In this document: positions 1-64,000 of the stretch, one piece after another
How positions within the stretch are numbered: the stretch's first letter is position 1
Layout: each line of letters opens with the position of its first letter
Sequence record: NC_028925.1
From: Escherichia phage vB_EcoM_VR25
Strand: one strand, 5' to 3'
Length of the DNA: 64,000 nucleotides
Notes under the pieces: model-generated
Seen by the model: only the letters and a program-made list of their open reading frames with translations
Databases searched by the model: none
What the model was told of the DNA's origin: nothing
Program-made: the position numbers and the translations under genes

Positions 1-2
1 TT

Positions 3-509
<507 letters not shown>

Positions 510-538
510 AAGTAAAGCAAACTATTAGAGGACTCAAA

Positions 539-2518
539 ATGGCTTTATTATCCCCGGGCATTGAGCTCAAAGAAACAACGGTCCAAAGCACTGTTGTTCG
601 TAACGCGACGGGTCGTGCGGCGCTGGTTGGTAAATTCCAGTGGGGCCCAGCTTTCCAGGTAACTCAGATTACAAACGAAGTGGAACTTGTTGATTTGTTT
701 GGTGGCCCGAACAATATCACAGCTGACTACTTTATGAGTGGAATGAACTTCCTTCAATATGGTAATGACCTGCGCACAGTTCGTGTAGTTAACCGCGACC
801 ACGCTAAAAACGCATCCCCGGTAGCAGGGAACATCGAAAGTACAATCGCTACTGCAGGTTCTAACTATGCAGTCGGTGACGTTATCCAGGTTAAACACAA
901 CCAGACTGTTGTTGAAACTTCTGGCCGTATTACCAAGGTTGACGTTGACGGGAAAATCCTCGCGGTCTTCATTCCGTCTGACAAAATTATTGCCTTTGCA
1001 AAATCTGTAAACCAGTATCCGGACCTTGGTCCAGCATGGACTGCTGAAATCCTGACCACTTCTTCAGGTGTGTCTGGTACGATTACCCTTGGGAAAATTG
1101 TCACCGATTCTGGTATCCTGTTGACCGAAGCAGAAAATAGCGAAGAAGCTATTACCTCTTTGGAATTCCAGGCTTCCCTGCAGAAATATGCAATGCCAGG
1201 TGTTGTTGCTCTTTATCCTGGTGAAATCGGTTCGACTCTCGAAGTTGAAATCGTTTCCAAAGCTGCATATGATGTTGGCGCTTCGAAGATGCTTGACATT
1301 TATCCGAATGGTGGTTCCCGTGCTTCTGTTGCTCGTGCGGTGTTTAACTATGGTCCGCAGACTGACGACCAGTATGCAATCATCGTTCGTCGTGATGGCG
1401 CTATCGTTGAAAACGTTGTTCTGTCAACCAAAGAAGGCGATAAAGACGTTTACGGCAACAACATTTATCTGGACGACTACTTTGCAAAAGGTACTTCCAA
1501 TTACATCTATGCAACTTCTCTGAACTGGCCAAAAGGCTTTGCAGGCATCATCAATCTGATGGGTGGTATTTCTGCAAACGACCAGGTTACTGCTGGTGAT
1601 TTGATGCAAGGTTGGGACCTGTTTGCTGACCGTGAAGCACTGCATATTAACCTGCTTATCGCTGGTGCAGTAGCTGGTGAAGGTGATGCAACCGCTTCAA
1701 CTGTTCAGAAGCACGTGGTTTCTATCGCTGACGAACGTCAGGATTGCCTGGCATTTATCTCTCCACCAAAAGGCCTTCTGGTTAACGTTCCTCTGACCCG
1801 TGCAGTGGATAACCTGATTGACTGGCGTACAGGTGGCGGCTCATTCGATACTGATAACATGAATATCAGCACGACTTATGCAGCGATTGATGGCAACTAT
1901 AAATATCAGTATGATAAATATAACGACGTTAACCGTTGGGTTCCTCTGGCAGCTGATATGGCTGGTCTGTGTGCTCGTACTGATGATGTTTCTCAGCCTT
2001 GGATGTCTCCGGCCGGTTATAACCGTGGTCAGATTCTGAACGTACTGAAATTGGCTATCGAACCTCGTCAGACCCAACGTGACCGCATGTATCAAGAAGC
2101 TATCAACCCGGTTGTTGGTTTCGCAGGTGGTGATGGTTTTGTTCTTTACGGTGATAAGACTGCAACTAAAGTTCCATCTCCGATGGACCATATCAACGTT
2201 CGTCGTCTTACGAATATGCTGAAGAAAAATATCGGTGACGCATCCAAATATAAACTGTTTGAGCTTAACGATAACTTCACTCGTGCATCATTCCGTATGG
2301 AAACTTCTCAATACTTGGATGGTATTCGTGCGCTCGGTGGCATTTATGAAGGTCGTGTGGTTTGTGATACTACCAACAACACCCCGTCGGTCATAGACCG
2401 AAATGAGTTTGTTGCTAGCATTTATTTTAAACCTGCGCGCAGCATCAACTACATCACACTTAATTTCGTAGCCACAAGCACTGGTGCTGATTTTGATGAG
2501 CTGATTGGGCCGCAATAA
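539..2518 (+). CDS. 18: Tail sheath protein
   Basis: 659-aa ORF; length and position match T4 gp18; follows gene 17 and a late promoter. Confidence 0.93.
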   Translation: MALLSPGIELKETTVQSTVVRNATGRAALVGKFQWGPAFQVTQITNEVELVDLFGGPNNITADYFMSGMNFLQYGNDLRTVRVVNRDHAKNASPVAGNIESTIATAGSNYAVGDVIQVKHNQTVVETSGRITKVDVDGKILAVFIPSDKIIAFAKSVNQYPDLGPAWTAEILTTSSGVSGTITLGKIVTDSGILLTEAENSEEAITSLEFQASLQKYAMPGVVALYPGEIGSTLEVEIVSKAAYDVGASKMLDIYPNGGSRASVARAVFNYGPQTDDQYAIIVRRDGAIVENVVLSTKEGDKDVYGNNIYLDDYFAKGTSNYIYATSLNWPKGFAGIINLMGGISANDQVTAGDLMQGWDLFADREALHINLLIAGAVAGEGDATASTVQKHVVSIADERQDCLAFISPPKGLLVNVPLTRAVDNLIDWRTGGGSFDTDNMNISTTYAAIDGNYKYQYDKYNDVNRWVPLAADMAGLCARTDDVSQPWMSPAGYNRGQILNVLKLAIEPRQTQRDRMYQEAINPVVGFAGGDGFVLYGDKTATKVPSPMDHINVRRLTNMLKKNIGDASKYKLFELNDNFTRASFRMETSQYLDGIRALGGIYEGRVVCDTTNNTPSVIDRNEFVASIYFKPARSINYITLNFVATSTGADFDELIGPQ

Positions 2519-2561
2519 TTATCATCGCTTAGAATTTAATTAGTAGTGAAACCGTAGAACC

Positions 2562-2589
2562 ATTATACAGTGTTATAAATAAAAGCATA
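2562..2589 (-). promoter_or_regulatory. Possible antisense middle-type promoter (TATAAT plus MotA-box-like TGCTT) between genes 18 and 19
   Basis: Minus-strand TATAAT at 2562-2567 with TGCTT-containing box at 2581-2589 about 13 nt upstream; embedded in a 10-bp inverted repeat (2552-2561 / 2593-2602). Confidence 0.3.
2574..2581 (+). promoter_or_regulatory. Late promoter box TATAAATA (first of two upstream of gene 19)
   Basis: Exact TATAAATA; lies in the loop of the inverted repeat. Confidence 0.5.
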
Positions 2590-2660
2590 ATCGGTTCTAC
2601 GGGCTCCTGTAATCAATTCTGGGAAGCCATTATCTTGAGATGATGAATCATATTACCTAG

Positions 2661-2668
2661 TATAAATA
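2661..2668 (+). promoter_or_regulatory. Late promoter box TATAAATA upstream of gene 19
   Basis: Exact TATAAATA about 50 nt upstream of the chosen gene 19 start. Confidence 0.6.
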
Positions 2669-2720
2669 CATGCATCAGGGACGCGTTCGCGCGACCTGTG
2701 TCTATAAAGAGGATTCCTTA

Positions 2721-3212
2721 ATGGAGTTGACCGATATCACACGCGCTTTCGAATCCGGTGACTTTGCTCGCCCTAACCTGTTCGAAGTCGAAATCCCATT
2801 CCTGGGTAAAAACTTTGCTTTCCATTGTAAAGCAGCCCCGATGCCTGCTGGCATTGTAGAAAAAGTACCAGTTGGTTATATGAACCGTAAAATCAACGTT
2901 GCGGGAGACCGTACATTTGATGACTGGACTATTACGATTTATAACGACGATGCTCATAAAGTTCGTCAAGCAATTGTTGATTGGCAAAATATGTGTCACG
3001 GTATGACTAACGAAATTACCGGTGCAGCTCCTGCTGATTATAAGAAAACCGCTACTGTCCGCCAGTTCCATCGTGATGGCAAGACCATTACTAAAGAAGT
3101 TGTTATCACCGGCATGTGGCCAACTAACGTTGGGGAAGTCCAGATGGATTGGGATTCGAATAATGAGATTGAGACATTCGAAACTACGTTTGCAATTGAC
3201 TGGTGGGAATAA
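2721..3212 (+). CDS. 19: Tail tube protein
   Basis: Internal ATG at 2721 preceded by AAAGAGGA; product MELTDITRAFESGDFARPNLFEVEIPF... closely matches remembered T4 gp19 N-terminus; the ORF-track start at 2670 sits inside the promoter and is rejected. Confidence 0.93.
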   Translation: MELTDITRAFESGDFARPNLFEVEIPFLGKNFAFHCKAAPMPAGIVEKVPVGYMNRKINVAGDRTFDDWTITIYNDDAHKVRQAIVDWQNMCHGMTNEITGAAPADYKKTATVRQFHRDGKTITKEVVITGMWPTNVGEVQMDWDSNNEIETFETTFAIDWWE

Positions 3213-3213
3213 G

Positions 3214-3221
3214 TATAAATA
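3214..3221 (+). promoter_or_regulatory. Late promoter box TATAAATA upstream of gene 20
   Basis: Exact TATAAATA; followed by a GAGGC-TTCG-GCCTC hairpin at 3231-3246 in the 5' leader. Confidence 0.6.
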
Positions 3222-3269
3222 AAGTTATTATGAGGCTTCGGCCTCATTTCCCAAACTTCGGAGACTCTA

Positions 3270-4844
3270 ATGGCAGGTTTTAATACAATACTAAATTTTC
3301 TTAAGCCTTGGGCTAAAGAAGATGAACAAGAATATAAGCAACAAGAAAAAAATAATTTAGAGTCAATGACCGGGCCGAAGTTTGATGATGGGGCTCGCGA
3401 AATTGAGTCACAAGAACAAAACGTCCCGTATAATGCATTGATGCAACAGATGTTCGGGAGCAACGAACCGGAAGTAAAAAACACCAGGGAATTAATTGAC
3501 ACATACCGCAACCTACTAAATAATTATGAAGTTGATAACGCGGTGCAAGAAATTGTGTCTGATGCTATCGTTTTTGAAGATGGTAAAGATGTCGTAGCTC
3601 TTAACCTTGATGCTACTGAATTTAGTCAGAAAATTAAAGACCGAATTCTCGAAGAATTCTCGGAAGTTAATAACCTCCTTAATTTCGAGCGTAAAGGTTC
3701 TGACCACTTTAAACGTTGGTATGTGGATTCTCGAATTTTCTTCCACAAAATTATCAACCCTTCAAAACTTAAAGAAGGCGTTCAAGAACTTCGTCGCCTT
3801 GACCCAAGACAAATCCAGTTCATCCGTGAAATCGTTACACGCATGGAAAATGGTACGAAAATTGTTGACGGTTACAGAGAATATTTTGTATACGATACTG
3901 GACATGAAAGCTATTGTGCCGATGGTCGTATATATGAAGCGGGTACTAAAATAAAAATTCCTCGTGCGGCAATTGTATATGCACATTCCGGATTACTTGA
4001 TTGTTGCGGTAAGAATATCATCGGATACCTGCAACGAGCAATCAAACCTGCAAACCAATTAAAACTATTAGAAGATGCTTTAGTCATTTATCGTATAACT
4101 CGTGCGCCAGACCGCCGAGTCTTTTATATCGATACTGGGAATATGCCGTCTCGTAAAGCAGCAGCACATATGCAACATATTATGAACACGATGAAAAACC
4201 GTGTCGTATATGATGCAACTACGGGTAAAATCAAAAATCAACAGCATAATATGTCAATGACAGAAGACTATTGGTTGCAACGTCGTGACGGTAAAGCAGT
4301 CACTGAAGTTGATACTCTCCCAGGTGCACAAGGCATGTCGGATATGGACGATGTTCGCTGGTTTAAGAACAACCTATATCAGGCTCTCAGAATTCCATTA
4401 TCTCGTATCCCTAATGACCAGAACAGTGGCGTTATGTTTGATGCGGGGGCGACAATTACTCGCGATGAATTGAATTTCTCTAAATGGATTAGACAACTAC
4501 AGAATAAATTTGAAGAAGTTTTCCTCGACCCGCTTAAAACCAACCTTATCCTGAAAAAAGTTATTTCAGAAGAGGAATGGGACAAGGAACTAAATAATAT
4601 TAAAGTTACGTTCAACCGTGATAGCTATTTCACCGAAATGAAAGATGCAGAAATCATGGAACGCAGAATCAATATGCTAACGATGGCTGAACCGTTTATC
4701 GGTAAATATATTTCGCATCAAACTGCAATGAAGGATTTCCTCCAGATGTCTGATGAAGAAATTAATCAAGAAGCTAAGCAAATTGAATTGGAGTCCAAAG
4801 AGGCTCGTTTCCAAAACCCTGAAGAAGAAGAAGAGGATTTCTAA
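3270..4844 (+). CDS. 20: Portal vertex protein
   Basis: 524-aa ORF, same length class and position as T4 gp20. Confidence 0.93.
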
Positions 4845-5098
4845 TGGATGATTTATTTGAAGCCATTAAATCAAACGACCTCGTAGCCGTTCGCAAATAT
4901 TTTGCTGAAAACATTGGCCCAGTATGCGGTAGTTTGATTGAAGAACGTAAGATTGAAATTGCACGTTCCATCATGATTGAAGGTGAAGAGCCTAAAGAAG
5001 ATGATGAAAACAAGGACGACAAAGCAGAAAAGAAAGACAAAAAAGAATCTGACGACGCTGACGAAGGCGACGACGATGAAGATGAGGACGATGAATAA
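4844..5098 (+). CDS. 67: Prohead core protein (acidic C-terminus)
   Basis: Small ORF with poly-D/E tail in the gene 67 slot; start overlaps gene 20 stop. Confidence 0.8.
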
Positions 5099-5526
5099 TG
5101 TTTATTATCCCTGACGATTACGAATTAACTCTTGAAAACATCGAAAGTGTTTCCGAAGAAGCTCAGGGACAATTTGATTCATTATCTGAAGCCTTAGAAA
5201 AAGACGATATAAATATTATTGTAGAAAACATGTTTGCAGCCGGTGAATATGAAAAAGCAACGGTTATCGGCGCACTGAATGAAGGTGTTCAGCTTAACGA
5301 ATTTATCGTTAAACATGTATCGTCTCGCGGTGAGTTAACCCGCACAAAAGACCGAGCTACTCGTAAGCGTAATGCTTTCCAAACAACTGGTCTTTCTAAA
5401 GCTAAACGTCGTCAAATTGCCCGACTGGCTACTAAAACGAAAAGAGCAAACCCATCTACGCAAATCAGAGCAGAGCGCAAGCGTAAAAAAGCTCGAGCTA
5501 AGCGTAAAGCATTCGGACTTGATTAA
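5098..5526 (+). CDS. 68: Prohead core protein
   Basis: 142-aa ORF in the gene 68 slot, translationally coupled (TAATG) to neighbours. Confidence 0.8.
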
Positions 5527-6164
5527 TGGAACAGAAACCAGAGTTACTAATCGAACACTGGGGTCAACCGGGCGAAATTAAAGATGGTGTACCGATGTTG
5601 GAATCTCATGATGGTTCCAGCAGCGGTTTAAAGCCAGGACTTTATATTGAAGGTATTTTCCTACAAGCTGAAGTTGTTAACCGTAATAAACGACTTTATC
5701 CTAAACGTATTTTGGAAAAAGCCGTTGCGGACTATATCGCCGAACAGGTTGAAACCAAGCAGTCTCTTGGAGAATTAAACCATCCACCTCGTGCAAACGT
5801 TGACCCTATGCAGGCAGCAATTATTATCGAGGAAATGTGGTGGAAAGGGAATGATGTATATGGCCGCGCGCGTATTATCGAAGGCGACCATGGTCCAGGT
5901 GATAAACTTGCTGCGAATATAAGAGCGGGTTGGATTCCTGGTGTATCTAGTCGTGGGCTCGGTTCCCTGACTAAATCAGCAAAAGGTTATAACATCGTCA
6001 ATGAAGGTTTTAAATTGACGGTTGGAGTAGATGCAGTATGGGGGCCAAGTGCTCCGGACGCTTGGGTCAAACCAAAGCAGATTACAGAATCACAAACGGC
6101 GGAAGCCGATACAAGTGCCGACGACGCCTTTATGGCTCTCGCAGAGGCTTTAAAGACGTTATAA
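5526..6164 (+). CDS. 21: Prohead core scaffold protein and protease
   Basis: 212-aa ORF in T4 gene 21 position between 68 and 22. Confidence 0.9.
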   Translation: MEQKPELLIEHWGQPGEIKDGVPMLESHDGSSSGLKPGLYIEGIFLQAEVVNRNKRLYPKRILEKAVADYIAEQVETKQSLGELNHPPRANVDPMQAAIIIEEMWWKGNDVYGRARIIEGDHGPGDKLAANIRAGWIPGVSSRGLGSLTKSAKGYNIVNEGFKLTVGVDAVWGPSAPDAWVKPKQITESQTAEADTSADDAFMALAEALKTL

Positions 6165-6167
6165 ATA
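6160..6167 (+). promoter_or_regulatory. Late promoter box TATAAATA upstream of gene 22
   Basis: Exact TATAAATA overlapping the gene 21 stop, about 30 nt before the gene 22 ATG. Confidence 0.55.
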
Positions 6168-6196
6168 AATGTATATCTTAACAACAGGACTACAAA

Positions 6197-7015
6197 ATGC
6201 TTAAAGAACAACTCATTTCTGAAGCTCAAAACATCGATGCTTCCGTTGCTCTCGATAGTATTTTCGAATCAGTTAATTTGTCCCCGGAAGCGAAAGCTAC
6301 CTTCGGCACTGTATTCGAAGCTACCGTCAAGCAACACGCCATCAAACTGGCAGAATCTCACATTCACGCCATCGCTGAAAAAGCTGAAGAAGAAGTCGAA
6401 AAGAATAAAGAAGAATCCGACGAAAAAGCAGAGAAAAAACTGAAAGAATCTGCAGCTAAATTCCTGGACCACGTTGCTAAAGAATGGCTTGCTGAAAACA
6501 AACTGGCTGTCGACCGTGGCATTAAAGCTGACCTGTTCGAATCCATGTTTACCGGCATGAAAGAACTGTTCGTTGAGCACAACGTTGTTGTTCCAGAAGA
6601 ATCTGTTGATGTTGTTGCAGAAATGCAGGAAGAACTGGAAGAGCAAAAAGCTGAAACCGCTAGTCTGTTCGAAGAAGTTTCTAAGCGTGATGCTTATATC
6701 AATTATGTCCAGCGCGAAGTTGCGTTGACTGAAGCGACCAAAGACCTGACCGAATCTCAAAAAGAAAAAGTTGGTTCTCTGGTAGAAGGTATGGATTATT
6801 CCGATGCGTTCGGTACCAAAATTGGCGCTATCGTTGAAATGGTTAAAGGTCAGGTAGACACCGCCGAAAAACCTATCACCGAAGCAGCTATAAATAATTC
6901 TGTAGACGATGCTGCGGCACTGAATTACATCTCAGAAGCAGTTGAAGAAAAAGGCGCCAAGCCTACCCTGTCCTTCGCGGACTTGTCTGCTCTCGCAGCA
7001 TCACGAATTTCTTAA
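6197..7015 (+). CDS. 22: Prohead core scaffold protein
   Basis: 272-aa acidic, coiled-coil-like ORF in the gene 22 slot. Confidence 0.9.
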   Translation: MLKEQLISEAQNIDASVALDSIFESVNLSPEAKATFGTVFEATVKQHAIKLAESHIHAIAEKAEEEVEKNKEESDEKAEKKLKESAAKFLDHVAKEWLAENKLAVDRGIKADLFESMFTGMKELFVEHNVVVPEESVDVVAEMQEELEEQKAETASLFEEVSKRDAYINYVQREVALTEATKDLTESQKEKVGSLVEGMDYSDAFGTKIGAIVEMVKGQVDTAEKPITEAAINNSVDDAAALNYISEAVEEKGAKPTLSFADLSALAASRIS

Positions 7016-7036
7016 TTTAATAAGGTTATACAACAC

Positions 7037-8596
7037 ATGAAAAAGAATGCATTAGTTCAAAAATGGTCCGCTCTGCTGGAAAACGAAGCTCTTCCTGAAA
7101 TCGTTGGTGCTTCTAAACAAGCTATCATCGCTAAAATCTTTGAAAACCAGGAACAAGATATCCTGACCGCTCCTGAATACCGTGACGAAAAAATCTCCGA
7201 AGCATTTGGTTCTTTCCTGACTGAAGCTGAAATCGGTGGTGACCATGGTTATGATGCTACCAATATCGCGGCTGGCCAGACCTCTGGTGCAGTAACTCAG
7301 ATTGGGCCGGCAGTTATGGGTATGGTTCGTCGTGCTATCCCGCATCTGATTGCGTTTGATATTTGTGGCGTGCAGCCTCTGAACAACCCGACTGGCCAGG
7401 TATTTGCCCTGCGTGCAGTTTACGGTAAAGACCCTGTAGCTGCTGGTGCTAAAGAAGCTTTCCACCCGATGTATGCTCCGAACGCTATGTTCTCTGGTCA
7501 GGGCGCTGCTGAAGCTTTCGAAGCTCTGGCTGCAAGCAAAGTTCTTACCGTTGGTAAAATTTATTCTCACTTCTTCGAAGCAACCGGTTCCGCACACTAC
7601 CAGGCTGTTGAAGCTGTAACCGTTGATGCTGGCGCTACTGATGCTGCTAAACTTGACGCTGAAGTTACCAAACTGCTCGAAGCTGGTAAACTGGCAGAAA
7701 TTGCTGAAGGTATGGCTACCTCTATCGCCGAACTGCAGGAAGGTTTCAACGGTTCTCAGGATAACCCGTGGAACGAAATGGGCTTCCGCATCGATAAACA
7801 AGTTATCGAAGCTAAATCCCGTCAGCTGAAAGCAAGCTACTCTATCGAACTGGCACAGGACCTGCGCGCTGTTCACGGTATGGACGCTGATGCTGAATTG
7901 AGTGGTATTCTGGCTACTGAAATTATGCTGGAAATCAACCGCGAAGTTATCGATTGGATTAACTACTCCGCACAGGTTGGTAAATCTGGTATGACCAACA
8001 CCGTTGGCGCTAAAGCTGGTGTGTTTGACTTCCAGGACCCAATTGATATCCGTGGCGCTCGTTGGGCTGGTGAAAGCTTCAAAGCTTTACTGTTCCAGAT
8101 TGATAAAGAAGCCGCTGAAATCGCTCGTCAGACCGGTCGTGGTGCAGGTAACTTCATCATCGCTTCCCGTAACGTAGTTAACGTACTGGCTGCAGTTGAT
8201 ACCTCCGTATCTTATGCTGCTCAGGGTCTGGGTAAAGGTTTCAACGTTGACACCACTAAAGCTGTGTTCGCTGGTGTTCTGGGTGGCAAATACCGTGTCT
8301 ATATCGACCAGTATGCTCGCGCAGATTACTTCACCATCGGTTACAAAGGCGCTAACGAAATGGATGCTGGTATCTACTACGCACCATATGTTGCACTGAC
8401 CCCGCTGCGTGGCTCTGACCCGAAAAACTTCCAGCCGGTTATGGGCTTCAAAACCCGTTACGGTATCGGTATTAACCCGTTCGCTGACCCGGCAGCTCAG
8501 GCTCCGACCAAGCGTATTCAAAACGGCATGCCGGACATTGTTAACAGCCTCGGCTTGAACGGTTACTTTAGACGTGTATATGTAAAAGGTATCTAA
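7037..8596 (+). CDS. 23: Major capsid protein
   Basis: 519-aa ORF; paralogous to the downstream gp24 ORFs (shared SRKLK..S..ELAQDL and YYAPY motifs); T4 order. Confidence 0.95.
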   Translation: MKKNALVQKWSALLENEALPEIVGASKQAIIAKIFENQEQDILTAPEYRDEKISEAFGSFLTEAEIGGDHGYDATNIAAGQTSGAVTQIGPAVMGMVRRAIPHLIAFDICGVQPLNNPTGQVFALRAVYGKDPVAAGAKEAFHPMYAPNAMFSGQGAAEAFEALAASKVLTVGKIYSHFFEATGSAHYQAVEAVTVDAGATDAAKLDAEVTKLLEAGKLAEIAEGMATSIAELQEGFNGSQDNPWNEMGFRIDKQVIEAKSRQLKASYSIELAQDLRAVHGMDADAELSGILATEIMLEINREVIDWINYSAQVGKSGMTNTVGAKAGVFDFQDPIDIRGARWAGESFKALLFQIDKEAAEIARQTGRGAGNFIIASRNVVNVLAAVDTSVSYAAQGLGKGFNVDTTKAVFAGVLGGKYRVYIDQYARADYFTIGYKGANEMDAGIYYAPYVALTPLRGSDPKNFQPVMGFKTRYGIGINPFADPAAQAPTKRIQNGMPDIVNSLGLNGYFRRVYVKGI

Positions 8597-8614
8597 GCCT
8601 TAAAAATTAAAAAA

Positions 8615-8637
8615 GGGACCTTCGGGTCCCTTTCTTG
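8615..8637 (+). terminator. Rho-independent terminator after gene 23
   Basis: GGGACC-TTCG-GGTCCC stem followed by T-rich tract. Confidence 0.7.
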
Positions 8638-8640
8638 TTT

Positions 8641-8934
8641 TCATACCATACCATTTAAATGAACTTCTACCCGGCGCTTGATGAGGTCTCTGAAATTAAC
8701 ACTGTTCTCTTGAAGTTTCAACCAGTTACCTGATTTGTCTTTGGTGTGAGTAGAATAATTACCATTCCACCAAAAATCAGTATCATATGCTAAGTTTTCA
8801 TATTTTTTAACTAGTTTGTTCAGAGCATTACCATTAACACCATTTGGGTATTTGTTGACCAATGCAACAACTTCAATTTCCAGATTTTTAAAGGTATTCC
8901 GAAGGAAAGATACTTTGTTCATTTTAGACTCCAT
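8641..8934 (-). CDS. Hypothetical protein (97 aa), opposite strand between genes 23 and 24
   Basis: ORF with GGAG 6 nt upstream of ATG and an early-type promoter upstream; no recognisable domain. Confidence 0.55.
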   Translation of the reverse strand: MESKMNKVSFLRNTFKNLEIEVVALVNKYPNGVNGNALNKLVKKYENLAYDTDFWWNGNYSTHTKDKSGNWLKLQENSVNFRDLIKRRVEVHLNGMV

Positions 8935-8958
8935 TGTTTGGTAACTCAGTATGAAATC

Positions 8959-8988
8959 ATTATGTCTTATCTTAATCGGGTTGTAAAC
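8959..8988 (-). promoter_or_regulatory. Early-type promoter (TTTACA-17 nt-CATAAT) on minus strand
   Basis: -35 TTTACA and -10 CATAAT with 17-nt spacer; near-identical copy at 34682-34711. Confidence 0.45.
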
Positions 8989-8994
8989 AACTTT

Positions 8995-9002
8995 TATAAA
9001 TA
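8995..9002 (+). promoter_or_regulatory. Late promoter box TATAAATA upstream of gene 24
   Basis: Exact TATAAATA 25 nt upstream of the gene 24 ATG. Confidence 0.6.
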
Positions 9003-9027
9003 AAGTATATCACAAAAGGAAAGCGCA

Positions 9028-10308
9028 ATGGCAAAGATTAACGAACTGCTGCGCGAGTCAACTACCACTACCAGCAACTCCTTGGGCCGCCCGAATCTTG
9101 TTGCTTTGACCCGTGCTACAACCAAATTGATTTACCGCGATATTATCGCTGAACAACGTACTAACCAGCCAGTTGCGGCTCTGTACGGTGTTAAATATCT
9201 TACTCCTGATAATGAATTCAGTTTCCAGACTGGTGCTACTTATGGTGGTGAAGTCGGTTCTAAAGACCGTACAACTATTCCAGAATTAGCTACAGCTACT
9301 CAGCCTGTTGCTAAAGGCGAATATGTAAAATATCAAAATATCGTTTACAAAGCTCTGGTGGATAATCCATTTGCAACAACCACAGAAACAGTATTATCTG
9401 ATGTTCTACAGGAAGGTCTTATTGCATCGACTATTCGTTTAGTTCCTGATGCAGCGCATACCGAGAAATTTGAAGCCGGTGATGTTGAAATTAGTAACGC
9501 CGTGTTCCAGGTTAATAAATGGAATGCTCCTGTTAAATCCCGTAAATTGAAAACTGCACTGACTGTTGAACTTGCTCAGGATATGGAAGCAAACGGTTTT
9601 AATGCTCCTGCTTTCCTGGAAGACCTGCTTGCAACTACCATGGCAGACGAAATTAACAAAGATGTTCTGCAGTCTCTGATTACCGTTTCCAAGCGTTATA
9701 AAGTCACTGGCGTTTCTGATAAAGGTTTCATCGATTTGACATATGATTCAGCTCCAGAAGGCGCACGTAAACTATACGAACTGGTTTGCGAAATGAACTC
9801 TGAAATTCAGAAAACTACATCTTACTCTGGTACATTCGTTGTTGCCTCAAGTCGTGTGGCCGCGATGCTCGCCGGTTCCGGTTGGTTGAAACATAAACCT
9901 GAAGATGAACAATGGCTCCCGGAAACCGCGTACGGCTATTTGATTAATGGTCTTCCTGTATTCTGTGATGTTAACAGTCCATTGGATTATGTAACCGTTG
10001 GCGTTAAAGAAAATTACGGTGGAAACGAAGTCGTAGGCTCAATCTTCTATGCTCCTTATACCGAAGGCCTGGACTTAGATGATGAAGAACATGTAGGTGC
10101 GTTTAAGGTCATTGTGGACCCAGACAGCTTGCAGCCATCTATCTCCTTGATGGTTCGATATGCACTTTCAGCTAACCCTTACACCGTTGCTAAAGACGAC
10201 AAAGAAGCTCGTATTATCGATGCAACTAATATGGATTTAATGGCCGGCCAGAGCAACATGTCTTATCTGCTCGGTGTTAAACTTCCACCAATCATTTATG
10301 AGGCGTAA
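9028..10308 (+). CDS. 24: Head vertex protein gp24
   Basis: 426-aa ORF; N-terminus MAKINELLRESTTT..SLGRPNLVALTRATTKLIY matches remembered T4 gp24. Confidence 0.93.
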   Translation: MAKINELLRESTTTTSNSLGRPNLVALTRATTKLIYRDIIAEQRTNQPVAALYGVKYLTPDNEFSFQTGATYGGEVGSKDRTTIPELATATQPVAKGEYVKYQNIVYKALVDNPFATTTETVLSDVLQEGLIASTIRLVPDAAHTEKFEAGDVEISNAVFQVNKWNAPVKSRKLKTALTVELAQDMEANGFNAPAFLEDLLATTMADEINKDVLQSLITVSKRYKVTGVSDKGFIDLTYDSAPEGARKLYELVCEMNSEIQKTTSYSGTFVVASSRVAAMLAGSGWLKHKPEDEQWLPETAYGYLINGLPVFCDVNSPLDYVTVGVKENYGGNEVVGSIFYAPYTEGLDLDDEEHVGAFKVIVDPDSLQPSISLMVRYALSANPYTVAKDDKEARIIDATNMDLMAGQSNMSYLLGVKLPPIIYEA

Positions 10309-11592
10309 ATGCAAAAGATTAACGCACTAATTCACGAATCAACATTAACGGCGGCCAACCAGGTCGCCCGTCCTAATTTGCTTTCTTATACTCGGGCTAC
10401 GAATAAACGAATTTTTAAAGCTCTTGTGGCCGAACAGAAAACTACTCAGCCAGTCGCAGCGCTGTATGGCGTTCGTGTTCTGAACCCAGATGATAAAATG
10501 ACTTATCTTGGTGGAGCAACATTTGCAGGCCAGATTGGTATGTTCGAGCGTAAGAATATTCCAGAATTTACGAACAAAGACGAAGCTTATGCAGTCGGCA
10601 ACATGTTCCAGTTTGAAAGCATTGTATTCAAAGCTTTGGAAGCTTCTCCTTTTGCCGGGACCCTCGAAACTGATTTGGGTGAAGTTATTTCTGAAGCCAT
10701 TGCGGCTGGCCATATAAGAATGATGTCAGATGCGGCTTTCACTGATAAATTTGAACAAGGACATCCTGAAATTGCTGAAGCCGGTTTCCGTATTGATAAA
10801 TGGCAGACTGAAGTTAAATCCAGAAAACTGAAAACCTCTTTAACCGTTGAGCTTGCGCAAGACCTGGAAGCAAATGGTTTCGACGCAACAGATTTTATTG
10901 ATAATATCCTTGGTATTCAAATGGCAGAGGAAATTAATAAGGACGTACTGCAATCTTTAATTACCGTGAGTTCGCGTTTTAAAGTCCAGGGTGTTTCCGA
11001 AAAAGGTGTACTTAATCTTACTGATGCCGCTTATGATAATGCTCAGGACCGTGCTCGAACTCTGTATTATTATATGTGCGAAATGAATTCCGCAGTTCAA
11101 CGTCAGACTTCGTTCGCTGGTACATATGCAGTCGCTTCTTCCCGTTGTGCAGCTATTTTAGCAGCTTCTGGCTGGGTTGAGAAAAAGGAAGACCAAGATG
11201 AATTGGCCTATGGTGTTCTGAAGAACGGTTTGCCACTTTATGCAGATATGAATAGCCCGTGCGATTATGTTATTGTTGGTGTAAATGCTGATATGGGTGA
11301 AGGTCAGACAGTCGCATCTTTGTATTATGCGCCTTATACGGAAGGTCTTAGTGAAGTTGATGATGAGGGTGACACCTCGGTTGGGGAATTCAAGGTTATC
11401 GTTGACCCCGAAAGTTTACAGCCTACAGTTGCACTGTTAGCTCGTTATGCACTGACTGCAAACCCTTACACCGTTGCTAAAGACGATAAAGAAGCTCGCA
11501 TTATTGATGGAGCTGATATGGATAAGATGGCTAACCAAAGCCAATTGAGTTCTTATCTTGGTGTTAAACTTCCACCACTGGAAAAAGAATAA
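10309..11592 (+). CDS. Second, diverged gp24-like head vertex protein (tandem paralog)
   Basis: 427-aa ORF starting on the TAAATG junction; clearly homologous along full length to upstream gp24 (MQKINALIHESTLT..., shared C-terminal ANPYTVAKDDKEARIID). Confidence 0.88.
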   Translation: MQKINALIHESTLTAANQVARPNLLSYTRATNKRIFKALVAEQKTTQPVAALYGVRVLNPDDKMTYLGGATFAGQIGMFERKNIPEFTNKDEAYAVGNMFQFESIVFKALEASPFAGTLETDLGEVISEAIAAGHIRMMSDAAFTDKFEQGHPEIAEAGFRIDKWQTEVKSRKLKTSLTVELAQDLEANGFDATDFIDNILGIQMAEEINKDVLQSLITVSSRFKVQGVSEKGVLNLTDAAYDNAQDRARTLYYYMCEMNSAVQRQTSFAGTYAVASSRCAAILAASGWVEKKEDQDELAYGVLKNGLPLYADMNSPCDYVIVGVNADMGEGQTVASLYYAPYTEGLSEVDDEGDTSVGEFKVIVDPESLQPTVALLARYALTANPYTVAKDDKEARIIDGADMDKMANQSQLSSYLGVKLPPLEKE

Positions 11593-11612
11593 GGGCCTTG
11601 CGGCCCTTTTTA
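11593..11612. terminator. Bidirectional terminator between gp24 paralog and rnlB
   Basis: GGGCC-TTGC-GGCCC stem flanked by A-run and T-run. Confidence 0.7.
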
Positions 11613-12617
11613 TTAACTAATTAATGCAATCCAAACATGTCTTAATGTATCTCTTACATTTGCAATGAGTTGCTTTTTAACTTCAACAGGATTTTCCGTC
11701 TGGGTTAATTCAAGGCCTTCCCGACCTGCTTCTTCCAAAATATCTTGAACAGTCAAACCCATTACCTTTCCAAAATCCTTTGGCGTTACTTCCCCAATTT
11801 TACTGATAACATTGTTGATGCGGTTAACAGTCACATAATCAGTGAACTTCCATAAAATGTCCAGGTCTTCCTGGGACAACACAACAGCAGCCTTGATAGG
11901 CTTATCAGACTTTTTCTTTTCGCTGAATTTAGAGTTCTTACATTTAATCGCTACGCGCTCACCATTAGGTAACCAGGCCGGAGTATCAGGTTTAAGAACA
12001 TACCCTTCTGCAGTGAATACTTTACCTTCAACCTTTGCGTCAAAATCGGTGGTATTCGCGGTAGTCAAACCCGCATTATCTACTGTAAAATTGTAATCAG
12101 GAACCACAGAATCCAGGTCGTTAGGGAGCTTAATCAAGTCTTCAAAGCTACCCGTAGCCAGTCGTGGGGCAACCTTAAATTTATGGATAATACAGAAGGC
12201 TTCCATCAATGAATCAGTCAAAACAGATTCAGAGCCATCTTCCTTAGTAACGCGGATATCAAATACATAGAAATCTTTGTCACCATAATCAACATTCTTC
12301 TGGATACCCGCCCCGGCAAACTCACCATAAATTTGGTATGATTGATAATTAATATCCTGTAAAAGTCTCTGCACAGTTTTAATGGAATCTGCATAGTTCT
12401 TGAGTACAATTTCGTAGCCATAGAAATCTTCTGCAGGTAGGATAGGTCCAGTGCGTTTCGCACATGTCACATTGTCTTGTTCAATGATTAATGAAAAGTT
12501 GGTGCCATGAATTTTCTCACGCGCTACCCATTCACCGCTGGTGAAGCCTTGCAGGCGAATCTTTTCAATGAACTTGTTGTTATAGTGATTTTCAAGGCTG
12601 TTGTATTTCTTAAACAT
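11613..12617 (-). CDS. rnlB: RNA ligase 2
   Basis: 334-aa ORF; [13 protein letters not shown]...[10 protein letters not shown] (ligase lysine motif) matches remembered T4 Rnl2. Confidence 0.92.
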
Positions 12618-12714
12618 AATCTCTCACTTTTGATGTTATAAATATCATTATAAATTATACCCTCTATACTTTCTTTCTCTGAAAGGAATTAATCGTATCG
12701 GAAGGTCTAGAACC

Positions 12715-12742
12715 ATTATACCACAATTTTATTTGAAGCAAA
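12715..12742 (-). promoter_or_regulatory. Middle-type promoter (MotA-box-like TTTGCTTCA plus TATAAT) upstream of rnlB
   Basis: Minus-strand TATAAT at 12715-12720 and TGCTT box at 12734-12742; followed by GGTTCTAGACC box seen at other promoters. Confidence 0.4.
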
Positions 12743-12746
12743 AAGG

Positions 12747-13010
12747 TCAGAATTTTACATACAATGTTGGCTTGTTTTCTTGCCAATTATAATTCCAGGT
12801 AAATGATGTAAATTTTTCTGCCCGCAGAAAATCAGATATCTTTGTGCGGTTTCCTTCTTCATACTCTTTTTCAGAAACTGCCATATTAACAGCATCTTTG
12901 CCATTCTCGGCAGCGGCAATAGCCACTTTGCGAAATATAACAATAAAGTCATTTGCAACTTTATCTTGTGATTCTTTAGCCATTTGGCGTAGTTCTTCTG
13001 CGAATGTCAT
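12747..13010 (-). CDS. Hypothetical protein (T4 24.2-position)
   Basis: 87-aa ORF, position only. Confidence 0.6.
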   Translation of the reverse strand: MTFAEELRQMAKESQDKVANDFIVIFRKVAIAAAENGKDAVNMAVSEKEYEEGNRTKISDFLRAEKFTSFTWNYNWQENKPTLYVKF

Positions 13011-13210
13011 TTCTTCACCTTTTTGTTAAACAACCGCTTGCGGTATACGATTTTCTCTCGTGACTTGAACTTTTCTTTAGCTTGTTCAACATCAACCCAT
13101 GCCTTTGCCATTTCTTTAGCGGTCCCGCCTAATACCTTGGCGATTTCAATAAATGTCATACCAGTTTCATGCAGGAAATGTACTTTAACCTTATTCATAA
13201 CCATTCTCAT
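13007..13210 (-). CDS. Hypothetical protein (T4 24.3-position)
   Basis: 67-aa basic ORF overlapping downstream gene by 4 nt. Confidence 0.6.
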   Translation of the reverse strand: MRMVMNKVKVHFLHETGMTFIEIAKVLGGTAKEMAKAWVDVEQAKEKFKSREKIVYRKRLFNKKVKK

Positions 13211-13347
13211 GTTGAGTTAGTGAAGCTATCTTAACATGGAATTTTTAACTTGTAAACAGGAGTTTTATGCCAGATATTCTTGAACGTAAAGATTTACTTT
13301 ACAACCGCCACTACTTTAATAAATATTAAATTAATAACGGAGGATTT

Positions 13348-14928
13348 ATGACACAAACTACAGGTGAAAAAGAAGGCGTATTTTACGGTTATTCTCTTTA
13401 TGATTTGAATAAAGAAAAACTAATAACTTTTGATGAATTACTTACAGGTGTTCAAGGAGAGCCCGGAGAAAATGGCGATATTGGACCAAAAGGCCCTATT
13501 GGTTTAACAGGTCCTCAAGGACCGAAAGGTGATACCGGGTCAAAAGGTATTAAAGGTGATACCGGCCCTCAAGGTATTCAAGGGCCCGCTGGCCCACAAG
13601 GTCCTCAGGGAGAAAAGGGAGTCCAAGGTTTAGCTGGAGTCCAAGGCATTCAAGGACCAGTCGGCCACCAAGGAGTGAAAGGTGATACCGGCCCTCAAGG
13701 TATTCAAGGACCGAAAGGTGATACAGGTCCTCAAGGCCCACAAGGTGACAAAGGCGAAATGGGTCCGGTGGGTCCGGCTGGTCTAACATGGAAAGGAACA
13801 TGGGACGCTGATGTAGAGTATTCTATAAATGAGGCTGTCGGATATGGTGGTTCTTTATATTTCGCCAAAACAAAAGTTCCTAATGGCGAAATACCAACAC
13901 CGACTTCTAACTATTGGGGTGTTTTGGCTACCGAGGGTCCACAAGGTCCACAAGGTCAACAAGGTCTTAAAGGTGATACCGGTCCTCAAGGTATTCAAGG
14001 ACCTGTAGGGCCTGTAGGGCAGCAGGGTATTCAGGGACCAAGAGGACTTCAAGGGTCAGAAGGTGAAATAGGACCGCGGGGTATTCAAGGGCTAAAAGGC
14101 GAAACTGGGCCCGCTGGTCCACAGGGTATTCAAGGGCTAAAAGGCGAGGTGGGTGCTCAGGGTCCTTCTGGTTCTCCTGGACTTACAGGACCAGAAGGAC
14201 CTCGTGGGTTAACAGGCGAAGCTGGAGCTCAAGGACCTCGTGGTGCTATAGGTCCTATCGGTTTAACAGGTCCTATCGGTTTAACGGGTCCTCAAGGTAT
14301 TCAAGGTCCTAAAGGTGATACAGGTCCTCAAGGCTTACAAGGTCCTCAAGGCTTACGAGGTATTCAAGGAGCTCCTGGAGTAAAAGGAGAAGCGGGTGCA
14401 CAAGGTCCTATCGGTTTAACAGGTCCGAAAGGTGATACCGGTCCTCAAGGTATTCAAGGACCGAAAGGTGATACAGGAGCACAAGGTCCTATTGGTTTAA
14501 CTGGACCTAAAGGTGATACAGGCCCGAGCCCTTATACTGTTTATAATTATTCTAATGTTGCAACTGGTTATGCTGAAATGGTTATGCCTGGTGTGTCATC
14601 AAACACAGTATTTAGACTTCGTTCAGTTGGAACTAATATAGAATATAGTGTTCTAAGTAAAGGCGGAGCTAATAGATATGTAGATTGGCACTTTTCAATT
14701 CCAAGTGTTTCCGGCAATACAGTAAGTACTAATAGCGGAACTAATACATTAACTCCTACAGGTAATTTTACTATTGTGGCGACCGCTTATAATGGACTAA
14801 GGGGATTTACAATAACATTATGCGAGTGGGGTTCAAGAGCTATTGTTGATATCACTGTTTATCATCATGGGCGTTCGGGAGACACAACCAAAGCTGTGGC
14901 TATTCGTATGACTACTACAAAATACTAA
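13348..14928 (+). CDS. Collagen-like (Gly-X-Y repeat) protein with aromatic globular insert and C-terminal globular domain
   Basis: 526-aa ORF, GGAGGA RBS; two long uninterrupted G-X-Y blocks (about 13450-13790 and 13930-14525) separated by a W/Y-rich segment; about 135 aa non-collagen C-terminus. Confidence 0.85.
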   Translation: MTQTTGEKEGVFYGYSLYDLNKEKLITFDELLTGVQGEPGENGDIGPKGPIGLTGPQGPKGDTGSKGIKGDTGPQGIQGPAGPQGPQGEKGVQGLAGVQGIQGPVGHQGVKGDTGPQGIQGPKGDTGPQGPQGDKGEMGPVGPAGLTWKGTWDADVEYSINEAVGYGGSLYFAKTKVPNGEIPTPTSNYWGVLATEGPQGPQGQQGLKGDTGPQGIQGPVGPVGQQGIQGPRGLQGSEGEIGPRGIQGLKGETGPAGPQGIQGLKGEVGAQGPSGSPGLTGPEGPRGLTGEAGAQGPRGAIGPIGLTGPIGLTGPQGIQGPKGDTGPQGLQGPQGLRGIQGAPGVKGEAGAQGPIGLTGPKGDTGPQGIQGPKGDTGAQGPIGLTGPKGDTGPSPYTVYNYSNVATGYAEMVMPGVSSNTVFRLRSVGTNIEYSVLSKGGANRYVDWHFSIPSVSGNTVSTNSGTNTLTPTGNFTIVATAYNGLRGFTITLCEWGSRAIVDITVYHHGRSGDTTKAVAIRMTTTKY

Positions 14929-14937
14929 GGAGCTTTA

Positions 14938-15801
14938 ATGGAACCGGTTAAAGCTGTGTTAGAGCCTGATGTAATAGATGTGGAATATGGTAATACATAC
15001 TCGGCTACTGTAACTCTGTCTCCTATAGAAAATATTCCAGATGGTTCCGTGATAAGATATGATTGGGTTGTTAATAACAAGTTCGTTGGTACGGGTGAAG
15101 CTACTCGTACCACCCAACCATCTCAGACCGGAAATTATGTATTATCATGTAGAGTATTCATTACTCCGCCTAATGAAAATACTGTAATGATAACAACTAA
15201 TAAATCATATGGGTATGTATATAAAAATTCCGATACAAGTCCAGTAGATGCAGAAATATTATATGATAACAAGATATACCAAATAGGAAGCAAAGTTAGA
15301 TTATTAGCCGTTGCCAATAACCCAGATACCAACTTTGTTAAAGGTATTATATGGAAGGATGCTGATGGTAAGATAATAGGTATAGGTCGGGAATATATCC
15401 ATACAATGCAATCAGAGTATGATATAGTTCGAGCTAAAGTTACAATGGATTCGCCTATAAGAGATGAATTTAGTAAGAACTTTACTATACATTTGTACGC
15501 TATAAATGTTCAAGAAGGAACATGTATAAGATATATTCATCCTTTAGACCACAGGGATGCAGGATTTATCTGGTGTGGTTGGTGGGTTATGGATGAAATC
15601 CAACGAGCGATAAAACTTGGGCTGGATTGGAAAAATCCAAAAGAGCTAGATTTAAATTACAAGTGTGATTTAGAGACATTAGCGTTATTGCTCAAGACAT
15701 ATCCTGAAGCCGAAGTTCAAGAATCAAGACACGGATATATAATAACCAGACTACAAATTGAGACTGGCGAAATATATAAAAAACCATATGAAGTAAAATA
15801 A
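14938..15801 (+). CDS. Hoc-like capsid decoration protein (second hoc paralog)
   Basis: 287-aa ORF, AAGGAG RBS; C-terminal region (HPLDHR..IWCGWWVMDEIQ..YPEAEVQESRHGYII) shares the capsid-binding domain with the canonical Hoc downstream. Confidence 0.85.
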   Translation: MEPVKAVLEPDVIDVEYGNTYSATVTLSPIENIPDGSVIRYDWVVNNKFVGTGEATRTTQPSQTGNYVLSCRVFITPPNENTVMITTNKSYGYVYKNSDTSPVDAEILYDNKIYQIGSKVRLLAVANNPDTNFVKGIIWKDADGKIIGIGREYIHTMQSEYDIVRAKVTMDSPIRDEFSKNFTIHLYAINVQEGTCIRYIHPLDHRDAGFIWCGWWVMDEIQRAIKLGLDWKNPKELDLNYKCDLETLALLLKTYPEAEVQESRHGYIITRLQIETGEIYKKPYEVK

Positions 15802-15803
15802 AA

Positions 15804-15817
15804 GGGCCTTGCGGCCC
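15804..15817. terminator. Bidirectional terminator between convergent hoc-like and hoc genes
   Basis: GGGCC-TTGC-GGCCC stem with flanking A/T tracts. Confidence 0.65.
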
Positions 15818-15824
15818 TTTATCA

Positions 15825-16928
15825 TTAATAGACGTAATCGTATATAATACCAGCTTCCAATGCCGAACGGTGGACGATACGACCGTTACGAGATTCCTGT
15901 ACATCAACTTCCGGGTAATCACTAAGCATTTTGGCTAATACCGCCAGATGACAATAATATGGTGTATCCTCTTTAGTGGCTTTTTTCCAATCTGTACTTT
16001 CAGATGTTAATTTCTGAATAGCGTCCATAACCCACCAGCCACACCAAATATACGCAGTATTACGGACAGGAAGTGGATGTACATAAATTAAAGGGCATTC
16101 TTCTGGAATAACAGGCTCTGCTTCTTCCACAGTAACGGACTTAGTACCTGATTTAACTGAATTTGTAAAGCCTGTTTGTGATGCGGTAACTTCACAAGTA
16201 TATGTCTTCAAGCCTTCAGTGGATTCCGTTATTGCTCTTGTTGCTTCTGTTGAGTTGTCGTCCCATTTATATGCAAGAGTCGCACCAGGGATAGCAGGGG
16301 ACACAGAAGCTGTCAAATTGAATGGAACATCAACCGTTGCAGTAGACGGGCCTGAAATCTCAACAGTGAACTCAGGAAATGTATTGTTTTCGACCGTAAC
16401 AACTACTGCCTCAGGATTAATAACTTGATTGTCATAATCTGCCGCAGAAACGGTAATTTGGCAAGTTAAAGAAACTGGTCCTGCGTCAGTAGCAGCACGA
16501 GTAATATCTTTAGTAATTTCACCAGTAGACCACAAATATGCTATTGTAGCTCCACCGGGTTCACCTGTTACATTAGCCGAAGCGTTATATTCCTGACCAA
16601 CTTTAACAGTAGGAGTGGAAGTTGTTAATGTTGCTGTTGCAGCCATAGTCTTATTATTAACCGTAATGGTTGTTTGAGCCTCTGCCGTTTCAGGCTCTCC
16701 TTCTTCCGGCGTTGTGGTGGCAACAACTTTAATTACTTTTGAACCTGCTGGGCCAGCTGCAATATAATCCATAGTAGCAATAACAGAATCTTGTGGAACA
16801 TCATCAACGGTCCATACAAAAGATTCGGTACCAGCGACAGCGGCTCCAGCCCCAGTAGCAGTAAAATTAGTTGTTGCACCTATAACCGCTGTAGGTGTTA
16901 AAGGGGCAATTGATACAGTATAAGCCAT
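15825..16928 (-). CDS. hoc: Highly immunogenic outer capsid protein Hoc
   Basis: 367-aa ORF, Ser/Thr/Ala-rich Ig-like repeats plus C-terminal YVHPLP..YIWCGWWVMD..YPEVDVQESRNG motif as in T4 Hoc. Confidence 0.92.
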   Translation of the reverse strand: MAYTVSIAPLTPTAVIGATTNFTATGAGAAVAGTESFVWTVDDVPQDSVIATMDYIAAGPAGSKVIKVVATTTPEEGEPETAEAQTTITVNNKTMAATATLTTSTPTVKVGQEYNASANVTGEPGGATIAYLWSTGEITKDITRAATDAGPVSLTCQITVSAADYDNQVINPEAVVVTVENNTFPEFTVEISGPSTATVDVPFNLTASVSPAIPGATLAYKWDDNSTEATRAITESTEGLKTYTCEVTASQTGFTNSVKSGTKSVTVEEAEPVIPEECPLIYVHPLPVRNTAYIWCGWWVMDAIQKLTSESTDWKKATKEDTPYYCHLAVLAKMLSDYPEVDVQESRNGRIVHRSALEAGIIYDYVY

Positions 16929-16956
16929 AAAACCTCCAAGGGCCGAAGCCCTTTTG

Positions 16957-17637
16957 TTAATTTAAACGAATAAAAGATGAGTTACGTGTTTCACGAATAA
17001 GAATGGAACCGTCACGATTGATATAGTAAATCAAACTAAACAATGTTTGGTGTGCGCTTGCATGAGTAAAAGAAGTAGGGCGTTCTTTCCAGTCCGGGGT
17101 CTCTTTAATCCACTGGTAAATCCACCAAGGGAGAGTACAATATCCAGGAGCTTTGCCCAGCATAAGCAGATTGGGGCTAAAATTTTTAGGCAGTGTAAAT
17201 TTAGGAGTTTCAGCTTCGATGATTTGAGCGACAGCTTCTTCAAAGTCTTCGGAAACAAACGGCACTTCAATTTCAACGAGTTTAACTTCTGATTCAGGAA
17301 CAACTTCCTGGGTAACTTCGACTACTTCAACGGGTGCTTCTGGAGCATCAAACAAAAGAACAGCTTCAGGTTTAGCTGATTCTTCACCTTCAAACTTACC
17401 ACCTGATAATTCATCATCGGCATTAATAAGGTCGGTGATGCTTAAGCCTTCGTTATCGTCCGGCATAGGCATGTCAGCAAATGCTTGCAGCCCGGCTTCC
17501 AGGTCAATCAACATATTATCGAAAGTTTTTGTTTTCTTAACATCAACACCAAGCGATGATGCATATTCAGCTAATTTTTCTTTGGCTTCTTTTTTCTCGA
17601 GGACACGAATTTCCTCAATATAGTTCTTATCAATCAT
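16957..17637 (-). CDS. inh: Probable Inh (inhibitor of prohead protease)
   Basis: 226-aa ORF in the T4 inh slot between hoc and uvsW; assignment by position and size. Confidence 0.65.
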   Translation of the reverse strand: MIDKNYIEEIRVLEKKEAKEKLAEYASSLGVDVKKTKTFDNMLIDLEAGLQAFADMPMPDDNEGLSITDLINADDELSGGKFEGEESAKPEAVLLFDAPEAPVEVVEVTQEVVPESEVKLVEIEVPFVSEDFEEAVAQIIEAETPKFTLPKNFSPNLLMLGKAPGYCTLPWWIYQWIKETPDWKERPTSFTHASAHQTLFSLIYYINRDGSILIRETRNSSFIRLN

Positions 17638-17655
17638 AATGAACCTCGGTTATTG

Positions 17656-17663
17656 TATAAATA
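17656..17663 (+). promoter_or_regulatory. Late promoter box TATAAATA upstream of uvsW
   Basis: Exact TATAAATA about 28 nt upstream of the uvsW ATG. Confidence 0.55.
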
Positions 17664-17691
17664 TAGATATATTTATTACCTTGGAATCATC

Positions 17692-19191
17692 ATGGATATC
17701 AAAATCAACTTTTTAAATTTTAGTCATGTACATGTTGAATGTGAAGATAGTATCTTCTATGAACTCCGTGACTATTTCAGTTTTGAAGCCGAAAACTATC
17801 GGTTTAACCCTAAATTCAGAGCGGGAGTTTGGGACGGACGTATCCGTCTCCTGGATTATAACCGTAAATTACCGTACGGCTTAGTTAACCAGATTAAAAA
17901 ATTCGCTGACCAGTTTGGTTATTCATTTTGGATTGACCCTCAAATCACCGAGAAAGAGGAAATCTCCCGTGTGGATTTCGATAAATGGGTCGAGTCAAAA
18001 GAAATCTATTCAGGCCATACCAAGATTACTCCCCATTGGTACCAAACAGACGCCGTATACGACGGTCTGGTCAACAGAAGAAAGATATTGAACTTACCTA
18101 CGTCTGCAGGTAAAAGCCTCATCCAGGCGCTCCTGGCGCGATATTATCTCGAGAACTATGAAGGCAAGGTTCTTATCCTTGTACCTACAACCGCGCTCGT
18201 TGACCAGATGATTAACGATTTCGTCGATTACAGATTGTTCCCTCGAGAAGCCTGTCTCGGTATCCGCTCCGGAACTAAACGTGATTCGGATGCAATGATT
18301 TATGTGTCTACTTATCAGACGGCAGTAAAACAACCTAAAGAATGGTTTTCACAGTTCGGTCAGTTTATGAATGATGAATGTCATATGGCTACTGGTAAAT
18401 CCATTTCGACCGTTATCGAAGGCCTGACTAATTGTATGTTTAAATTTGGTCTCTCTGGTTCTCTCCGTGATGGCAAAGCAAACCTTATGCAATATATGGG
18501 TCTGTTTGGTGATATCTTTAAACCCGTATCCACATCCCAATTAATGGATGAAGGCCAAGTTACTGACCTTAAGATAAATAGTATTTTCCTTCGTTACCCT
18601 GATGAATTCACCATTAAAATGAAAGGCAAATCTTATCAAGATGAAATCAAGGTAATTACAAAAGCTACGCGTAGAAATAAATGGGTAACAAACCTTGCAC
18701 TCAAGCTTGCTAAAAAAGATGAAAACGTCTTTTTGATGTTTAAGAATATCGAGCACGGTAAATCGATGTTTGAAATGCTTAAGGAAGCTGGTCATGAGAA
18801 TGTGTATTATGTTTCCGGGGAAGTTGATACAGAAACACGTAACGCATTAAAGGTCATGGCAGAGAATGGAAAGGGAATTATCGTTGTAGCTTCATATGGT
18901 GTATTCTCGACGGGAATTTCCGTTAAAAACCTCCATCATATTATTTTCGCTCACCCGGTCAAGTCAAAGGTAATTGTACTCCAGACAATTGGTCGTGTAC
19001 TTCGAAAACATGAATCCAAATCGACCGCAAACGTGTGGGACATCGTGGACGATATGGGGGTCAAACCCAAATCAGCAAACGCTAAAAAGAAATATGTTCA
19101 CTTGAACTTTGCACTGAAACACGCATTAGAACGTATTCAGCGGTATGCAGACGAAAAATTCAATTATATCATTAAACAGGTGGAAATATAA
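17692..19191 (+). CDS. uvsW: UvsW DNA/RNA helicase
   Basis: Start moved to ATG at 17692 (MDIKINF..., matching T4 MDIKVHF); Walker A LPTSAGKS, DECH box; the 13 upstream codons of the track ORF overlap the promoter. Confidence 0.92.
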   Translation: MDIKINFLNFSHVHVECEDSIFYELRDYFSFEAENYRFNPKFRAGVWDGRIRLLDYNRKLPYGLVNQIKKFADQFGYSFWIDPQITEKEEISRVDFDKWVESKEIYSGHTKITPHWYQTDAVYDGLVNRRKILNLPTSAGKSLIQALLARYYLENYEGKVLILVPTTALVDQMINDFVDYRLFPREACLGIRSGTKRDSDAMIYVSTYQTAVKQPKEWFSQFGQFMNDECHMATGKSISTVIEGLTNCMFKFGLSGSLRDGKANLMQYMGLFGDIFKPVSTSQLMDEGQVTDLKINSIFLRYPDEFTIKMKGKSYQDEIKVITKATRRNKWVTNLALKLAKKDENVFLMFKNIEHGKSMFEMLKEAGHENVYYVSGEVDTETRNALKVMAENGKGIIVVASYGVFSTGISVKNLHHIIFAHPVKSKVIVLQTIGRVLRKHESKSTANVWDIVDDMGVKPKSANAKKKYVHLNFALKHALERIQRYADEKFNYIIKQVEI

Positions 19192-19418
19192 TGAAGTCAT
19201 TTGAAGAAATTATGTATGAAGCGGCAATTGAAAGCTTCATGTCTAAGATAGGTTCTTGTCAGACCATGGACGGTCTGAAGGAGCTGGAAGGTTATTATAA
19301 AAAGCGCAGCAAAGAAGCTGAATTGAAAGATTCCGATGATATCAGTGTTCGCGATGCTCTAGCGGGTAAACGTGCCGAGCTTGAGGATATGGACGACGAA
19401 GAAGACGAAGATTTCTAA
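19191..19418 (+). CDS. uvsW.1: UvsW.1-like small acidic protein
   Basis: 75-aa ORF coupled to uvsW stop; acidic C-terminus. Confidence 0.75.
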   Translation: MKSFEEIMYEAAIESFMSKIGSCQTMDGLKELEGYYKKRSKEAELKDSDDISVRDALAGKRAELEDMDDEEDEDF

Positions 19419-19425
19419 ATAAAAA

Positions 19426-19455
19426 GGCCCCAACCAAAAAGGAAGGGGCAAAACC
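19426..19455. terminator. Hairpin / bidirectional terminator after uvsW.1
   Basis: GCCCC...GGGGC stem with A/T flanks. Confidence 0.45.
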
Positions 19456-19481
19456 AAAATGGTTAACAACACTAGCTAAAT

Positions 19482-19643
19482 TAAAAGTTGGGTCTCGTTC
19501 AGTTGCTCTTGTGTATTTTCCGTAACTGGCAAACTCTGAACATAATTATAACAGGCGCCCGGATGCACCGGACCTTGGTCTGTATCCACAACCAATGCAG
19601 AATCGATTGGAGTTTTACAGACAACACAAATCTTATCTGACAT
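19482..19643 (-). CDS. Small hypothetical protein (53 aa, uvsY.-2 position)
   Basis: Hand-translated ORF MSDKICVVCKTPIDS...; below the ORF-track length cut-off. Confidence 0.4.
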
Positions 19644-19776
19644 GATTGTCTCCTCAGTTAAACTTACATATCTATTTAGTGCTTCTTTAATGCGGCATTA
19701 ATAAACTGTTGAAATTCACGCATCTTCTCTTCAGAAGGTTTTAATGGTTTTCTAATATTTGCTTTACGACAACCCA

Positions 19777-20211
19777 TCATTTACCTGCCTCAAATTGTCT
19801 TATTTCTAACATATGTTTAAGCGCGAAACTTCGTGACTTAACACCATCTAATGCAGCGCTACAGAAGTCCTGGAGCAGTGCCCAATATTGAATTGAAGTA
19901 TCAATCTTAAGCACGCTTGAATCTGCAGCCATGACTGTTTTCAATTCTGACTTCTCGTACACATCCATGCATACTTCTTCCCCTGGGTCACCCCTTCCTG
20001 TATAATGGTCAAGCCTCTTTTTAAGAGCTGTTTTCTTCTGAATCTCAAGACGCATTATTTCTTTCTTGCAGTTAGTATACAATCTCAACCATTTGCTATG
20101 CAACAAAACGTTGTTTTGTGTTTCATATTGAATTTGTGTACCATCAATTTTTAAATCTGCATCCAACTCATCCTGAAATACTTCCAACTTATATTCAATC
20201 TCTGTTTTCAT
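19777..20211 (-). CDS. uvsY: UvsY recombination mediator
   Basis: Internal start at 20211 chosen because the upstream ATG (20241) sits inside the promoter -10; C-terminus ...IRQFEAGK matches remembered T4 UvsY. Confidence 0.85.
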   Translation of the reverse strand: MKTEIEYKLEVFQDELDADLKIDGTQIQYETQNNVLLHSKWLRLYTNCKKEIMRLEIQKKTALKKRLDHYTGRGDPGEEVCMDVYEKSELKTVMAADSSVLKIDTSIQYWALLQDFCSAALDGVKSRSFALKHMLEIRQFEAGK

Positions 20212-20239
20212 AATGTATCCAATGTAAGGGTCTAGAACC

Positions 20240-20266
20240 ATTATACAGCCATAAAATTAAAGCATT
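20240..20266 (-). promoter_or_regulatory. MotA-type middle promoter upstream of uvsY
   Basis: Minus-strand AATGCTTTA box (20258-20266) about 12 nt upstream of TATAAT (20240-20245). Confidence 0.5.
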
Positions 20267-20654
20267 AACCATTTTGACTTAACTGAATCCTGATTTGTTC
20301 GAGGGTGTCAGGGTCATCAACAATGCTGAACTGAACCGTTACGATGATGGAGTTATCATCATACATAGGGACAACCGCAACCTGTAGATTGCTTATCCTT
20401 GGTTCGAAGTTCCGCACCGCGGAGACGATGTTGCGTTTAATAGTATCTGTGATTAATGGAGTGATATTCTCAAAAAGCTGATTACTTATATCACATCCAA
20501 ATTCAGGCATAAAAGGCCTTGACCCTTTTCTTGTGGTGATTATTCCCAGAAGACTGTTCTTAACAGACCTTGCACCAGTTACTTTAGCAACGTCTTTATC
20601 CCAACTCATTGACAAGTCGGGAGGCACATCGCTATACATTTTGTTTATATTCAT
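20265..20654 (-). CDS. 25: Baseplate wedge subunit gp25
   Basis: 129-aa ORF; MNINKMYSD...LLGIITTRKGSRPF.PEFGCD matches remembered T4 gp25. Confidence 0.92.
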   Translation of the reverse strand: MNINKMYSDVPPDLSMSWDKDVAKVTGARSVKNSLLGIITTRKGSRPFMPEFGCDISNQLFENITPLITDTIKRNIVSAVRNFEPRISNLQVAVVPMYDDNSIIVTVQFSIVDDPDTLEQIRIQLSQNG

Positions 20655-21278
20655 TTACATAAACTTAAAGAATTCTTTAAGCCCCTTAATTACATGGACA
20701 GAATGCGCTCCACACTCACAAGAGATAGGAATAGCCATTTGGACCTGTGGCTTGAGAAGTTCTTCCGTTAGTGCATTGATATCATCGAGGGTAATTGCAT
20801 TGTACAGGTCCTCGATTTCGGCCTCATTTAAGTCATCAACAACGATGCGCTCGCCGCCTTCCGTGATAATATATTCAATGCAACAAGCAATCATTTTTCC
20901 TTTATCACCGTCTTCAAACAGCCCAGGATAACGGAATTTGATTTTAAACGACCCGAAATCACGAATAACTTCAGACTCGTCCACGATGCTCGCACGGCTA
21001 ATCGTTACCGGAATATCTTGTTCCTTTCCACACTCACATACCCATGTATGCTCGACGTTGACAGCTCCGAGACTATTTGCCCAGAGATTAATAAGAAGCA
21101 GTTCAGCTTCCTGTTTGTTTAACCCTTTAGCATCAGTGCATTTATTAAGCAGTTCAATTATTGCAGGTTCCATACGCTTTTCTAATTTTGCCTGAAGCAA
21201 ATCTTTATATTCGCGCAAGGTAAAAGCCCTACAATTTATAGTTTTATTTTTAATTTGGACAATAAATTCATAAGTCAT
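20655..21278 (-). CDS. 26: Baseplate hub subunit gp26
   Basis: Start at internal ATG 21278 preceded by AAGGAG; position between 25 and 51. Confidence 0.8.
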   Translation of the reverse strand: MTYEFIVQIKNKTINCRAFTLREYKDLLQAKLEKRMEPAIIELLNKCTDAKGLNKQEAELLLINLWANSLGAVNVEHTWVCECGKEQDIPVTISRASIVDESEVIRDFGSFKIKFRYPGLFEDGDKGKMIACCIEYIITEGGERIVVDDLNEAEIEDLYNAITLDDINALTEELLKPQVQMAIPISCECGAHSVHVIKGLKEFFKFM

Positions 21279-21295
21279 AATTTGCTCCTTTACTG

Positions 21296-21307
21296 TATTT
21301 ATAAATA
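21296..21307. promoter_or_regulatory. Overlapping divergent late promoters (palindrome TATTTATAAATA) for gene 26 (minus) and gene 51 (plus)
   Basis: TATAAATA read on both strands at 21296-21303 (minus) and 21300-21307 (plus). Confidence 0.5.
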
Positions 21308-21331
21308 TCAATAAAGATAAAAGGGGATTCT

Positions 21332-22084
21332 ATGGCCAATATCGTAAGATGTGAAATGCCAGACGGAGTTCATCGTTTCAAACCGTTTACAGTCGCTGAT
21401 TACCGTGATTTACTGCTTGTGCGAAACGACATGAACAACAAACCCGTCGAAGAACAAAAACAATTATTAGACGAACTGTTAGAAGATTATTTTGGAGAGT
21501 ATCCGAAAGCATGGAGACCTTACATATTCTTGAAGGTATTCACTTCCTCTATCGGCAAGACAAAAGTCCCGGTAGCGTTCGAATGTCAAAAATGTAAAAA
21601 GACAAAGCAGACTTTGTTTAACATGAGTCAAGGCCCATTGATAAATCCAACGATGGAAACCGCAGGGATAAAAATACAATTTAAGTTCCCTGAAATGGAA
21701 TATAAAGATAAGTCGGAGCTTGTTCTAAACACCATCCAGACTGTCGAAGACTCAGAACAAAAGTACAATTGGGAAGACCTTCCTGAAGAAACGAAGATGC
21801 AGGTTATTGATGCCATTGATATAGAGAGTCTCGAAGAGCTCCTTAAGAAAATGCACTCGATTTATCTTCCATTTACATATGGTTGTTGCGAAAAGCACAA
21901 AACCGAATACACTGACCTGCTTGATGTCTTTAAGCTCATCCTTAACCCGGATGAAGTCTTTATATTTTACCAAATTAACCACTTGCTGGTAAAGAATCAA
22001 TATTCGCTGGATAGCATCATGCACATGATTCCTATCGAACGAGGTATCGCTTTATCGTTAGTTGAGAAGGACTTGAAGAAATGA
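21332..22084 (+). CDS. 51: Baseplate hub assembly catalyst gp51
   Basis: 250-aa ORF in the T4 gene 51 slot, divergent from 26. Confidence 0.85.
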
Positions 22085-23250
22085 CAGCTAAATCTATGCA
22101 GCGCGAAGGCTTTCCTAATATCAGCATACGCCTTTACGAAGATTATGATGCCTGGCTTGAACACCGTTTTGTAGAACTGGCTGCAACATTTACAACGTTA
22201 ACCATGCGTGATTCCCTTTATGGAAGAAACGAGGGGCTGTTGCAATTCTATGACACAAAGAACTTACATACAAAAATGAATGGCGAACAAATTATTCAGG
22301 TCTCCGTTAAGAATGCCAACTCAGACCGAACCCAATCCAGGATATACGGAAGCAAGCACTTTGCTGTTTCTGTGGATGCAAAGGGTGATAACATAATTAC
22401 AATTCAACTGGCACCGATTCATGAAATTGAGGACCTGAAATTTAGCCGTATGTTTTACCCGAGTGTACAAGAAACATTAGTCGAAATGACCGGGGTAATT
22501 TATCAGGACCGACCATTACTTGCTCCTCCGATAAACGGCATAAACGTTTATGCTCCTAATGTTCCATGGTGTGATTCGATGAACCAATATATGGAATTCA
22601 TAAGGGAAGTAGGTCTTGCGGTTGAGTCTGATAAATTTGTATTTGTTTGGGAAGATATCGATGGCATAAGTATTCAGGATTATGAGTGGTTAACCACCCA
22701 AGAGCCGATTAATTTTGTGGTAGGAGAACCTCGATTGGTTGGTCAGTTTGTACAAAACCTCGAGACTCCGTTAGCCTTCGATTTTGAATGGTTAACAAAA
22801 GCAAACCAACATACAAGAAAACCATATGAAAACGCAACCGTGTACGCGCATTCATTCCTTGACAAGAATGCAACCAGAATAACTTTTGGGGAAGGACAAA
22901 ACAGCATTCTGGTATCTCGTTCCGGGGGCTATTCGGATTACACATACCGAAATGGTTTCGAGGAAGCACAACGATTAATAACCATGTCTCAATATGATGG
23001 TTACGCGCACTGCAAAACATACGGGAACTTTGAATTAACCCCGGGTGATAAGATTAACTTCTATGACCCGAAGAACCAATTCAAATATGATTTTTACGTA
23101 GACGAAGTTATTCATGAAGTGAGTAACAATACATCAATTACAAACCTCTATATGTTTACCAATGGTAAGCCTATCGAAGTTGAAGAACCACCGAAGGTTA
23201 AAAATGAACTTAAAACTGATTCTGCCGACGAAGAAAATACAGCTGGGTGA
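22081..23250 (+). CDS. 27: Baseplate hub subunit gp27
   Basis: 389-aa ORF; ...[28 protein letters not shown]... matches remembered T4 gp27. Confidence 0.92.
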
Positions 23251-23722
23251 TAAAGAGATTCACGTTCCTAAGCTTGGACTCAAGCATCACAATCTGATTA
23301 AAAACGAGGCCAACCCTTACGCTGCATTAAGAAAGGTTATGCAATCGATATTCCCTAATCTTACGGCAGCCGAATCCGACTTTGTATCCTTACATCTTCT
23401 GGAATTCAATGGCAAGCTAAAAGACAAACGCGAGATTAATGGATTTACATATAAGCTGGACGATGTTTATATCTGCCAACGTCTTGAATTCTCTTATCAA
23501 GGAAAGACATTTAAATTCCGCTCGAATAAACCGTATGAAGAATTCGGGCCAGTTGACAATCTTCTGGAGACTCTTTATCTCGGGGAAGATGTTCCAGACT
23601 TTCTGGATATGCCTGCTTTTGTTGCTAAGTGGGCAGACGATATCACAAGCACATTAGCAATCCCGGGCCCGAATGGTCCTGTTAAGGGGTTACTGAAAAT
23701 AATGGAACTCCTAAATGAATAA
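23204..23722 (+). CDS. 28: Baseplate hub distal subunit gp28
   Basis: Start placed at ATG 23204 (GAAGG upstream), overlapping the 3' end of gene 27 in another frame; position. Confidence 0.75.
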
Positions 23723-25460
23723 GAACTCCGAACAAACGAGCTTCAGACGCGGTGGACCGAATAAAAAGCTTATCGAAGAATTAGCACCACAAAGGAGGGC
23801 GGAAGCCCTCTCTGCTGAACAGAATGATGAACTATCGAATCTGAATACGACTCTTACAAATACTCAGGCTGCGACCGAACTTGTATCGGAAGCTATTGAG
23901 GATAAGGGTAATCAGATTATCGAGAATATCCAAACCAATAATGGAGTCCTCCAGGATATCAGTGCCGGGGTCGAACTGACGGCTGAAGCCACCGAGAAGA
24001 CTCAACAAGGGATTAAAAACCTCACGGATATTCTCTCGGATAAGCTCGACAAACTCAGCGCAATGATAAGCGGTAAAATAGGCGTCACGTCTCCTGTGGC
24101 TGGTTCTGAAAGCCTTAAACCCGTTGAGGATGCATTACCAGAGCCTGAAGAGAATAAGCCCACAGCGAGCGTTCCAGCGCTTATACCACCCGAAGAACAA
24201 AAGCCAGATGCAGACTTCATACCGGAACCGGAGCAGCCAAAGAATGATGCAGAAGGTAAAGAGACTAACACTTGGTCTCTCGGCGATAAGCTTGACACTC
24301 TTTCGAAGATAACCGAAAAAGGATTTAAGGCATCGGTTTCTGTAGCCGACCGAATCTCAGGGATGCTGTTCAAATACACAATAACTGCGGCAGCAGAAGC
24401 AGCTAAATTAATAGGCGGATTATTGTTGTTGGTATTCGGTATCGATGCAATACGAGTTTACTTCCAATATTTTATGAAGCAATTTGAAGCTGGTTGGAAA
24501 GAATTTAATGATAAGTTCAAAGAGTGGGGGCCGTTACTCGAAGGATTAATGACTTGGGCTAAGAATGCTGAAGCTATGTTTAGTGAAAGAAATTGGCTTG
24601 GGCTGGCAGAAGCTATTATCCGTGGAATGGTTAACTTAACGAAGAATATGGCTCAACTTCTTATGCTTGGTATTTCAAAATTAATCTCGGCTATCTTAAG
24701 TAAAATCCCTGGGATGGGTGACCTGGCAGATAATGTGGAAGCCTCTGCGTTGATGTCTTATCAGCAAAACACGGGCGCAGCCCTTGATGATGAAGACCAA
24801 ACGAAGATAGCTAAGTATCACGATAAACGTTCGGCCGAAGCAATGAAAACTGCGGAGAAGATGAATAAGAAGTATAAGGATAAACCTGAACTGATTAATC
24901 AAGCCGAAAAATATGGCAATCTTACCAAGGAACAAGCTGACCAGCTTCGTGCGGGTGGTATTGACACAAGCTTCAGAGACCTTCCAGAAGAAGAACGTCT
25001 GGACTATTTCAAGAAGCGTGATAAAACCCAAGCCGATATTATTCGTTTAACCCAGACTGCAGATAACTTAATGAAGCCAGATGCAACCGATAAAAAGAAT
25101 GCTGAAGCCTCATATAAAGCAATCCAGGAACAGTTGGCTGACCCTGTTATGGCAAAAGGTGGAGCCCCGAAAGACCTTAATATGCATGCCCTCCTGGAAA
25201 AACTCGATAAGTCTCTTGAGAAGTTCAAAGACGAACCGAAAGTTAAACCACCTGATGTTAAGGCTTCTCCGGATGCACAACAAGCTGCGAAGGTTGACGA
25301 AGGCATGAAGGCCAAAGAAAATAAATACAAGGATGCACCAGCTAATGCGCAAATTAACACGGTCAATAATATTCAGAAGACTTCCAGGACGCAATACAAT
25401 ATGCCTCCTCAAAGTTCAACCCCTGCCCCTGGCATGAGACAGGCCACGAGAATTAACTAA
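23715..25460 (+). CDS. 29: Baseplate hub subunit / tail length determinator gp29
   Basis: 581-aa ORF in gene 29 slot. Confidence 0.88.
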   Translation: MNKNSEQTSFRRGGPNKKLIEELAPQRRAEALSAEQNDELSNLNTTLTNTQAATELVSEAIEDKGNQIIENIQTNNGVLQDISAGVELTAEATEKTQQGIKNLTDILSDKLDKLSAMISGKIGVTSPVAGSESLKPVEDALPEPEENKPTASVPALIPPEEQKPDADFIPEPEQPKNDAEGKETNTWSLGDKLDTLSKITEKGFKASVSVADRISGMLFKYTITAAAEAAKLIGGLLLLVFGIDAIRVYFQYFMKQFEAGWKEFNDKFKEWGPLLEGLMTWAKNAEAMFSERNWLGLAEAIIRGMVNLTKNMAQLLMLGISKLISAILSKIPGMGDLADNVEASALMSYQQNTGAALDDEDQTKIAKYHDKRSAEAMKTAEKMNKKYKDKPELINQAEKYGNLTKEQADQLRAGGIDTSFRDLPEEERLDYFKKRDKTQADIIRLTQTADNLMKPDATDKKNAEASYKAIQEQLADPVMAKGGAPKDLNMHALLEKLDKSLEKFKDEPKVKPPDVKASPDAQQAAKVDEGMKAKENKYKDAPANAQINTVNNIQKTSRTQYNMPPQSSTPAPGMRQATRIN

Positions 25461-25468
25461 GGAATAAC

Positions 25469-26569
25469 ATGAAAGTAAAAGAACTCGATTTCGATTTAGA
25501 TATTGCGGGTTTATTTAACGGAGGTTCTAAGACCTCCGCTGGGCAGTCAAAAGCTGCCCAGACTCAAGCTACTATTGTGGCGCAATATCCAGCAGAACGA
25601 GCTTCCGGTAATGATTCTTCAGATGATATGCGAGTTAATGACCTTTATAAAAATGGTCTGTTATTCACGGCATACAATTTCAGTTCAAGAACATCTCCGG
25701 AATTACGCTCAGACCGGTCAAGCCAATTGACTTCATTAAAGAAAGTTTCCAATGGTGCTTCATTTAACCCGGTTAAAAGTTTAACATCTTTTGCTAAATC
25801 AAAATTAACCGGCTCCGGTTCAACAGGTAAAAGTTTTGATTCGAACGCTGTTGCAAATATCCTGTTGCCTCGTTCGAAGTCTGATGTAGAATCCGTATCG
25901 CATCGATTCAATGATGTTGGCGAATCTCTTGTTACGAAAGGCGGCGGCTCAGCCACTGGTATTCTTAGTAACATCGCATCGACTGCAGTTTTTGGCGCGC
26001 TCGAATCAGTTACAAACGGTGTAATGGCCGACCATGGCGAACAGATTTACACAACGGCAAGAAGCATGTATGCTGGTCCGGATAACAGGACAAAAGTTTA
26101 CACATGGGAAATGACTCCACGTAGCGCGCAAGACTTAATCCAGATAGTGAAGATATACGAGATTTTCAACTATTATTCTTATGGTGAAACTGGTAAAAGC
26201 TCCTTTGCTTCCGAGCTGAAAGATAAAATCGATACGTGGTATAAATCCACCTTCAAAAAGGAAGCAATCGATAACTTTGATGGTAAGTTGCTCGGTGAAG
26301 AGATAACAAGCTTCTTAACGAACGTTCTGGTGGTCTCTAACCCTACTATCTGGTATATCCGCAACTTCGGTGATACAAGCTCATACGATGGCCGTGGGGA
26401 GCTATTTGGGCCATGTCAGATTCAGAGCATAAGATTCGATAAATCTCCGGATGGTCATTTCGGTGGATTAGCTATTGCTCCTAACCTGCCATCGACTTTT
26501 GTACTTGAAATCACTTTCCGTGAAATCATTACGCTTAACCGTGGCTCATTATATGCGGAAGGTTTCTAA
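25469..26569 (+). CDS. 48: Baseplate tail tube cap gp48
   Basis: 366-aa ORF in gene 48 slot. Confidence 0.88.
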   Translation: MKVKELDFDLDIAGLFNGGSKTSAGQSKAAQTQATIVAQYPAERASGNDSSDDMRVNDLYKNGLLFTAYNFSSRTSPELRSDRSSQLTSLKKVSNGASFNPVKSLTSFAKSKLTGSGSTGKSFDSNAVANILLPRSKSDVESVSHRFNDVGESLVTKGGGSATGILSNIASTAVFGALESVTNGVMADHGEQIYTTARSMYAGPDNRTKVYTWEMTPRSAQDLIQIVKIYEIFNYYSYGETGKSSFASELKDKIDTWYKSTFKKEAIDNFDGKLLGEEITSFLTNVLVVSNPTIWYIRNFGDTSSYDGRGELFGPCQIQSIRFDKSPDGHFGGLAIAPNLPSTFVLEITFREIITLNRGSLYAEGF

Positions 26570-27528
26570 TGTTTACTTTACAAGAATTTCAAACACAAGC
26601 GATTAATATCGACTTGCAGAGGAATAACCTTTTTAGCGTGGTCTTCGCGACCGCGCCTTCCTCTAAATCTCAGAATCTATTGGACCAGTTCGGTGGTGCG
26701 TTATTCAGTAACCTTCCTGTTAACTCGGATTGGTTTGGTTTAACGCAAGGCGACTTAACCCAGGGAATAACAACTCTTGTTACTGCCGGGACACAAAAGC
26801 TTATTCGTAAATCAGGGATAAGCAAATATCTTATAGGGGCAATGAGTAACCGTGTTGTGCAATCATTATTAGGGGAATTTGAGGTTGGTACTTACCTGCT
26901 TGATTTCTTTAATATGGCTTATCCAACTGCTGGGCTATTAGTTCACTCCGTTAAGCTTCCGGACAACACATTGAACTACGAAATGGACCTTAACCATAAC
27001 GCGCCAAATATCAAGATAACAGGGAGAGAATATTCTCCGTTGGTATTAAGCTTTAGAATGGATTCAGAGGCAGGGAACTTCAGAGCATTTAACGATTGGG
27101 TTAACTCTGTACAGGACCCAGTTACCCAGCTAAGGGCTTTGCCTGAAGATGTTGAAGCAGATATTCAGGTCAACCTTCACTCACGTAATGGATTGCCACA
27201 CACGGTTGTTATGTTAACTGGTTGTGTTCCTGTAAGTGTATCTGCACCTGAATTGAGTTATGAAGGGGATAATCAGATAGCTACATTTGATGTGACTTTT
27301 GCTTATCGCGTTATGTCAACTGGGGCGGTGGGAAGAAATGCTGCATTAGAATGGTTAGAAGATAAGGTTATTAAGGGTGTATCTGGTATTAGTTCAGATA
27401 ACAACTTGAACGCAGAAGTTGCCAAATTGAGTCGCCTGTCTGGTGCCCAATCTGGATTAACAAGTCTGTACAATACGTTCACTGGTTCTGGGAGAGCAGT
27501 CTCTGGTGGAAGTCAACGTATATTATAA
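26569..27528 (+). CDS. 54: Baseplate tail tube initiator gp54
   Basis: 319-aa ORF in gene 54 slot, coupled TAATG junction with gene 48. Confidence 0.88.
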   Translation: MFTLQEFQTQAINIDLQRNNLFSVVFATAPSSKSQNLLDQFGGALFSNLPVNSDWFGLTQGDLTQGITTLVTAGTQKLIRKSGISKYLIGAMSNRVVQSLLGEFEVGTYLLDFFNMAYPTAGLLVHSVKLPDNTLNYEMDLNHNAPNIKITGREYSPLVLSFRMDSEAGNFRAFNDWVNSVQDPVTQLRALPEDVEADIQVNLHSRNGLPHTVVMLTGCVPVSVSAPELSYEGDNQIATFDVTFAYRVMSTGAVGRNAALEWLEDKVIKGVSGISSDNNLNAEVAKLSRLSGAQSGLTSLYNTFTGSGRAVSGGSQRIL

Positions 27529-27535
27529 AAAGAAA

Positions 27536-27557
27536 GGGACCCGAAGGTCCCTTTTTT
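27536..27557. terminator. Bidirectional terminator after gene 54
   Basis: GGGACC-CGAA-GGTCCC stem followed by T6. Confidence 0.7.
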
Positions 27558-27846
27558 ATTTGCGGAATGAAATGAAACCTGCTACAGTCATTACAGCTTC
27601 TTTCTTAACAAAGACTGTAATCGCAATTGGTGCTTCAGATTCAAGCTGTCCAGTTACTATACCATTAAAAATATTTTCTGTTTGTTCAGAATTTACAAAG
27701 TTTTCAACAGGGCGAAGGTCGAACTTCTTATCTTCACCAAATACACGTCGTAATTCATTACCCACTGCGCTGTCAAACTCTTCTGAAGCTGGGATAACAT
27801 TCTCAACTACCAGTTCCTGACCATTAAAGCGAAAAGATGATTTCAT
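27556..27846 (-). CDS. Hypothetical protein (alt.-N position)
   Basis: Internal start at 27846 with GAGGA RBS; early-type promoter 27878-27907 upstream. Confidence 0.55.
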   Translation of the reverse strand: MKSSFRFNGQELVVENVIPASEEFDSAVGNELRRVFGEDKKFDLRPVENFVNSEQTENIFNGIVTGQLESEAPIAITVFVKKEAVMTVAGFISFRK

Positions 27847-27877
27847 TTTGTTTTCCTCATGTGCAATTGATATGAAC

Positions 27878-27907
27878 ATTGTATCGCACTTCCTTGTGCT
27901 TGTAAAC
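27878..27907 (-). promoter_or_regulatory. Early-type promoter (TTTACA-17 nt-TACAAT)
   Basis: Minus-strand -35/-10 with 17-nt spacer just upstream of the 27846 start. Confidence 0.4.
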
Positions 27908-27909
27908 CC

Positions 27910-29961
27910 CTACGAAAGGAATTTAGGAGGAATACTTTCCAAATTAATACAACTAGCAAGAATACCAAGGCCTTGGTTGACTTTCTTCGTCACCCTGGAG
28001 GATGCAAACGATGCGAAGTCAACAGATTCTTCTGGTTCCTCGCCTTTATAAACGACAAGCTCGCCAGTTTCCATCAACACATCACCATCATAGATAACTG
28101 CATTTTCATCCAGTTGGTCAGTGGTCTGAATGTCAGCTTCCAGCATTTTGACGTTCGCATTTCCTTGATACGACGCATCCGTAATTTTTGTAATCTTAAC
28201 TATAGTTCCACGAGGAAGAATAACTTCTTGCTCGGTCGGGTTTCCTGACAATTCACCAGGAACAATTACGTTAATTAAGTCCGCTCCAGAAATTTTCCAA
28301 CCGACATGCATCATTACGTGGTCGCGGCGGGCATCCGGCATATCTGGTAAAACAATTTCGTCATCAGCCTGGAAAGATGTCCCATCACGATAGTCCTGAT
28401 GAACTGCGGCCATAGCAACGTTCGCCACCCAGCCACCAAAGATAATCGGTTTAAACGACGTTGATACATAGTTCCTGAAATAAAATAATTTAGATTTCTT
28501 AATTTTATCAAATGTAGGAACGTTTAAATATTGACCACGCCAAAGAGTTGTATTAGGCGGCAACTTATGTCCAATTTCAAAGGCCGAATCCAATTCCTTA
28601 ATTGTTTCGACAACTCTGTCTAGATTTAGGAATTCAGCTTCTTCTTCATAATATTTGCCCATCAAATAATTATTAATATCGGCATAGTTTGCTCCACAAT
28701 AATCTGCAATTGCTTCTCGCTGGCCATAATGGAAACGGTTGTCAGTATACCCTGCTGTGAAATTAAGAGTATTTTCTGATGCTTCTTCGGCAAAGTCTTT
28801 AACTGCAACACGAATGGCGCTTGTGTATTCTTTTTCCCAGAGCGAGGCTGCATAAGTGGCTGCATCCAGGTTAGGAGGAGCATCATTCATTTTTCTTTCG
28901 ATAAATGCGGCTTTGCGAAGGTTAAGAATCTCTGCGCATGATTCGGCAAAAATCTGCATCTGCTTCATGCTACCAACTGGGGCACGTTTAAGTTCACGAT
29001 GCATACGGTTAAAAATTGGGTCAGTGTCTTCAACACGAATTTCTTCTTTCCAAACACCATTTGCTCGCATAGCCGTATCCGCGGCGCGCATACGAGCCAT
29101 AGTATTCGTTTCAGAAGGCCGGACGAAAATTTCCAGTTCTTCGGCATCATCAATTAATTCAGCAGTTGCAGGTCGACTAAATTTAGCAGCTTCTGCATCA
29201 ATTTCGTCCCAACCTTCTGGCACGGAATCACTTGGTGCGTACTGGGCTTGTGCAATAGCTCGGCGACTGATTTTAGTTTTCTGTGCAACAGAAGCATCAG
29301 TCTTTTTGTTTGCGGCATCAATCAGAACTTCGGCTGCAATTTCTTGTTTGGAGACTTGTGCACCGTTATCTTTATTAGTGAATACGTCGCCAACTTTTGT
29401 TGTGACTTTTTGATATTTCTCAGGGACTGGTGGCATACCATCAACCGAAAGTAAGTCAACCCCCTTTTTGTACATAATTACATAAGCGTTCTTTTTACCG
29501 AGACCAGATGCATTCGGAAGAACATGATAACGCCCGGAAGTTTTCATTTGAATCAGTCGATTCATAATACGAATAACAGCTTGCTCTTGACCTTTCATCT
29601 TTTTGGAGGGGAAACGGAACAAGACTACATCAGGTTTGCCTAGCTTAATACTTTCCCAGACTGTGGTAAAAATCAGGTTAATCGCATCAAGAGGTTTTTC
29701 ACCTAGGCCGCCTTTCAGAGGAACAGCATGACCATGTGAAGTCCCGGATAACAGGAATACCTCAGCAATTGCATCACCGCGTTTATATTGTTTAACTGTT
29801 TCTTTACCCGTGAATTGCATCAAACGAGCCATAAGAGAATTGGTCCCAGGAACACCGAATTGCCACACCTGTGGGACCTTGTATTTCGGGTTCATATTAA
29901 TGACAGGATAACCGAAGACTTCGATATATTTGTCAAAGAGTTCATTTAATTGTTCAGACAT
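27910..29961 (-). CDS. alt: Alt-like mono-ADP-ribosyltransferase (virion-packaged in T4)
   Basis: 683-aa ORF in the alt slot between 54 and 30; C-terminal Arg / STS / E-x-E arrangement (WRGQ, YVSTSF, EQEVILP) typical of R-S-E ADP-ribosyltransferases. Confidence 0.8.
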   Translation of the reverse strand: MSEQLNELFDKYIEVFGYPVINMNPKYKVPQVWQFGVPGTNSLMARLMQFTGKETVKQYKRGDAIAEVFLLSGTSHGHAVPLKGGLGEKPLDAINLIFTTVWESIKLGKPDVVLFRFPSKKMKGQEQAVIRIMNRLIQMKTSGRYHVLPNASGLGKKNAYVIMYKKGVDLLSVDGMPPVPEKYQKVTTKVGDVFTNKDNGAQVSKQEIAAEVLIDAANKKTDASVAQKTKISRRAIAQAQYAPSDSVPEGWDEIDAEAAKFSRPATAELIDDAEELEIFVRPSETNTMARMRAADTAMRANGVWKEEIRVEDTDPIFNRMHRELKRAPVGSMKQMQIFAESCAEILNLRKAAFIERKMNDAPPNLDAATYAASLWEKEYTSAIRVAVKDFAEEASENTLNFTAGYTDNRFHYGQREAIADYCGANYADINNYLMGKYYEEEAEFLNLDRVVETIKELDSAFEIGHKLPPNTTLWRGQYLNVPTFDKIKKSKLFYFRNYVSTSFKPIIFGGWVANVAMAAVHQDYRDGTSFQADDEIVLPDMPDARRDHVMMHVGWKISGADLINVIVPGELSGNPTEQEVILPRGTIVKITKITDASYQGNANVKMLEADIQTTDQLDENAVIYDGDVLMETGELVVYKGEEPEESVDFASFASSRVTKKVNQGLGILASCINLESIPPKFLS

Positions 29962-29985
29962 AATAGGTTCCTTATAAAATATGAT

Positions 29986-29993
29986 GTATTTAT
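29986..29993 (-). promoter_or_regulatory. Late promoter box TATAAATA (minus strand) upstream of alt
   Basis: Exact TATAAATA on minus strand about 25 nt upstream of the alt ATG. Confidence 0.55.
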
Positions 29994-30001
29994 ACTAAAA
30001 A

Positions 30002-30013
30002 AGGGCCGAAGCC
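30002..30013 (-). terminator. Terminator after gene 30
   Basis: GGGCCGAAGCCC hairpin followed (minus strand) by T-run. Confidence 0.6.
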
Positions 30014-30019
30014 CTTTTG

Positions 30020-31552
30020 TTATTTTAACCCCGTCTGTGACCAGTCGCCAAATACTTCTTCGAAAGTATCTGCCTTATCTTTATCGAATCTGAAACCTTT
30101 GATAATCGGAAGGAACAGTTTAACGGTATTATCTTTACGAGTTTCAGAAGTCAACCAACCATTACATTCACAATCAGCAATCATTCCAACTAATTCACCT
30201 TTGCGAGCCTTAATCATAAGAGCTTCGCGGTCCATTTCATGACGCTCATCAATTGGGATAATAGTCCATTTCTTAGTCTTCGGGTCTTTGACTTGTGTTG
30301 TATCTTTGAAGCCTGACCCACAATTGGTAACAATTTTACCGCAAGAAGATTGAAGTACAACACCACCAATTTTATTTGGGTCTTTCTCGTGCTCATAGAA
30401 TCCGATAATTTCCAAAGCGATGTCAATAACTTCTTTGAACTTGTACATATTCTTAGAACGCTTGTTTTCCCAAGGAGCTGCAGTGTTTTTAAGAATAATA
30501 CCTTCGAGTTTTAAAGCAATATATTTCTTATAGATGGCTTTGGCTTCTTCGAGGTTATTAACCACGTGGTTTTCAATCAGAATCATACGGTCGTAGCCAT
30601 GAAGCACCACGTTATCTGCAATCATCTTCTCTAATACCGCGAACCGCACATCATATTTCAGAGGGTTAAGAATTTTAACATCTGAATACACTTCAATCAA
30701 CGGAACATAATCCCAGACCTGGAATTTCATGCCAGCTGCTTCAACCGCAGTGATAGTTCCTTTTAATGATTTGTTCGCTAGACCGTTTGACTTAGTACGA
30801 GATTCCGCAGATTCAATTTGAGTCTCGGCTTGCTCTGTATCGCCAAAAAGGAAGCCCAAACCGTCATTCTGGGGAGCTACTTTCTGTTCATGGTATACTA
30901 ACTCGCCATCAATTAAAACGCCCTCAGGATGTCTCTCACGCGCTTCACGGGTAGCTTCAATCAATTCCTTTTTAAGGAGGTCAAGCTTAAGGTATTCGTT
31001 ACCAGCTCGGGATAGCAATCGAACATCATCCAACTCATCGCCACGAACTTCTGCAAAACACCGAGCACCATCGGCTTTCAATTGTGCAAAGGCCGGGAAC
31101 TTAATGTTCTTGGCAATACCGGCTTCATCATAGGAAGAAGCGAGCATCTGCGGTTGTTCGGGAATTAAACCTTTCCAAACTTTATTCGCAATCGATACGG
31201 ATGCACCACATTCCAGGTCACGCATCATCACACGGCGCAGGACTTCAACATCATCTTTTTTACCATCAGCAATATAGCCAGATAATTCCTCAATTGCAGC
31301 ATTACCTGTTAATTTACGAGGTGCCAATGTAAATTCGATAAAGTCAAGCATATCATCGATATTCAACATGCCAAAGCTTTGAGTCGTTGTCCCGGGTTTT
31401 GGCCATTTCTTGATATAAAACTGAATACCTTTGGAATATGTCAAACGATATACACGTTTAAGGGTTTCATTTTCAGAATACGATTCCAGGATAGCTTGTT
31501 TCTCTTTCGTAGAATCGGTTGCAGCAATTTCATTTAAAATATCTAAAATCAT
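30020..31552 (-). CDS. 30: ATP-dependent DNA ligase
   Basis: 510-aa ORF; MILDILNEIAA..STKEKQAIL... and KADGARC adenylation motif match remembered T4 ligase. Confidence 0.95.
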   Translation of the reverse strand: MILDILNEIAATDSTKEKQAILESYSENETLKRVYRLTYSKGIQFYIKKWPKPGTTTQSFGMLNIDDMLDFIEFTLAPRKLTGNAAIEELSGYIADGKKDDVEVLRRVMMRDLECGASVSIANKVWKGLIPEQPQMLASSYDEAGIAKNIKFPAFAQLKADGARCFAEVRGDELDDVRLLSRAGNEYLKLDLLKKELIEATREARERHPEGVLIDGELVYHEQKVAPQNDGLGFLFGDTEQAETQIESAESRTKSNGLANKSLKGTITAVEAAGMKFQVWDYVPLIEVYSDVKILNPLKYDVRFAVLEKMIADNVVLHGYDRMILIENHVVNNLEEAKAIYKKYIALKLEGIILKNTAAPWENKRSKNMYKFKEVIDIALEIIGFYEHEKDPNKIGGVVLQSSCGKIVTNCGSGFKDTTQVKDPKTKKWTIIPIDERHEMDREALMIKARKGELVGMIADCECNGWLTSETRKDNTVKLFLPIIKGFRFDKDKADTFEEVFGDWSQTGLK

Positions 31553-31562
31553 TAATCACCTC

Positions 31563-31841
31563 TTAGTCGTTGGCTCTATTATATGCCACGTCTTCCAAAA
31601 GCAAATCCAGACGCTTATGATATGAGAACACAAATTTCGTGGCACCATCTGGTTTCATTTTAGTCATGAAGTGAACATAAATGAATCCTTGCTCAACACA
31701 TTCACGCCAAACGGGATTATCTTTAGCCGGATTAATATCAAACGAGTAATCATGATTCACATGACGAATAAACTGGTTAACATGACCATAATCCATCGTG
31801 GTGGTTGGACCACGGTCAGAAATAGTATGAACGACAAACAT
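31563..31841 (-). CDS. Hypothetical protein (30.1-position)
   Basis: Internal start at 31841 with GGAAGGGG RBS, stop-start junction TAATATG with upstream gene. Confidence 0.55.
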   Translation of the reverse strand: MFVVHTISDRGPTTTMDYGHVNQFIRHVNHDYSFDINPAKDNPVWRECVEQGFIYVHFMTKMKPDGATKFVFSYHKRLDLLLEDVAYNRAND

Positions 31842-31842
31842 A

Positions 31843-32655
31843 TTAACCCCTTCCACAGGTCGGTTGATTATACCAGTATTCAATACCAGTACCTACGCCA
31901 TATTGGTATGGATATGCTGGATTATATCCAGGAGTCCATGGCTGACCTGGCTGCCAGCCTTGTTGCATTTGTTGCTGAAGACGTCGAGTTTCACGAAACA
32001 GTTCTTCCAGTTTACGGAGTTCATCTGGTGTGAATTCTGGTTTGGTCGGTTCATCTTTGTGTTTCAGTTTAAGCTGTCCAGCAACATCGTCCCAATTAAA
32101 AACTTTGGAAGCTGTTTTAGGAATAGCATCACGTTCACCACGAGCCATCCAATAAACCGGAACTGCAAGGATTTCACTCGCATGGTCACAATGGTGTGCA
32201 AGGTCATCAATATAACAAATGACATTATATTTGTCTTTTGCCTTCTGGAACAACTCCTCTTTAGAGGCTGTATGACCACACATCATAACTTCTTTAAACG
32301 CACCAGGGAACAAAGCATTCAGGTTGAATTGACGATTCAGGCGGGCGTCAATGGAATCACCCAGGGCTGTAACGGCCACAAAATCATATTGTTCTTTGAG
32401 GTTATTAATAACCCTTAACGCATCTGCATAAGGAGACAAATAACGAATAAAATCTGAACAGTTATATTTCTCAATCAACTGTGCGCCCAACTCTTCATCA
32501 CAATTGAACAGTTTGCCCGGGGTCACAAATTTTTCATCCTGAATCATCTTAAGGATATGTTCCAGGGGTAAATTGTATTTTTGAGCGAAATAAGGCAAGC
32601 CAGATTGCCATGACAAACATACGCCATCAATGTCTGTTAAAATAACGGGTTTCAT
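31843..32655 (-). CDS. HAD-superfamily hydrolase-like protein with Q/P/Y-rich C-terminal tail
   Basis: N-terminal ILTDIDGV (DxDG motif I of HAD phosphatases/nucleotidases); low-complexity tail QQQMQQGWQPGQPWTPGYNPAYPYQYG. Confidence 0.65.
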   Translation of the reverse strand: MKPVILTDIDGVCLSWQSGLPYFAQKYNLPLEHILKMIQDEKFVTPGKLFNCDEELGAQLIEKYNCSDFIRYLSPYADALRVINNLKEQYDFVAVTALGDSIDARLNRQFNLNALFPGAFKEVMMCGHTASKEELFQKAKDKYNVICYIDDLAHHCDHASEILAVPVYWMARGERDAIPKTASKVFNWDDVAGQLKLKHKDEPTKPEFTPDELRKLEELFRETRRLQQQMQQGWQPGQPWTPGYNPAYPYQYGVGTGIEYWYNQPTCGRG

Positions 32656-33119
32656 AATGCATCTCTCAATTGGTTAAGTATGTCAATAAATTCTTGTTCA
32701 GTCAATATTGTATCATGAACAGTAAGGTGGCTCGCCATCGAATGCTTTAAAACTTTGCCCTTTGTAGCTTGTAGTGCGTCGCGGAATCCTTTGTTTTGGA
32801 GAGCTGCTTCAAAATATGCACTTGTATACAACTCTTTCCATGCTGCAGAGTATCTTGAAAAGGGAATTCCAAGCCAGAAAAGCGTCCCACGGTCCGCAGC
32901 TCTTGCATAAGCTCTTCCAGTTTGTTGTGCGACCAGTCCGGACATCCCAAATATACGTTTTTGTTGTTCATGATTTCTCACCTTGCACCCTTGGAGGAAA
33001 CCTTCAAGACCTCCAAACTGGATACCATCCATAACAAAAGGCCATTTGGCAAAGTTACTTAATGCACATGATGGCCACGGAAAATTGCTTCTGATTTCTA
33101 ACTCAGACATCTTTGACAC
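32652..33119 (-). CDS. NADAR (YbiA-like, DUF1768) domain protein
   Basis: Pattern SNF..P...LSNFAKWPF..DG..F...E.FLQ..K closely parallels E. coli YbiA FSNFAAWP..DGKTWPTSEHYFQAQKF. Confidence 0.6.
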   Translation of the reverse strand: MSKMSELEIRSNFPWPSCALSNFAKWPFVMDGIQFGGLEGFLQGCKVRNHEQQKRIFGMSGLVAQQTGRAYARAADRGTLFWLGIPFSRYSAAWKELYTSAYFEAALQNKGFRDALQATKGKVLKHSMASHLTVHDTILTEQEFIDILNQLRDAL

Positions 33120-33315
33120 TGATAATATCTACATCAGCCCAATGACCATAACCAGGTAGACGGTCTGCAATGGATAAACCGCCGTCAGATTTCAGCATTT
33201 TAATTGTTTTAGTATATGGTTCAATATTTCGGGCCCATGGACTTACGTCAGTCACGCGATAAGTCACTTCAACCATTTCTGTGCCCAAAATTTTCTGAAT
33301 CAGTTTCTTAAACAT
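33103..33315 (-). CDS. Hypothetical protein (70 aa)
   Basis: ORF in compact operon, no recognised domain. Confidence 0.5.
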   Translation of the reverse strand: MFKKLIQKILGTEMVEVTYRVTDVSPWARNIEPYTKTIKMLKSDGGLSIADRLPGYGHWADVDIISVKDV

Positions 33316-33316
33316 A

Positions 33317-33511
33317 TTATCCTCGCCTTAAACATTTGATTACAGATAGTTCACCGTCCATGCGAACGTCTTCAGTTCCATCAACCCACAAGACTAAATA
33401 CGCTTCTTTAATTACAATACCACCGAATTTAAAAGCAGGCAAGACCTTAGAAATCATTCCAGGAATACCTACACCTTTTAACTGAACAGTTTGTGATAAG
33501 AATAGTTGCAT
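33317..33511 (-). CDS. Hypothetical protein (64 aa)
   Basis: ORF in compact operon. Confidence 0.5.
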   Translation of the reverse strand: MQLFLSQTVQLKGVGIPGMISKVLPAFKFGGIVIKEAYLVLWVDGTEDVRMDGELSVIKCLRRG

Positions 33512-33828
33512 TAGAACCTCGTCAGGAAACCGCGTGATTTAACATTTTTGCCATTAATATCAGATGAATTAATTTCACGCGCTGAAATTGGGTCAATATC
33601 AATGTCGCGACTAAGCTTGGTGATTGCCAGAGTATCGCGTCCATTAACAGTCCTGAATTCAACTGGGCAAACTATATCCGCATAGTTTTTAATGGATTCT
33701 TTAGTTGGTTCGCACCCAGCAGGAACATTAGGGCCTTTTTTAGAGAAAACAACTTCACAGAAATTTTTACGTGTATCAAAGTAAGTAGTCATAAACATAG
33801 TATTTTCCTCAAGGGGCTTTCGCCCCAT
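33511..33828 (-). CDS. Hypothetical protein (about 100 aa; start uncertain)
   Basis: ORF in compact operon; alternative internal ATGs near the N-terminus. Confidence 0.5.
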   Translation of the reverse strand: MGRKPLEENTMFMTTYFDTRKNFCEVVFSKKGPNVPAGCEPTKESIKNYADIVCPVEFRTVNGRDTLAITKLSRDIDIDPISAREINSSDINGKNVKSRGFLTRF

Positions 33829-33834
33829 TTAAGA

Positions 33835-34200
33835 TTAGATATCAAATTCATTAAGAACTACATCAAAGATTGCTTCCAGGTGTTCAGGTTTTGCTTTGTT
33901 ACCCAGGATATGGCGAATCCAAGTTTTAACCAACAGCTTGCGATTAACACCATTCCAACAAGGATGAGTCCCTAAATCACGCTCACGGAAATCATCATCT
34001 AAAGCAATTTTAAAGTTGGAACCAGTCATTGTGATTGAAAGAGTGATACCATTTTCAAATCGCATATAAACGTAGTTAGGAGTCATATACTGTTCAATTT
34101 CACACACTGAACCATTTTTATGTTTCCACAGGCAAATAACTTCAGAAGAACCTGGGATGCAGTTAGAAACATATTTGCGTTCAAAGTTGATGTAGTTCAT
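33835..34200 (-). CDS. Hypothetical protein (121 aa)
   Basis: ORF in compact operon. Confidence 0.55.
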   Translation of the reverse strand: MNYINFERKYVSNCIPGSSEVICLWKHKNGSVCEIEQYMTPNYVYMRFENGITLSITMTGSNFKIALDDDFRERDLGTHPCWNGVNRKLLVKTWIRHILGNKAKPEHLEAIFDVVLNEFDI

Positions 34201-34271
34201 TTTATTCTCCAGTTGTTTTCATTTGTTGGTACAGGTCTATAATATCATAACCTGTACCAAAGTAAACTGTT

Positions 34272-34640
34272 TTATGCGACTTTAATCCAATTATCTAAAT
34301 TTAATTCACCCTTAGCTTTCATTTTTTCAATCAAATCATCAGCAGTGGTGCGACCATTTTGATACCATGTAACATCTTCAGAATAACCAGTTTCTTCATC
34401 TTCATAGGTCTTACAACGAATCTTACCAAGAATCAAAGTTTTCAGTTCGTAGGTATCACCAGTAAAAAAGTTAGTTAACATAATTTTCCAAGAGAAATCA
34501 TCAGAAGGACCTTCAGGAGTCATACAACCTACAAATTCAAATTGTTCTTTGTATAAGTGCCATTGCATTTCTTTAGTTTCGATAGCTTTATAACCGTCGT
34601 GGTCTTTACCTTTGATGTATGAGTTAAGATTGATTTTCAT
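34272..34640 (-). CDS. Hypothetical protein (122 aa)
   Basis: ORF with GGAG RBS downstream of early-type promoter 34682-34711. Confidence 0.55.
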   Translation of the reverse strand: MKINLNSYIKGKDHDGYKAIETKEMQWHLYKEQFEFVGCMTPEGPSDDFSWKIMLTNFFTGDTYELKTLILGKIRCKTYEDEETGYSEDVTWYQNGRTTADDLIEKMKAKGELNLDNWIKVA

Positions 34641-34681
34641 TTTATTCTCCAGTGTTTTATTGTGTAACTCAGTATGGAATC

Positions 34682-34711
34682 ATTATGCACTGGACCAACC
34701 CTGTTGTAAAC
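34682..34711 (-). promoter_or_regulatory. Early-type promoter (TTTACA-17 nt-CATAAT), copy of the 8959-8988 element
   Basis: Same -35/-10/spacer and same downstream leader motif CATACTGAGTTAC. Confidence 0.45.
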
Positions 34712-34719
34712 CCCTTTAT

Positions 34720-34750
34720 GGAAAATAAAAAAGGGACTCCGAAGAGTCCC
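34720..34750 (-). terminator. Terminator after the small basic-protein gene
   Basis: GGGACTC-TTCG-GAGTCCC stem followed (minus strand) by T6. Confidence 0.6.
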
Positions 34751-34755
34751 TGAAC

Positions 34756-34917
34756 TTATGCTTTCGGCTTACCAAAGCAAGCTGCATCGGCACGCAATAC
34801 CGCACGAGCACGAGCCTGAAGTTTATCAGTTACCTGATTGATTCGCTTGTTGGACGCACGCTTGTAACCAGCGCGTTTGGAGGAGCCATCAACAACTTTA
34901 ACTTCTTTCTTAGCCAT
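34756..34917 (-). CDS. Small basic hypothetical protein (53 aa)
   Basis: Hand-translated MAKKEVKVVDGSSKRAGYKRASNKRINQ...; below ORF-track cut-off; terminator immediately downstream. Confidence 0.4.
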   Translation of the reverse strand: MAKKEVKVVDGSSKRAGYKRASNKRINQVTDKLQARARAVLRADAACFGKPKA

Positions 34918-35213
34918 ATTAAATTCTCTTTAAAATAGAATGCAGGACTTATTGACATTGCCTGCGCAAGCCCTCGAAGGGAACATTAGGTTTCGGATAT
35001 TTAACGACAGGATAACCATAAACCTCGTCATCATACCAACCACGGCTTAGACAGATAACCTTTTTCTGACGCGTGATAGTACAAAATACATTCAAGAGGT
35101 ACACCGTAAAACTGCTGGGGTCTTAAAACTATAATGATTCGCAAATCATTAATCAGACAGTTCGACGGCTCCTCGATTTTCTAGCCGCACTAAGGTAGCG
35201 AATCACCTACAGC

Positions 35214-35468
35214 TTACTTCAGGGTTACGACAAAATGGCGAACAGCTTTGCGGGCAGCAGATGCCAGCGGCTTAGCAAATTTCAGTTCATCTTTTGCTTC
35301 GAGTACAGCGCGAAGGTCGGTTTGTACCGGGTTAAGATGTTTGAAATACTGCAGGATTTCCAGTGCTTCGGCTTCAACATCAATAGATGCGCCGTAGTTT
35401 TCGTGACCGTTATTCCATGCAGTGCGTTGCAGTTCAAGAGCGTGTTGTAATTGTTTGTTTAAAGACAT
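35214..35468 (-). CDS. rIII: rIII lysis-inhibition accessory protein
   Basis: Internal start 35468 (GAGG RBS): MSLNKQLQHALELQR..AWNNG.ENYGASIDVEAEALEIL.YFKHLNP... matches remembered T4 RIII; the upstream 45 codons of the track ORF are rejected. Confidence 0.85.
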   Translation of the reverse strand: MSLNKQLQHALELQRTAWNNGHENYGASIDVEAEALEILQYFKHLNPVQTDLRAVLEAKDELKFAKPLASAARKAVRHFVVTLK

Positions 35469-35608
35469 TTTAGAAGCCTCAATATGAGGTGAATATTTGG
35501 TGGACACGTTCTTCTGAATTTCACTTCCTTTCGGCAAGTCTCTCAGTTGTAGTCCACCGTTTAGGATTCTCCGGGTAACTAACTGGTCCGGCAGCCAATC
35601 CATATTAT

Positions 35609-35616
35609 TATTTATA
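35609..35616 (-). promoter_or_regulatory. Possible late promoter box TATAAATA (minus strand) upstream of rIII
   Basis: Exact minus-strand TATAAATA; about 140 nt upstream of the rIII ATG. Confidence 0.35.
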
Positions 35617-35625
35617 ACGCTAATT

Positions 35626-35973
35626 TTACTTATAAAGACAAGGAACAGCTTTATAATGACAGGTCACAAATTTCTGCTTAACTTCTTTAGCCTGCTTAAG
35701 TCCCAGAGCAACCAGAGGATGTGGAACGTTTGCAATCTTGCCAACCGGAAGAGGAGTCAAATCACCTACTTCACAGAAGCCTTCAGGAACATCTGAACCA
35801 ATCGAAAATACTTCACACATCTCGGGAATTTCACCCTGATGGAGTTTTCCGATAACGATACCTGATGCCGTAGTTTCTTCATCACCAGCTTGCTTTGGCT
35901 CAGAAACCAAAATAATATATTCACCTACTGCTTTAATTGGTAATTCCATATTTAATCCATGTTGTTTGGTCAT
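35626..35973 (-). CDS. 31: Co-chaperonin (GroES-like) gp31
   Basis: C-terminus ...[32 protein letters not shown] matches remembered T4 gp31; start may be at 35973 or internal 35949. Confidence 0.88.
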
Positions 35974-36004
35974 GTATTAATAATAACACGCGTTGTTTGA
36001 AGCA

Positions 36005-36304
36005 TTAAAGGACGAGCAGAGTCTCGGTCTGTAATCCATTCACAGAAATCAATTTATTGAAACAGAATGAACGCCACTCATTAAGCTTGGTATCAAATAC
36101 CCTGATATAGCTAACCGGTTCTTTACTAGTTTCTGGTCCAGGGGCCTGGATTTCTTTATACGGCAGCAGGTCCAGGTCGCGAGTACAAGTCATACGACGG
36201 GTGCTGCCATCTGCTTTTTCAAACAGAACTTCGTGAAAACCAACAGACAAGATAGTCTTGACTTTTTCACGGAGGTGAATTGTTTCTTGTTCAGTTAAAA
36301 TCAT
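36005..36304 (-). CDS. Hypothetical protein (31.1-position)
   Basis: 99-aa ORF, position. Confidence 0.6.
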   Translation of the reverse strand: MILTEQETIHLREKVKTILSVGFHEVLFEKADGSTRRMTCTRDLDLLPYKEIQAPGPETSKEPVSYIRVFDTKLNEWRSFCFNKLISVNGLQTETLLVL

Positions 36305-36306
36305 AA

Positions 36307-36540
36307 TTATTCCAAAACAGTTTTAATGGTGGTTGTACCGCGCGATTTTAAAGCGCTCAACAGGTTTTTACATTTTTCAAAAACTGGGTCCGTTTTATAC
36401 TTAATGCTTTCATCAATCCATTCGGATTTATAGTAAGACTTCCAGCGAGAGAAAAAGTTCTTTTTGTATTCTACTGAAAAAGCAATTATACCAGTTCCTC
36501 TTGAACTAAGCCCGGATATTTTAACCATACGAAATTTCAT
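36307..36540 (-). CDS. Hypothetical protein (31.2-position)
   Basis: 77-aa ORF, position. Confidence 0.6.
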   Translation of the reverse strand: MKFRMVKISGLSSRGTGIIAFSVEYKKNFFSRWKSYYKSEWIDESIKYKTDPVFEKCKNLLSALKSRGTTTIKTVLE

Positions 36541-37121
36541 TATTCACCACAAAATTCGTTAATGTTTTCCCAGTTCAATTTGTCTAGACTACGCTTAGGC
36601 ACATTGAACACCTCAATTCCTGCATTCTTCAGGATATCATCCCAACCAGGAATATTCTTGTCATACGTTTCACAGTAAACCAATTTCTTGATTCCTGATT
36701 GAGAAATTGCCTTTGCACAATCAGGGCAAGGAGAAAGCGTCACGTACATAGTAGCGCCTTCAATTGACGACCCCATCCTTGCTGCAAACAAAATCGCATT
36801 AAGTTCTGCGTGGATTTCGTTGTTCTTTGACCATGCAGAATGTTCTTCACGATGAGCTTTCGCCAATACAAAACGGTCAACCTTACTGAATCTCACACAT
36901 TCTGGCTTGTGGCCAGGGACGAGAACAGGTTTAGGTTTATTCAGTAACCAACCTTGCTCCTCTGCATGCTCGCAACAGTTAACCCCACCTGCAGGGGAAC
37001 CATTATACCCTGTAGAAATAATGCGACCATTCTTTTCAATAACAGCTCCCACTTTCCAGGAGCAGCATTTTGATTCTTGAGATACAAGGTACGCGATTTG
37101 CAGAACAGTAGTTGGTTTCAT
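36540..37121 (-). CDS. cd: dCMP deaminase
   Basis: 193-aa ORF with zinc-binding deaminase motifs CEHAE and SPCPDC. Confidence 0.92.
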   Translation of the reverse strand: MKPTTVLQIAYLVSQESKCCSWKVGAVIEKNGRIISTGYNGSPAGGVNCCEHAEEQGWLLNKPKPVLVPGHKPECVRFSKVDRFVLAKAHREEHSAWSKNNEIHAELNAILFAARMGSSIEGATMYVTLSPCPDCAKAISQSGIKKLVYCETYDKNIPGWDDILKNAGIEVFNVPKRSLDKLNWENINEFCGE

Positions 37122-37460
37122 TTACATCACCATGATATAGGCAGATTTATCAGTTTCAACACGATATAATTCATGTCGCAATTTCGTGATTGATTTAACA
37201 CGTGAGGTTAATATACCATAACCATCTTTAAAGCGTTTTTTCTTATCAAAGAATACCACGCCTGATAATGAATTACCGATTTCAACTGGTAACATAGTCA
37301 ACAACACGCCATCATAATCAGCTGGGCTAATGCTTTTAAACAAAGTATCATTCATCAACAAAGCCCGGATAAATTGTATAGCACCATCAGAGAGACCTCG
37401 ATGGTCTCCATCCTTGTCTTCCTGTAATGCAGTGGTAATAGCTTCTACTAAACTAATCAT
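37122..37460 (-). CDS. Hypothetical protein (cd.x cluster)
   Basis: 112-aa ORF, coupled junctions. Confidence 0.6.
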   Translation of the reverse strand: MISLVEAITTALQEDKDGDHRGLSDGAIQFIRALLMNDTLFKSISPADYDGVLLTMLPVEIGNSLSGVVFFDKKKRFKDGYGILTSRVKSITKLRHELYRVETDKSAYIMVM

Positions 37461-37690
37461 TGAATGTACACTCGCTGCGCTTCAACCAGACCATCAGAAC
37501 CCAATTTCAATTGAGTAAACTGGTCACCATCTTTTGGATTAATGACAATCATAAAACTACGTGCAGATTCCTGAATAACTTTCAGAGTCGCATCAGGAAA
37601 TCGCTGTGATACATGGTTAATCATCGCTTGAGCAAATGCCTTCACTTTTTCGTGGAACTCTTCAACAGTAATTGGGGTTTCGCTAAGCAT
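37457..37690 (-). CDS. Hypothetical protein (cd.x cluster)
   Basis: 77-aa ORF. Confidence 0.6.
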   Translation of the reverse strand: MLSETPITVEEFHEKVKAFAQAMINHVSQRFPDATLKVIQESARSFMIVINPKDGDQFTQLKLGSDGLVEAQRVYIQ

Positions 37691-38232
37691 CAGATTGTCT
37701 CCTGTTTTACTTGTTTAACGATAGAAGCTTTTGTTATATCACCTTTGATAATATAACAATCTTCTGCAGTACCACGGCTTAACAGACGCTCTGCTTCGCC
37801 TTCCGCATATTCTTTTGACACATGACGAGAGTTAATCTCAATCTTGCCATTTTTAACTACAAGCAATTTCCAAACTGATGCAAGTTTTACTGGCACAGGT
37901 TCAACTTCTGGCTTAACACCAACTTCCGCCTGGATGAAATAATCAAATTCATCAGACAATGGACCAGCAGAAACAAACAGCGCACCATGATGCCTGTTCT
38001 GTGTGCCAGATATTTTTGGCAAATCCACAAAATCATTTTCATCAATCAAACGGATTTCACAAACTTTTTTACCACCGCTGATGGCATCAGGTACAATTTT
38101 CACTTCAAACGGAGTCATACCGATGTATCCAGCAATTTGGTAATTAGCTGCCCAGCCTCCGGCAATAAATTGTTTTTTAGCATTTTCAGACGTGAACTTG
38201 TAAAACTTACCTTCTTCAAAGAAATCACTCAT
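37690..38232 (-). CDS. Hypothetical protein, member of GKFY...AKKQFIAG paralog family
   Basis: 180-aa ORF; N-terminal motif shared with ORF 51091-51456. Confidence 0.6.
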   Translation of the reverse strand: MSDFFEEGKFYKFTSENAKKQFIAGGWAANYQIAGYIGMTPFEVKIVPDAISGGKKVCEIRLIDENDFVDLPKISGTQNRHHGALFVSAGPLSDEFDYFIQAEVGVKPEVEPVPVKLASVWKLLVVKNGKIEINSRHVSKEYAEGEAERLLSRGTAEDCYIIKGDITKASIVKQVKQETI

Positions 38233-38261
38233 TTTGTTTTCCTCATGTGTTGATGAAATTC

Positions 38262-38290
38262 ATTATACACCATCCATGGTGAAAGTAAAC
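38262..38290 (-). promoter_or_regulatory. Early-type promoter (GTTTAC-17 nt-TATAAT)
   Basis: Minus-strand -35 and -10 with 17-nt spacer about 30 nt upstream of the 38232 start. Confidence 0.45.
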
Positions 38291-38298
38291 ACTTTAAA

Positions 38299-38577
38299 TT
38301 AAATTGCTTCGACAACTACTGTTTGTTTCTGGAAGTCCATTTTGCATGAAATAGTCAAAATGTGGTTATCAATTTTAAATGGAACAATTGCAAATGCTGC
38401 ACCAGGGTGGAGCTGGACAGTGATTGCATCAACTGCATCCGGGAACATGATTTCCAGAATAGCAGACAAACGACCATGCACTTTTAGTTCAGTCGACACG
38501 TCGACGATTTCGTATAGATAATCAGATACAATCTGACTAAAAACTAATTTAACAATTTCAGAATATGTAGGAAACAT
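38299..38577 (-). CDS. Hypothetical protein (92 aa)
   Basis: ORF; promoter-like TATAAT/GGGTCTAGG element at 38624-38650 upstream. Confidence 0.55.
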   Translation of the reverse strand: MFPTYSEIVKLVFSQIVSDYLYEIVDVSTELKVHGRLSAILEIMFPDAVDAITVQLHPGAAFAIVPFKIDNHILTISCKMDFQKQTVVVEAI

Positions 38578-38648
38578 TTCTTTTCTCGCTTAGTTATTGG
38601 GATTATCCAAAGGACCTAGACCCATTATAACATAAAATTTTTAAAGCG

Positions 38649-38864
38649 TTAATGAACGGTGTGAACCCGAACATCAACAACGAATCGGTCGGTGATTTCG
38701 ACCAGCGGTGCAAACTCTACATGATATTCACCTTTATATCTTGTGTTCATATCATTACGAATTTTTACCAGCTCATTAATCAGGGCAGGTGACATTCCTT
38801 GCCCAGCTAGTTTGTTAAGGAAGCCGTATGCTTCCTCTTTAATTTCATCGTGTTTATCGTACAT
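38649..38864 (-). CDS. Hypothetical protein (71 aa; internal start chosen)
   Basis: ATG 38864 with GGAAGAG RBS; avoids 80-nt overlap with upstream gene. Confidence 0.5.
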   Translation of the reverse strand: MYDKHDEIKEEAYGFLNKLAGQGMSPALINELVKIRNDMNTRYKGEYHVEFAPLVEITDRFVVDVRVHTVH

Positions 38865-39054
38865 AATGCTCTTCCAGGAAGTCCAGGAGGGCCGTGGCGG
38901 AGGTAAAGATACCACCATCAACCTTGTCTTCATCTTTATAGTCCATCACATCCAGACCGATACGTCCATCAGTTAGCGGCCATACGCTGAAAAAGTATTC
39001 ATAACCTTTTTCAATTTCTTCAATCTTGCGAAAAATCTTTTCGATATTGTTCAT
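38854..39054 (-). CDS. Hypothetical protein (about 66 aa; start 39054 or 39066)
   Basis: ORF upstream of cd.x cluster. Confidence 0.45.
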   Translation of the reverse strand: MNNIEKIFRKIEEIEKGYEYFFSVWPLTDGRIGLDVMDYKDEDKVDGGIFTSATALLDFLEEHYVR

Positions 39055-39080
39055 AGGTTTCCACATCTCTACTACTTGAG

Positions 39081-39088
39081 TATAAATA
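39081..39088 (+). promoter_or_regulatory. Late promoter box TATAAATA upstream of the HNH endonuclease gene
   Basis: Exact TATAAATA 27 nt upstream of the ATG at 39115. Confidence 0.55.
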
Positions 39089-39114
39089 TAGTATATCACC
39101 AAAGAGGACATACA

Positions 39115-40954
<1,840 letters not shown>

Positions 40955-40958
<4 letters not shown>

Positions 40959-41491
40959 ACACCAAGCTCCTTATAAAGTTCTTCGCGACAAGTTTTCAGA
41001 ATTTTACCAGTTTCATAAGCTGTGCTTTCAGAAACATCACCAAGTGCAGCGGCAGCTTGCATTTGGCCATGGCGTTTAGCAGCATATTCAAAACTTTTTA
41101 CTAGCTCACGAATACGTTCTTTTTCATTGTATTCTTCAATAAATTCTGGATATTCCCAAACAGGTCGCATCATACGATACCACAGTTGGATGGTAATATA
41201 ATTACTTCCATCCAGATTAATAATTTGTGAAGGCTTAATAGCGCCAGGAGCATAAAAAGTTACCTGTCTTACTACATCAATACCATCCACAATAGCCCAA
41301 GCAAAATCGAAGGTGGCCTTCTTTTCAATTGGCGTGCTCGCACAAGACCCTAACTTTAAGAGCTTTTGTAATACAGGAGATTTAACTCCTGAAATGTACA
41401 CAGGATTAGCTACAAAGCTGTTATCACGTAATGACATAATAGTTTCCTCAAATATTTTATAATCCGTGGGAGCATTATACTCTGCTCCCAA
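40955..41491 (-). CDS. Hypothetical protein (178 aa)
   Basis: ORF between pseT.1-position gene and spanins. Confidence 0.6.
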
Positions 41492-41602
41492 GAGTTTGTA
41501 AACTACTTTCCAAAAAGACCATCAATACACATGCTGAATACAATTCCAAAACAAAAGCATGCAAAACCCAATCTAAAAACATCCCACCCATCGATACAGG
41601 CT

Positions 41603-41896
41603 TCAATCATGACAACGCTCCTCTTTTAGTTCAGAACGATAATAACATAACATACCTTTTTGGTCATGTACATATCTTTTTACATCATTCATCCAAATCC
41701 GGAATTCTTGCGATGCTTCAAAAGGCATACCAACCCATGGTTGACCGTCAATTACCTTCACTTCCCATTGCTGACGGTATTCCATTAATGTCTGTGGCCA
41801 ATTAGGATGAACTTGAATTGTGGGCTCCACAACGGGCTTCTGGGCGCATGAAACAAGTCCAATAGCCAAACATACTGCCATGATAGATTTCATCAT
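41603..41896 (-). CDS. pseT.2: Outer-membrane spanin (Rz1-like lipoprotein)
   Basis: Signal peptide with lipobox GLVSC; follows i-spanin with 4-nt overlap. Confidence 0.7.
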   Translation of the reverse strand: MMKSIMAVCLAIGLVSCAQKPVVEPTIQVHPNWPQTLMEYRQQWEVKVIDGQPWVGMPFEASQEFRIWMNDVKRYVHDQKGMLCYYRSELKEERCHD

Positions 41897-42246
41897 TTGG
41901 TGAGCTCCTGGAAGTCCTGGGCGAACTTATCAAATGACTGGTTAATTTGTTTTTCAACTAATTTAGGCTTAGCTGCCACAACCTTAGTACGTTTTGCATC
42001 TGCACGAAGTTTATCATTTTCCTTCTGCAGAAGTTCAACATATTCCTGGCGCTCCTGGTCAAGGAGATTAATTTGATTGACCTGGTCTTTTATTGATTGC
42101 AGATTTTTCGCGTTATCTTCTGCAACTTTGGTGACCGCAGCCACCTCTGTCTTGAGATTATCCACTTTTGCTTTTAGATAGAAACCACTACCAGCAGTTA
42201 CTACCAGGGCGAGCATAAGCCCCGCAGTGATATTACTTATTTGCAT
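41893..42246 (-). CDS. pseT.3: Inner-membrane spanin (Rz-like)
   Basis: N-terminal transmembrane helix then coiled-coil-rich periplasmic domain. Confidence 0.7.
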   Translation of the reverse strand: MQISNITAGLMLALVVTAGSGFYLKAKVDNLKTEVAAVTKVAEDNAKNLQSIKDQVNQINLLDQERQEYVELLQKENDKLRADAKRTKVVAAKPKLVEKQINQSFDKFAQDFQELTK

Positions 42247-42740
42247 AACTTGATGATTACCTCAACAATATCATCCTGGGATAAACCATTCAGGAGGATG
42301 TGATTTGTACTGTCAGATGCTGAAATGCGGAACTGATTACCAACTTCATCCGCCATATCATCCTGGGTTAACACTGGGTGCTTAATTCCCAGGCGGTGTT
42401 GAAGTGTCAGGGGTTCAACCACAACATAACAAACACATCCATTGATATGCACATTAGGTTGGGTCTGATTGATGAACACTTCTGCATCATATTTAACCAA
42501 ATGGTTCTTTAAGAAGTCAACCATTTCAGGAACAGATTCATGAAGGGCTTCTTTCCGCTCTTCTGATTTCTTATTGCGATATTCCTTCTGTTTGGTCTTC
42601 AACTTATTATCAGACGCCAGTTTCTTTCTTAAGTCAGTAAGGAACCCAACATTTTTGGAACCTTTATAAACATAGATTCCGTCATGGCGGTCACCATATA
42701 CATCAACAATCATATCATTTGAAATCAGTTGCATATTCAT
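42237..42740 (-). CDS. alc: Probable Alc (host transcription shut-off) protein
   Basis: Internal start 42740 (GAGGA RBS) gives 167 aa, the length I remember for T4 Alc, in the slot between pseT.3 and rnlA; assignment by position and size only. Confidence 0.5.
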   Translation of the reverse strand: MNMQLISNDMIVDVYGDRHDGIYVYKGSKNVGFLTDLRKKLASDNKLKTKQKEYRNKKSEERKEALHESVPEMVDFLKNHLVKYDAEVFINQTQPNVHINGCVCYVVVEPLTLQHRLGIKHPVLTQDDMADEVGNQFRISASDSTNHILLNGLSQDDIVEVIIKLCK

Positions 42741-42750
42741 AATATTTTCC

Positions 42751-42984
42751 TCAATAGCGGTTATAACCTCTAGGACCAAAAGAGTTTGCACCCAGGCGCT
42801 CATCTTTCTTTTTGGCTCTTGCTCTAAACCCAGAATCACCTGTTTGGTCTTTCAGTTCTTTTAACAATTTGGCCTTCAGGTCAGTAATGAAACCAATCCG
42901 GCGGTCTCCCTTGTAGACATAGATTCCATCATTTCTGTCACCATATGCCTTTGTAACTCTGTCATTTGAAATTAAGTTTAACAT
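42751..42984 (-). CDS. Small protein paralogous to the N-terminus of the adjacent Alc-like protein
   Basis: MLNLISNDRVTKAYGDRNDGIYVYKGDRRIGFITDLKAKL vs MQLISNDMIVDVYGDRHDGIYVYKGSKNVGFLTDLRKKL; GAGGA RBS. Confidence 0.55.
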   Translation of the reverse strand: MLNLISNDRVTKAYGDRNDGIYVYKGDRRIGFITDLKAKLLKELKDQTGDSGFRARAKKKDERLGANSFGPRGYNRY

Positions 42985-43032
42985 GTTTTGGTCCTCATCA
43001 GTAGTTGATGGAACCATTATGTATAGAAAGAA

Positions 43033-43050
43033 GGGGCTTGTACACCCCTT
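43033..43050. terminator. Hairpin / terminator after rnlA
   Basis: GGGG-CTTGTACA-CCCC stem flanked by A/T runs. Confidence 0.5.
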
Positions 43051-43054
43051 TTTA

Positions 43055-44191
43055 TTATTCAGGCATGATTACATCCGCTTGGTAGTCCGCTGGGATGTAA
43101 AGTTTATGATTTTTAAGGAAAACATTATTGATTTGAGCGATAGTTTGCTCTGTTTCCTGGGGACGTTGATATGTGTTCATTAATACAGAGAACAAACCCG
43201 GATATGGTTTACACAGTTCTTGACCTTTAATCGCAAACTCGCGTCGGTCTTTTCCTGCCAACTGTTTCTGGGCATCAAGCAACAGTCCCAGGGTATTGGA
43301 CAGATAATCCAGATGGGTCAAAGTAAAGGCATTAACTTTTTCACGAGCATAATCATCGCCAGTAAACATGGCAATAACATCATCTGCACCGCCTGCAACA
43401 ACAACTTCAAAAAGACGCTGGTTATTGTTAACAGAATCCTTTGTATGGTGTAAAGCACAATACCATTCTGTCTTAACTTTAAATTTGCGACCATCGACCA
43501 GCTCATAGACAAAGCCTTCAATCTCTTTCATATCACGGACGTTTTCAATTGTAGCCGGGTCATATGCTTCAACCAGGAATGGACGAAGCGCTGCATCTTT
43601 AAACAAATCCTGATAAGGGATATATTCACCAGTTTCATTATGGCGAACGTTCAGTAAAATCAGGTCACGTTCCTGGTAAGGCAAAACAATGCGGTTGGTT
43701 GGTGCAACATATTCCATATTGCATGTATAACCAGCTTCAGTAATTTCAGTTACACGCTCACGGAAAGCTATACGGTGTTCTTGTTTGAATACCTGCAGGG
43801 CTTCTGCTGCCTGGGAGCTTTTGATTGACCCTTTGGATTTAAAAGCAATATTGGTCTGGTCCATATAAGTGGAGACAAGAGAGCCATCAGCCTTGGTCAT
43901 GACCAGCGCAACTTCATCCATATTGATATTCATGGTCAACGGATTTTCGCCCAAGTTAAAGAACTTTTCCATAGGACGAGCCGCAATACGAACTGGACCA
44001 TCTGCATCCATTTCAAACATAATGCCGCGACATTCAAGTGCATCATCAAGGAGCCAATCACTATAGGAAGCATAGTTATAGCTAAAGATACGGAACTTAG
44101 TTTCAAATGGAGAAACGAAATCAGTATAGAAAAACTTACCTTTTTCAGATTCAGCGCACAGCTTCATTAAGTTGTCATATAATTCAATCAT
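43055..44191 (-). CDS. rnlA: RNA ligase 1
   Basis: 378-aa ORF; ...RIFSYNYASYSDWLL.DALECRGIMFEMD... matches remembered T4 Rnl1. Confidence 0.92.
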   Translation of the reverse strand: MIELYDNLMKLCAESEKGKFFYTDFVSPFETKFRIFSYNYASYSDWLLDDALECRGIMFEMDADGPVRIAARPMEKFFNLGENPLTMNINMDEVALVMTKADGSLVSTYMDQTNIAFKSKGSIKSSQAAEALQVFKQEHRIAFRERVTEITEAGYTCNMEYVAPTNRIVLPYQERDLILLNVRHNETGEYIPYQDLFKDAALRPFLVEAYDPATIENVRDMKEIEGFVYELVDGRKFKVKTEWYCALHHTKDSVNNNQRLFEVVVAGGADDVIAMFTGDDYAREKVNAFTLTHLDYLSNTLGLLLDAQKQLAGKDRREFAIKGQELCKPYPGLFSVLMNTYQRPQETEQTIAQINNVFLKNHKLYIPADYQADVIMPE

Positions 44192-44604
44192 TTCTTCACC
44201 TTATGTTGGTAGTTCCACGGGGGATTAAAAAGCTTTATGAACATCGGCTCTTCCAGAGACATAGTTTCGACTGACATCGTACCAAGCTCATTGGTCATTG
44301 ACAGATTGAAACATTGTCGTGCATAGAATACCACCTTTTTACCTGCTTGTAAAGCCTCATGAATCATCCGGGATTTGTTTGAATCACTCGTTTGTTCTAT
44401 ACGATTGATTGCAGTCCGGTAATAATTGATTCGCTTCTTCAGGTTGTTCGTCTTACCAATATACACTAGTTCGTCGTCAACTGAAATAGCGTAGATAACA
44501 TTTTTCTTGTTCGCGAGTGTAAGGGTAGGGATTTTACCATCGACTAACTCTAACTCCGCATATTTTATAAAACTGTATTCGTCAGCGATTTGTTTCATAG
44601 ACAA
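44188..44604 (-). CDS. denA: Endonuclease II (GIY-YIG family)
   Basis: 138-aa ORF with VIYAI...VYIGKT GIY-YIG motif, T4 position. Confidence 0.85.
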   Translation of the reverse strand: MSMKQIADEYSFIKYAELELVDGKIPTLTLANKKNVIYAISVDDELVYIGKTNNLKKRINYYRTAINRIEQTSDSNKSRMIHEALQAGKKVVFYARQCFNLSMTNELGTMSVETMSLEEPMFIKLFNPPWNYQHKVKK

Positions 44605-44605
44605 A

Positions 44606-44622
44606 AAGGGCCGAAGCCCTTT
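44606..44622 (-). terminator. Hairpin between nrdB and denA
   Basis: GGGC-CGAA-GCCC stem followed by T-run on minus strand. Confidence 0.5.
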
Positions 44623-44624
44623 CC

Positions 44625-45803
44625 TTATAGATATTTACGGAAACCAGCAAGAACATTCTCATCGACGTCATTGTCAATCTGGGCTACCAGGTAAGCGGAC
44701 AACTCAACTTCTTGTGGCGCAGATTGCACATTATCAGAATTGAGATATTCGCGAATCCATGGAATCGGGTGCTTAGTAGATTCTAACACGATTTCACAAG
44801 GGAGACCGCATTGCTTCATACGAGAAACTGTCAGGTAATCGATGAACCGGTTAAGAATCTCGACGCTCAGCCCGGGGAGTCCACCATCTTTAAACAGATG
44901 CACAGCCCATTCTTTTTCCTGGCGATTGACTTCCATGAAAATAGCTGCGGCTTCTGCTTCACATTCTTGAGCGATTTTAACCCATTCATCACCGTCAACA
45001 CCAGTCTGCAGCTGACGAAGAATATATTGGGTCCCCTTAAGGTGAAGCTGTTCATCACGGGCGATGAACTTCATTATCTTCGCATTGCCTTCCATGATTT
45101 CCATGTTCTTATGGAAGTTGAAAGTACAAGCAAAAGATACATAAAAACGAATTGCTTCCAGGGCGTTAATGACATGCAGGCAGAGATAAAGAGATTTCAT
45201 CAATGCTCGTTTGGCAATAGCTTCTTGTTTGATAGCTCGTTCCAAACGTTGGTCCACTTCGGGAGTTTCTTTGGCCAGTTCAACAAAAGCAATCTGGTTT
45301 TGCCATTGACGAGTTTTATTCAGAACATCATCATAGTAATAGCCAATTGATTCGGCTCGCTTCATGATTGCATCATCTAACAGGATTTCGTCGAATACCT
45401 TCGCCGGGTCTGTATAGAGATTTCGCATGATGTGTGTATAAGAACGAGAGTGAATTGTCTCGCTGAATGTCCAGGTCTGAATCCATGTATCAAGACTCGG
45501 GTCAGAAACTAATGCGGCTAATGCTGCAGCTGGAGCACGACCCTGGATACTATCCAGAAGTGATTGGTACTTCAGGTTATTGGTAAAAATATTTTGTTGA
45601 TGTTCAGGAAGCTTATTAAATTGAGCTCCGTCCATCATCAAGTTTACTTCCTCGGGCCGCCAGAAAAATGATAATTGCTTTTCTGTTAATTCTTCAAAAA
45701 CTTTATGACGCTGGATATCATAACGAGCGATGCCCAATCCTGAACCAAAAAACATCGGCTCGGCTAAAACATCCACCGGAGTGGTATTAAAAACTGTACT
45801 CAT
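44625..45803 (-). CDS. nrdB: Ribonucleotide reductase small subunit (uninterrupted)
   Basis: 392-aa continuous ORF; no intron. Confidence 0.95.
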   Translation of the reverse strand: MSTVFNTTPVDVLAEPMFFGSGLGIARYDIQRHKVFEELTEKQLSFFWRPEEVNLMMDGAQFNKLPEHQQNIFTNNLKYQSLLDSIQGRAPAAALAALVSDPSLDTWIQTWTFSETIHSRSYTHIMRNLYTDPAKVFDEILLDDAIMKRAESIGYYYDDVLNKTRQWQNQIAFVELAKETPEVDQRLERAIKQEAIAKRALMKSLYLCLHVINALEAIRFYVSFACTFNFHKNMEIMEGNAKIMKFIARDEQLHLKGTQYILRQLQTGVDGDEWVKIAQECEAEAAAIFMEVNRQEKEWAVHLFKDGGLPGLSVEILNRFIDYLTVSRMKQCGLPCEIVLESTKHPIPWIREYLNSDNVQSAPQEVELSAYLVAQIDNDVDENVLAGFRKYL

Positions 45804-45841
45804 TTTATTTCCTCAATAGCTCATCCATGAGCATAATTATA

Positions 45842-48097
45842 TCAAAGTTTACAGGCGGAGCAGTCTTCTGCTTTAGGAGCTTCGATTTCGTAATCGTCTG
45901 TTCCGGAACCGTCTCTAGTGTTATGATAATAAAGGTTTTTTCCACCAAAATACCAGAAGTACATCAAGTCGTCAAGCATAACTGACATCGGAACTTTTCC
46001 TTTCGGAAAAATCTGCGGGTCATAGTATGTGTTTGCTGAAGCTGATTGACATACCCATTTCAACATAATAGCTACCATCGTAAGATAAGGTTTATTACCT
46101 TTCTTAGCTAGCACCCATGCATAATCGTACAACCCTATGTTGTGCTCAATATTGGGCACGACTTGATTAAAGGAACCCTCTTTTGACTCTTTAATAGAGA
46201 CTGGTCCACGCGGAGGTTCGATACCGTTTGTACTGTTAGAAACTTGGGAAGATGACTCACACGGCATAAGTGCTGATAATGTGCTATTACGGATGCCGTG
46301 TGCAACCAGGTCTTCCCGCAACTGCGCCCAGTCACAAACGTAGTTTGGAGCTGCGATTTGGTCAATCTTTTTATTGTACCAGTCGATAGGTAATTCGCCT
46401 CGAGCCCAACGAGTGTCTGAATAATATTCGCAAGGTCCTTTTTCTTTGGCGAGCTTGATTGATGCTCGGATAAGGCCATATTGTAATCTCTCAAATAATT
46501 CATGGGTTAAATCGTTTGCATCAGCGTAAGAAGCGAAATTGCTTGCCAGCCATGCAGCATAGTTAGTAACCCCAACACCCAGGTTGCGACGCTTTTTGGC
46601 TTTCAGAGCTTCTTTAACCGGATAACCCTGGTAGTCCAACAGATTATCAAGAGCACGAACTTGAACTTCGGCCAGCTCGTTAATCTTATCTTGGTCCTGC
46701 CAGTCAAAACTATCCAGAACAAATGCAGACAATGTGCACAATCCGATTTCAGCGTCTTCGCTGTTTACATCAGTAGTCGGGATTGCAATTTCACAACAAA
46801 GGTTCGATTGGCGAATCGGAGCCTTATCGCGGATGAACGGAGTATAGTCATTCACGTTATCAACGAACTGTGGATAAACTCGGGCAGTGCCGGAACGTTC
46901 GGTCATGAATAATTCGAACAGGTCTTTTGCTTTGATGCGCTTCTTACGAACTGTCGGGTCTTTTTCCAAGGCTTCGTATAACTCACGGAATTTATCCGGG
47001 TTATCAAAATATGAATAATACAATTCACCACCGGCTTCGTGTGGACTAAACAGAGTGATGTAATCATTCTTAGCCAGTCGTTCCATCATCAGGTTATTAA
47101 GCTGGACACCATAGTCCATATGTCTGATACGGTTTTCTTCAACGCCCTTGTTGTTCTTCAGAACGAGTAAATTTTCAACTTCCAAATGCCATAAAGGATA
47201 ATAAGCAGTAGCAGCGCCGCCACGGATTCCACCTTGTGAACAGGATTTAACAGCCGTTTGGAAATGTTTCCAGAACGGAATAACACCAGTATGGCGAACT
47301 TCACCCATACCGATTTTCGAACCTTCAGCACGAATCATACCAACGTTGATGCCGATACCCGCACGCTTACTGATATATTCGATGATTGAATTGGCCGTCT
47401 TATTAATTGACTTCAGGGAGTCAGCAGCTTCGATAACCACACAGGAACTGAACTGCCTGGTAGGTGTTCTGGCGCCCGCCATGATGGGCGTGGGCAACGA
47501 AACCTGTCTTGTGGATACTGCATCATAAAAACGGCAAACGTGCTTCAGACGGTCCGTTGGTTCATCCTGGTGCAGTGCCATGCCGATAGCCATGATAGCG
47601 AATTGTGGAGTCTCGTAGATTTTCCCAGTGGTTTTATCTTTAACCAGGTATTTCTCTTTCAACTGCATCGCGCCTGCATAAGTCAGGTCAAAATCACGTT
47701 CGTGCTTGATACGAGATTCCAGATAAGTAATCTCTTCGGCAGAATAGCTTGATAACAGTTCCGGGTCATATTTGCCTTCATTAACACAATAAGAAATCTG
47801 GTCAATAAAAGAACGTGGCTCGAACTGGCCATAGACATCTTTACGCAGAGCAAACATCGTAGCTTTAGCCGCAACATATTGGTAATCTGGTTCTTCAACC
47901 GAGATAAGTCCAGCAGACACTTTGATGATAACCGTCTGAATATCGCGAGTAGTCATACCATCGCGCAGATGTGGTTTGATTGTTTCGTATAATTCATACG
48001 GGTCGATATTAGTTCCTTCACATGACCAGGAAAGAACTTTAATAATTTTCTGGCCATCAAAATCTTGAGATACGCCACTACTTTTTTGTACTTGCAT
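45842..48097 (-). CDS. nrdA: Ribonucleotide reductase large subunit
   Basis: 751-aa ORF with C-terminal redox cysteines (...CSACKL). Confidence 0.95.
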   Translation of the reverse strand: MQVQKSSGVSQDFDGQKIIKVLSWSCEGTNIDPYELYETIKPHLRDGMTTRDIQTVIIKVSAGLISVEEPDYQYVAAKATMFALRKDVYGQFEPRSFIDQISYCVNEGKYDPELLSSYSAEEITYLESRIKHERDFDLTYAGAMQLKEKYLVKDKTTGKIYETPQFAIMAIGMALHQDEPTDRLKHVCRFYDAVSTRQVSLPTPIMAGARTPTRQFSSCVVIEAADSLKSINKTANSIIEYISKRAGIGINVGMIRAEGSKIGMGEVRHTGVIPFWKHFQTAVKSCSQGGIRGGAATAYYPLWHLEVENLLVLKNNKGVEENRIRHMDYGVQLNNLMMERLAKNDYITLFSPHEAGGELYYSYFDNPDKFRELYEALEKDPTVRKKRIKAKDLFELFMTERSGTARVYPQFVDNVNDYTPFIRDKAPIRQSNLCCEIAIPTTDVNSEDAEIGLCTLSAFVLDSFDWQDQDKINELAEVQVRALDNLLDYQGYPVKEALKAKKRRNLGVGVTNYAAWLASNFASYADANDLTHELFERLQYGLIRASIKLAKEKGPCEYYSDTRWARGELPIDWYNKKIDQIAAPNYVCDWAQLREDLVAHGIRNSTLSALMPCESSSQVSNSTNGIEPPRGPVSIKESKEGSFNQVVPNIEHNIGLYDYAWVLAKKGNKPYLTMVAIMLKWVCQSASANTYYDPQIFPKGKVPMSVMLDDLMYFWYFGGKNLYYHNTRDGSGTDDYEIEAPKAEDCSACKL

Positions 48098-48228
48098 GTT
48101 TTCCTCTGTTATAAAATGGGGTCATGCTTATACTAACACATGACCCCTGGAGCGGAATCGTATTTATAGAAGGAAGTTAAGTCCGACCATTACGACCAAA
48201 AATAAAATGCCAGCAATTTGAATTTTCA

Positions 48229-49887
<1,659 letters not shown>

Positions 49888-49891
<4 letters not shown>

Positions 49892-50229
49892 TTTAATTCC
49901 TTAACTGCCTTTTTGATGGCAGTAAAATCTTTGCGAATATCGAGAACCAATTTGTAAAGATGTTTAATTGTATCTGTATCAAAATATGATACCGCGCAAC
50001 GTGATTGGCGAATATCTTCTAATGAATACTTGCTTTCACTTGTGCCATATCCAATGATACCACTAATGCACTTGTCATTAAGCGTATACTTCTGGGGGAC
50101 ATCAATAATATTTTTAGGATAGATGTAAAGGCTCCAATCAAATTTTTGTTCAAGCGTATTAACCTTAACTTCAAGAATCAGTTCAGGATGCGCATCATCT
50201 TTAGCAAAACAAGTGTATTCAGCAAGCAT
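49888..50229 (-). CDS. Hypothetical protein (113 aa; internal start chosen)
   Basis: ATG 50229 with GAGGA RBS; the longer track ORF would overlap the next gene. Confidence 0.55.
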
Positions 50230-50239
50230 TATATTTTCC

Positions 50240-50479
50240 TCACGCTTTCTTAGCGATTTTCCAGTCAGCTTTAAATTGGTCAACATCAGAGTGGTGAATC
50301 CAGAAACCAGATGAGCTACCATCTTCATAAAGAGGACAACCATCACACTCATCTTTCCAACCCATTGCACACAAAGTTTCTTCTGCTTTTTCCAGAGCTT
50401 CAGGATTGTTACCTTGGATTGTGAAGTACCATTTGCCTTTAACTTCTGAATCTTTGATGCTCTCACGTTTTAATTTCAT
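50240..50479 (-). CDS. Hypothetical protein (79 aa)
   Basis: ORF with Cys-rich segment CAMGWKDECDGCP. Confidence 0.55.
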   Translation of the reverse strand: MKLKRESIKDSEVKGKWYFTIQGNNPEALEKAEETLCAMGWKDECDGCPLYEDGSSSGFWIHHSDVDQFKADWKIAKKA

Positions 50480-50538
50480 TTTATTCTCCTCAAGTTGATA
50501 AGGCTATAGTATCACTACCATAGCCCTGTTGTAAACAT

Positions 50539-50784
50539 TTATTTTTGAATTAAGCCCATATAAAATTCAGCATCTTCAACATGCATACCATCGCAATACT
50601 CGTCAGTCATAAAACGAGTAAGGTCTTCAAGAGGACCTTGGACTTCAATTTGGATACTGAAGAATTGAGTATCTTTGATGTAAGTCATACTCAAAGAAGG
50701 ATAACGATTACGGATAACTTCATAAGTGTATTCAAAATCAACGATATCAATATTAACTTTAGCCATTTTATTTTCCTCACTCAT
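50539..50784 (-). CDS. Hypothetical protein (81 aa)
   Basis: ORF preceded by promoter-like palindromic element. Confidence 0.55.
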
Positions 50785-50834
50785 TAGTTGATAGGTCTAT
50801 AGTATCTCAACCATAGACATTGTACACTACTTTT

Positions 50835-51101
50835 TTAAATTTTATCAAGCCATTTGCCAAGTTTGGTCATTTCTTTAGTAGCTTTTTCCAGACTTCTGAA
50901 CTTGACTAACAAAGGATAAGTATCTACACCCATAACTAAAGTGGTTACAAGACTATGCTCGCCTACAAGCCATAGAGAATACGTTTGAACATCAAGTCCG
51001 TAATTTCGGTCTTTATGAACACGTACACCCATCACTTCAAACTGTTCGCTGGCTTTTTCTACTGCATCCAGGAAATCATCTTTAGTCATATTAAATTCCA
51101 A
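50835..51101 (-). CDS. Hypothetical protein (88 aa)
   Basis: ORF. Confidence 0.55.
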   Translation of the reverse strand: MEFNMTKDDFLDAVEKASEQFEVMGVRVHKDRNYGLDVQTYSLWLVGEHSLVTTLVMGVDTYPLLVKFRSLEKATKEMTKLGKWLDKI

Positions 51102-51456
51102 AGGTAGCTTTAATCAGGGCAATGACTTCAGCAGCATTTTTGTGATTGACTTGCACATGAATGGTTTGCGTGTCAACAACAGGAGCATCACCATCAACTT
51201 CCAGGAAGTGGCGGAATTCCCATTCAGCGAGTTCAAAGTACTCATCAGCATCATCCATACTATCCAAGATGGTACCATCTTTCATTTCAACTTTTTCAAC
51301 AAAATAATCGCCATCAATAAAGCACATATCCAGGACTTTGAAGGAACTGCCATGCTGTCCCATCAGCTTGACCATGCGCGAATTGTCATCAGGACTACCA
51401 GCGATGAATTGTTTTTTGGCAGCAGGGTCTAATACGTAAAATTTACCAGTTTCCAT
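51091..51456 (-). CDS. Hypothetical protein, member of GKFY...AKKQFIAG paralog family
   Basis: Shares N-terminal motif with ORF 37690-38232 and central GSSFKVL segment with ORF 51522-51779. Confidence 0.6.
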   Translation of the reverse strand: METGKFYVLDPAAKKQFIAGSPDDNSRMVKLMGQHGSSFKVLDMCFIDGDYFVEKVEMKDGTILDSMDDADEYFELAEWEFRHFLEVDGDAPVVDTQTIHVQVNHKNAAEVIALIKATFGI

Positions 51457-51521
51457 TTTAATTTCCTCATATTCAATTGAGGGAACATACTATCATGTTC
51501 CCATTTGTTTGTATACTACTA

Positions 51522-51779
51522 TTATACTTCGCTAAAGAATTTAAATTCGCTATCCAGAATTTCAAAACAGTTCACACCAAAATCATCACTTGATGCGATT
51601 ACACCGTTAGGAAATTCAACGCAATCAACAATCAGCGTATCCATAAACTTGTTAATGCTCAGGACTTTAAAGGAACCGCCATTCTTGTTAATCAGATTAA
51701 CCATATCACAATTCTTTGCATCTTCGCGCTTGTATTCGTTAATCAGATTGTTCAGAGTGTAAGTTTTAAAAGTTTGCAT
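51522..51779 (-). CDS. Hypothetical protein (85 aa), partial paralog of the previous gene
   Basis: GGSFKVLSINKFMD resembles GSSFKVLDMCFID. Confidence 0.55.
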   Translation of the reverse strand: MQTFKTYTLNNLINEYKREDAKNCDMVNLINKNGGSFKVLSINKFMDTLIVDCVEFPNGVIASSDDFGVNCFEILDSEFKFFSEV

Positions 51780-51851
51780 TTCATATCCTTTAGTGTATCA
51801 GCAGTTGATGGAATCATTATGCCTTAGCTCAAAGGACTTGTACACTACTTT

Positions 51852-51882
51852 TTGAAAATAAAAAAGGGACCCGAAGGTCCCC
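51852..51882 (-). terminator. Terminator after gene 32
   Basis: GGGACC-TTCG-GGTCCC stem followed (minus strand) by T6. Confidence 0.65.
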
Positions 51883-51887
51883 TTATA

Positions 51888-52799
51888 TTAAAGGCCAGCC
51901 AGAAGGTCGTCAAGACCATCATCAGAAGGCTCTGGAGTGCTTGGAGCAGTCGCAGTGCGTTCAGACTTAGCAGGTTTACTGGAAGTGAAGTCTTCCATAT
52001 CTTTATCAAAATCGTCCAGGTCAGCGCCCAGTTTATCAGCTTGTGCAGCAGCTTTAGAAGCAGCACCGCCGAGAGCAGCTGTACCCATTACTTTAGAGAA
52101 TTTCTTCTGATTCTCTTCAAGGGATTTAAACACCAGCAATTCGTTCAGGTCAGACATTTCGTCCCAAAGTTTTTTCTGGAATGCTTCATCATTGATGCCA
52201 GCGATTTCAGACTGGTTCATGAATTTGGAATCATCGTAGTTTTTATAACCGGAAACCATTTTAGATTTCAGTACGAAGTTCGCACCTTCAAAAGGACAAG
52301 TTACATCAATAGCTGTTTCGCCCATGTCAACATCGACTTCAACCATCTGGTTGATTTTGTCCATGATTTTCTTACCGAAGCGGTATTTGAATACTTGGCC
52401 TTCGTTAGATGGAACAGCAGGGTCTTTAATGACCAGGATGTTAGCCCAGTAAGAAGTATTACGCTTCAGTTTACGATATTCGGATTCGTTTGTATTGTAC
52501 AGGTCATTCTTATTCATGTACGCACACACAGGACAGTTTTCATAGTCGCCGTGAGTAGAAGTACAGTTTTCAATATACCATTGACCAGCATTTTTAAAGC
52601 CGTGGTTAACCAACTTAATGAACGGAGATGGATTTTCTTCATTCTTAGAAGGCAGGAAACGAATAACCGCAGAGCCGACGCCATCAGTATCTTTCAGTTT
52701 CCATTCTTTTTTATCGTCAGAAGAGAAACCAGAACCACCTTTCAGAGCATTCAGGGAAGCGGCGAGGTCAGCTGGGTTTTTACGTTTAAACATAGACAT
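51888..52799 (-). CDS. 32: Single-stranded DNA-binding protein
   Basis: 303-aa ORF with acidic C-terminal tail, T4 position. Confidence 0.93.
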
Positions 52800-52858
52800 A
52801 GTGATTTCCTTTGATTATTTGATTTTAACAGTTGTTTTGATTACGTATTAATTATACT

Positions 52859-53527
52859 TCAGAGTGATTGAAGCGTTATTTGACAGTTTTTAACCGTCTC
52901 AATGAAAAGCTTACGAGCTTCAAGAGCATCTATATTTAAGATTTTCTTATAAGCATTTAGTTTGGTTGAATACTTGTCCCAAACCAAATCGTTAGTCTGT
53001 TCATCATGTTTATTTATTATATGCAAAAATGAGTCAAGCAAACAAAACGTTTCAAATGAGATAACATTCGATTGGAGAAGTTTGAAAATATAACTCGTGT
53101 TCACTTTAGTATTATACTCGAAAATCTCTTGAAGCGATTTGACTTCAACTTTCTTACTAAAGTAATAGATGTTCTTTATATCATCTTCGTATACTTGTTT
53201 AATTCTTTTAAGTCTGCCGATGTATTCCCTATAAAATATCAGAGCATCGGCATCACTTATATCACCTATCCATGCATCCTGGTTCGCGACCAGGTTTGAC
53301 ATGAATATTAACGTTAATTCTTTGAGAGTATACTTATCGCTAAGCTTTTCGAAAAAATACTTATCGCGGCGTTTTTGATAAGCACTATCGGAGATTCGCA
53401 TGGTCCAGTTATATTTGATAATATCATAACGACCCGAAAAATGCTGTTTGATGGATAAGTACAGTTGATATACTGATTTACCATTTATGTATCGGTTGTT
53501 ATTTGGAGGCATGCGAATCGTAATCAT
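52859..53527 (-). CDS. 59: Helicase loader gp59
   Basis: 222-aa ORF, position. Confidence 0.88.
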   Translation of the reverse strand: MITIRMPPNNNRYINGKSVYQLYLSIKQHFSGRYDIIKYNWTMRISDSAYQKRRDKYFFEKLSDKYTLKELTLIFMSNLVANQDAWIGDISDADALIFYREYIGRLKRIKQVYEDDIKNIYYFSKKVEVKSLQEIFEYNTKVNTSYIFKLLQSNVISFETFCLLDSFLHIINKHDEQTNDLVWDKYSTKLNAYKKILNIDALEARKLFIETVKNCQITLQSL

Positions 53528-53817
53528 AACAAAAAGTCCAGCGTATTAGTTTTCTGTGTACGAGACATACTCGGACGAAGCAGGTTATCATCATATGCTT
53601 CGTTCATAATCTTATCAATGATTCCCGCGGGAATGTATCGCGCAAAATTACCCTCAGGAACGCCACGTTCTTCTAACCAGGCAGTCGTAGCTTCCAGATA
53701 AGACATTTCAGTTGACTCAACCATGGCTTCAATATCAAGCCCGTTTTGCTGCTTACTAATCGCCCCGGAAGGCGATTCAGTTTTCTGTGTATCAAAATTA
53801 ACTAAAGAGGACATCAT
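53524..53817 (-). CDS. 33: Late-promoter transcription accessory protein gp33
   Basis: C-terminus ...MSYLEATTAWLEE...NLLRPS...KTNTLDFLL matches remembered T4 gp33; start at 53817 has GGAG RBS. Confidence 0.8.
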   Translation of the reverse strand: MMSSLVNFDTQKTESPSGAISKQQNGLDIEAMVESTEMSYLEATTAWLEERGVPEGNFARYIPAGIIDKIMNEAYDDNLLRPSMSRTQKTNTLDFLL

Positions 53818-54067
53818 AGAGCTCCACAGCTTCGGTTTTTTCATCTTCAAAACGCTCACGAGTACCTTTATGATACAAGCCGAGCTGTGTATTGAACATC
53901 TTACCGTCAACACCTAATTCAGTTTTTGCCTTATCTTTAAGGTCTTTAATTTCGTCCGCGTATGCTTCCATTTTTAATTTAGTATCGGAAGCAGCTTTAA
54001 TCAGCTTGGCCAGTTCAGCACCGTGAGTATCAGGACAAAATTCAACTTTCACTTTTTTCTCTTTCAT
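53798..54067 (-). CDS. dsbA: Double-stranded DNA-binding protein
   Basis: 89-aa ORF in the dsbA slot. Confidence 0.8.
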   Translation of the reverse strand: MKEKKVKVEFCPDTHGAELAKLIKAASDTKLKMEAYADEIKDLKDKAKTELGVDGKMFNTQLGLYHKGTRERFEDEKTEAVELYDVLFS

Positions 54068-54075
54068 AATATACC

Positions 54076-55020
54076 TTAATAAAATTCAGCAATATTTGCA
54101 GTTAGTTTAGACAGACCAGACTTAACAAAGTAAGGATAAACTTTACTTTTGGCTGGAATAGTGTAGTTATTATATCGTTCTAAGATTGAAGCGGATATTT
54201 CCGTTGGGATAAAGTCCATATCAATCAACAATTGGTTTTCACAGAATCTATTATATTGCTCTTCTGTTAAAAGCGTTTTCAGGACGTCATGGTCGTAATA
54301 GTTGAGCGCAATTTGTTCAAGCTCAGCAGCACGGGTCGGTGGAGTACGTTCCCCTTCTTCGTGAGTGTAATAAAAATCACCACGAACTTTGATGCTTGAC
54401 ACGTTATCTTTTTTGTCGCCTTTAACAACTTTTGTTACGCAATCCATAAGGGCATCGCCAGATTTTGTTTTTACATATTTTTTCTGCATCGGGGACCATT
54501 GTTTTACCCCAGGGAATTTATGCAACTGGGTAAAGTCACCATCCGAAGAAACAATCATAACCGGATGTCCGAGACCGGTGAGCAACTTCGTTAATACTGC
54601 AATATGGTCGTCTGCCTCAACTTTATCCATATTCATCACGATGTAAGGCATGTATTTTTCCATTTCATCAATGATGATGTGCATGGCAGCATGTAGACCT
54701 TCCCAATCGAATTGAGACTCTTCACGAGCTTTCGCACGGTTTTTCTTATAATAATAAGATTTCGTCCGGCGCCAATAACCATTCTTCGAGTTATCAACAC
54801 AAATAATTGGAATCGTATAACCGAGCTTCTTGAACTGCACAATATTTTTTCTGATGGAGTTCAGAACCAGGTGGCGGGTCATTGCGGTTGTTACCTTTGG
54901 ATAACCAGCGTCTTTGCCGAATTCCTGGAATGCCGCAGCCATGATTAGCTGACTAAAATCGAGTAACTGAAAACCTTCTTTTTGACGGTCTTCTTCAGGG
55001 AGTAAAAAATCTAAATTCAT
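54076..55020 (-). CDS. rnh: RNase H / flap endonuclease
   Basis: 314-aa ORF; ...LGYT.....DN...GYWRR..YYYKKNR.KAREES.WDWEG... matches remembered T4 RNase H. Confidence 0.92.
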   Translation of the reverse strand: MNLDFLLPEEDRQKEGFQLLDFSQLIMAAAFQEFGKDAGYPKVTTAMTRHLVLNSIRKNIVQFKKLGYTIPIICVDNSKNGYWRRTKSYYYKKNRAKAREESQFDWEGLHAAMHIIIDEMEKYMPYIVMNMDKVEADDHIAVLTKLLTGLGHPVMIVSSDGDFTQLHKFPGVKQWSPMQKKYVKTKSGDALMDCVTKVVKGDKKDNVSSIKVRGDFYYTHEEGERTPPTRAAELEQIALNYYDHDVLKTLLTEEQYNRFCENQLLIDMDFIPTEISASILERYNNYTIPAKSKVYPYFVKSGLSKLTANIAEFY

Positions 55021-55077
55021 ATGAACCTCTGTTCAATTAGTTGACTCGATTATATTAGCATAAAATTTTTAAAGCAA

Positions 55078-55085
55078 TATAAATA
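55078..55085 (+). promoter_or_regulatory. Late promoter box TATAAATA upstream of gene 34
   Basis: Exact TATAAATA 31 nt upstream of ATG. Confidence 0.6.
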
Positions 55086-55115
55086 CACGTATACCAATCA
55101 ATAAGGATAAAGCAC

Positions 55116-58100
55116 ATGGCCGATATTTTAAAACCAGCATTCAGAGCAACATCCGGTCTCGATGCTGCTGGTGAGAAAGTCATTAATGTCGCGAAAGCTG
55201 ATTACTCAGTTTTGTCAGACGGCGTGAACGTAGACTTCTTTATAGAAGAAAACACAATTCAACAATATGATGCAACACGCGGATATAAGAAAGATTTTGC
55301 AGTTATCTATGATAACCGTATTTGGGTTTCCCAACGCGAAATCGCAGAACCAGCTGGCTCATTTGTTCAGCAATATTGGACTGCAACCCGTACTGACCCG
55401 AAATGGGAAACTGTTGCATCACCGACTCGTCAGCTTAATTCCGGGGAATTTATCGCGGTCGACTCAGCTGCAAGCTTTACCACATTTACATTGCCTCCGA
55501 ACCCGACTGATGGTGATACCATCGTTATTAAAGATATCGGCGGCAATACCGGTTATAATGAAATCAAAGTTCAATCGAGCAATGTGCCTGGTCAAGGTAA
55601 CCAAAAAATTGTTCGTTTTGGTAATCAGTATTCAGAAGTTTTAATTACCAAACCGTTCTCTTATAACATGCTTATTTTCTCCAACCGTTTATGGCAGTTC
55701 TGGGAAGCAGGTAACGAAGAACGTGGAATAAGAATTGAACCAAGCTCTGGTAAATATCGTGCTCAGGCTGCAGACTTTATTATGCGCCGTTACACGACTG
55801 CAGAAAAAATTACATTTGTTCTTCCTAAGTATGCTAACCAAGGTGATATTGTCAAATCAGTAGACATAGATGGATTAGGGCCATTATATCACCTGGATGT
55901 TGAAACGTTTGACGAGTCAAGCTCTCTGGGTAAACAGGGTCAGCACAGTATGGAATTCCGTACAACTGGTGATGGCTTCTTCGTTTATAATGCCACTGAA
56001 AAACTGTGGGTGACTTGGGATGGTGATAACAAAACTCGCCTGCGTGTAATCCGTGACAGTGTGAAATTGCTGCCAAACGAAAGCATTATCGTATTTGGTA
56101 ATGATAACAGCACTCCACAGACAATTAACATCGACCTTCCAACGGGTGTTCGTTCTGGGGACGTAGTTAAGATTGCTCTGAACTATCTTCGCAAGGCACA
56201 GACTGTTAATATTAAGGCCACCGCGCTTGATAAAATCGCGTCTTCTGTTCAGCTGCTTCAGTTCCCGAAACGTTCGGAATATCCACCTGACACTGAATGG
56301 GTATTGGTTGACTCTTTGACTTTCAACGGTAACATAAGTTATACTCCGGTTATCGAATTAAGTTATCTTGAAGATACAGTTAGGAACATTAACTATTGGG
56401 TTGTTGCGCAAAACGTTCCGACTGTCGAGCGTGTTGACTCTAAAGACGATTTGACCCGTGCTCGTCTGGGTGTTATTGCACTGGCTAACCAGGCACAAGC
56501 AAACGTTGACCATGAAAATAACCCTGAAAAAGAATTAGCAATTACCCCGCAAACTTTAGCTAACCGTGTGGCTACTGAATCACGCCGCGGTATTGCACGA
56601 ATCGCTAACACAGCACAGGTTAACCAGGATACGACTTTTGCTTTCCAGGATGATATTATCGTTTCTCCGAAAAAGTTAAACGAACGTACAGCTACAGAAA
56701 CAAGACGTGGACTCGCAGAAATCGCCACACAGCAAGAAACTGATGCAGGTATAGATGATACCACAATCATCACTCCACGCAAGCTACAAGCTCGTCAGGG
56801 CTCTGAAAGCTTATCTGGTATTGTCAAGTATGTGCCGACTGTTGGAACTACTCCAGCCGCAAGTCGTATTACCGTTGGGACCAACATTTATAATAAGAAC
56901 ACAACTACTTTAGTTATTTCTCCTAAAGCTTTAGACCAATATAAAGCTGACCAGAATAACCAAGGTGCTGTATATCTAGCAACTCAGTCAGAAGTTAACG
57001 CAGGGGCAACAAATACAGGATTCAGTAACTCGGCCGTGACTCCTGAAACATTAGGTGCCCGCAGAGCAACAGATTCAAACCACGGTTTAATCGAGATTGC
57101 AACTCAGGTTGAAACTAATGCCGGTACTGATTATACCAGAGCTGTTACTCCTAAAACGTTGAATGACCGTAAAGCAACAGAATCATTATCCGGCATAGCC
57201 GAGATTGCTACGCAATCAGAATTTGATACTGGCACTGATGATACTCGTATTGCAACGCCATTAAAAATTAAAACTAGACTTAATAATACTGCTCGTACTT
57301 CTGTTATTGCTGCAAGTGGTTTAGTAGAAACAGGGACGCTCTGGGACCATTATACGCTGAATATTCTTGAAGCAAATGAGACTCAACGTGGCACCGCAAG
57401 ACTGGCTACTCAGCTTGAAGTTAATACTGGTACTGACGATAAAACAATCGTTACTCCGCTTAAGTTGATGTCGAAAAAAGCTACAGAAGGCACCGAAGGT
57501 ATTGTTCGCATCGCAACTCGTGCCGAAACCATCGCAGGAACAAGTTCTGTTCTGGCTGTTTCTCCTGTTAGTCTGAAATGGATTGCACAGTCCGAACCAA
57601 CATGGGCGGCAACCACGACGACCCGCGGCTTTGTTAAGATGTCTGAAGGCGCAATTACTTTTGTCGGTAATGCAACCGCAGGTTCTACTCAGGCCCTTGA
57701 CCTGTACGAGAAAAATAGCTATGCTATCTCTCCGTATGAGTTAAACAAAACCCTTGGTAACTTCCTGCCACGTCTGGCTAAAGCAGCGGACTCGGATAAA
57801 CTGGACAACCTGGATAGCACGCAGTTTATTCGTCGTGATATCGACCAAATCGTTGAAGGTACATTAACCCTTAGAAAGAACATAAGAGTTGATGGTCAAC
57901 TGGCAACCGGCGGTACTGGTGAATTTGGTGGCTCATTAGCTGCTAACTCAACATTTACTATCCGTAACACAGGTGCTTCAACTCGTTTGATATTTGAAAA
58001 AGGACCACAAACTGGAAATAACCCGTTTCAAACCATGAATATCCGAGTATGGGGTAACCAATTCGCTGGTGGTTCTGATACAAGTCGTTCTACGATATTT

Positions 58101-59015
58101 GAAGTTGGCGATGAAACATCCAACCACTTTTATTCGCAACGTAATAAAGACGGTAATATAGCGTTTAGCATTAATGGTACTGTAATGTCAATAAATGTTA
58201 ATGCTTCCGGTTTGTTGAATGTGAATGGCGTTGCAACATTCGGTCGTTCAGTTACTGCTAACGGTGAATTCATTAGCAAGTCTGCAAATGCTTTTAGAGC
58301 AATTAATGGTGATTACGGATTCTTTATTCGCAATGATGCTGCTACCACCTATTTTATGTTAACTAATTCAGGTGACCAGACTGGTGGATTTAATGGATTA
58401 CGGCCTTTAGCTATTAATAATGCCTCCGGTTTAGTAACTATTGGCGAAAGTTTGATTATTGCTAAAGGTGCAACGATTAATGCTGGCGGTTTAACAGTTA
58501 ACTCGAGAATTCGTTCACAAGGTACTAAACCCGCTGACCTTTATTCGAGAAAACCTAATGCAGATAATACAGGCTTCTGGTCTGTTGAAGTTAATGACTC
58601 TGCTACATATAATCAGTTCCCGGGTTATTTCAAAATGGTTGAAAAGACCAACGAAGTAACTGGTCTGCCTTATTTGGAGCGTGGTGAAGAAGTTAAATCA
58701 CCGGGTACATTAACTCAGTTTGGTAACACACTGAATTCACTCTATCAAGACTGGATTACTTATCCGAATACGACCACAGCAAGCACCACTCGCTGGACTC
58801 GTACATGGCAGCAGAACAAAAACGCATGGTCTGGTTTTGTTCAGGTATTTGATGGCGGTAACCCACCACAGCCTTCAGATATCGGTGCATTGCCTGCTGA
58901 TAACGCTTCGATGAGCAACCTGACTATCAGAGATTGGTTAAGAATCGGTAACGTACGTATTGTTCCGGACCCAGTAACTAAATCCGTTAAATTCGAATGG
59001 ATTGATACACCATAA
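55116..59015 (+). CDS. 34: Long tail fiber proximal subunit
   Basis: 1299-aa ORF; size and position as T4 gp34. Confidence 0.95.
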   Translation: MADILKPAFRATSGLDAAGEKVINVAKADYSVLSDGVNVDFFIEENTIQQYDATRGYKKDFAVIYDNRIWVSQREIAEPAGSFVQQYWTATRTDPKWETVASPTRQLNSGEFIAVDSAASFTTFTLPPNPTDGDTIVIKDIGGNTGYNEIKVQSSNVPGQGNQKIVRFGNQYSEVLITKPFSYNMLIFSNRLWQFWEAGNEERGIRIEPSSGKYRAQAADFIMRRYTTAEKITFVLPKYANQGDIVKSVDIDGLGPLYHLDVETFDESSSLGKQGQHSMEFRTTGDGFFVYNATEKLWVTWDGDNKTRLRVIRDSVKLLPNESIIVFGNDNSTPQTINIDLPTGVRSGDVVKIALNYLRKAQTVNIKATALDKIASSVQLLQFPKRSEYPPDTEWVLVDSLTFNGNISYTPVIELSYLEDTVRNINYWVVAQNVPTVERVDSKDDLTRARLGVIALANQAQANVDHENNPEKELAITPQTLANRVATESRRGIARIANTAQVNQDTTFAFQDDIIVSPKKLNERTATETRRGLAEIATQQETDAGIDDTTIITPRKLQARQGSESLSGIVKYVPTVGTTPAASRITVGTNIYNKNTTTLVISPKALDQYKADQNNQGAVYLATQSEVNAGATNTGFSNSAVTPETLGARRATDSNHGLIEIATQVETNAGTDYTRAVTPKTLNDRKATESLSGIAEIATQSEFDTGTDDTRIATPLKIKTRLNNTARTSVIAASGLVETGTLWDHYTLNILEANETQRGTARLATQLEVNTGTDDKTIVTPLKLMSKKATEGTEGIVRIATRAETIAGTSSVLAVSPVSLKWIAQSEPTWAATTTTRGFVKMSEGAITFVGNATAGSTQALDLYEKNSYAISPYELNKTLGNFLPRLAKAADSDKLDNLDSTQFIRRDIDQIVEGTLTLRKNIRVDGQLATGGTGEFGGSLAANSTFTIRNTGASTRLIFEKGPQTGNNPFQTMNIRVWGNQFAGGSDTSRSTIFEVGDETSNHFYSQRNKDGNIAFSINGTVMSINVNASGLLNVNGVATFGRSVTANGEFISKSANAFRAINGDYGFFIRNDAATTYFMLTNSGDQTGGFNGLRPLAINNASGLVTIGESLIIAKGATINAGGLTVNSRIRSQGTKPADLYSRKPNADNTGFWSVEVNDSATYNQFPGYFKMVEKTNEVTGLPYLERGEEVKSPGTLTQFGNTLNSLYQDWITYPNTTTASTTRWTRTWQQNKNAWSGFVQVFDGGNPPQPSDIGALPADNASMSNLTIRDWLRIGNVRIVPDPVTKSVKFEWIDTP

Positions 59016-59023
59016 GAGGTATT

Positions 59024-60160
59024 ATGGAAAAATTTATGGCTGAATTTGGACAGGGATATGTCCAGGTTCCCGTGCTTTCTGAAAATAACGCAGTAAGATA
59101 TAAATTGTCGATTGCAGGGACTTGTACTAAATCGCCAAACTATCCCTACGTTAAGTTTCAAGATGAGGCCTTCGGGCCTCAGAACTTCCAGAATGGATTA
59201 AACCTTATTGAAATCAACCCTGTAACAAATACAATTACAGCAACCAAAAACTATGGTTTCACAAAGGATTATGATGTAATTTCACAAGCTTTTGTGACTT
59301 ACATTAATTCAATCCCGGCTGGTAGAATTGTTTGTTTGATATCACAGGGTAAATTAAATGCATCACAGACTTTAATTGATTGGTTTCGTGCTCATGGCTC
59401 GACTGCATTCCCAGATAAGTGGTTAATCGACCAGGTTGACACATCTTATGCAGCCTTTTATATCACCGGACGAAATGCAATCGTTAAAGAACATGTATTG
59501 TATAATGATGGGGTAACTGTTGAGGATGTATTGACTCCATTGGAAATGGTGTACGACGACTTTGCTGATGTTGGTGGCACAGGCTTCCCCCTGCGCATCG
59601 TGGAAGACGAAAATACATATTACAGTAATGTTACACAAGAAATAAAACGCTTCCCCACAGACGACCCTATCACTCCTGTGGCCACATATAATATGGCTCC
59701 TGGTGATACTTTTTATTTGAAGTTTCAACTGACTTATGACCAGGCGTTAAAAGACCTTGGGACAACTCAGATGTCTGTACGATTCTTTACTGGTCAGACA
59801 ATGATTCAGTCAAATGATTATGATATCCCGGCGACTGGTCAGGCAAGTCCGCCCGCTGGAGCATGGATGACATTTGAACGCTATGTTGTTGTTCCACCGA
59901 ATGCTGATGGATTTACATTATATGCAAGGAAGACTGTAACCACAGGTCAGGGTGGAGTAAGGAATATTTTCTTCACAGAAATAGCGAGACAAGAAACTCA
60001 AGCCAAATCTGCTGAAATTGGTGTCAACGGTATAAGAATGGTTGTTGCCGGAGAACCAGGTAATATGGGTAATGTCATTGCACAATTGAATGATAAAAAT
60101 GCAACAAGGTCCAGTCAAGCTGGATTCGTATTTGCGGCTGAATTCAGAGAAAAACAATAA
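59024..60160 (+). CDS. 35: Long tail fiber hinge connector
   Basis: 378-aa ORF in gene 35 slot. Confidence 0.9.
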   Translation: MEKFMAEFGQGYVQVPVLSENNAVRYKLSIAGTCTKSPNYPYVKFQDEAFGPQNFQNGLNLIEINPVTNTITATKNYGFTKDYDVISQAFVTYINSIPAGRIVCLISQGKLNASQTLIDWFRAHGSTAFPDKWLIDQVDTSYAAFYITGRNAIVKEHVLYNDGVTVEDVLTPLEMVYDDFADVGGTGFPLRIVEDENTYYSNVTQEIKRFPTDDPITPVATYNMAPGDTFYLKFQLTYDQALKDLGTTQMSVRFFTGQTMIQSNDYDIPATGQASPPAGAWMTFERYVVVPPNADGFTLYARKTVTTGQGGVRNIFFTEIARQETQAKSAEIGVNGIRMVVAGEPGNMGNVIAQLNDKNATRSSQAGFVFAAEFREKQ

Positions 60161-60180
60161 GGACCTTCGGGTCCTTTTTT
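60161..60180 (+). terminator. Terminator after gene 35
   Basis: GGACC-TTCG-GGTCC stem followed by T6. Confidence 0.65.
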
Positions 60181-60183
60181 CGT

Positions 60184-60191
60184 TATAAATA
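60184..60191 (+). promoter_or_regulatory. Late promoter box TATAAATA upstream of gene 36
   Basis: Exact TATAAATA 26 nt upstream of ATG. Confidence 0.6.
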
Positions 60192-60216
60192 CTCCTATCT
60201 AATAAGGGGAACTAAT

Positions 60217-60876
60217 ATGGCCGATTTAAGAGTAGGCTCAACGACTGGCGGGTCAGTAATATGGCACCAGGGTAATTTTCCGTTGACGCCGGTTAGCAAC
60301 GATGTTTTTTACAAAACATACAAAGTATACACAGAATTTAATAAACCACAAGCAGCAGATAACGACTTTGTTTCTAAAGCAGCAGGTGGGACATATCTGA
60401 ACACTGTAGGGTTTGATAAAGATTTACAGTTTAAAGACACCGATGGGTATTGGGTTAAATTAGGACGTAAAGTAAACAACTCCCCAATGTCTGCTACATA
60501 TTCTTTCTCATTTAGAATGAGCAAAGGTATGGGTCTTGAGACATCGGATGGTACACCGTTTGTAATTTTTGACCCGAGCACTGTTGTAGGTGCAAACAGA
60601 CTTACTGTTATGGGTGATATCCTTGGTCGTCAAATTAAAGATGAATCAGGGAGAGTATTTTCTCCAGGGAATACTCCGTCAAAAGCACAAGTTGGATTAA
60701 GTGATGTGGATAACGCAAAACAGGTCCAAATAAATAATAGTAACATACAATCTATGGCTGGTGTTCTTTCAGCCCCGAATTTTATATCTAGGAACCCAGG
60801 TACATTGAACGAACACGTTCCTCGTATTGACCAGGTTGTTCTTAGAGGCACATACGAAGATTTTGGATATTATTAA
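60217..60876 (+). CDS. 36: Long tail fiber distal connector gp36
   Basis: 219-aa ORF in gene 36 slot. Confidence 0.9.
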
Positions 60877-60884
60877 GAGGCAAT

Positions 60885-63800
60885 ATGGCTACTTTAAAAG
60901 CGATACAATTTAAAAGAAGTAAGACAGCTGGTGCCAAGCCTACTGTAGACCAGTTGGTTGAAGGTGAACTGGCTATTAACTTACGCGACCGCACGATTTA
61001 TACCAAAACCGACCAGAACCAGATTATCGACCTTGGATTTGCTAAAGGTGGTCAGGTTGATGGTGATATTCTCCAGAACGGCACATTTAACCTCAATGGT
61101 AATATGTTCGTTTACGCTGGTAAGTATATTGAATTCCTGCCTAAAACTGCCGGTAATGGCGCATGGTCCAACCAGCACTTGAATAAAGCTCCTATCTTTG
61201 CAGATTTAAGTTCAACTACCTCAGTATCAGAATACCATCCTCTGATTAAGCAACGTTATAAAGACGGTACTTTTTCTGCCGGTACATTAGTAAATGAAGG
61301 TAGTTTTAAATTCCATTATATTGATGAAACTGGTCAATCTAAATATTGGACATTTGCGCGCTCAGGTAATTTTCAAGTTGATTCTGGTAATTTATTAGTA
61401 TCTGGTGGGTATTTAGTCGCTCAGAATAATATTGAAACAAGAACAGGTTCTTTGATTGGTCCATCTGTTGTAACTAAAAATATTTCATTTGATACAAAAG
61501 CGTTCGGACAATACGATTCGCAGTCATTAGTTCAATATGTTTATCCTGGAACAGGTGAAGAAAATGGTATAAACTATCTTCGTAAAGTTCGAGCTAAATC
61601 AGGTGGAACCATTTACCATGAAATCGCTTCAGCTCAAACTGGTAAGAATGATGAAATTTCTTGGTGGAATGGAAATACACCTACTACTAAATTAATGGGT
61701 CTTCGTAATGATGGCGCCATGGTATTACGTCGTTCACTTGCTATTGGCACAATTACTGCTGACGAAAATACTAACAACTACGGCTCTCCTACTCCATTGG
61801 GAGAAAGATATATTGCTTTGGGCGATGCTGCCACTGGTTTAAAATACATTAAGCAGGGCGTTTATGATTTAGTAGGTAATTGGAATTCTGTCGCATCTAT
61901 TACACCTGACAGTTTCCGCAGTACTCGCAAAGGTTTATTTGGACGTTCAGAAGACCAAGGCACTACATGGATTATGCCTGGAATCAACGCCGCTCTTTTA
62001 TCAGTCCAAACTCAGGCTGATGTGAATAACGCAGGTGATGGTCAGACGCATATTGGCTATAACTCTGGTGGAAAAATGTCACATTATTTCCGCGGTAAAG
62101 GTCAAACGAATATTAACACTCAAGAAGGCATGGAACTTAATCCAGGTATTCTTAAACTGGTAACCGGTGCAAATAATGTACAATTTTATGCTGACGGCAC
62201 TATTTCTTCTATCCAACCTGTTAAATTAGACAACGAATTATTTTTAAATAGTTCTAATAATACTGCAGGCCTTAAACTTGGTGCCCCTAGCAAAGTTGAT
62301 GGCTCGAGAACTATCCAGTGGAACGCCGGGACCCGTGCAGGACAAAATAAAAGTTATCTGACTATGAAAGCTTGGGGTAATGCATTCGACTCCACTGCCG
62401 GCGAACGCGAAACTGTATTTGAATTGTATGACGGCCAGGGCTATCATTTTTATTCTCAACGTTTAGCTCCGACGGGTTCTGAAACTGTCGGTACTCTTCA
62501 ATTCAGAATTTCTGGCGCTTTACGTGTAGGTGGCGGTATTATATCGGCAGGTTCTATTGTTACTGAATCAAGTTTAGTTGCAAATAATGGATTATCTGTA
62601 AACGGACAAGCTAAATTCGGTGGAACAGCAGATGCATTAAGAATTTGGAATGCTGAATACGGTGCTATTTTCCGTCGTTCAGAAGCAGCATTGCATATTA
62701 TTCCAACTCCTAAAGACGCTGGTGAAAGCGGTGGAATAAGTAATCTCCGTCCATTAAGTATCAGCCTTAATAATGGTATGGTGCAAATGCGACATTCTGT
62801 TACGTTAGGCGATGATGGAGCTGGCGGTAATATGATTACTGTGGACAATGACGGTAAACTTGTTGTTGTTACGAGTCATAGTCGCATTTCTCCTAATTAT
62901 AATATGCAATTAGGACAAAATGCTTATATAGATATTGAGGCTACTGAAGGTGCACGCCCGGCGGGTTGGGGTTCATTTGCATCTCAGAACGATGCAAATG
63001 TCAGGGCTCCGATTTATATGAATATAGACCGTGCCGCTACTTCTGAATATCTCCCTATTATCAAACAACGTTACGTACAGGGCGATAGTACTTATTCTAT
63101 GGGCACCTTAATTTCTCGAGGAGACTTCCGCATCCATTATCACCAAGGTAATAGTACTACCGGCACTGATTTAAGCTGGGAATTCCGCCGCGACGGTGAT
63201 TTCCGCGCTTCGGGTAAAATTATTGCCGGTTCTGTTACTCTTGACCATGATGGTAACATCACAGGTGGTTCTGGTAATTTTGCTAACTTGAACAGTACAA
63301 TTGAATCACTTAAAACCGATATTGTATCAAGCTATCCAATTGGTGCTCCTATTCCATGGCCAACAGATACTCCTCCTGCGGGTTATGCTTTAATGACGGG
63401 TCAGCCCTTTGACAAGAGCACATATCCCAAGCTTGCCGTTGCTTATCCATCAGGTACTATTCCGGATATGCGTGGACAAACTATTAAGGGTAAACCGAGT
63501 GGTCGTGCCGTGCTGAGTGCGGAAGCTGATGGTATTAAGTCTCATAATCATAGTGCTTCTGCATCTAATACTGATTTGGGTACTAAAACCACATCAAGCT
63601 TTGATTATGGTACTAAAACCACATCAAGCTTTGATTATGGTACTAAGACCAGTAATACCACTGGTAACCATAACCATACAGTAAGTGGAACTACTGCCGC
63701 TGCAGGTAACCACCAACACGCGCGTTCAGGTCCTCAGGTACAAGGCGGCATACCCACTAGCGTATTCTATGACGGATACAATACTGTAGGTCCAAACGGC

Positions 63801-64000
63801 AACGCTAAATTCACTGCAACCGTGAGCGGTGCTACTGCATCGTCGAATATGGCCAAAACATCAACAGAAGGTAACCATACTCATACTTGGTCAGGTACTA
63901 CTAGCGCTACGGGTAACCATGCTCATACTGTAGGTATCGGTGCTCACACTCACACTGTAGGTATCGGTGCCCACTCGCATTCAGTAGCGATTGGTTCGCA
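60885..64000 (+). CDS. 37: Long tail fiber distal subunit gp37 (3' end beyond window)
   Basis: Open frame from ATG 60885 to window end; [41 protein letters not shown]... matches remembered T4 gp37; C-terminal His-box region present. Confidence 0.93.
63579..63650 (+). repeat. Tandem 30-bp direct repeat inside gene 37 (two full copies plus a partial third)
   Basis: GGTACTAAAACCACATCAAGCTTTGATTAT repeated head-to-tail, encoding [10 protein letters not shown] twice; followed at 63927-63978 by a 25-bp direct repeat encoding His-box motifs. Confidence 0.85.

Follow-up and report, generated by a model that had tools for sequence, protein, structure and literature searches.

The ATG open reading frame at positions 14938-15801 encodes a second protein of the Hoc family, referred to here as Hoc2, in a phage that also carries a canonical hoc gene. 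Hoc2 probably serves as a functional decoration protein, using a Hoc-type C-terminal domain to dock at the centre of the gp23 hexamers, so that heads would carry a mixture of Hoc2 and Hoc. The window, by which we mean the whole stretch of 64,000 nt from Escherichia phage vB_EcoM_VR25 (NC_028925.1) that was analysed, comes from a VR26-like Gaprivervirus, and the region of interest is 97 % identical to VR26. Hoc fibres mediate the adhesion of phages to mucus and to the surfaces of bacteria, and for antigen display they are a major platform.

A second Hoc is a known and recurrent feature, and annotations of this particular gene already exist in near-identical genomes. With the two-Hoc idea published and the gene annotated in close relatives, the finding is in itself a fairly ordinary one, and what is added here is mainly evolutionary, namely that hoc2 belongs to a horizontally exchanged cassette and is not a local duplicate, that it is under strong purifying selection and that it is consistently linked to a fibre gene. 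The linkage of the fibre gene with hoc2 and the exchange of the cassette are the only parts that may be new.

The hoc2 gene and its product

The following features were assigned in and around the gene.

13348..14928 (+), collagen-like fibre gene, 526 aa, directly upstream of hoc2
14927..14932 (+), Shine-Dalgarno sequence AAGGAG of hoc2, 5 nt before the ATG, read from the sequence
14938..15801 (+), hoc2, second Hoc-family head-decoration gene, ATG open reading frame of 287 aa
Hoc2 residues ~1-97, Ig-like domain 1 (AF2 model)
Hoc2 residues ~98-192, Ig-like domain 2 (AF2 model)
Hoc2 residues ~193-287, nt 15514-15798 (+), capsid-binding C-terminal domain
15801..15820, GC-rich hairpin AAAGGGCC-TTGC-GGCCCTTT between the convergent hoc2 and hoc stops (terminator scan)
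15825..16928 (-), canonical hoc, 367 aa, three Ig-like domains and the C-terminal domain
16957..17637 (-), inh, prohead protease inhibitor

As originally predicted, hoc2 and canonical hoc are convergent, on the plus and the minus strand, respectively, with 23 nt between their stop codons. Canonical hoc is in the T4 position downstream of inh, matches PHROG 1149 with E=3e-116 and is named hoc in VR26 and VR7, and inh (PHROG 1051, E=1e-88; also annotated in VR26 and VR7) lies upstream of it on the same strand and is followed by uvsW. The start codon of hoc2 is 9 nt past the stop codon of the fibre gene, and the hoc2 Shine-Dalgarno sequence overlaps that stop (TAA, 14926-14928). The same tight arrangement of stop, Shine-Dalgarno sequence and start is found in VR26, KIT01, JS10, CGG4-1 and the phage of locus L006. 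At the other end of the gene, the hairpin at 15801-15820 has a folding energy of -13.5 kcal/mol when transcribed from the plus strand and -13.9 from the minus strand (z about -3). A hairpin occurs at the equivalent spot in eight phages, with stems that differ in sequence and show compensating changes, and it is likely to be a bidirectional intrinsic terminator common to hoc2 and hoc.

When hoc2 was compared to its KIT01 ortholog, 64 synonymous and 22 non-synonymous differences were found, corresponding to a dN/dS of 0.07, and the ratio was similar in the Ig part and in the C-terminal domain. At least six phages have an uninterrupted hoc2 frame. Judged from its sequence, and because of this low dN/dS, hoc2 is a functional gene under strong purifying selection and not a pseudogene.

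The original prediction held that the last ~85 residues of the product match the C-terminus of the canonical Hoc and that the N-terminal part differs. The strings quoted in support align as given, and BLASTP of the whole proteins yielded an alignment of 268 aa at 28 % identity (E=6e-28). Identity is 47 % without a gap over the last ~92 residues and only ~16 % over the N-terminal ~190 residues. The similarity is far beyond chance and the pairwise alignment of the C-terminal domains is not spurious. Residues 5-280 of Hoc2 match PHROG 1149 ('Hoc-like head decoration') with E=1e-57, Hoc2 also matches PHROG 21694 with E=6e-18, a phmmer search of the sequences in the PDB returned T4 Hoc chains only (E=3e-26), and the C-terminal domain is 52 % identical to residues 281-376 of T4 Hoc.

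Single-sequence AlphaFold was unusable (pLDDT 36), and a model of Hoc2 was built with AF2 from an alignment of 47 sequences. This model (pLDDT 88.7) consists of two beta-sandwich domains followed by an alpha/beta C-terminal domain. The C-terminal region, with a pLDDT of about 90, has T4 Hoc (8t1x_X) as its top PDB match (TM 0.81, target-normalised; rmsd 1.7 A over 87 columns), and the next Foldseek matches of the model were to domains of RB49 Hoc (3shs) and to many Ig-superfamily ectodomains, with E about 1e-6. No Pfam domain passed the threshold in either Hoc2 or the canonical Hoc, Ig and PKD models included, and the Ig-like character of the N-terminal domains, which had been put forward for checking, was borne out by the AF2 beta-sandwiches and the Foldseek matches to 3shs.

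The Ig string of Hoc2 comprises two domains, compared with three in Hoc, and aligns to Hoc domains 2-3. The two proteins also differ in mass and charge, Hoc2 (32.8 kDa) having a pI of 5.3 and a net charge of -8 and the resident Hoc (38.9 kDa) a pI of 4.3 and -24. Hence, the 'different display domain' of the original prediction is different in sequence but not in kind, as the two Ig-like domains are homologous to domains 2-3 of the three in Hoc. On the sequence and fold of its C-terminal domain, its gp23-contact residues (see below) and its N-terminal Ig-like string, Hoc2 is a Hoc.

A separate observation concerns Inh. Its C-terminal ~65 residues (~161-223) align with the capsid-binding motifs of Hoc (PWWIYQWI..DWK...IRETRNSSF vs GWWVMDEI..DWK...VQESRNGYI), hhalign of Inh against the Hoc domain gave a probability of 60 % and E=9e-5 over 61 columns, and an HMM for Hoc's C-terminal domain matches the Inh open reading frames at about 1e-4 in 50 loci. 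As inh and hoc are adjacent and on one strand, the pair could be an old tandem duplication. No mention of the likeness between Inh and Hoc was found in the Hoc structure paper.

Capsid site, transcription and proposed role

The site to which Hoc2 would bind is provided by the product of gene 23.

7037..8596 (+), gene 23, major capsid protein, 85 % identical to T4 gp23

Fokine et al. 2023 (PMC10385173) defined the Hoc-binding site on T4 gp23 and 16 positions at which T4 Hoc contacts gp23 or stabilises the binding loop. Hoc2 retains 14 of them (Y199, H201, H205, R206, W212, W215, W216, D219, Q261, E262, S263, R264, G266 and Y267) and is changed at the remaining two, Y304F (F210) and N358H (H265). 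The resident Hoc also retains 14 of the 16, with the changes H299V and Y360R. Asn358 of T4 Hoc hydrogen-bonds to Arg344 of gp23, and its replacement in Hoc2 weighs against docking, although a His at this position is also seen in the sole Hocs of Kosakonia phage 305 (K305) and of the phage of locus L008. The Hoc-binding stretch of gp23 in the window (T4 residues 326-344) differs from that of T4 at one residue, with Asp336 and Arg344 retained, and the phage has one gp23 gene and one binding-loop sequence.

The centre of the gp23 hexamer is the presumed docking site of both Hoc2 and Hoc. That two capsid-binding proteins could compete for one capsid site or generate mixed decoration, as the original prediction proposed, would follow soundly from the contact residues together with the single conserved gp23 site, and is the best-supported mechanism.

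A scan for late-promoter motifs identified one candidate upstream of the fibre gene.

13318..13325 (+), AATAAATA, candidate late promoter of the fibre-hoc2 unit (motif scan)

This motif has one mismatch to the T4 late-promoter consensus TATAAATA and lies 22 nt upstream of the ATG of the fibre gene. It is retained in VR26 and VR7 and not in KIT01, JS10 or CGG4-1, and K305 and the phage of locus L006 have CATAAATA instead. An exact TATAAATA is absent upstream of the fibre-hoc2 unit, where only variants with one mismatch were seen, and the scan detected no late-promoter motif within 340 nt upstream of hoc2 itself. The fibre gene is probably co-transcribed with hoc2. We infer that this co-transcription is late, and put it no more strongly because the sole motif, AATAAATA, is limited to Gapriverviruses.

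Two further features of the flanking sequence are recorded here. In Gapriverviruses, a 20-codon open reading frame, MPDILERKDLLYNRHYFNKY (13267-13329 in the window, plus strand), with its own GGAG ribosome-binding site, separates gene 24.3 from the fibre gene. The late-promoter-like AATAAATA falls inside this frame, which has the look of a short insertion, because the sequence just upstream of it corresponds to what JS10 and KIT01 have immediately before their fibre genes. On the far side of inh, an exact TATAAATA is found at 17656-17663 on the plus strand, just upstream of uvsW, and the one-mismatch AATAAATA at 17677 on the minus strand, upstream of inh, suggesting that the inh-uvsW intergenic region may direct divergent late transcription.

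The most likely course of events is that hoc2 would be expressed late in infection, on a transcript shared with the collagen-like fibre gene upstream, and that, after expansion of the capsid, Hoc2 would dock by its C-terminal domain at the centres of the gp23 hexamers, as the resident Hoc does. As each hexamer offers one site and both ligands are competent, a mixture would result, in a ratio set by expression and affinity, and virions would carry short, weakly acidic Hoc2 fibres alongside long, strongly acidic Hoc fibres. With the Hoc2 fibre shorter, less acidic and unrelated in its Ig surfaces, such a mixture would broaden or change surface adhesion and charge. Hoc2 itself belongs to a distinct branch of the Hocs, one that is passed between T4-like phages within an accessory cassette of two genes, situated in this phage between gene 24.3 and hoc. 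A phage with two Hocs and conserved anchors offers a ready system for measuring how two decoration proteins share a single site, and mixing the two Hocs would show the effects on surface charge and adhesion.

Cassette exchange and the linked fibre gene

The C-terminal domain of the resident Hoc groups with that of T4 Hoc (66-70 % identity). The C-terminal domain of Hoc2 shares 60-64 % identity with those of other Hoc2s and of the sole, two-Ig Hocs found in the canonical position in Serratia-type phages, and only 47 % with that of the resident Hoc. A recent duplication of hoc within this genome was rejected on the basis of this identity matrix. The term 'paralog' used in the original prediction is therefore apt in that hoc2 is a second gene of the Hoc family, but not in the sense of a local duplication, as the C-terminal domain is nearer to foreign Hocs and the gene has been exchanged as part of a cassette.

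The exchange is seen in two comparisons. Between the window and VR7 the flanks are 93-100 % identical, but positions 13500-15900, which include most of the fibre gene and all of hoc2, are only 30-70 % identical. Between the window and the Dhakavirus KIT01 the reverse is the case, with a backbone that is 50-70 % identical and hoc2 at 89-96 %. Hence, hoc2 is mobile as a cassette, both among members of one genus and across genera. Its distribution is patchy in each of three genera: it is present in VR26, VR7 and VR5 and absent from VR20 (Gaprivervirus), present in JS10, IME08 and KIT01 and absent from JS98 (Dhakavirus), and present in CGG4-1 and absent from S16 (Gelderlandvirus).

The window also contains tandem paralogs of gp24, the capsid vertex protein, at 9028-10308 and 10309-11592 (plus strand; 426 and 427 aa), and a gp24 duplication is likewise annotated in VR7, VR20, JS98, JS10, S16 and CGG4-1. 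A link between Hoc2 and the duplicated gp24 was considered and rejected, as VR20, S16 and JS98 have two gp24 genes and no Hoc2.

In K305 (locus L005) the fibre-Hoc2 pair is present and the canonical hoc is gone. The gap of 360 nt between the Hoc2-type gene and inh (4841-5205) holds an 11-codon relic of the 3'-end of hoc (LEAGTIYSYVY, then the stop codon), which indicates that the arrival of the cassette preceded the deletion of canonical hoc, and the K305 genome has nothing else that resembles Hoc. A phage can therefore have Hoc2 as its single Hoc. As Hoc is dispensable in T4, the loss of hoc from K305 is no proof that Hoc2 has replaced it.

The protein encoded upstream of hoc2 matches the Pfam Collagen family (E=2e-50) and PHROG 5073 'tail fiber' (E=4e-154). 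It is made up of a conserved N-terminus of ~35 aa, two variable long runs of G-X-Y triplets, a conserved middle part of ~60 aa and a variable C-terminal globular domain, and the two runs, with 312 residues in all, make it capable of forming a collagen-type trimer. Compared with that of VR26, the gene in the window has 18 additional codons, or six G-X-Y triplets (526 vs 508 aa), and the genes are otherwise 99 % identical; the difference, at ~14400-14460, fits slippage among the collagen repeats.

In each of the 13 T4-like loci examined (the window, L002, L004, L005, L006, L009, L010, L015, L016, L017, L020, L021 and L022), a short Hoc gene is immediately preceded by a gene of this fibre family, which abuts or overlaps it. 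The loci belong to two subfamilies, Tevenvirinae and Emmerichvirinae, and to three insertion sites, between gene 24.3 and hoc, after gene 24 (Erwinia FBB1) and beside tk (Aeromonas phage 65). Among 50 Hoc loci from IMG/VR the fibre gene was found four times, always directly upstream of an open reading frame with the Hoc C-terminal domain. The conserved order of fibre gene and short Hoc gene suggests that the two are linked in function, perhaps through a collagen-like fibre anchored on the head, and the constant pairing hints at a role for Hoc2 beyond simple decoration.

It is conceivable, though rather unlikely, that Hoc2 is an adaptor, serving as the gp23 anchor or assembly partner for the trimeric collagen-like fibre on the head, which its Ig domains would hold or help to assemble, and not mainly as an adhesin. 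The conserved gene order, seen in both subfamilies and at all three insertion sites and again in the four IMG/VR loci, is what would be expected of such a pair, and distances between Hoc2s are tracked better by the N-terminus of the fibre protein (Mantel r=0.68, formally significant) than by its C-terminus (r=0.28), though this signal may reflect one deep split. There is also a precedent in gp12 of SPP1, a collagen-like trimer that binds to the centres of capsid hexamers (cited in PMC7602432), and Rogue1-like siphoviruses have a related fibre gene just before the major head gene. However, the N-termini of the fibre proteins of the window and VR7 are 98 % identical and their Hoc2s only 41 %, and there is therefore no tight co-adaptation. 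Moreover, rV5-like phages include the fibre N-terminus but no adjacent Hoc-like gene, the neighbours in PBES02 having no similarity to Hoc, both Muldoon and the main locus of Cronus have two Hocs without a fibre gene, and the stoichiometry of a monomeric Hoc does not match that of a trimeric fibre. An equally tentative extension is that fibre and short Hoc together make up a two-component 'hairy head' appendage with a swappable tip, a form of modular adhesion that is exchanged between genera. The tip, i.e. the C-terminal domain of the fibre protein, is shuffled independently, that of the window being 57 % identical to the tip in JS10, where Hoc2 is of a different subtype. We found no publication describing a two-component appendage of fibre and Hoc2 on the head of T4-like phages.

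Two other readings concern Hoc2 without the fibre. There is a small chance that Hoc2 and Hoc partition on the capsid without competing, with Hoc2 preferring a subset of capsomers such as the vertex-proximal hexamers or those influenced by the second gp24. The contact residues are changed at different positions in the two proteins (Hoc has H299V and Y360R, Hoc2 has Y304F and N358H), the phage has two gp24 genes, and the vertex-proximal hexamers of T4 are known to bind Hoc differently. Against this, the contact set is otherwise alike in both proteins, a single gp23 gene supplies a single binding-loop sequence, the gp24 duplication is found without Hoc2 in VR20, S16 and JS98, so that the traits are unlinked, and K305 has Hoc2 as its sole Hoc. 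Least probable by far is that the resident hoc was duplicated and that hoc2 is the decaying or silent copy, either a pseudogene or an unexpressed remnant. Though the gene is shorter, lacks one Ig domain and has no exact TATAAATA upstream, this is hard to reconcile with a frame that is intact in at least six phages, a dN/dS of 0.07 for both the Ig part and the C-terminal domain, a strong Shine-Dalgarno sequence, a conserved terminator-like hairpin, a confident AF2 fold and a C-terminal domain with greater similarity to foreign Hocs than to that of this phage. A truncated pseudogene, which the original prediction had named as an outcome that would count against it, conflicts with the same observations. 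A functional decoration protein that would share the gp23 hexamer centres with Hoc is, hence, the reading that we prefer.

Relatives and comparison with known systems

Hoc2 has orthologs in VR26 (YP_009214031, 98.6 % identical) and in KIT01 (KIT01_185, 93 %, both at the protein level), with locus and orientation unchanged. In VR7 the gene is ORF197w (ADR32572), for which the GenBank record of 2010 notes 'similar to bacteriophage T4 Hoc', and the name given to these genes in RefSeq is 'Hoc-like head decoration'. The alleles of VR7, VR5 and ESCO10 are only 41 % identical to that of the window, though the flanks are 93-100 % identical. The equivalent gene is recorded as 'hoc-2: second copy of the hoc gene' in Aeromonas phage 65 and as 'outer capsid protein Hoc I' in Salmonella phage CGG4-1. 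These two proteins and JS10 gp177 are, like Hoc2, second proteins with the Hoc C-terminal domain that are shorter than the Hoc encoded beside them. They constitute a second subtype, sharing only 21-24 % identity overall with Hoc2 of the window and having the YxHPL motif replaced.

We found neither virion proteomics nor any discussion of hoc2 in the literature on VR7 (whose genome paper was outside the coverage), VR26, Gaprivervirus, JS10, CGG4-1 or Kosakonia phage 305, and the gene is unmentioned in the VR26 and Gaprivervirus papers. Beyond these phages, 11 of the 50 IMG/VR Hoc loci scanned contain two or more strong open reading frames with the Hoc C-terminal domain, and Fokine et al. 2023 (PMC10385173) reported two Hoc-like proteins in Serratia phage Muldoon and in Enterobacter phage PG7 and suggested that the capsid-binding domain is reused to functionalise the head or to display other modules. 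The second Hocs of both are short, but that of Muldoon is encoded in the same orientation as the first and without a fibre gene, and that of PG7 includes a lipase domain, neither of which applies in the window.

The fibre protein of the window can be set beside gp12 of SPP1, which is also a collagen G-X-Y protein encoded among the head genes and binds the site that Hoc uses in T4. However, gp12 is much smaller, and in the non-collagen parts the two are, as far as tested, unrelated; the fibre protein carries the PHROG label 'tail fiber'. For Hoc2, one of the closest known systems is T4 Hoc itself (PDB 8t1x and 5vf3; RB49 Hoc, 3shs), with which it shares an acidic character, a location in the neighbourhood of head genes and most of the QESRxG loop. 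It differs from T4 Hoc in having two Ig-like domains and not three, in the N358H and Y304F changes and in being less acidic, and the gene differs from T4 hoc in that it lies outside the inh-hoc unit, on the other strand and downstream of a collagen-like fibre gene, and is present in addition to a canonical Hoc.

Follow-up and report, generated by a model that had tools for sequence, protein, structure and literature searches.

Organization of the adfN locus

The analysed window, a stretch of 64,000 nucleotides from Escherichia phage vB_EcoM_VR25 (NC_028925.1), represents a T-even phage of the VR7-like type (Gaprivervirus). Over the 2.8 kb that surround the gene of interest, its identity to Escherichia phage vB_EcoM_VR7 is 96.8%, and this region has matches in 689 phage records. 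The gene order 30.4/30.3/30.2/30.1/ligase/alt is common to the window, T4 and VR7. On the minus strand, a 155-aa open reading frame counted from a GTG extends from 33119 to 32652, and the motif quoted in an earlier sequence-only reading of this DNA can be read directly in its translation (RSNFPWPSCALSNFAKWPFVMDGIQFGGLEGFLQGCK). That reading was right to treat the ORF as real, but the coding sequence (32652..33110, minus strand) most likely begins at the ATG at 33110 rather than at the GTG at 33119. In this form the gene, adfN (gene 30.3), encodes a phage-NADAR-family ADP-ribosylglycohydrolase of 152 aa, and the homologous gene 30.3 is annotated with 459 nt and 152 aa in both T4 and VR7. The ATG and its ATGTCTGA overlap with the stop of gene 30.4 are kept in all three phages (window, T4, VR7), whereas the alternative upstream start varies in position (GTG at −9 in the window and VR7, TTG at −6 in T4), and this difference in conservation makes the start at 33110 the most likely one. 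It also brings the residue numbers into line with the published T4 numbering (E36, K43). The three extra codons of the mechanical ORF (33111..33119, minus strand) are probably untranslated; the T4 and VR7 annotations begin at the ATG.

The gene is closely packed between its neighbours. Gene 30.4 (33103..33315, minus strand, phrog_2042) lies directly upstream; the end of 30.4 and the start of adfN share 8 nt, which makes coupled translation of the two genes likely. Gene 30.2 (31843..32655, minus strand) follows directly downstream, with its ATG sharing bases with the adfN stop (ATGA).

Within adfN, a second reading frame of 74 aa (32747-32971, minus strand) is annotated as 30.3′ in T4 and VR7. 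Only close relatives (T4, VR7 and the window) have this frame open, and the corresponding genes of Klebsiella, Vibrio and Erwinia phages lack it at that position; its identity between the window and T4 is 58%, compared to 85% for the main adfN frame. As its range is this narrow and its sequence changes faster than that of the main frame, we rejected 30.3′ as a genuine overlapping gene; it is probably unconstrained.

The gene product belongs to the phage-NADAR family

The adfN product matched the Pfam model PF08010 (Phage_30_3) with E=3.3e-64 and 215 bits (cut-off 36), covering profile positions 2-138 (137 of 138), and was assigned to PHROG 652; a search against NCBIfam gave no match. By tblastn, homologs of gp30.3 were found in 1509 phage records; together with the PF08010 match, this places the similarity far beyond chance. 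Among the family homologs, one is encoded on a bacterial chromosome (Methylocystis). The window protein is 99% identical to gp30.3 of VR7 and 85% identical to gp30.3 of T4, with 23 substitutions in an ungapped alignment across all 152 residues.

The sequence-only reading had recognized the signature spacing of NADAR proteins as seen in E. coli YbiA. The motif is indeed present, and YbiA (2b3w) was the sole match by sequence in the PDB, with E=0.42 for the single sequence and E=0.022 with a profile of 70 family sequences. In the alignment LSNFAKWPF..DG...E.FLQ..K of the window protein stands opposite FSNFAAWPI..DG...EHYFQAQK of YbiA. A direct match to the profile PF08719, which had been named beforehand as a test, was not obtained for the window protein at E≤1. 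PF08719 was nevertheless matched by 19 of 70 diverse family members (best E=1.5e-7), and four of the homologs listed carry precomputed PF08719 matches, while the match of the window protein goes to the sister model PF08010. Taken at its word, the refuting condition of the sequence-only reading (no profile match) would apply. We consider it too strict in view of the motif alignment with YbiA and these 19 family members, and homology to NADAR proteins is supported by the family and by structure in place of a direct match.

A structure model and fold comparison revealed the NADAR fold, a helical core flanked by small beta-sheets. In the alignment of 70 homologs Glu36 (codon GAA, 33003..33005) and His123 (codon CAT, 32742..32744) are invariant, and Lys43 (codon AAG, 32982..32984) is at least 90% conserved. 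The catalytic glutamate, on whose presence in an alignment the earlier assignment had been made to depend, is thus in place. Both Glu36 and the catalytic lysine Lys43 align with the E and K of YbiA, and both are unchanged in T4 gp30.3. In the model the last beta-strand comprises residues 120-122 with His123 at its end, and the C-terminal helix comprises residues 138-151 (32658..32699, minus strand). The T4 alignment extends to residue 152, showing that the window copy has the full C-terminal helix. The residue in the last strand discriminates the families, being Glu in YbiA-type proteins, Asp in DarT1-associated proteins and His in phage NADARs (PMC11543638, PMC11125620). The window product belongs to the phage-NADAR (AdfN, Phage_30_3) family within the NADAR superfamily, and every defining feature of this family that we tested was found. 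The proposal of a NADAR-fold, ADP-ribose-removing enzyme is therefore confirmed for the fold and the catalytic residues, and the T4 ortholog AdfN is published as such an enzyme.

Function of the T4 ortholog and its probable transfer to the window copy

Phage NADARs including T4 gene 30.3 were recognized bioinformatically as a distinct NADAR group (PMC11543638), and T4 gene 30.3 was renamed adfN, for anti-DarT factor NADAR (Johannesman et al. 2025, PMC11825919). According to the latter study, T4 and T2 are unable to plaque on DarTG1 hosts when adfN is deleted, RB69 is rescued on DarTG1 by adfN expressed in trans, and T4 AdfN is necessary and sufficient against DarTG1. Purified T4 AdfN strips DarT1-modified DNA of ADP-ribose, does not bind DarT1 and leaves DarTG2 unaffected. 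The exchanges E36A and K43A as well as C-terminal truncation weaken the T4 protein, and in the RB69 allele a frameshift leads to loss of the last 15 residues including the C-terminal helix and to lower activity. Phages other than T-even phages are only weakly rescued by T4 AdfN, and a T-even factor or context is suspected (PMC11825919).

In vitro, purified T4 gp30.3 acts as a hydrolase on ADP-ribose linked to guanosine, but not on ADP-ribose linked to thymidine (PMC11125620), and cytidine-linked ADP-ribose (C-ADPr) is not removed by the T4 NADAR (PMC12945103). The methods of PMC11125620 describe the T4 gp30.3 construct as 'residues 1-208', although the T4 gene encodes 152 aa. An independent Tn-seq screen of T4, available as a preprint, bears out the role against DarTG1: insertions in 30.3 are lost on DarTG1 (log2FC −7.25, padj 0) and tolerated on plain K-12, where 27 of 28 sites were hit (10.1101/2025.11.20.689424).

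The window copy has the length of T4 AdfN and occupies the same genomic slot; E36, K43, H123 and the C-terminal helix are all kept. The two proteins differ by the 23 substitutions mentioned above, and their phages belong to different genera, Tequatrovirus for T4 and the VR7-like Gaprivervirus for the window, the latter not being mentioned in the AdfN paper (PMC11825919). Since identity is 85%, length is equal and all residues known to matter are conserved, it is strongly favoured that enzymatic activity and counter-defence carry over from the T4 ortholog to the window copy. We consider it very probable that the window gene is the ortholog of T4 30.3 (adfN) and encodes a guanine-specific NADAR that removes ADP-ribose and counters DarTG1. 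A role against DarTG, as suggested by the sequence-only reading, thus holds for DarTG1 (guanine) by way of the T4 ortholog and does not extend to DarTG2 (thymine). By analogy to the T4 protein, window AdfN is expected to be specific to guanine adducts, with no effect on DarTG2 or on cytidine adducts, and to be fully functional only in T-even infection.

In the mechanism that we propose, the DarT1 toxin of a host with DarTG1 would put ADP-ribose on guanine N2 of the phage DNA and block its replication. AdfN would cleave the N-glycosidic bond between guanine and ADP-ribose via Glu36, Lys43 and His123, which would free ADP-ribose and restore guanine, so that replication could resume. AdfN may accordingly be described as a phage-borne orphan copy of the DarG1 antitoxin activity, in the form of a minimal NADAR-fold enzyme that consists of the core only.

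The core of the sequence-only reading is correct but was already known: papers from 2023 to 2025 describe the fold, chemistry and biological role of the family, and a protein with 99% identity had already been deposited. No new mechanism follows from our analysis, but the locus touches on the question why AdfN of the T4 type requires the context of a T-even infection. AdfN represents a clear case of an orphan bacterial antitoxin activity that is carried by a phage and undoes a DNA-modifying defence. Its recognition here predicts resistance of this phage to DarTG1 and can help in the prediction of host range and in the choice of therapeutic phages.

Comparison with DarG1, YbiA and other anti-DarT factors

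The reaction that we attribute to window AdfN by analogy is that of DarG1, as described for E. coli C7 and Geobacter lovleyi (8bat; Schuller et al. 2023, PMC11543638), and the catalytic pair E88/K95 of the E. coli C7 NADAR corresponds to E36/K43 of T4 AdfN. The two differ in several respects. DarG1 is encoded next to the DarT1 gene, while adfN has 30.4 and the HAD-fold gene 30.2 as neighbours and Alt, at a distance of about 3 kb, as the only nearby ADP-ribosyltransferase. DarG1 has a catalytic Asp in the last strand where window AdfN has His123, and an N-terminal extension of helix and sheet forms a DNA channel in DarG1 (219 aa in 8bat), whereas the 152 aa of window AdfN comprise the core only. 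Moreover, T4 AdfN cannot serve as antitoxin in uninfected cells, which are not protected from DarT1 by T4 gp30.3 (PMC11125620). Without an adjacent DarT, with His in place of Asp and without the N-terminal extension, the window product was rejected as a DarG1 antitoxin.

Assignment to the YbiA type was rejected as well, because the last strand ends in His rather than Glu. E. coli YbiA (2b3w) has Glu in this strand, where His123 is invariant in phage NADARs, and YbiA also removes C-ADPr, while phage NADARs act on G-ADPr only. If AdfN nevertheless acted like YbiA, it could be a metabolite-repair N-glycosidase for intermediates of the riboflavin pathway, and adfN would be an auxiliary metabolic gene. 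The Glu that defines YbiA is replaced by the invariant His123 (PMC11125620), and for the T4 ortholog a DNA substrate as well as a defence phenotype have been demonstrated, so that we regard a role in metabolite repair as extremely improbable.

Other phage proteins act against DarT. AdfN-Bas32 and AdfN-Bas60, from T5-like phages and Vequintavirinae, are likewise phage NADARs that counter DarTG1. Their origin is separate, however, in acquisitions from different branches of the NADAR tree, and unlike AdfN of the T4 type they do not need the context of T-even infection. Two further factors are found in T-even phages: AdfA (gp61.2) of T4 is not an enzyme but binds DarT1, and AdfM (Tk.4) of T4 is a macrodomain protein directed at the thymine adducts of DarTG2.

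Genes 30.2 and 30.4 next to adfN

The product of gene 30.2 was described by the sequence-only reading as a HAD-type hydrolase encoded adjacent to and upstream of the NADAR gene. Fold and adjacency were borne out, but 30.2 lies downstream of 30.3. In the structure model gp30.2 shows a Rossmann-like HAD fold with cap (residues 1-200) and intact motifs I-IV (DxD, S/T, K, DD), followed by a disordered tail. A search of gp30.2 against Pfam gave no match, and profiles of 4 and 46 gp30.2 sequences matched the NT5C structure 2jao with E=0.77 and E=0.1, respectively. A HAD match with E=1.5e-9 was discounted, since it was driven by a Vibrio NT5C protein included in the profile. As sequence searches gave weak matches only, the HAD identity of gp30.2 was settled by structure. 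The C-terminal 70 residues (31843-32055, minus strand) are predicted to form a helix, after which a disordered tail with many Q, P and Y residues follows. The motif GIEYxYNxPTCG at the end of this tail is common to T4, though the intervening part aligns poorly, and many gp30.2 homologs (about 200-220 aa) are entirely without the tail.

The adjacency of the two genes raises the question whether AdfN and gp30.2 form a two-enzyme module, in which the NADAR releases ADP-ribose or a nucleotide product for processing by the HAD phosphatase, with counter-defence depending on both enzymes. The overlap of the 30.3 stop with the 30.2 start (ATGA) occurs in the window, T4 and VR7, gp30.2 has the HAD fold with intact catalytic motifs, and the two genes have a similar spread (1451 phage records for 30.2 and 1509 for 30.3). 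The two genes are also neighbours in the Acinetobacter Lazarusvirus fHyAci03, and almost so in the Klebsiella Slopekvirus KP1. In Vibrio phage 6E35.1a (4001-4959), a different HAD gene (PF06941 NT5C, E=6e-11) begins within the NADAR gene. This Vibrio pair is located between a sigma-factor gene and gp47/46-like exonuclease genes, and its surroundings differ from the ligase region of T4.

Within T4-like phages, however, the adjacency of 30.3 and 30.2 can be explained by inherited gene order. The NADAR gene has no HAD neighbour in phiM12, an Erwinia jumbo phage, Gelderlandvirus and metagenomic jumbo-phage contigs, and a fusion of NADAR and HAD was found neither among the best 120 of 162 matches to 30.3 nor among all 115 matches to 30.2. 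AdfN alone removes ADP-ribose in vitro. In the T4 Tn-seq data on DarTG1, 30.2 is not depleted (71 insertion sites, log2FC −0.12, p=0.61), compared to a log2FC of −7.25 for 30.3. With T4 30.2 dispensable on DarTG1 according to these data and adjacency lacking outside the T4-like phages, the processing pair put forward in the sequence-only reading was not supported for counter-defence. A joint function of 30.2 and AdfN in counter-defence against DarTG1 is largely refuted, and we judge such a module to be quite improbable.

The upstream neighbour behaves differently in the Tn-seq data. On DarTG1, 30.4 is moderately depleted (log2FC −1.79, padj 0.014) and is the only significant gene besides 30.3; the passages of the preprint that we drew on do not mention this depletion (10.1101/2025.11.20.689424). 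It could indicate that the T-even factor needed by AdfN as cofactor is encoded in this small string of genes, with gp30.4 as the lead. The gp30.4 proteins of the window and T4 share 45% identity, against 85% for AdfN, and distant phages have no gp30.4 counterpart beside the NADAR gene. Depletion of 30.4 is most likely due to a polar effect on adfN or to translational coupling with it. Since gp30.4 is poorly conserved, a role as cofactor is less likely than a polar effect, and we consider it unlikely.

Alt and ADP-ribosylation by phage enzymes

The Alt-type ADP-ribosyltransferase noticed by the sequence-only reading at 27910..29961 (alt, minus strand) was verified by a match to PF03496 (E=1.7e-19) and by the VR7 annotation; a functional link of alt to adfN was not found. 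With Alt encoded about 3 kb from adfN, AdfN might mainly reverse off-target ADP-ribosylation of nucleic acids by the phage's own enzymes Alt, ModA and ModB rather than act against host defence. The observation that NADARs also remove G-ADPr from RNA (PMC12945103) would fit such a role. The genes for ligase, 30.1 and 30.2 intervene, however, between alt and 30.3. Alt-type enzymes fall into the exoenzyme-type family PF03496, which is arginine-specific, and guanine-specific ADP-ribosyltransferases are of the DarT or pierisin types. In addition, T4 30.3 is non-essential in the absence of DarTG1, as seen from the 27 of 28 sites hit, and insertions in T4 alt make no difference on DarTG1 (log2FC −0.01) in the Tn-seq data (10.1101/2025.11.20.689424). 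That AdfN serves mainly to correct the phage's own ADP-ribosylation is therefore very improbable, and removal of DarT1-derived adducts is the function that we favour.

Putative transcription signals and further genes

A consensus scan of the minus strand gave a sigma-70-like promoter match (TTTACA-17-CATAAT) at 34682..34710, upstream of 30.8, and a promoter-like site at 34239-34266, before 30.7. Both are candidate early promoters for the tightly packed string of genes 30.8-30 that contains adfN, although the number of sites in the scan was not above shuffled expectation. A strong terminator-like hairpin (8 bp, 5 GC, T-run) is located on the same strand at 34732-34751, after 30.9 and just before the promoter match at 34682-34710. 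Together with the two promoter-like sites, it may plausibly represent signals for early transcription of the adfN string.

Gene 30.1 (31563-31883, minus strand) was given by the mechanical ORF as 106 aa from a TTG, overlapping the end of 30.2, and its product matches DUF3045. VR7 annotates 30.1 with only 92 aa from an internal Met, and the overlap of 30.1 and 30.2 therefore probably reflects the choice of the longest ORF rather than a real overlap. The DNA ligase ORF (30020-31552, minus strand) encodes 510 aa in the window and in VR7 (1533 nt), compared to 487 aa (1464 nt) in T4.

Follow-up and report, generated by a model that had tools for sequence, protein, structure and literature searches.

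A truncated, conserved paralog of the Alc N-terminal module is encoded directly upstream of alc in Gaprivervirus phages

Phages of the genus Gaprivervirus carry, immediately upstream of the transcription terminator gene alc, a 77-codon gene whose product matches the N-terminal module of Alc and ends in a conserved tail of its own. The intact reading frame, the pattern of codon substitution and the presence of the gene in divergent lineages together make it very probable that this gene, alcB, is genuine and under selection, a truncated paralog of alc. With confidence somewhat short of even, we propose that AlcB, expressed together with Alc, modulates Alc-dependent host shut-off in the manner of a microprotein and is not a second terminator.

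The alc locus and the identity of its 167-aa product

The window, by which we mean the whole 64,000-nucleotide stretch of Escherichia phage vB_EcoM_VR25 DNA analyzed here (NC_028925.1), shares 99.0% identity with Escherichia phage vB_EcoM_VR7 over a 1.3-kb stretch around the alc pair. The same stretch is 92-99% identical to 32 phage records, and every taxonomy line checked among these records reads Gaprivervirus (Straboviridae, Tevenvirinae). The gene order around alc is that of T4, with all relevant genes on the minus strand:

44625-45803, minus strand: nrdB
44188-44604, minus strand: denA
43055-44191, minus strand: rnlA (gene 63)
42751-42984, minus strand: alcB (VR7ORF243c; 'alcb' of SP18), 77 aa, truncated Alc paralog
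42237-42740, minus strand: alc, 167 aa, predicted from T4 Alc to encode the inhibitor/terminator of host transcription
41893-42246, minus strand: pseT.3 (i-spanin)
41603-41896, minus strand: pseT.2 (o-spanin)
39754-40662, minus strand: pseT, separated from pseT.2 by two small ORFs

The coordinates and lengths given for the pair in a preliminary description of this DNA are right: alc is 42237-42740 (167 aa) and alcB 42751-42984 (77 aa), both on the minus strand. That description had also called the larger ORF Alc-like, and our analysis bears this out. The 167-aa product matches Pfam ALC (PF17527) along its full length (E=4e-51, 173.5 bits where the gathering score is 25, with residues 1-166 aligned to 1-176 of the 177 profile positions), also matches, at E=4e-75, PHROG 1253 ('inhibitor of host transcription'), and shows 56% identity to the T4-type Alc cluster (P0019) across 99% of its length. 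Its gene lies between rnlA and pseT.3 as in T4-type genomes, an order found also in RB32 and JS98, so that profile, position and identity all identify it as the ortholog of T4 Alc. Alternative starts exist for both genes, and some GenBank records adopt them, giving a GTG-started 200-aa alc or an 88-aa short ORF; the GAGGA Shine-Dalgarno sequence found about 7 nt before the ATG in both alcB and alc, together with the family N-terminus, supports the 167-aa and 77-aa starts as the probable ones.

The Alc protein of T4 is a site-specific terminator that causes premature termination by Escherichia coli RNA polymerase on cytosine-containing DNA only, and the paf mutations that block its action map to residues R368 and P372 of the RNA polymerase beta subunit, near the entrance to the main channel (PMC2988021, PMC2939025). 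In toxicity assays in E. coli, T4 alc causes a drop of about 4 logs (bioRxiv 10.64898/2026.09.14.751387). A sequence search found no solved structure of Alc, and NCBIfam holds a model for neither Alc nor AlcB. In an AlphaFold2 model built from a 24-sequence alignment (mean pLDDT 92.9, pTM 0.71), Alc consists of an N-terminal module with a helix (residues 8-15) and a beta-hairpin (23-26/29-33), one very basic helix of 47 residues (34-80) and, at the C-terminus, an alpha/beta domain (87-166). The best structural match of the C-terminal half is the DNA-binding domain of T4 MotA, on which two methods agree, albeit at a sequence identity of 12-14% and with modest scores.

Within alc, the first 42 codons (window positions 42615-42740, minus strand) are more variable among Gaprivervirus isolates than the rest of the gene (pS 0.30 versus 0.10) and fall into two allele classes, MNMQLISND..SKNVGFL and MDMQLISNE..TKKIGLM. 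This pattern suggests mosaic recombination inside the gene.

AlcB shares the N-terminal module of Alc and has its own tail

In a single BLASTP comparison, residues 2-63 of AlcB aligned with residues 3-62 of the neighboring Alc with 31/62 identities (50%) at E=3e-15. Searched on its own, AlcB matched Pfam ALC with 37.1 bits (cut-off 25; E=3e-9) at profile positions 3-62 of 177. These two scores rule out a low-complexity or chance similarity. The preliminary description had reported that the 77-aa product repeats the first 40 or so residues of its neighbor; the pairwise alignment upholds the similarity but extends it to about 62 residues. All of the residues that are invariant across the Alc N-terminal module (I6, G16, D20, G21, I22, G32, D36 and L37) are kept in AlcB. 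The AlphaFold2 models of both proteins have the same helix, beta-hairpin, helix fold in this module at a pLDDT of about 90 or more, the elements in AlcB, whose module spans residues 1-48, being a helix at residues 7-14, a hairpin at 22-32 and a second helix at 33-48 (pLDDT ~90).

AlcB thus has in common with T4 Alc the first ~60 residues, the family-invariant N-terminal residues and the predicted fold, but it lacks what corresponds to residues ~65-167, namely the remainder of the long helix together with the domain that resembles the MotA CTD. The C-terminal alpha/beta domain of Alc, with its invariant QPNV, Y105 and G118 positions, has no counterpart in AlcB, in which nothing aligns with Alc residues 80-167. 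On its sequence, AlcB is a domain-level relative of Alc and not a full member of the family. Since AlcB lacks this part of Alc and ends in a novel motif, termination activity cannot be assumed for it.

Residues 49-77 of AlcB form a basic, 29-residue tail that is modeled with a pLDDT of ~53 and is probably disordered when AlcB is alone. In the window the tail ends in R-L-G-A-N-S-F-G-P-R-G-Y-N-R-Y, and the motif R-x-G-x-N-[ST]-F-G-P-x-G-x-N-[KR]-[FY]-COOH is present in all four AlcB lineages, even though these are only ~47% identical. The motif is absent from all Alc proteins compared, has no match elsewhere in the window and has none in Pfam, NCBIfam or the PDB. A tail that is conserved and, as described below, strongly constrained indicates that AlcB goes beyond a passive duplicate of a docking domain. 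In sequence terms, this constraint argues against a passive decoy, one of the roles that the preliminary description had raised.

The pair was already present in public annotation. The GenBank record of SP18 (GQ981382, 2010) names the two genes alca and alcb and notes the latter (ADO19581.1) as 'similar to N-terminal region of bacteriophage JS98 Alc', and PHROGs holds a dedicated family of 77 positions, phrog_17715. AlcB of the window matches PHROG 17715 over all 77 residues and all 77 profile positions (E=3e-54), lies immediately upstream of alc and has the C-terminal G-x-N-[ST]-F-G-P; it is 100% identical to VR7ORF243c, and all belong to the same family. The RefSeq entry for VR7 (YP_004063924.1) calls this protein 'inhibitor of host transcription', a label that, judging from the sequences, is carried over from Alc. 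Other records list alcB as hypothetical, and that of phage EAWsc9 calls it a 'PRC domain-containing protein', a label for which neither Pfam nor the predicted fold gives any PRC-barrel support. Our search of the literature found no work on the function of alcb or on domain mapping of Alc.

Distribution of alcB

The pair seen in the window recurs in relatives, in 15 of 15 Gaprivervirus loci and in the metagenomic contigs L015, L016 and L017. In these three contigs a 77-78-aa ALC-domain ORF lies between rnlA and alc, and the Alc proteins are 79-80% identical to that of VR7. The AlcB proteins of the divergent lineages are only 45-50% identical to that of the window, yet length, frame and Shine-Dalgarno sequence are kept, and indels are in frame. 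A profile search yielded a fourth divergent variant (P0036). By contrast, alc directly follows rnlA, with no alcB, in RB32, in JS98 and in the contig group L018-L020, whose Alc is 63% identical. The occurrence of alcB in Gaprivervirus and a few close uncultured lineages, and its absence from these others, date the duplication to the ancestor of the former.

A tblastn search of the phage collection with AlcB matched 789 records, only 33 of which cover at least 80% of AlcB; every one of these ~33 with checked taxonomy is Gaprivervirus. The matches fall at 823 places in the 789 records, a surplus of 34 that points to ~34 records with two copies. Among 1.84 billion cluster representatives, a profile search with AlcB gave only eight matches, which comprise AlcB, ordinary Alc proteins, the frameshifted protein P0038 and one 2398-aa protein matched over seven short stretches, the last likely a compositional artefact. 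Apart from P0038, no further stand-alone Alc N-domain was found among these representatives. A scan of IMG/VR returned two loci, both of them known Gaprivervirus genomes.

Two of the variants retrieved are altered proteins. P0038, from Escherichia phage vB_EcoM-G28 (YP_010069786.1), is a T4-type Alc of 63 aa that is frameshifted after residue ~48, leaving about the same N-terminal module as AlcB; either a natural mutation of alc or an error in sequencing may account for it. P0002, a 75-aa metagenomic AlcB variant from an ENA contig, has a wholly different C-terminus after residue 55, probably through a frameshift.

Probable origin of alcB by tandem duplication

In the window, as in L015, the ATG of alcB stands 244 nt from that of alc; the spacing in L017 and the SP18-type phages is 247 nt. 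A distance of 244 nt equals the 13 nt of the alc 5' untranslated region plus 77 codons. In addition, the 16-mer TGAGGAAAATATTATG (42738-42753, minus strand), which begins with the alcB stop codon TGA (42753-42751) and ends in the alc start, is identical to the alc 5' untranslated region and start codon in the alcB-less contig L018. The spacing and this identity support the proposal, made in the preliminary description, that a partial tandem duplication gave rise to a stand-alone N-terminal module. The simplest reading of the sequence is a tandem duplication of the 13-nt leader and the first 77 codons of alc, in which the frame of the upstream copy would run into a TGA inside the Shine-Dalgarno region of the second copy.

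At the DNA level alcB and alc are ~70% identical over the first ~110 nt and share no long identical tracts, which indicates that the duplication is old and was not homogenized by conversion; recent gene conversion between the copies is ruled out on the same ground. The protein similarity fades after residue ~62 of the BLASTP alignment, and the last 15 residues of AlcB have either diverged past recognition or been remodeled. In a comparison of 46-residue N-domains, AlcB was 50-67% identical to many Alc N-termini, that of its own neighbor included, so that this comparison does not separate the possible origins. The shared tail and the 16-mer at the junction favor a single local duplication over acquisition of the alc of another lineage.

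Selection on alcB

The comparison covered alc and alcB of the window and of 14 further Gaprivervirus loci (n=15). The alcB gene was intact in 15 of 15, with only six variable residue positions, and the annotated alcB frame was the only one open in all isolates, since all others on both strands carry stops. Pooled Nei-Gojobori dN/dS was 0.115 for alcB and 0.105 for alc. Because the pairwise sums behind these ratios share phylogeny and are not independent, a site-wise count of codons is the more conservative measure; with each variant codon of alcB counted once, 15 were synonymous and 6 non-synonymous (binomial p=2e-6), against site totals of 51 and 180, respectively. Constraint was strongest in the tail (about the last 28-29 codons), where 10 variant codons were synonymous and none non-synonymous (p=3e-7) and where dN/dS was 0.035 at a pS of 0.176. 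The dN/dS values and the conservation across lineages rule out a pseudogene or remnant. Among the isolates, alcB alleles occur in every combination with those of the alc N-terminus, and this free reassortment gives no signal of pairwise co-evolution between the two genes. A tight AlcB-Alc heterodimer might have produced such co-evolution.

Expression signals upstream of alcB and alc

Three candidate signals lie between rnlA and alcB:

43031-43050, minus strand: terminator-like hairpin, AAGGGG-TGTACAAG-CCCCTT followed by a T-rich tail (scan and fold)
43016-43045, minus strand: promoter-like site of the T4 early type (consensus scan, 9/12 match)
42990-43015, minus strand: predicted RNA hairpin GGUUCCAUCA / UGAUGAGGACC, pairing the alcB Shine-Dalgarno GAGGA (42996-42992)

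The terminator-like hairpin directly follows the stop codon of rnlA (43055-43057) and is overlapped by the promoter-like site, which consists of a -35 element G-TGTACA (hexamer 43044-43039), a spacer of 17-18 nt and a -10 element CATAAT (43021-43016), with A-rich DNA upstream. The match is weak alone, and such sites in the region are not above shuffle expectation; the case rests on position. At the same place we found GTTTAC-18-TAGTAT in L015 and GTTTAC-18-CATAAT in L017. In the alc-only phages RB32 and JS98, GTTTAC-18-TATAGT or TAGTAT stands directly upstream of alc, and in L018 GTTTAC directly follows rnlA. The GTTTAC-18-TATAGT type of pattern is one that we take to be the T4 early promoter. 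Given that the putative promoter is at the same place in alc-only phages, alcB appears to occupy the ancestral position of the alc promoter and leader, with alc now the second cistron.

The 96-nt segment containing both the Shine-Dalgarno-sequestering and the terminator-like hairpins folds with a minimum free energy of -24.9 kcal/mol (z=-3.6), and a 54-nt window with the sequestering hairpin alone gives -13.2 kcal/mol (z=-3.7). In L015, L016 and L017 the sequestering stems are longer and of different sequence, with a dG of -18 to -22 kcal/mol (z -5.6 to -7.0). The -10 element of every lineage falls within the 5' arm of its stem or right next to it; in the window it abuts the arm. Transcripts from this putative promoter would lack the 5' arm and be translatable, and read-through RNA from rnlA would be masked. 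Masking of the Shine-Dalgarno sequence in read-through RNA is used by the T4 genes e, soc and 49 and by I-TevI. In phage EAWsc9 (locus L007) the alcB Shine-Dalgarno sequence GAGGA is changed to GCGGA.

At the other end of alcB, the stop codon TGA overlaps the Shine-Dalgarno sequence of alc (GAGGA, 42752-42748), which stands 7 nt ahead of the start codon of alc (ATG at 42740). Such an overlap allows for translational coupling of alc to alcB.

Possible roles of AlcB

The two-module architecture of Alc, the MotA-like C-terminal half and the make-up of AlcB as the N-terminal module plus a new tail underlie our proposal that AlcB is a modulator. MotA consists of an N-terminal sigma-binding domain and a C-terminal 'double-wing' DNA-binding domain. 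Its N-terminal module is unrelated to that of Alc, and the two proteins act differently, MotA by activating middle promoters and Alc by terminating elongation, but the likeness of the C-terminal domains suggests, by analogy, that Alc too may combine a docking module with a DNA-sensing module, of which AlcB would have only the first.

In the scheme that we propose, a tandem duplication of ~244 nt in the phage from which Gaprivervirus and some of its uncultured relatives descend would have produced alcB as a functional early gene. The upstream copy would have kept the ancestral early promoter and leader, and alc would follow 10-13 nt downstream in the same transcript. Through the shared N-terminal module, AlcB may dock on the partner of Alc, either the paf site of the RNA polymerase beta subunit or Alc itself, and its tail may add a specific extra contact. 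Docking would then tune the amount or timing of Alc-dependent termination, in a direction that could be up or down. The N-terminal module of Alc might alternatively be a DNA- or self-association element and not a contact with RNA polymerase.

Truncated paralogs that act on the larger regulator from which they derive are known as microProteins or dominant-negative forms, examples being Id proteins against bHLH proteins and LITTLE ZIPPER against HD-ZIPIII. AlcB resembles these in being small, in deriving from the assumed interaction module of a larger regulator, in lacking the effector domain and in its predicted co-expression with the parent. It differs in that it has a conserved tail of its own, which classic decoys do not need. 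Because both genes would be expressed from one putative promoter, a constitutive antagonist would require differential stability or stoichiometry. Should AlcB merely fine-tune the dosage of Alc, it would be a tidy but minor phage example of a microprotein-style regulator.

The tail also fits another activity, and the constrained motif is at least as well explained by an independent function as by simple competition. AlcB may be a neofunctionalized effector of RNA polymerase, in which the N-terminal module delivers the tail and the tail acts independently on the polymerase or on an associated host factor, to do what Alc does not; AlcB would then be a second host-takeover factor in its own right. 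We regard this, the foremost of the alternatives, as possible, although unlikely. The tail is the most constrained segment of AlcB, its motif persists in lineages that have otherwise diverged by half and is foreign to Alc, and a segment predicted to be disordered alone is typical of short linear binding motifs. However, a motif that lacks a match in the window, Pfam, NCBIfam and the PDB leaves the target without a name, and the tight operon link and the overlap of the alcB stop codon with the alc Shine-Dalgarno sequence suggest that the two genes share a function.

A third explanation is prompted by the phages in which alcB occurs. Gaprivervirus is the one Alc-bearing genus of the Tevenvirinae that is reported to lack dCMP hydroxymethylase (PMC12115623, PMC8056088), and two papers conclude that it must carry a base modification of an unknown kind. 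Consistent with this, VR7 has neither gene 42 nor beta-gt between uvsX and 42.1/imm (NC_014792, 24132-25345; L023, 10133-11346) and carries in place of gene 42 a 167-aa hypothetical ORF, VR7ORF049c, yet it retains the gp56 dCTPase, Alc and DenA. AlcB could thus be an obligate partner, the Alc-AlcB complex adapting template discrimination to a genome without the hydroxymethylcytosine pathway, as the confinement of full-length AlcB to this genus (~33 records of the phage collection, wherever taxonomy was checked) and the location of both genes in one predicted, possibly translationally coupled transcript would allow. We consider this doubtful. The correlation amounts to a single evolutionary event, the metagenomic contigs with alcB are too short to show gene 42, alleles of alc and alcB do not co-vary, and the Alc of Gaprivervirus appears from its sequence to be conventional and is strongly conserved.

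A bolder form of the same idea, which we hold to be more doubtful still, is that AlcB evolved as a specificity switch for a modification-sensing terminator and so enables a T-even phage with Alc to do without hydroxymethylcytosine. AlcB bound to the polymerase or to Alc would, by way of its tail, re-set the templates on which Alc acts and spare the differently modified or unmodified DNA of the phage. The way in which Alc detects unmodified cytosine by means of RNA polymerase has been a puzzle for three decades. An N-terminal module that nature has set apart, and that is predicted to fold independently, gives a means of working out which half of Alc docks on the polymerase and which reads DNA, a use to which the likeness to MotA adds, and the restriction of alcB to the one Alc-bearing T-even genus reported to lack dCMP hydroxymethylase provides a testable link to the unexplained DNA-modification puzzle.

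Finally, it is very improbable that alcB is a non-functional leftover, whether a decaying duplication or a leader ORF of which only the act of translation matters: translation across the stop codon overlap could by itself drive that of alc, and the C-terminus of the P0002 variant is altered, but selection on the amino acid sequence is as strong as on alc while synonymous sites vary freely, the gene is intact and length-conserved in 15 isolates and at least three divergent lineages, and conservation of a 15-residue motif at the C-terminus is not to be expected of a leader ORF.

Genes next to the alc region

Between pseT and the spanin genes, the window (40659-41491, minus strand) encodes a 99-aa ORF (PHROG 2364) and a 178-aa ORF (PHROG 4482), neither with an assigned function. 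The small ORFs at this place differ in SP18 and in the L015 and L016 contigs, which marks it as a variable slot. A MobE-like homing endonuclease ORF (39076-39840, plus strand) corresponds to VR7ORF236w in the VR7 record; its 3' end overlaps that of pseT, on the opposite strand, by 87 nt.

Follow-up and report, generated by a model that had tools for sequence, protein, structure and literature searches.

Why should the gene for the tip of a phage tail fiber carry tandem DNA repeats close to its 3′ end, and do such repeats act as a switch of host range? The question is raised by gene 37 in the 64,000-nt stretch of Escherichia phage vB_EcoM_VR25 (NC_028925.1) analysed here, called the window below, for which the original prediction had proposed that exact repeats in the receptor-recognition region are substrates for slippage or recombination. 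We consider it probable (roughly 0.8) that the tandem repeats encode the ascending and descending halves of a repeated rung of the gp37 needle, that the repetition of the DNA is a by-product, and that the perfect identity of the 30-bp copies results from recent gene conversion.

Gene 37 and its T4-type tip

The receptor-binding tip of T4 gp37, reportedly described by Bartual et al. in 2010 (PDB 2XGF), consists of a collar, a needle, and a head. Gene 37 of the window starts at 60885 on the + strand, and its ORF is still open at the window end (>64000). The product matches PHROG 1699, 'long tail fiber protein distal subunit' (E=1e-264), and its C-terminus was aligned with T4 gp37 (2XGF, chain 2xgf_A; E=1.2e-73) by phmmer against PDB chains, query residues 1-237 against chain residues 13-221, i.e., T4 residues 797-1005. 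Upstream of it are ORFs of 1299, 378, and 219 aa, consistent with the order gp34, gp35, gp36. The relative Ge15 is identical to the window across the last 247 nt and, judging from it, the stop codon of gene 37 is about 88 nt past the window end, with the last 29 codons outside the window. The downstream gene of the phage itself is also outside; at the gp38 position Ge15 and VR7 encode a 'distal long tail fiber assembly catalyst' of 183 and 181 aa, respectively. These sequence features point to a T4-type distal subunit of the long tail fiber with the adhesin built into gp37. A distal fiber of the T2/T6 type, in which the C-terminus of gp37 is cleaved and capped by a separate ~260-aa gp38 adhesin (PMC3157838), was rejected because the C-terminus is a T4-type needle plus head and the nearest relatives have a short, chaperone-type gp38. 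The features of the tip are as follows.

60885..64000 (+), gene 37, long tail fiber distal subunit, cut by the window end; ORF and PHROG 1699
63342..63485 (+), Collar domain, aa 820-867; PF07484 (E=3.9e-11, above the curated cut-off), aligned to the T4 gp37 collar (2XGF)
63543..63551 (+), His box A1 (SHNHS), the first ascending HxH; aligned to T4 H883-H885
63579..63653 (+), ascending-strand repeat, two exact 30-bp units plus a 15-bp partial unit, aa 899-923; TRF, shuffles, translation
63620..63623 (+), putative gene-conversion tract; three changes relative to Ge15, copy 2 made identical to copy 1
63669..63719 (+), His boxes A2 (GNHNH) and A3 (GNHQH), 14 aa apart; ascending half of the 14-aa module
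63720..63875 (+), head domain, the variable part that contacts the receptor, A3 and D1 being separated by 52 aa; gapped alignment to T4 932-965
63876..63926 (+), His boxes D1 (GNHTH) and D2 (GNHAH), 14 aa apart; descending half of the 14-aa module
63927..63998 (+), descending-strand repeat: TVGIGAHTH, TVGIGAHSH, then SVAIGS, the start of a third unit
63945..63953 and 63972..63980 (+), His boxes D3 and D4, within the descending-strand repeat; D5 is cut by the window end

Pfam PF03335 (phage fiber repeat), which is precomputed on many homologues of this tip, did not match the window protein at E 0.01 or better.

The two DNA repeats

Two exact copies of GGTACTAAAACCACATCAAGCTTTGATTAT stand head to tail at 63579-63608 and 63609-63638, and the partial third copy GGTACTAAGACCA lies directly 3′ of the second. 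No match to GGTACTAAAACCACATCAAGCTTTGATTAT with ≤3 mismatches was found in 100 shuffles, and TRF reported a 30-bp period with 2.7 copies and 94% matches at 63572-63651, confirming the exact pair and the partial third copy that had been predicted. This unit encodes a decapeptide in the ascending strand of the needle. The second repeat, ACTGTAGGTATCGGTGCYCAC, was found at 63927-63947 and 63954-63974 and not among the shuffles; it is indeed duplicated, but its period is 27 bp (9 codons) by TRF and not the 25 bp of the original prediction. Its two units are identical at 23 of 27 positions, including an exact run of 17 nt; a third unit has diverged further and continues past the window end. Each 27-bp unit codes for the metal-binding His box xVGIGAHxH of the descending strand; the translations previously given for both repeats were correct. 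Both are in frame within gene 37, and the other strand has no overlapping ORF of ≥60 aa over either of them.

Seven HxH boxes were found at aa 887-1032, with gaps of 42, 14, 55, 14, 9, and 9, on both the ascending and the descending strands with the variable head between them. The window end cuts an eighth (D5), whose presence is suggested by the continuation in Ge15. In the alignment, the two repeats match T4 residues 895-909 and 983-1000, while the T4 head, residues of which bind LPS and OmpC (PMC5221442; PMC6957217), covers approximately 932-965. By this alignment, the repeats flank the head and belong to the needle shaft (PMC9659904; PMC5221442; PMC6957217). It was right to place them in the C-terminal receptor-binding tip of gp37, but not in the part of it that contacts the receptor.

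Needle architecture

In tips of this kind the needle is six-stranded and antiparallel, the chains double back at the head, and the HxH motifs coordinate seven iron ions (PMC12609058; PMC9659904; PMC6957217). By homology, the window tip would likewise be a trimer with axial iron ions held by the HxH histidines, and an eighth metal site is likely if D5 is counted. The polypeptide would leave the collar and ascend the needle, with the decapeptide units on the outside of the ascending stretch, build the head that touches the receptor, and then descend. In each xVGIGAHxH unit, two histidines would point toward the fiber axis, where the three chains jointly coordinate a metal ion. An extra descending unit would therefore mean one more axial metal site and would require an extra ascending unit alongside it, so that the two repeat numbers would be locked together. 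Receptor specificity would be placed in the head, between the repeats, and the repeated DNA would follow from the repeated architecture of the protein.

Two contacts published for T4, G921-F970 and G964-H929 (PMC6957217), would imply an antiparallel register with i+j of about 1892, which would bring the decapeptide 895-904 beside AHTHTVAIGS 988-997. Both contacts belong to the upper needle, and the side-by-side packing of ascending and descending units is extrapolated from them, not taken from coordinates. Units of 10 and 9 residues imply a register drift of one residue per rung, for which the rung model does not account in detail.

The window tip resembles that of T4 in its homology across collar, needle, and head (E=1e-73), in the order of its motifs (collar, HxH box, decapeptide, two HxH, head, HxH plus VGIGAHxH units, tail), in the gene order 34-35-36-37, and in the T4-type gp38 chaperone downstream in its relatives. 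It differs from T4 in having one more ascending decapeptide (a clean 10-aa insertion, the second unit) and one more descending nonapeptide, in a longer and different head (52 aa between A3 and D1, against 34), and in the identity of its two ascending units at the DNA level. Writing n for the count of terminal 9-aa His-box spacings, n is 3 in the window phage, with eight HxH boxes (the eighth from Ge15), and 2 in T4, with seven; the needle of the window phage would be three rungs long instead of two.

Coupling of unit numbers across the head

The coupling was tested on a set of 235 distinct, complete homologues of the tip, drawn from phages and prophages and mostly from prophage or temperate-phage fibers. 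They are related and mosaic, so that they do not count as independent events. The number of ascending 10-aa units equalled that of descending 9-aa units in all but one of them, for n from 2 to 6 (n=2, 96 tips; n=3, 125; n=4, 10; n=5, 1; n=6, 2), and the gap from A1 to A2 was 12+10n, within one residue, with the same single true exception (L002). The 14-aa module either flanked the head on both sides or was absent altogether, i.e., (0,0) in 115 tips, (1,1) in 119, and (2,2) in one, without any mismatch among the 235. In a subset of 162 tips, none of 10,000 shuffles was as concordant as the observed set, and on a tree derived from the flanking sequences n changes approximately 19 times. SP18, with a gap of 41 and three 9-aa spacings, keeps the rule though its ascending units have diverged beyond recognition. 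The two repeats are thus coupled and not independent.

Two further apparent exceptions were rejected: P0214 (gap 62 with two 9s) is a C-terminally truncated protein, and in P0235 (n=4) a chance HDH lies inside an ascending unit, where 19+33=52 fits four 9s. The true exception, L002, is a metagenomic contig with an intact ORF that has two ascending units and only two descending spacings and lacks exactly one 27-bp unit. Its mismatch could be an assembly error; taken at face value, it indicates that a mismatched needle is not necessarily lethal, although a change of unit number on one side only would be expected to do harm.

Close relatives showed the same constancy. The comparison with gp37 of relatives that had been proposed as a check found n=3 in the 13 completely read T-even tips with the window's head type, with L002 as the sole deviant, and 58 of the 60 best phage matches cover the identical 521-nt span. 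What looks like a 117-nt "expansion" in O157 typing phage 13 is a run of N, an assembly gap, and was rejected as a copy-number variant. The ascending two-unit state was also found in prophage tips at about 60% identity and is ancient.

Possible recombination and exchange of the head

Among the alternatives, the one that we regard as possible, but tentative, is that the DNA of the repeats and His boxes serves mainly as patches of homology at which recombination between phages swaps the head. Tetart et al. are said to have proposed in 1998 a model of 'recombination between conserved motifs' for adhesin swapping in T-even phages (cited in PMC3157838), and the window shares with their reported His-box (GxHxH) duplications and swaps the gene region, the His-box motifs, and the idea of short DNA motifs that promote recombination. 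The motif GGTAACCATnnnCATAC is found at 63663, 63870, and 63912, i.e., on both sides of the head, and the same head family occurs on both n=2 and n=3 needles. Gene 37 is also mosaic, with a backbone 97.7% identical to VR7 and a tip 98-100% identical to Ge15. However, the mosaic breakpoint relative to Ge15 falls near 63,460-63,520, where the collar passes into the needle and upstream of all repeats and of His box A1, which argues that the needle and head were moved as one piece. Such a role of the repeats would be compatible with the structural explanation, not a replacement for it.

Identity of the 30-bp copies

The two 30-bp copies do not differ at any position in the window, whereas they differ by 3-8 nt in the 13 T-even relatives and by 3-14 nt in other loci; in two relatives in which the repeat peptides are identical, the DNA copies are still 7-8 nt apart. 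The window and Ge15 differ at 13 positions in 521 nt, three of which are clustered at 63620, 63621, and 63623, where Ge15, L002, L082, and L083 all have ACATCT, and these three are exactly the ones that equalise the copies. VR7 has a different 30-bp unit that is likewise perfectly duplicated. The copies therefore exchange DNA, having been homogenized in the window and independently in VR7, and to this extent the predicted recombination between repeats was borne out. Since the three clustered differences from Ge15 give copy 2 the sequence of copy 1, a recent gene conversion over a short tract, with copy 1 as the donor, accounts best for the identity.

The perfect pair might instead be a fresh duplication, one copy having been lost by slippage and the survivor re-duplicated in recent ancestry. 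The end state, two identical copies, would be the same; VR7 is in that state with another unit sequence, and L002 indicates that unequal numbers are possible in an intact ORF. We consider this history unlikely, because it needs two length changes and a mismatched intermediate where conversion needs one tract of at least 4 nt. Moreover, the flanks otherwise hold few differences from Ge15, and the partial third copy is untouched; the age of the two-copy state also argues against re-duplication.

Slippage as a proposed switch of host range

Could the exact tandem repeats nevertheless be hot spots of slippage or unequal recombination, where changes of copy number remodel the tip and shift the host range in the manner of a contingency locus? 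Exact 30-bp tandem copies are good substrates, sequence has been exchanged between copies in two lineages, and the family ranges from n=2 to n=6, as was foreseen in outline. The deficit of exactly one 27-bp unit in L002 and a 15-nt tandem duplication within the head of the relative F31 would also fit. It is reported as well, by Tetart et al. in 1996, that duplications bounded by His boxes expanded the host range of T4. Nevertheless, we regard slippage of this kind as very unlikely. The repeats belong to the shaft, outside the head with its contacts to LPS and OmpC, the full copies are only two, and because unit numbers are locked in all but one of the 235 tips, slippage at one site alone would leave a needle with mismatched halves. 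In most relatives the peptide repeat is retained on diverged DNA, so that identity of the DNA is not a maintained property, and the homogenized junction of copy 1 with copy 1 had no match in viral_contigs or metagenome_contigs, where no variant junctions were seen either. Given the invariant number in close relatives, which the original prediction had itself named as evidence against the idea, a host-range switch driven by slippage is unsupported. A duplication of the specificity segment with end points in GxHxH boxes, as in the laboratory duplications reported by Tetart et al., was rejected, the window having a single head between A3 and D1 and its duplicated units (63579-63653 and 63927-63998) being shaft units that are ancient, fixed in number in close relatives, and coupled across the head.

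Related fiber tips and implications

The tips of lambda Stf and of enterobacterial prophages, the 'T4- and lambda-based RBP family' (PMC9659904), have the same architecture over the last ~215 aa and obey the same rung rule. They differ in their unrelated fiber shafts, carried by siphoviruses and other phages, and are about 50-65% identical to the window tip; among them n spans the full range from 2 to 6, and the 14-aa module is present in some and absent from others. The long and short tail-fiber tips of the Felixounavirus Bas63 also have collar, needle, head, and HxH motifs, but are more distant in sequence, and no pairing rule for ascending and descending units is stated explicitly in that report (PMC12609058).

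Speculatively, the needles of the T4-gp37/lambda-Stf family may follow a two-sided modular grammar (10+9 aa, n=2 to 6; 14+14 aa, 0 to 2) that sets their length and metal sites stepwise, with selection keeping the register despite mosaicism and one-sided intermediates such as L002, which slippage or conversion would produce at units with identical DNA like those of the window, providing the raw material for new lengths. If so, needle length might tune the reach of the head through the LPS or capsule layer.

The current understanding of T4-type fibers is not overturned by these results; the repeats are an ordinary, rule-bound trait of a protein family and no host-range switch. They mark the shaft of the tip and not the determinant of specificity, and the prediction or engineering of host range should target the head (63720-63875) and keep the repeat numbers matched. 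The homogenized 30-bp pair, with its independent counterpart in VR7, suggests that short-tract gene conversion acts inside T-even fiber genes. The coupling rule (equal numbers of units, paired 14-aa modules) offers a check from sequence that flags mis-assembled or defective tips, and it can guide designers in lengthening or shortening the needle.

The repeats and their gene

Two tandem repeats lie in frame within a single ORF, which starts at 60885 and is still open at the window end, and the opposite strand has no ORF of ≥60 aa at the repeats. As originally predicted, GGTACTAAAACCACATCAAGCTTTGATTAT is present as two head-to-tail copies (63579-63608 and 63609-63638) followed by a partial third copy (TRF, period 30 bp, 2.7 copies), while the 30-bp unit with ≤3 mismatches was not matched in any of 100 shuffles. 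ACTGTAGGTATCGGTGCYCAC is found at 63927-63947 and again at 63954-63974, in units that are identical at 23 of 27 positions; by TRF these units recur every 27 bp, not every 25 bp as had been proposed. Gene 37 also has weak short repeats towards its N-terminal end (61002-61020 and 61098-61414), namely ACCAAAACCG in 1.9 copies and 29-nt GGTAAT-rich units of 66-76% identity.

The ORFs immediately upstream (1299, 378, and 219 aa) correspond to gp34, gp35, and gp36, as named in the VR7 annotation, and the repeat-bearing ORF itself is hit by PHROG 1699 ("long tail fiber protein distal subunit", E = 1e-264) and contains a Collar domain (Pfam) at aa 820-867. Its final 238 residues align with the T4 gp37 tip chain 2XGF (E = 1.2e-73), against which the second ascending decapeptide is a clean 10-residue insertion. 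The closest DNA relative of the tip is phage Ge15 (97.5% over 63480-64000, the last 247 nt being identical), where gene 37 continues for 88 nt beyond the position of the window end; the next gene there encodes a "distal long tail fiber assembly catalyst" of 183 aa. Judging from the T4-tip alignment and this downstream gene of Ge15, the tip is assigned to the T4 type, with the adhesin built into gp37, and not to the T2/T6 type, which relies on gp38 as a separate adhesin (both types as defined in PMC3157838).

Position of the repeats in the tip

The T4 tip is a six-stranded antiparallel needle, in which the chains double back at the head (about residues 932-965) and HxH motifs coordinate seven axial iron ions; the head binds LPS and OmpC at the surfaces of its top and sides (PMC12609058, PMC9659904, PMC6957217, PMC5221442). 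In T4 the ascending His boxes are A1 (883-885), A2 (915-917), and A3 (929-931), and the descending ones are D1 (966-968), D2 (980-982), D3 (989-991), and D4 (998-1000), a numbering consistent with the residues named in PMC6957217. The counterparts in the window are as follows.

His boxes and head of the VR25 tip, on the given strand
63543-63551, His box A1, ascending
63669-63677, His box A2, ascending
63711-63719, His box A3, ascending
63720-63875, head, between the two repeats
63876-63884, His box D1, descending
63918-63926, His box D2, descending
63945-63953, His box D3, descending
63972-63980, His box D4, descending
cut by the window end, His box D5, descending (from the Ge15 continuation)

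On the ascending strand, A1 and A2 enclose the 30-bp repeat; on the descending strand, the 27-bp repeat makes up the series D2-D3-D4-(D5). Because these stretches flank the head, both repeats are assigned by alignment to the shaft of the tip and not to its receptor-contacting end; the predicted location in the receptor-recognition region thus holds in that the repeats are inside the receptor-binding tip, as shaft rungs on either side of the head and not as adhesin loops.

A His-box DNA motif, GGTAACCATnnnCATAC, occurs three times around the head (63663-63679, 63870-63886, and 63912-63928; 82-88% identity), and these copies may possibly serve as a homology patch for head swapping.

Coupling of the two repeat numbers

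Homologous tips were collected by a search of 5.8 billion proteins, an exhaustive HMMER search of 50% representatives, IMG/VR loci, and annotated phage records. In the resulting set of 235 complete, distinct tips, A1 and A2 are 12+10n residues apart (±1), n counting the 9-residue spacings between the terminal His boxes: n is 2 in 96 tips, 3 in 125, 4 in 10, 5 in one, and 6 in two. One of the n = 4 tips (P0235) obeys the rule only if a chance HDH in its ascending stretch is disregarded. For T4, n is 2, with seven His boxes; for VR25, Ge15, and VR7, n is 3, with eight. The 14-residue His-box spacing behaves likewise, being found on both sides of the head in 119 tips, on neither in 115, twice on both in one, and on a single side in none of the 235. 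When the descending counts were shuffled in a 162-tip subset, the observed concordance was reached in 0 of 10000 trials. A rough tree built from the flanks implies ~19 changes of n in this subset; given how short that tree is and how mosaic the genes are, the figure indicates only that many lineages were sampled.

In Shigella phage SP18 (GQ981382.1), the ascending A1-A2 decapeptide repeats have diverged past recognition, and the stretch, 41 aa long, still agrees with its three descending 9-aa spacings; since this non-repetitive stretch obeys the rule, it favours a length constraint over common ancestry of the repeats as the explanation. The sole true exception is a tip on a 10.5-kb IMG/VR contig (IMGVR_UViG_3300030021_000020, L002), with an intact ORF starting at about 1680, which has two full ascending GTK units and two 9-aa descending spacings, one 27-bp unit being missing; it may be a real one-sided variant or else the product of a collapsed assembly.

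A structural basis can be proposed from contacts published for the T4 tip, where G921 packs on F970 and G964 on H929 of the neighbouring chain (PMC6957217). These contacts would give an antiparallel register of i+j ~1892, which on extrapolation down the needle would place the decapeptide 895-904 beside AHTHTVAIGS (988-997). The axial metal sites would then run A3, D1, A2, D2, D3, D4, and A1 from the tip downward, the descending nonapeptides each contributing one core metal site, which an ascending decapeptide would cover from the outside. One-sided slippage is expected to be harmful, not adaptive.

Copy number and apparent exchange among relatives

All completely read T-even tips with the head family of the window have two full ascending units, a partial one, and three 9-aa spacings, and 58 of the 60 best phage matches to 63480-64000 span exactly 521 nt. 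Slippage had been predicted to alter repeat number; this comparison instead shows both numbers fixed among close relatives, and in all but one of the 235 tips they are locked together. Since the same head family is also found on n = 2 needles (P0005, L004, and L015, a tip protein and two loci), coupled changes of n have happened with the head type unchanged.

E. coli O157 typing phage 13 (KP869111.1), one of the two remaining matches, was rejected as a length variant: it has a run of N just past His box A2, where gene 37 is unannotated, and the assembly seems to have broken in the repeat-rich tip. The other, vB_Eco_F31 (OP870147.1), has a 15-nt tandem duplication in the receptor-contacting head (GPQIQGGVPQGGVPTS versus the 11-residue version of the window), so that this relative does vary in repeat number within its specificity region.

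VR25 shares 97.7% identity with its backbone relative, the Gaprivervirus vB_EcoM_VR7, over 36000-60800. At the border between collar and needle (about 63,460-63,520), identity to the Tequatrovirus Ge15 climbs from about 63-80% to 98-100%, and the remainder of the window is VR7-like; the VR7 tip has a shorter, different head on an n = 3 needle. The whole needle-plus-head module appears to have been swapped horizontally as a unit, and such module-wise exchange would keep the two repeat sets matched.

Homogenisation of the repeat DNA

In 13 T-even relatives with the head family of the window, the two ascending copies differ at 3-8 of 30 nt, even where the peptides are identical (7 nt in AndreasVesalius, 8 nt in F31), and distinct pairs across all loci are 3-14 nt apart; the pair of the window shows no difference. 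VR25 and Ge15 differ at 13 of 521 nt, and three of these differences (63620, 63621, and 63623) are exactly those that make copy 2 match copy 1: Ge15, L002, typing phage 13, and locus L083 share ACATCT in copy 2, where VR25 has the ACCACA of copy 1. The identity of the pair is most economically explained by a short templated conversion of copy 2. Loss of one copy and its re-duplication could possibly give the same pair, but this requires two events. Conversion of VR25 copy 2 would not be the only homogenisation, since gene 37 of VR7 (HM563683.1) also has a perfect 30-bp ascending pair with another unit (GGTACTAAGACCACCTCATCATTTGATTAT), which indicates an independent event and hence at least two. 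The homogenised junction of VR25 had no match in viral or metagenome contig collections.

The idea that the repeats are recombination substrates is therefore borne out at the level of the DNA, as the homogenised pairs of VR25 and VR7 show, while unit number is fixed among close relatives. Taken as a whole, the original prediction is partly supported, namely for the tip location and the recombining DNA. The feature amounts to a new allele within a well-known protein architecture, to which the explicit pairing rule and the evidence of conversion are modest additions. For phages mogra and moha, the depositors marked the descending His-box units as a "repeat_region" (locus positions 754-822 and 738-793, respectively), so that the repeat had already been noticed, uninterpreted, in public records.
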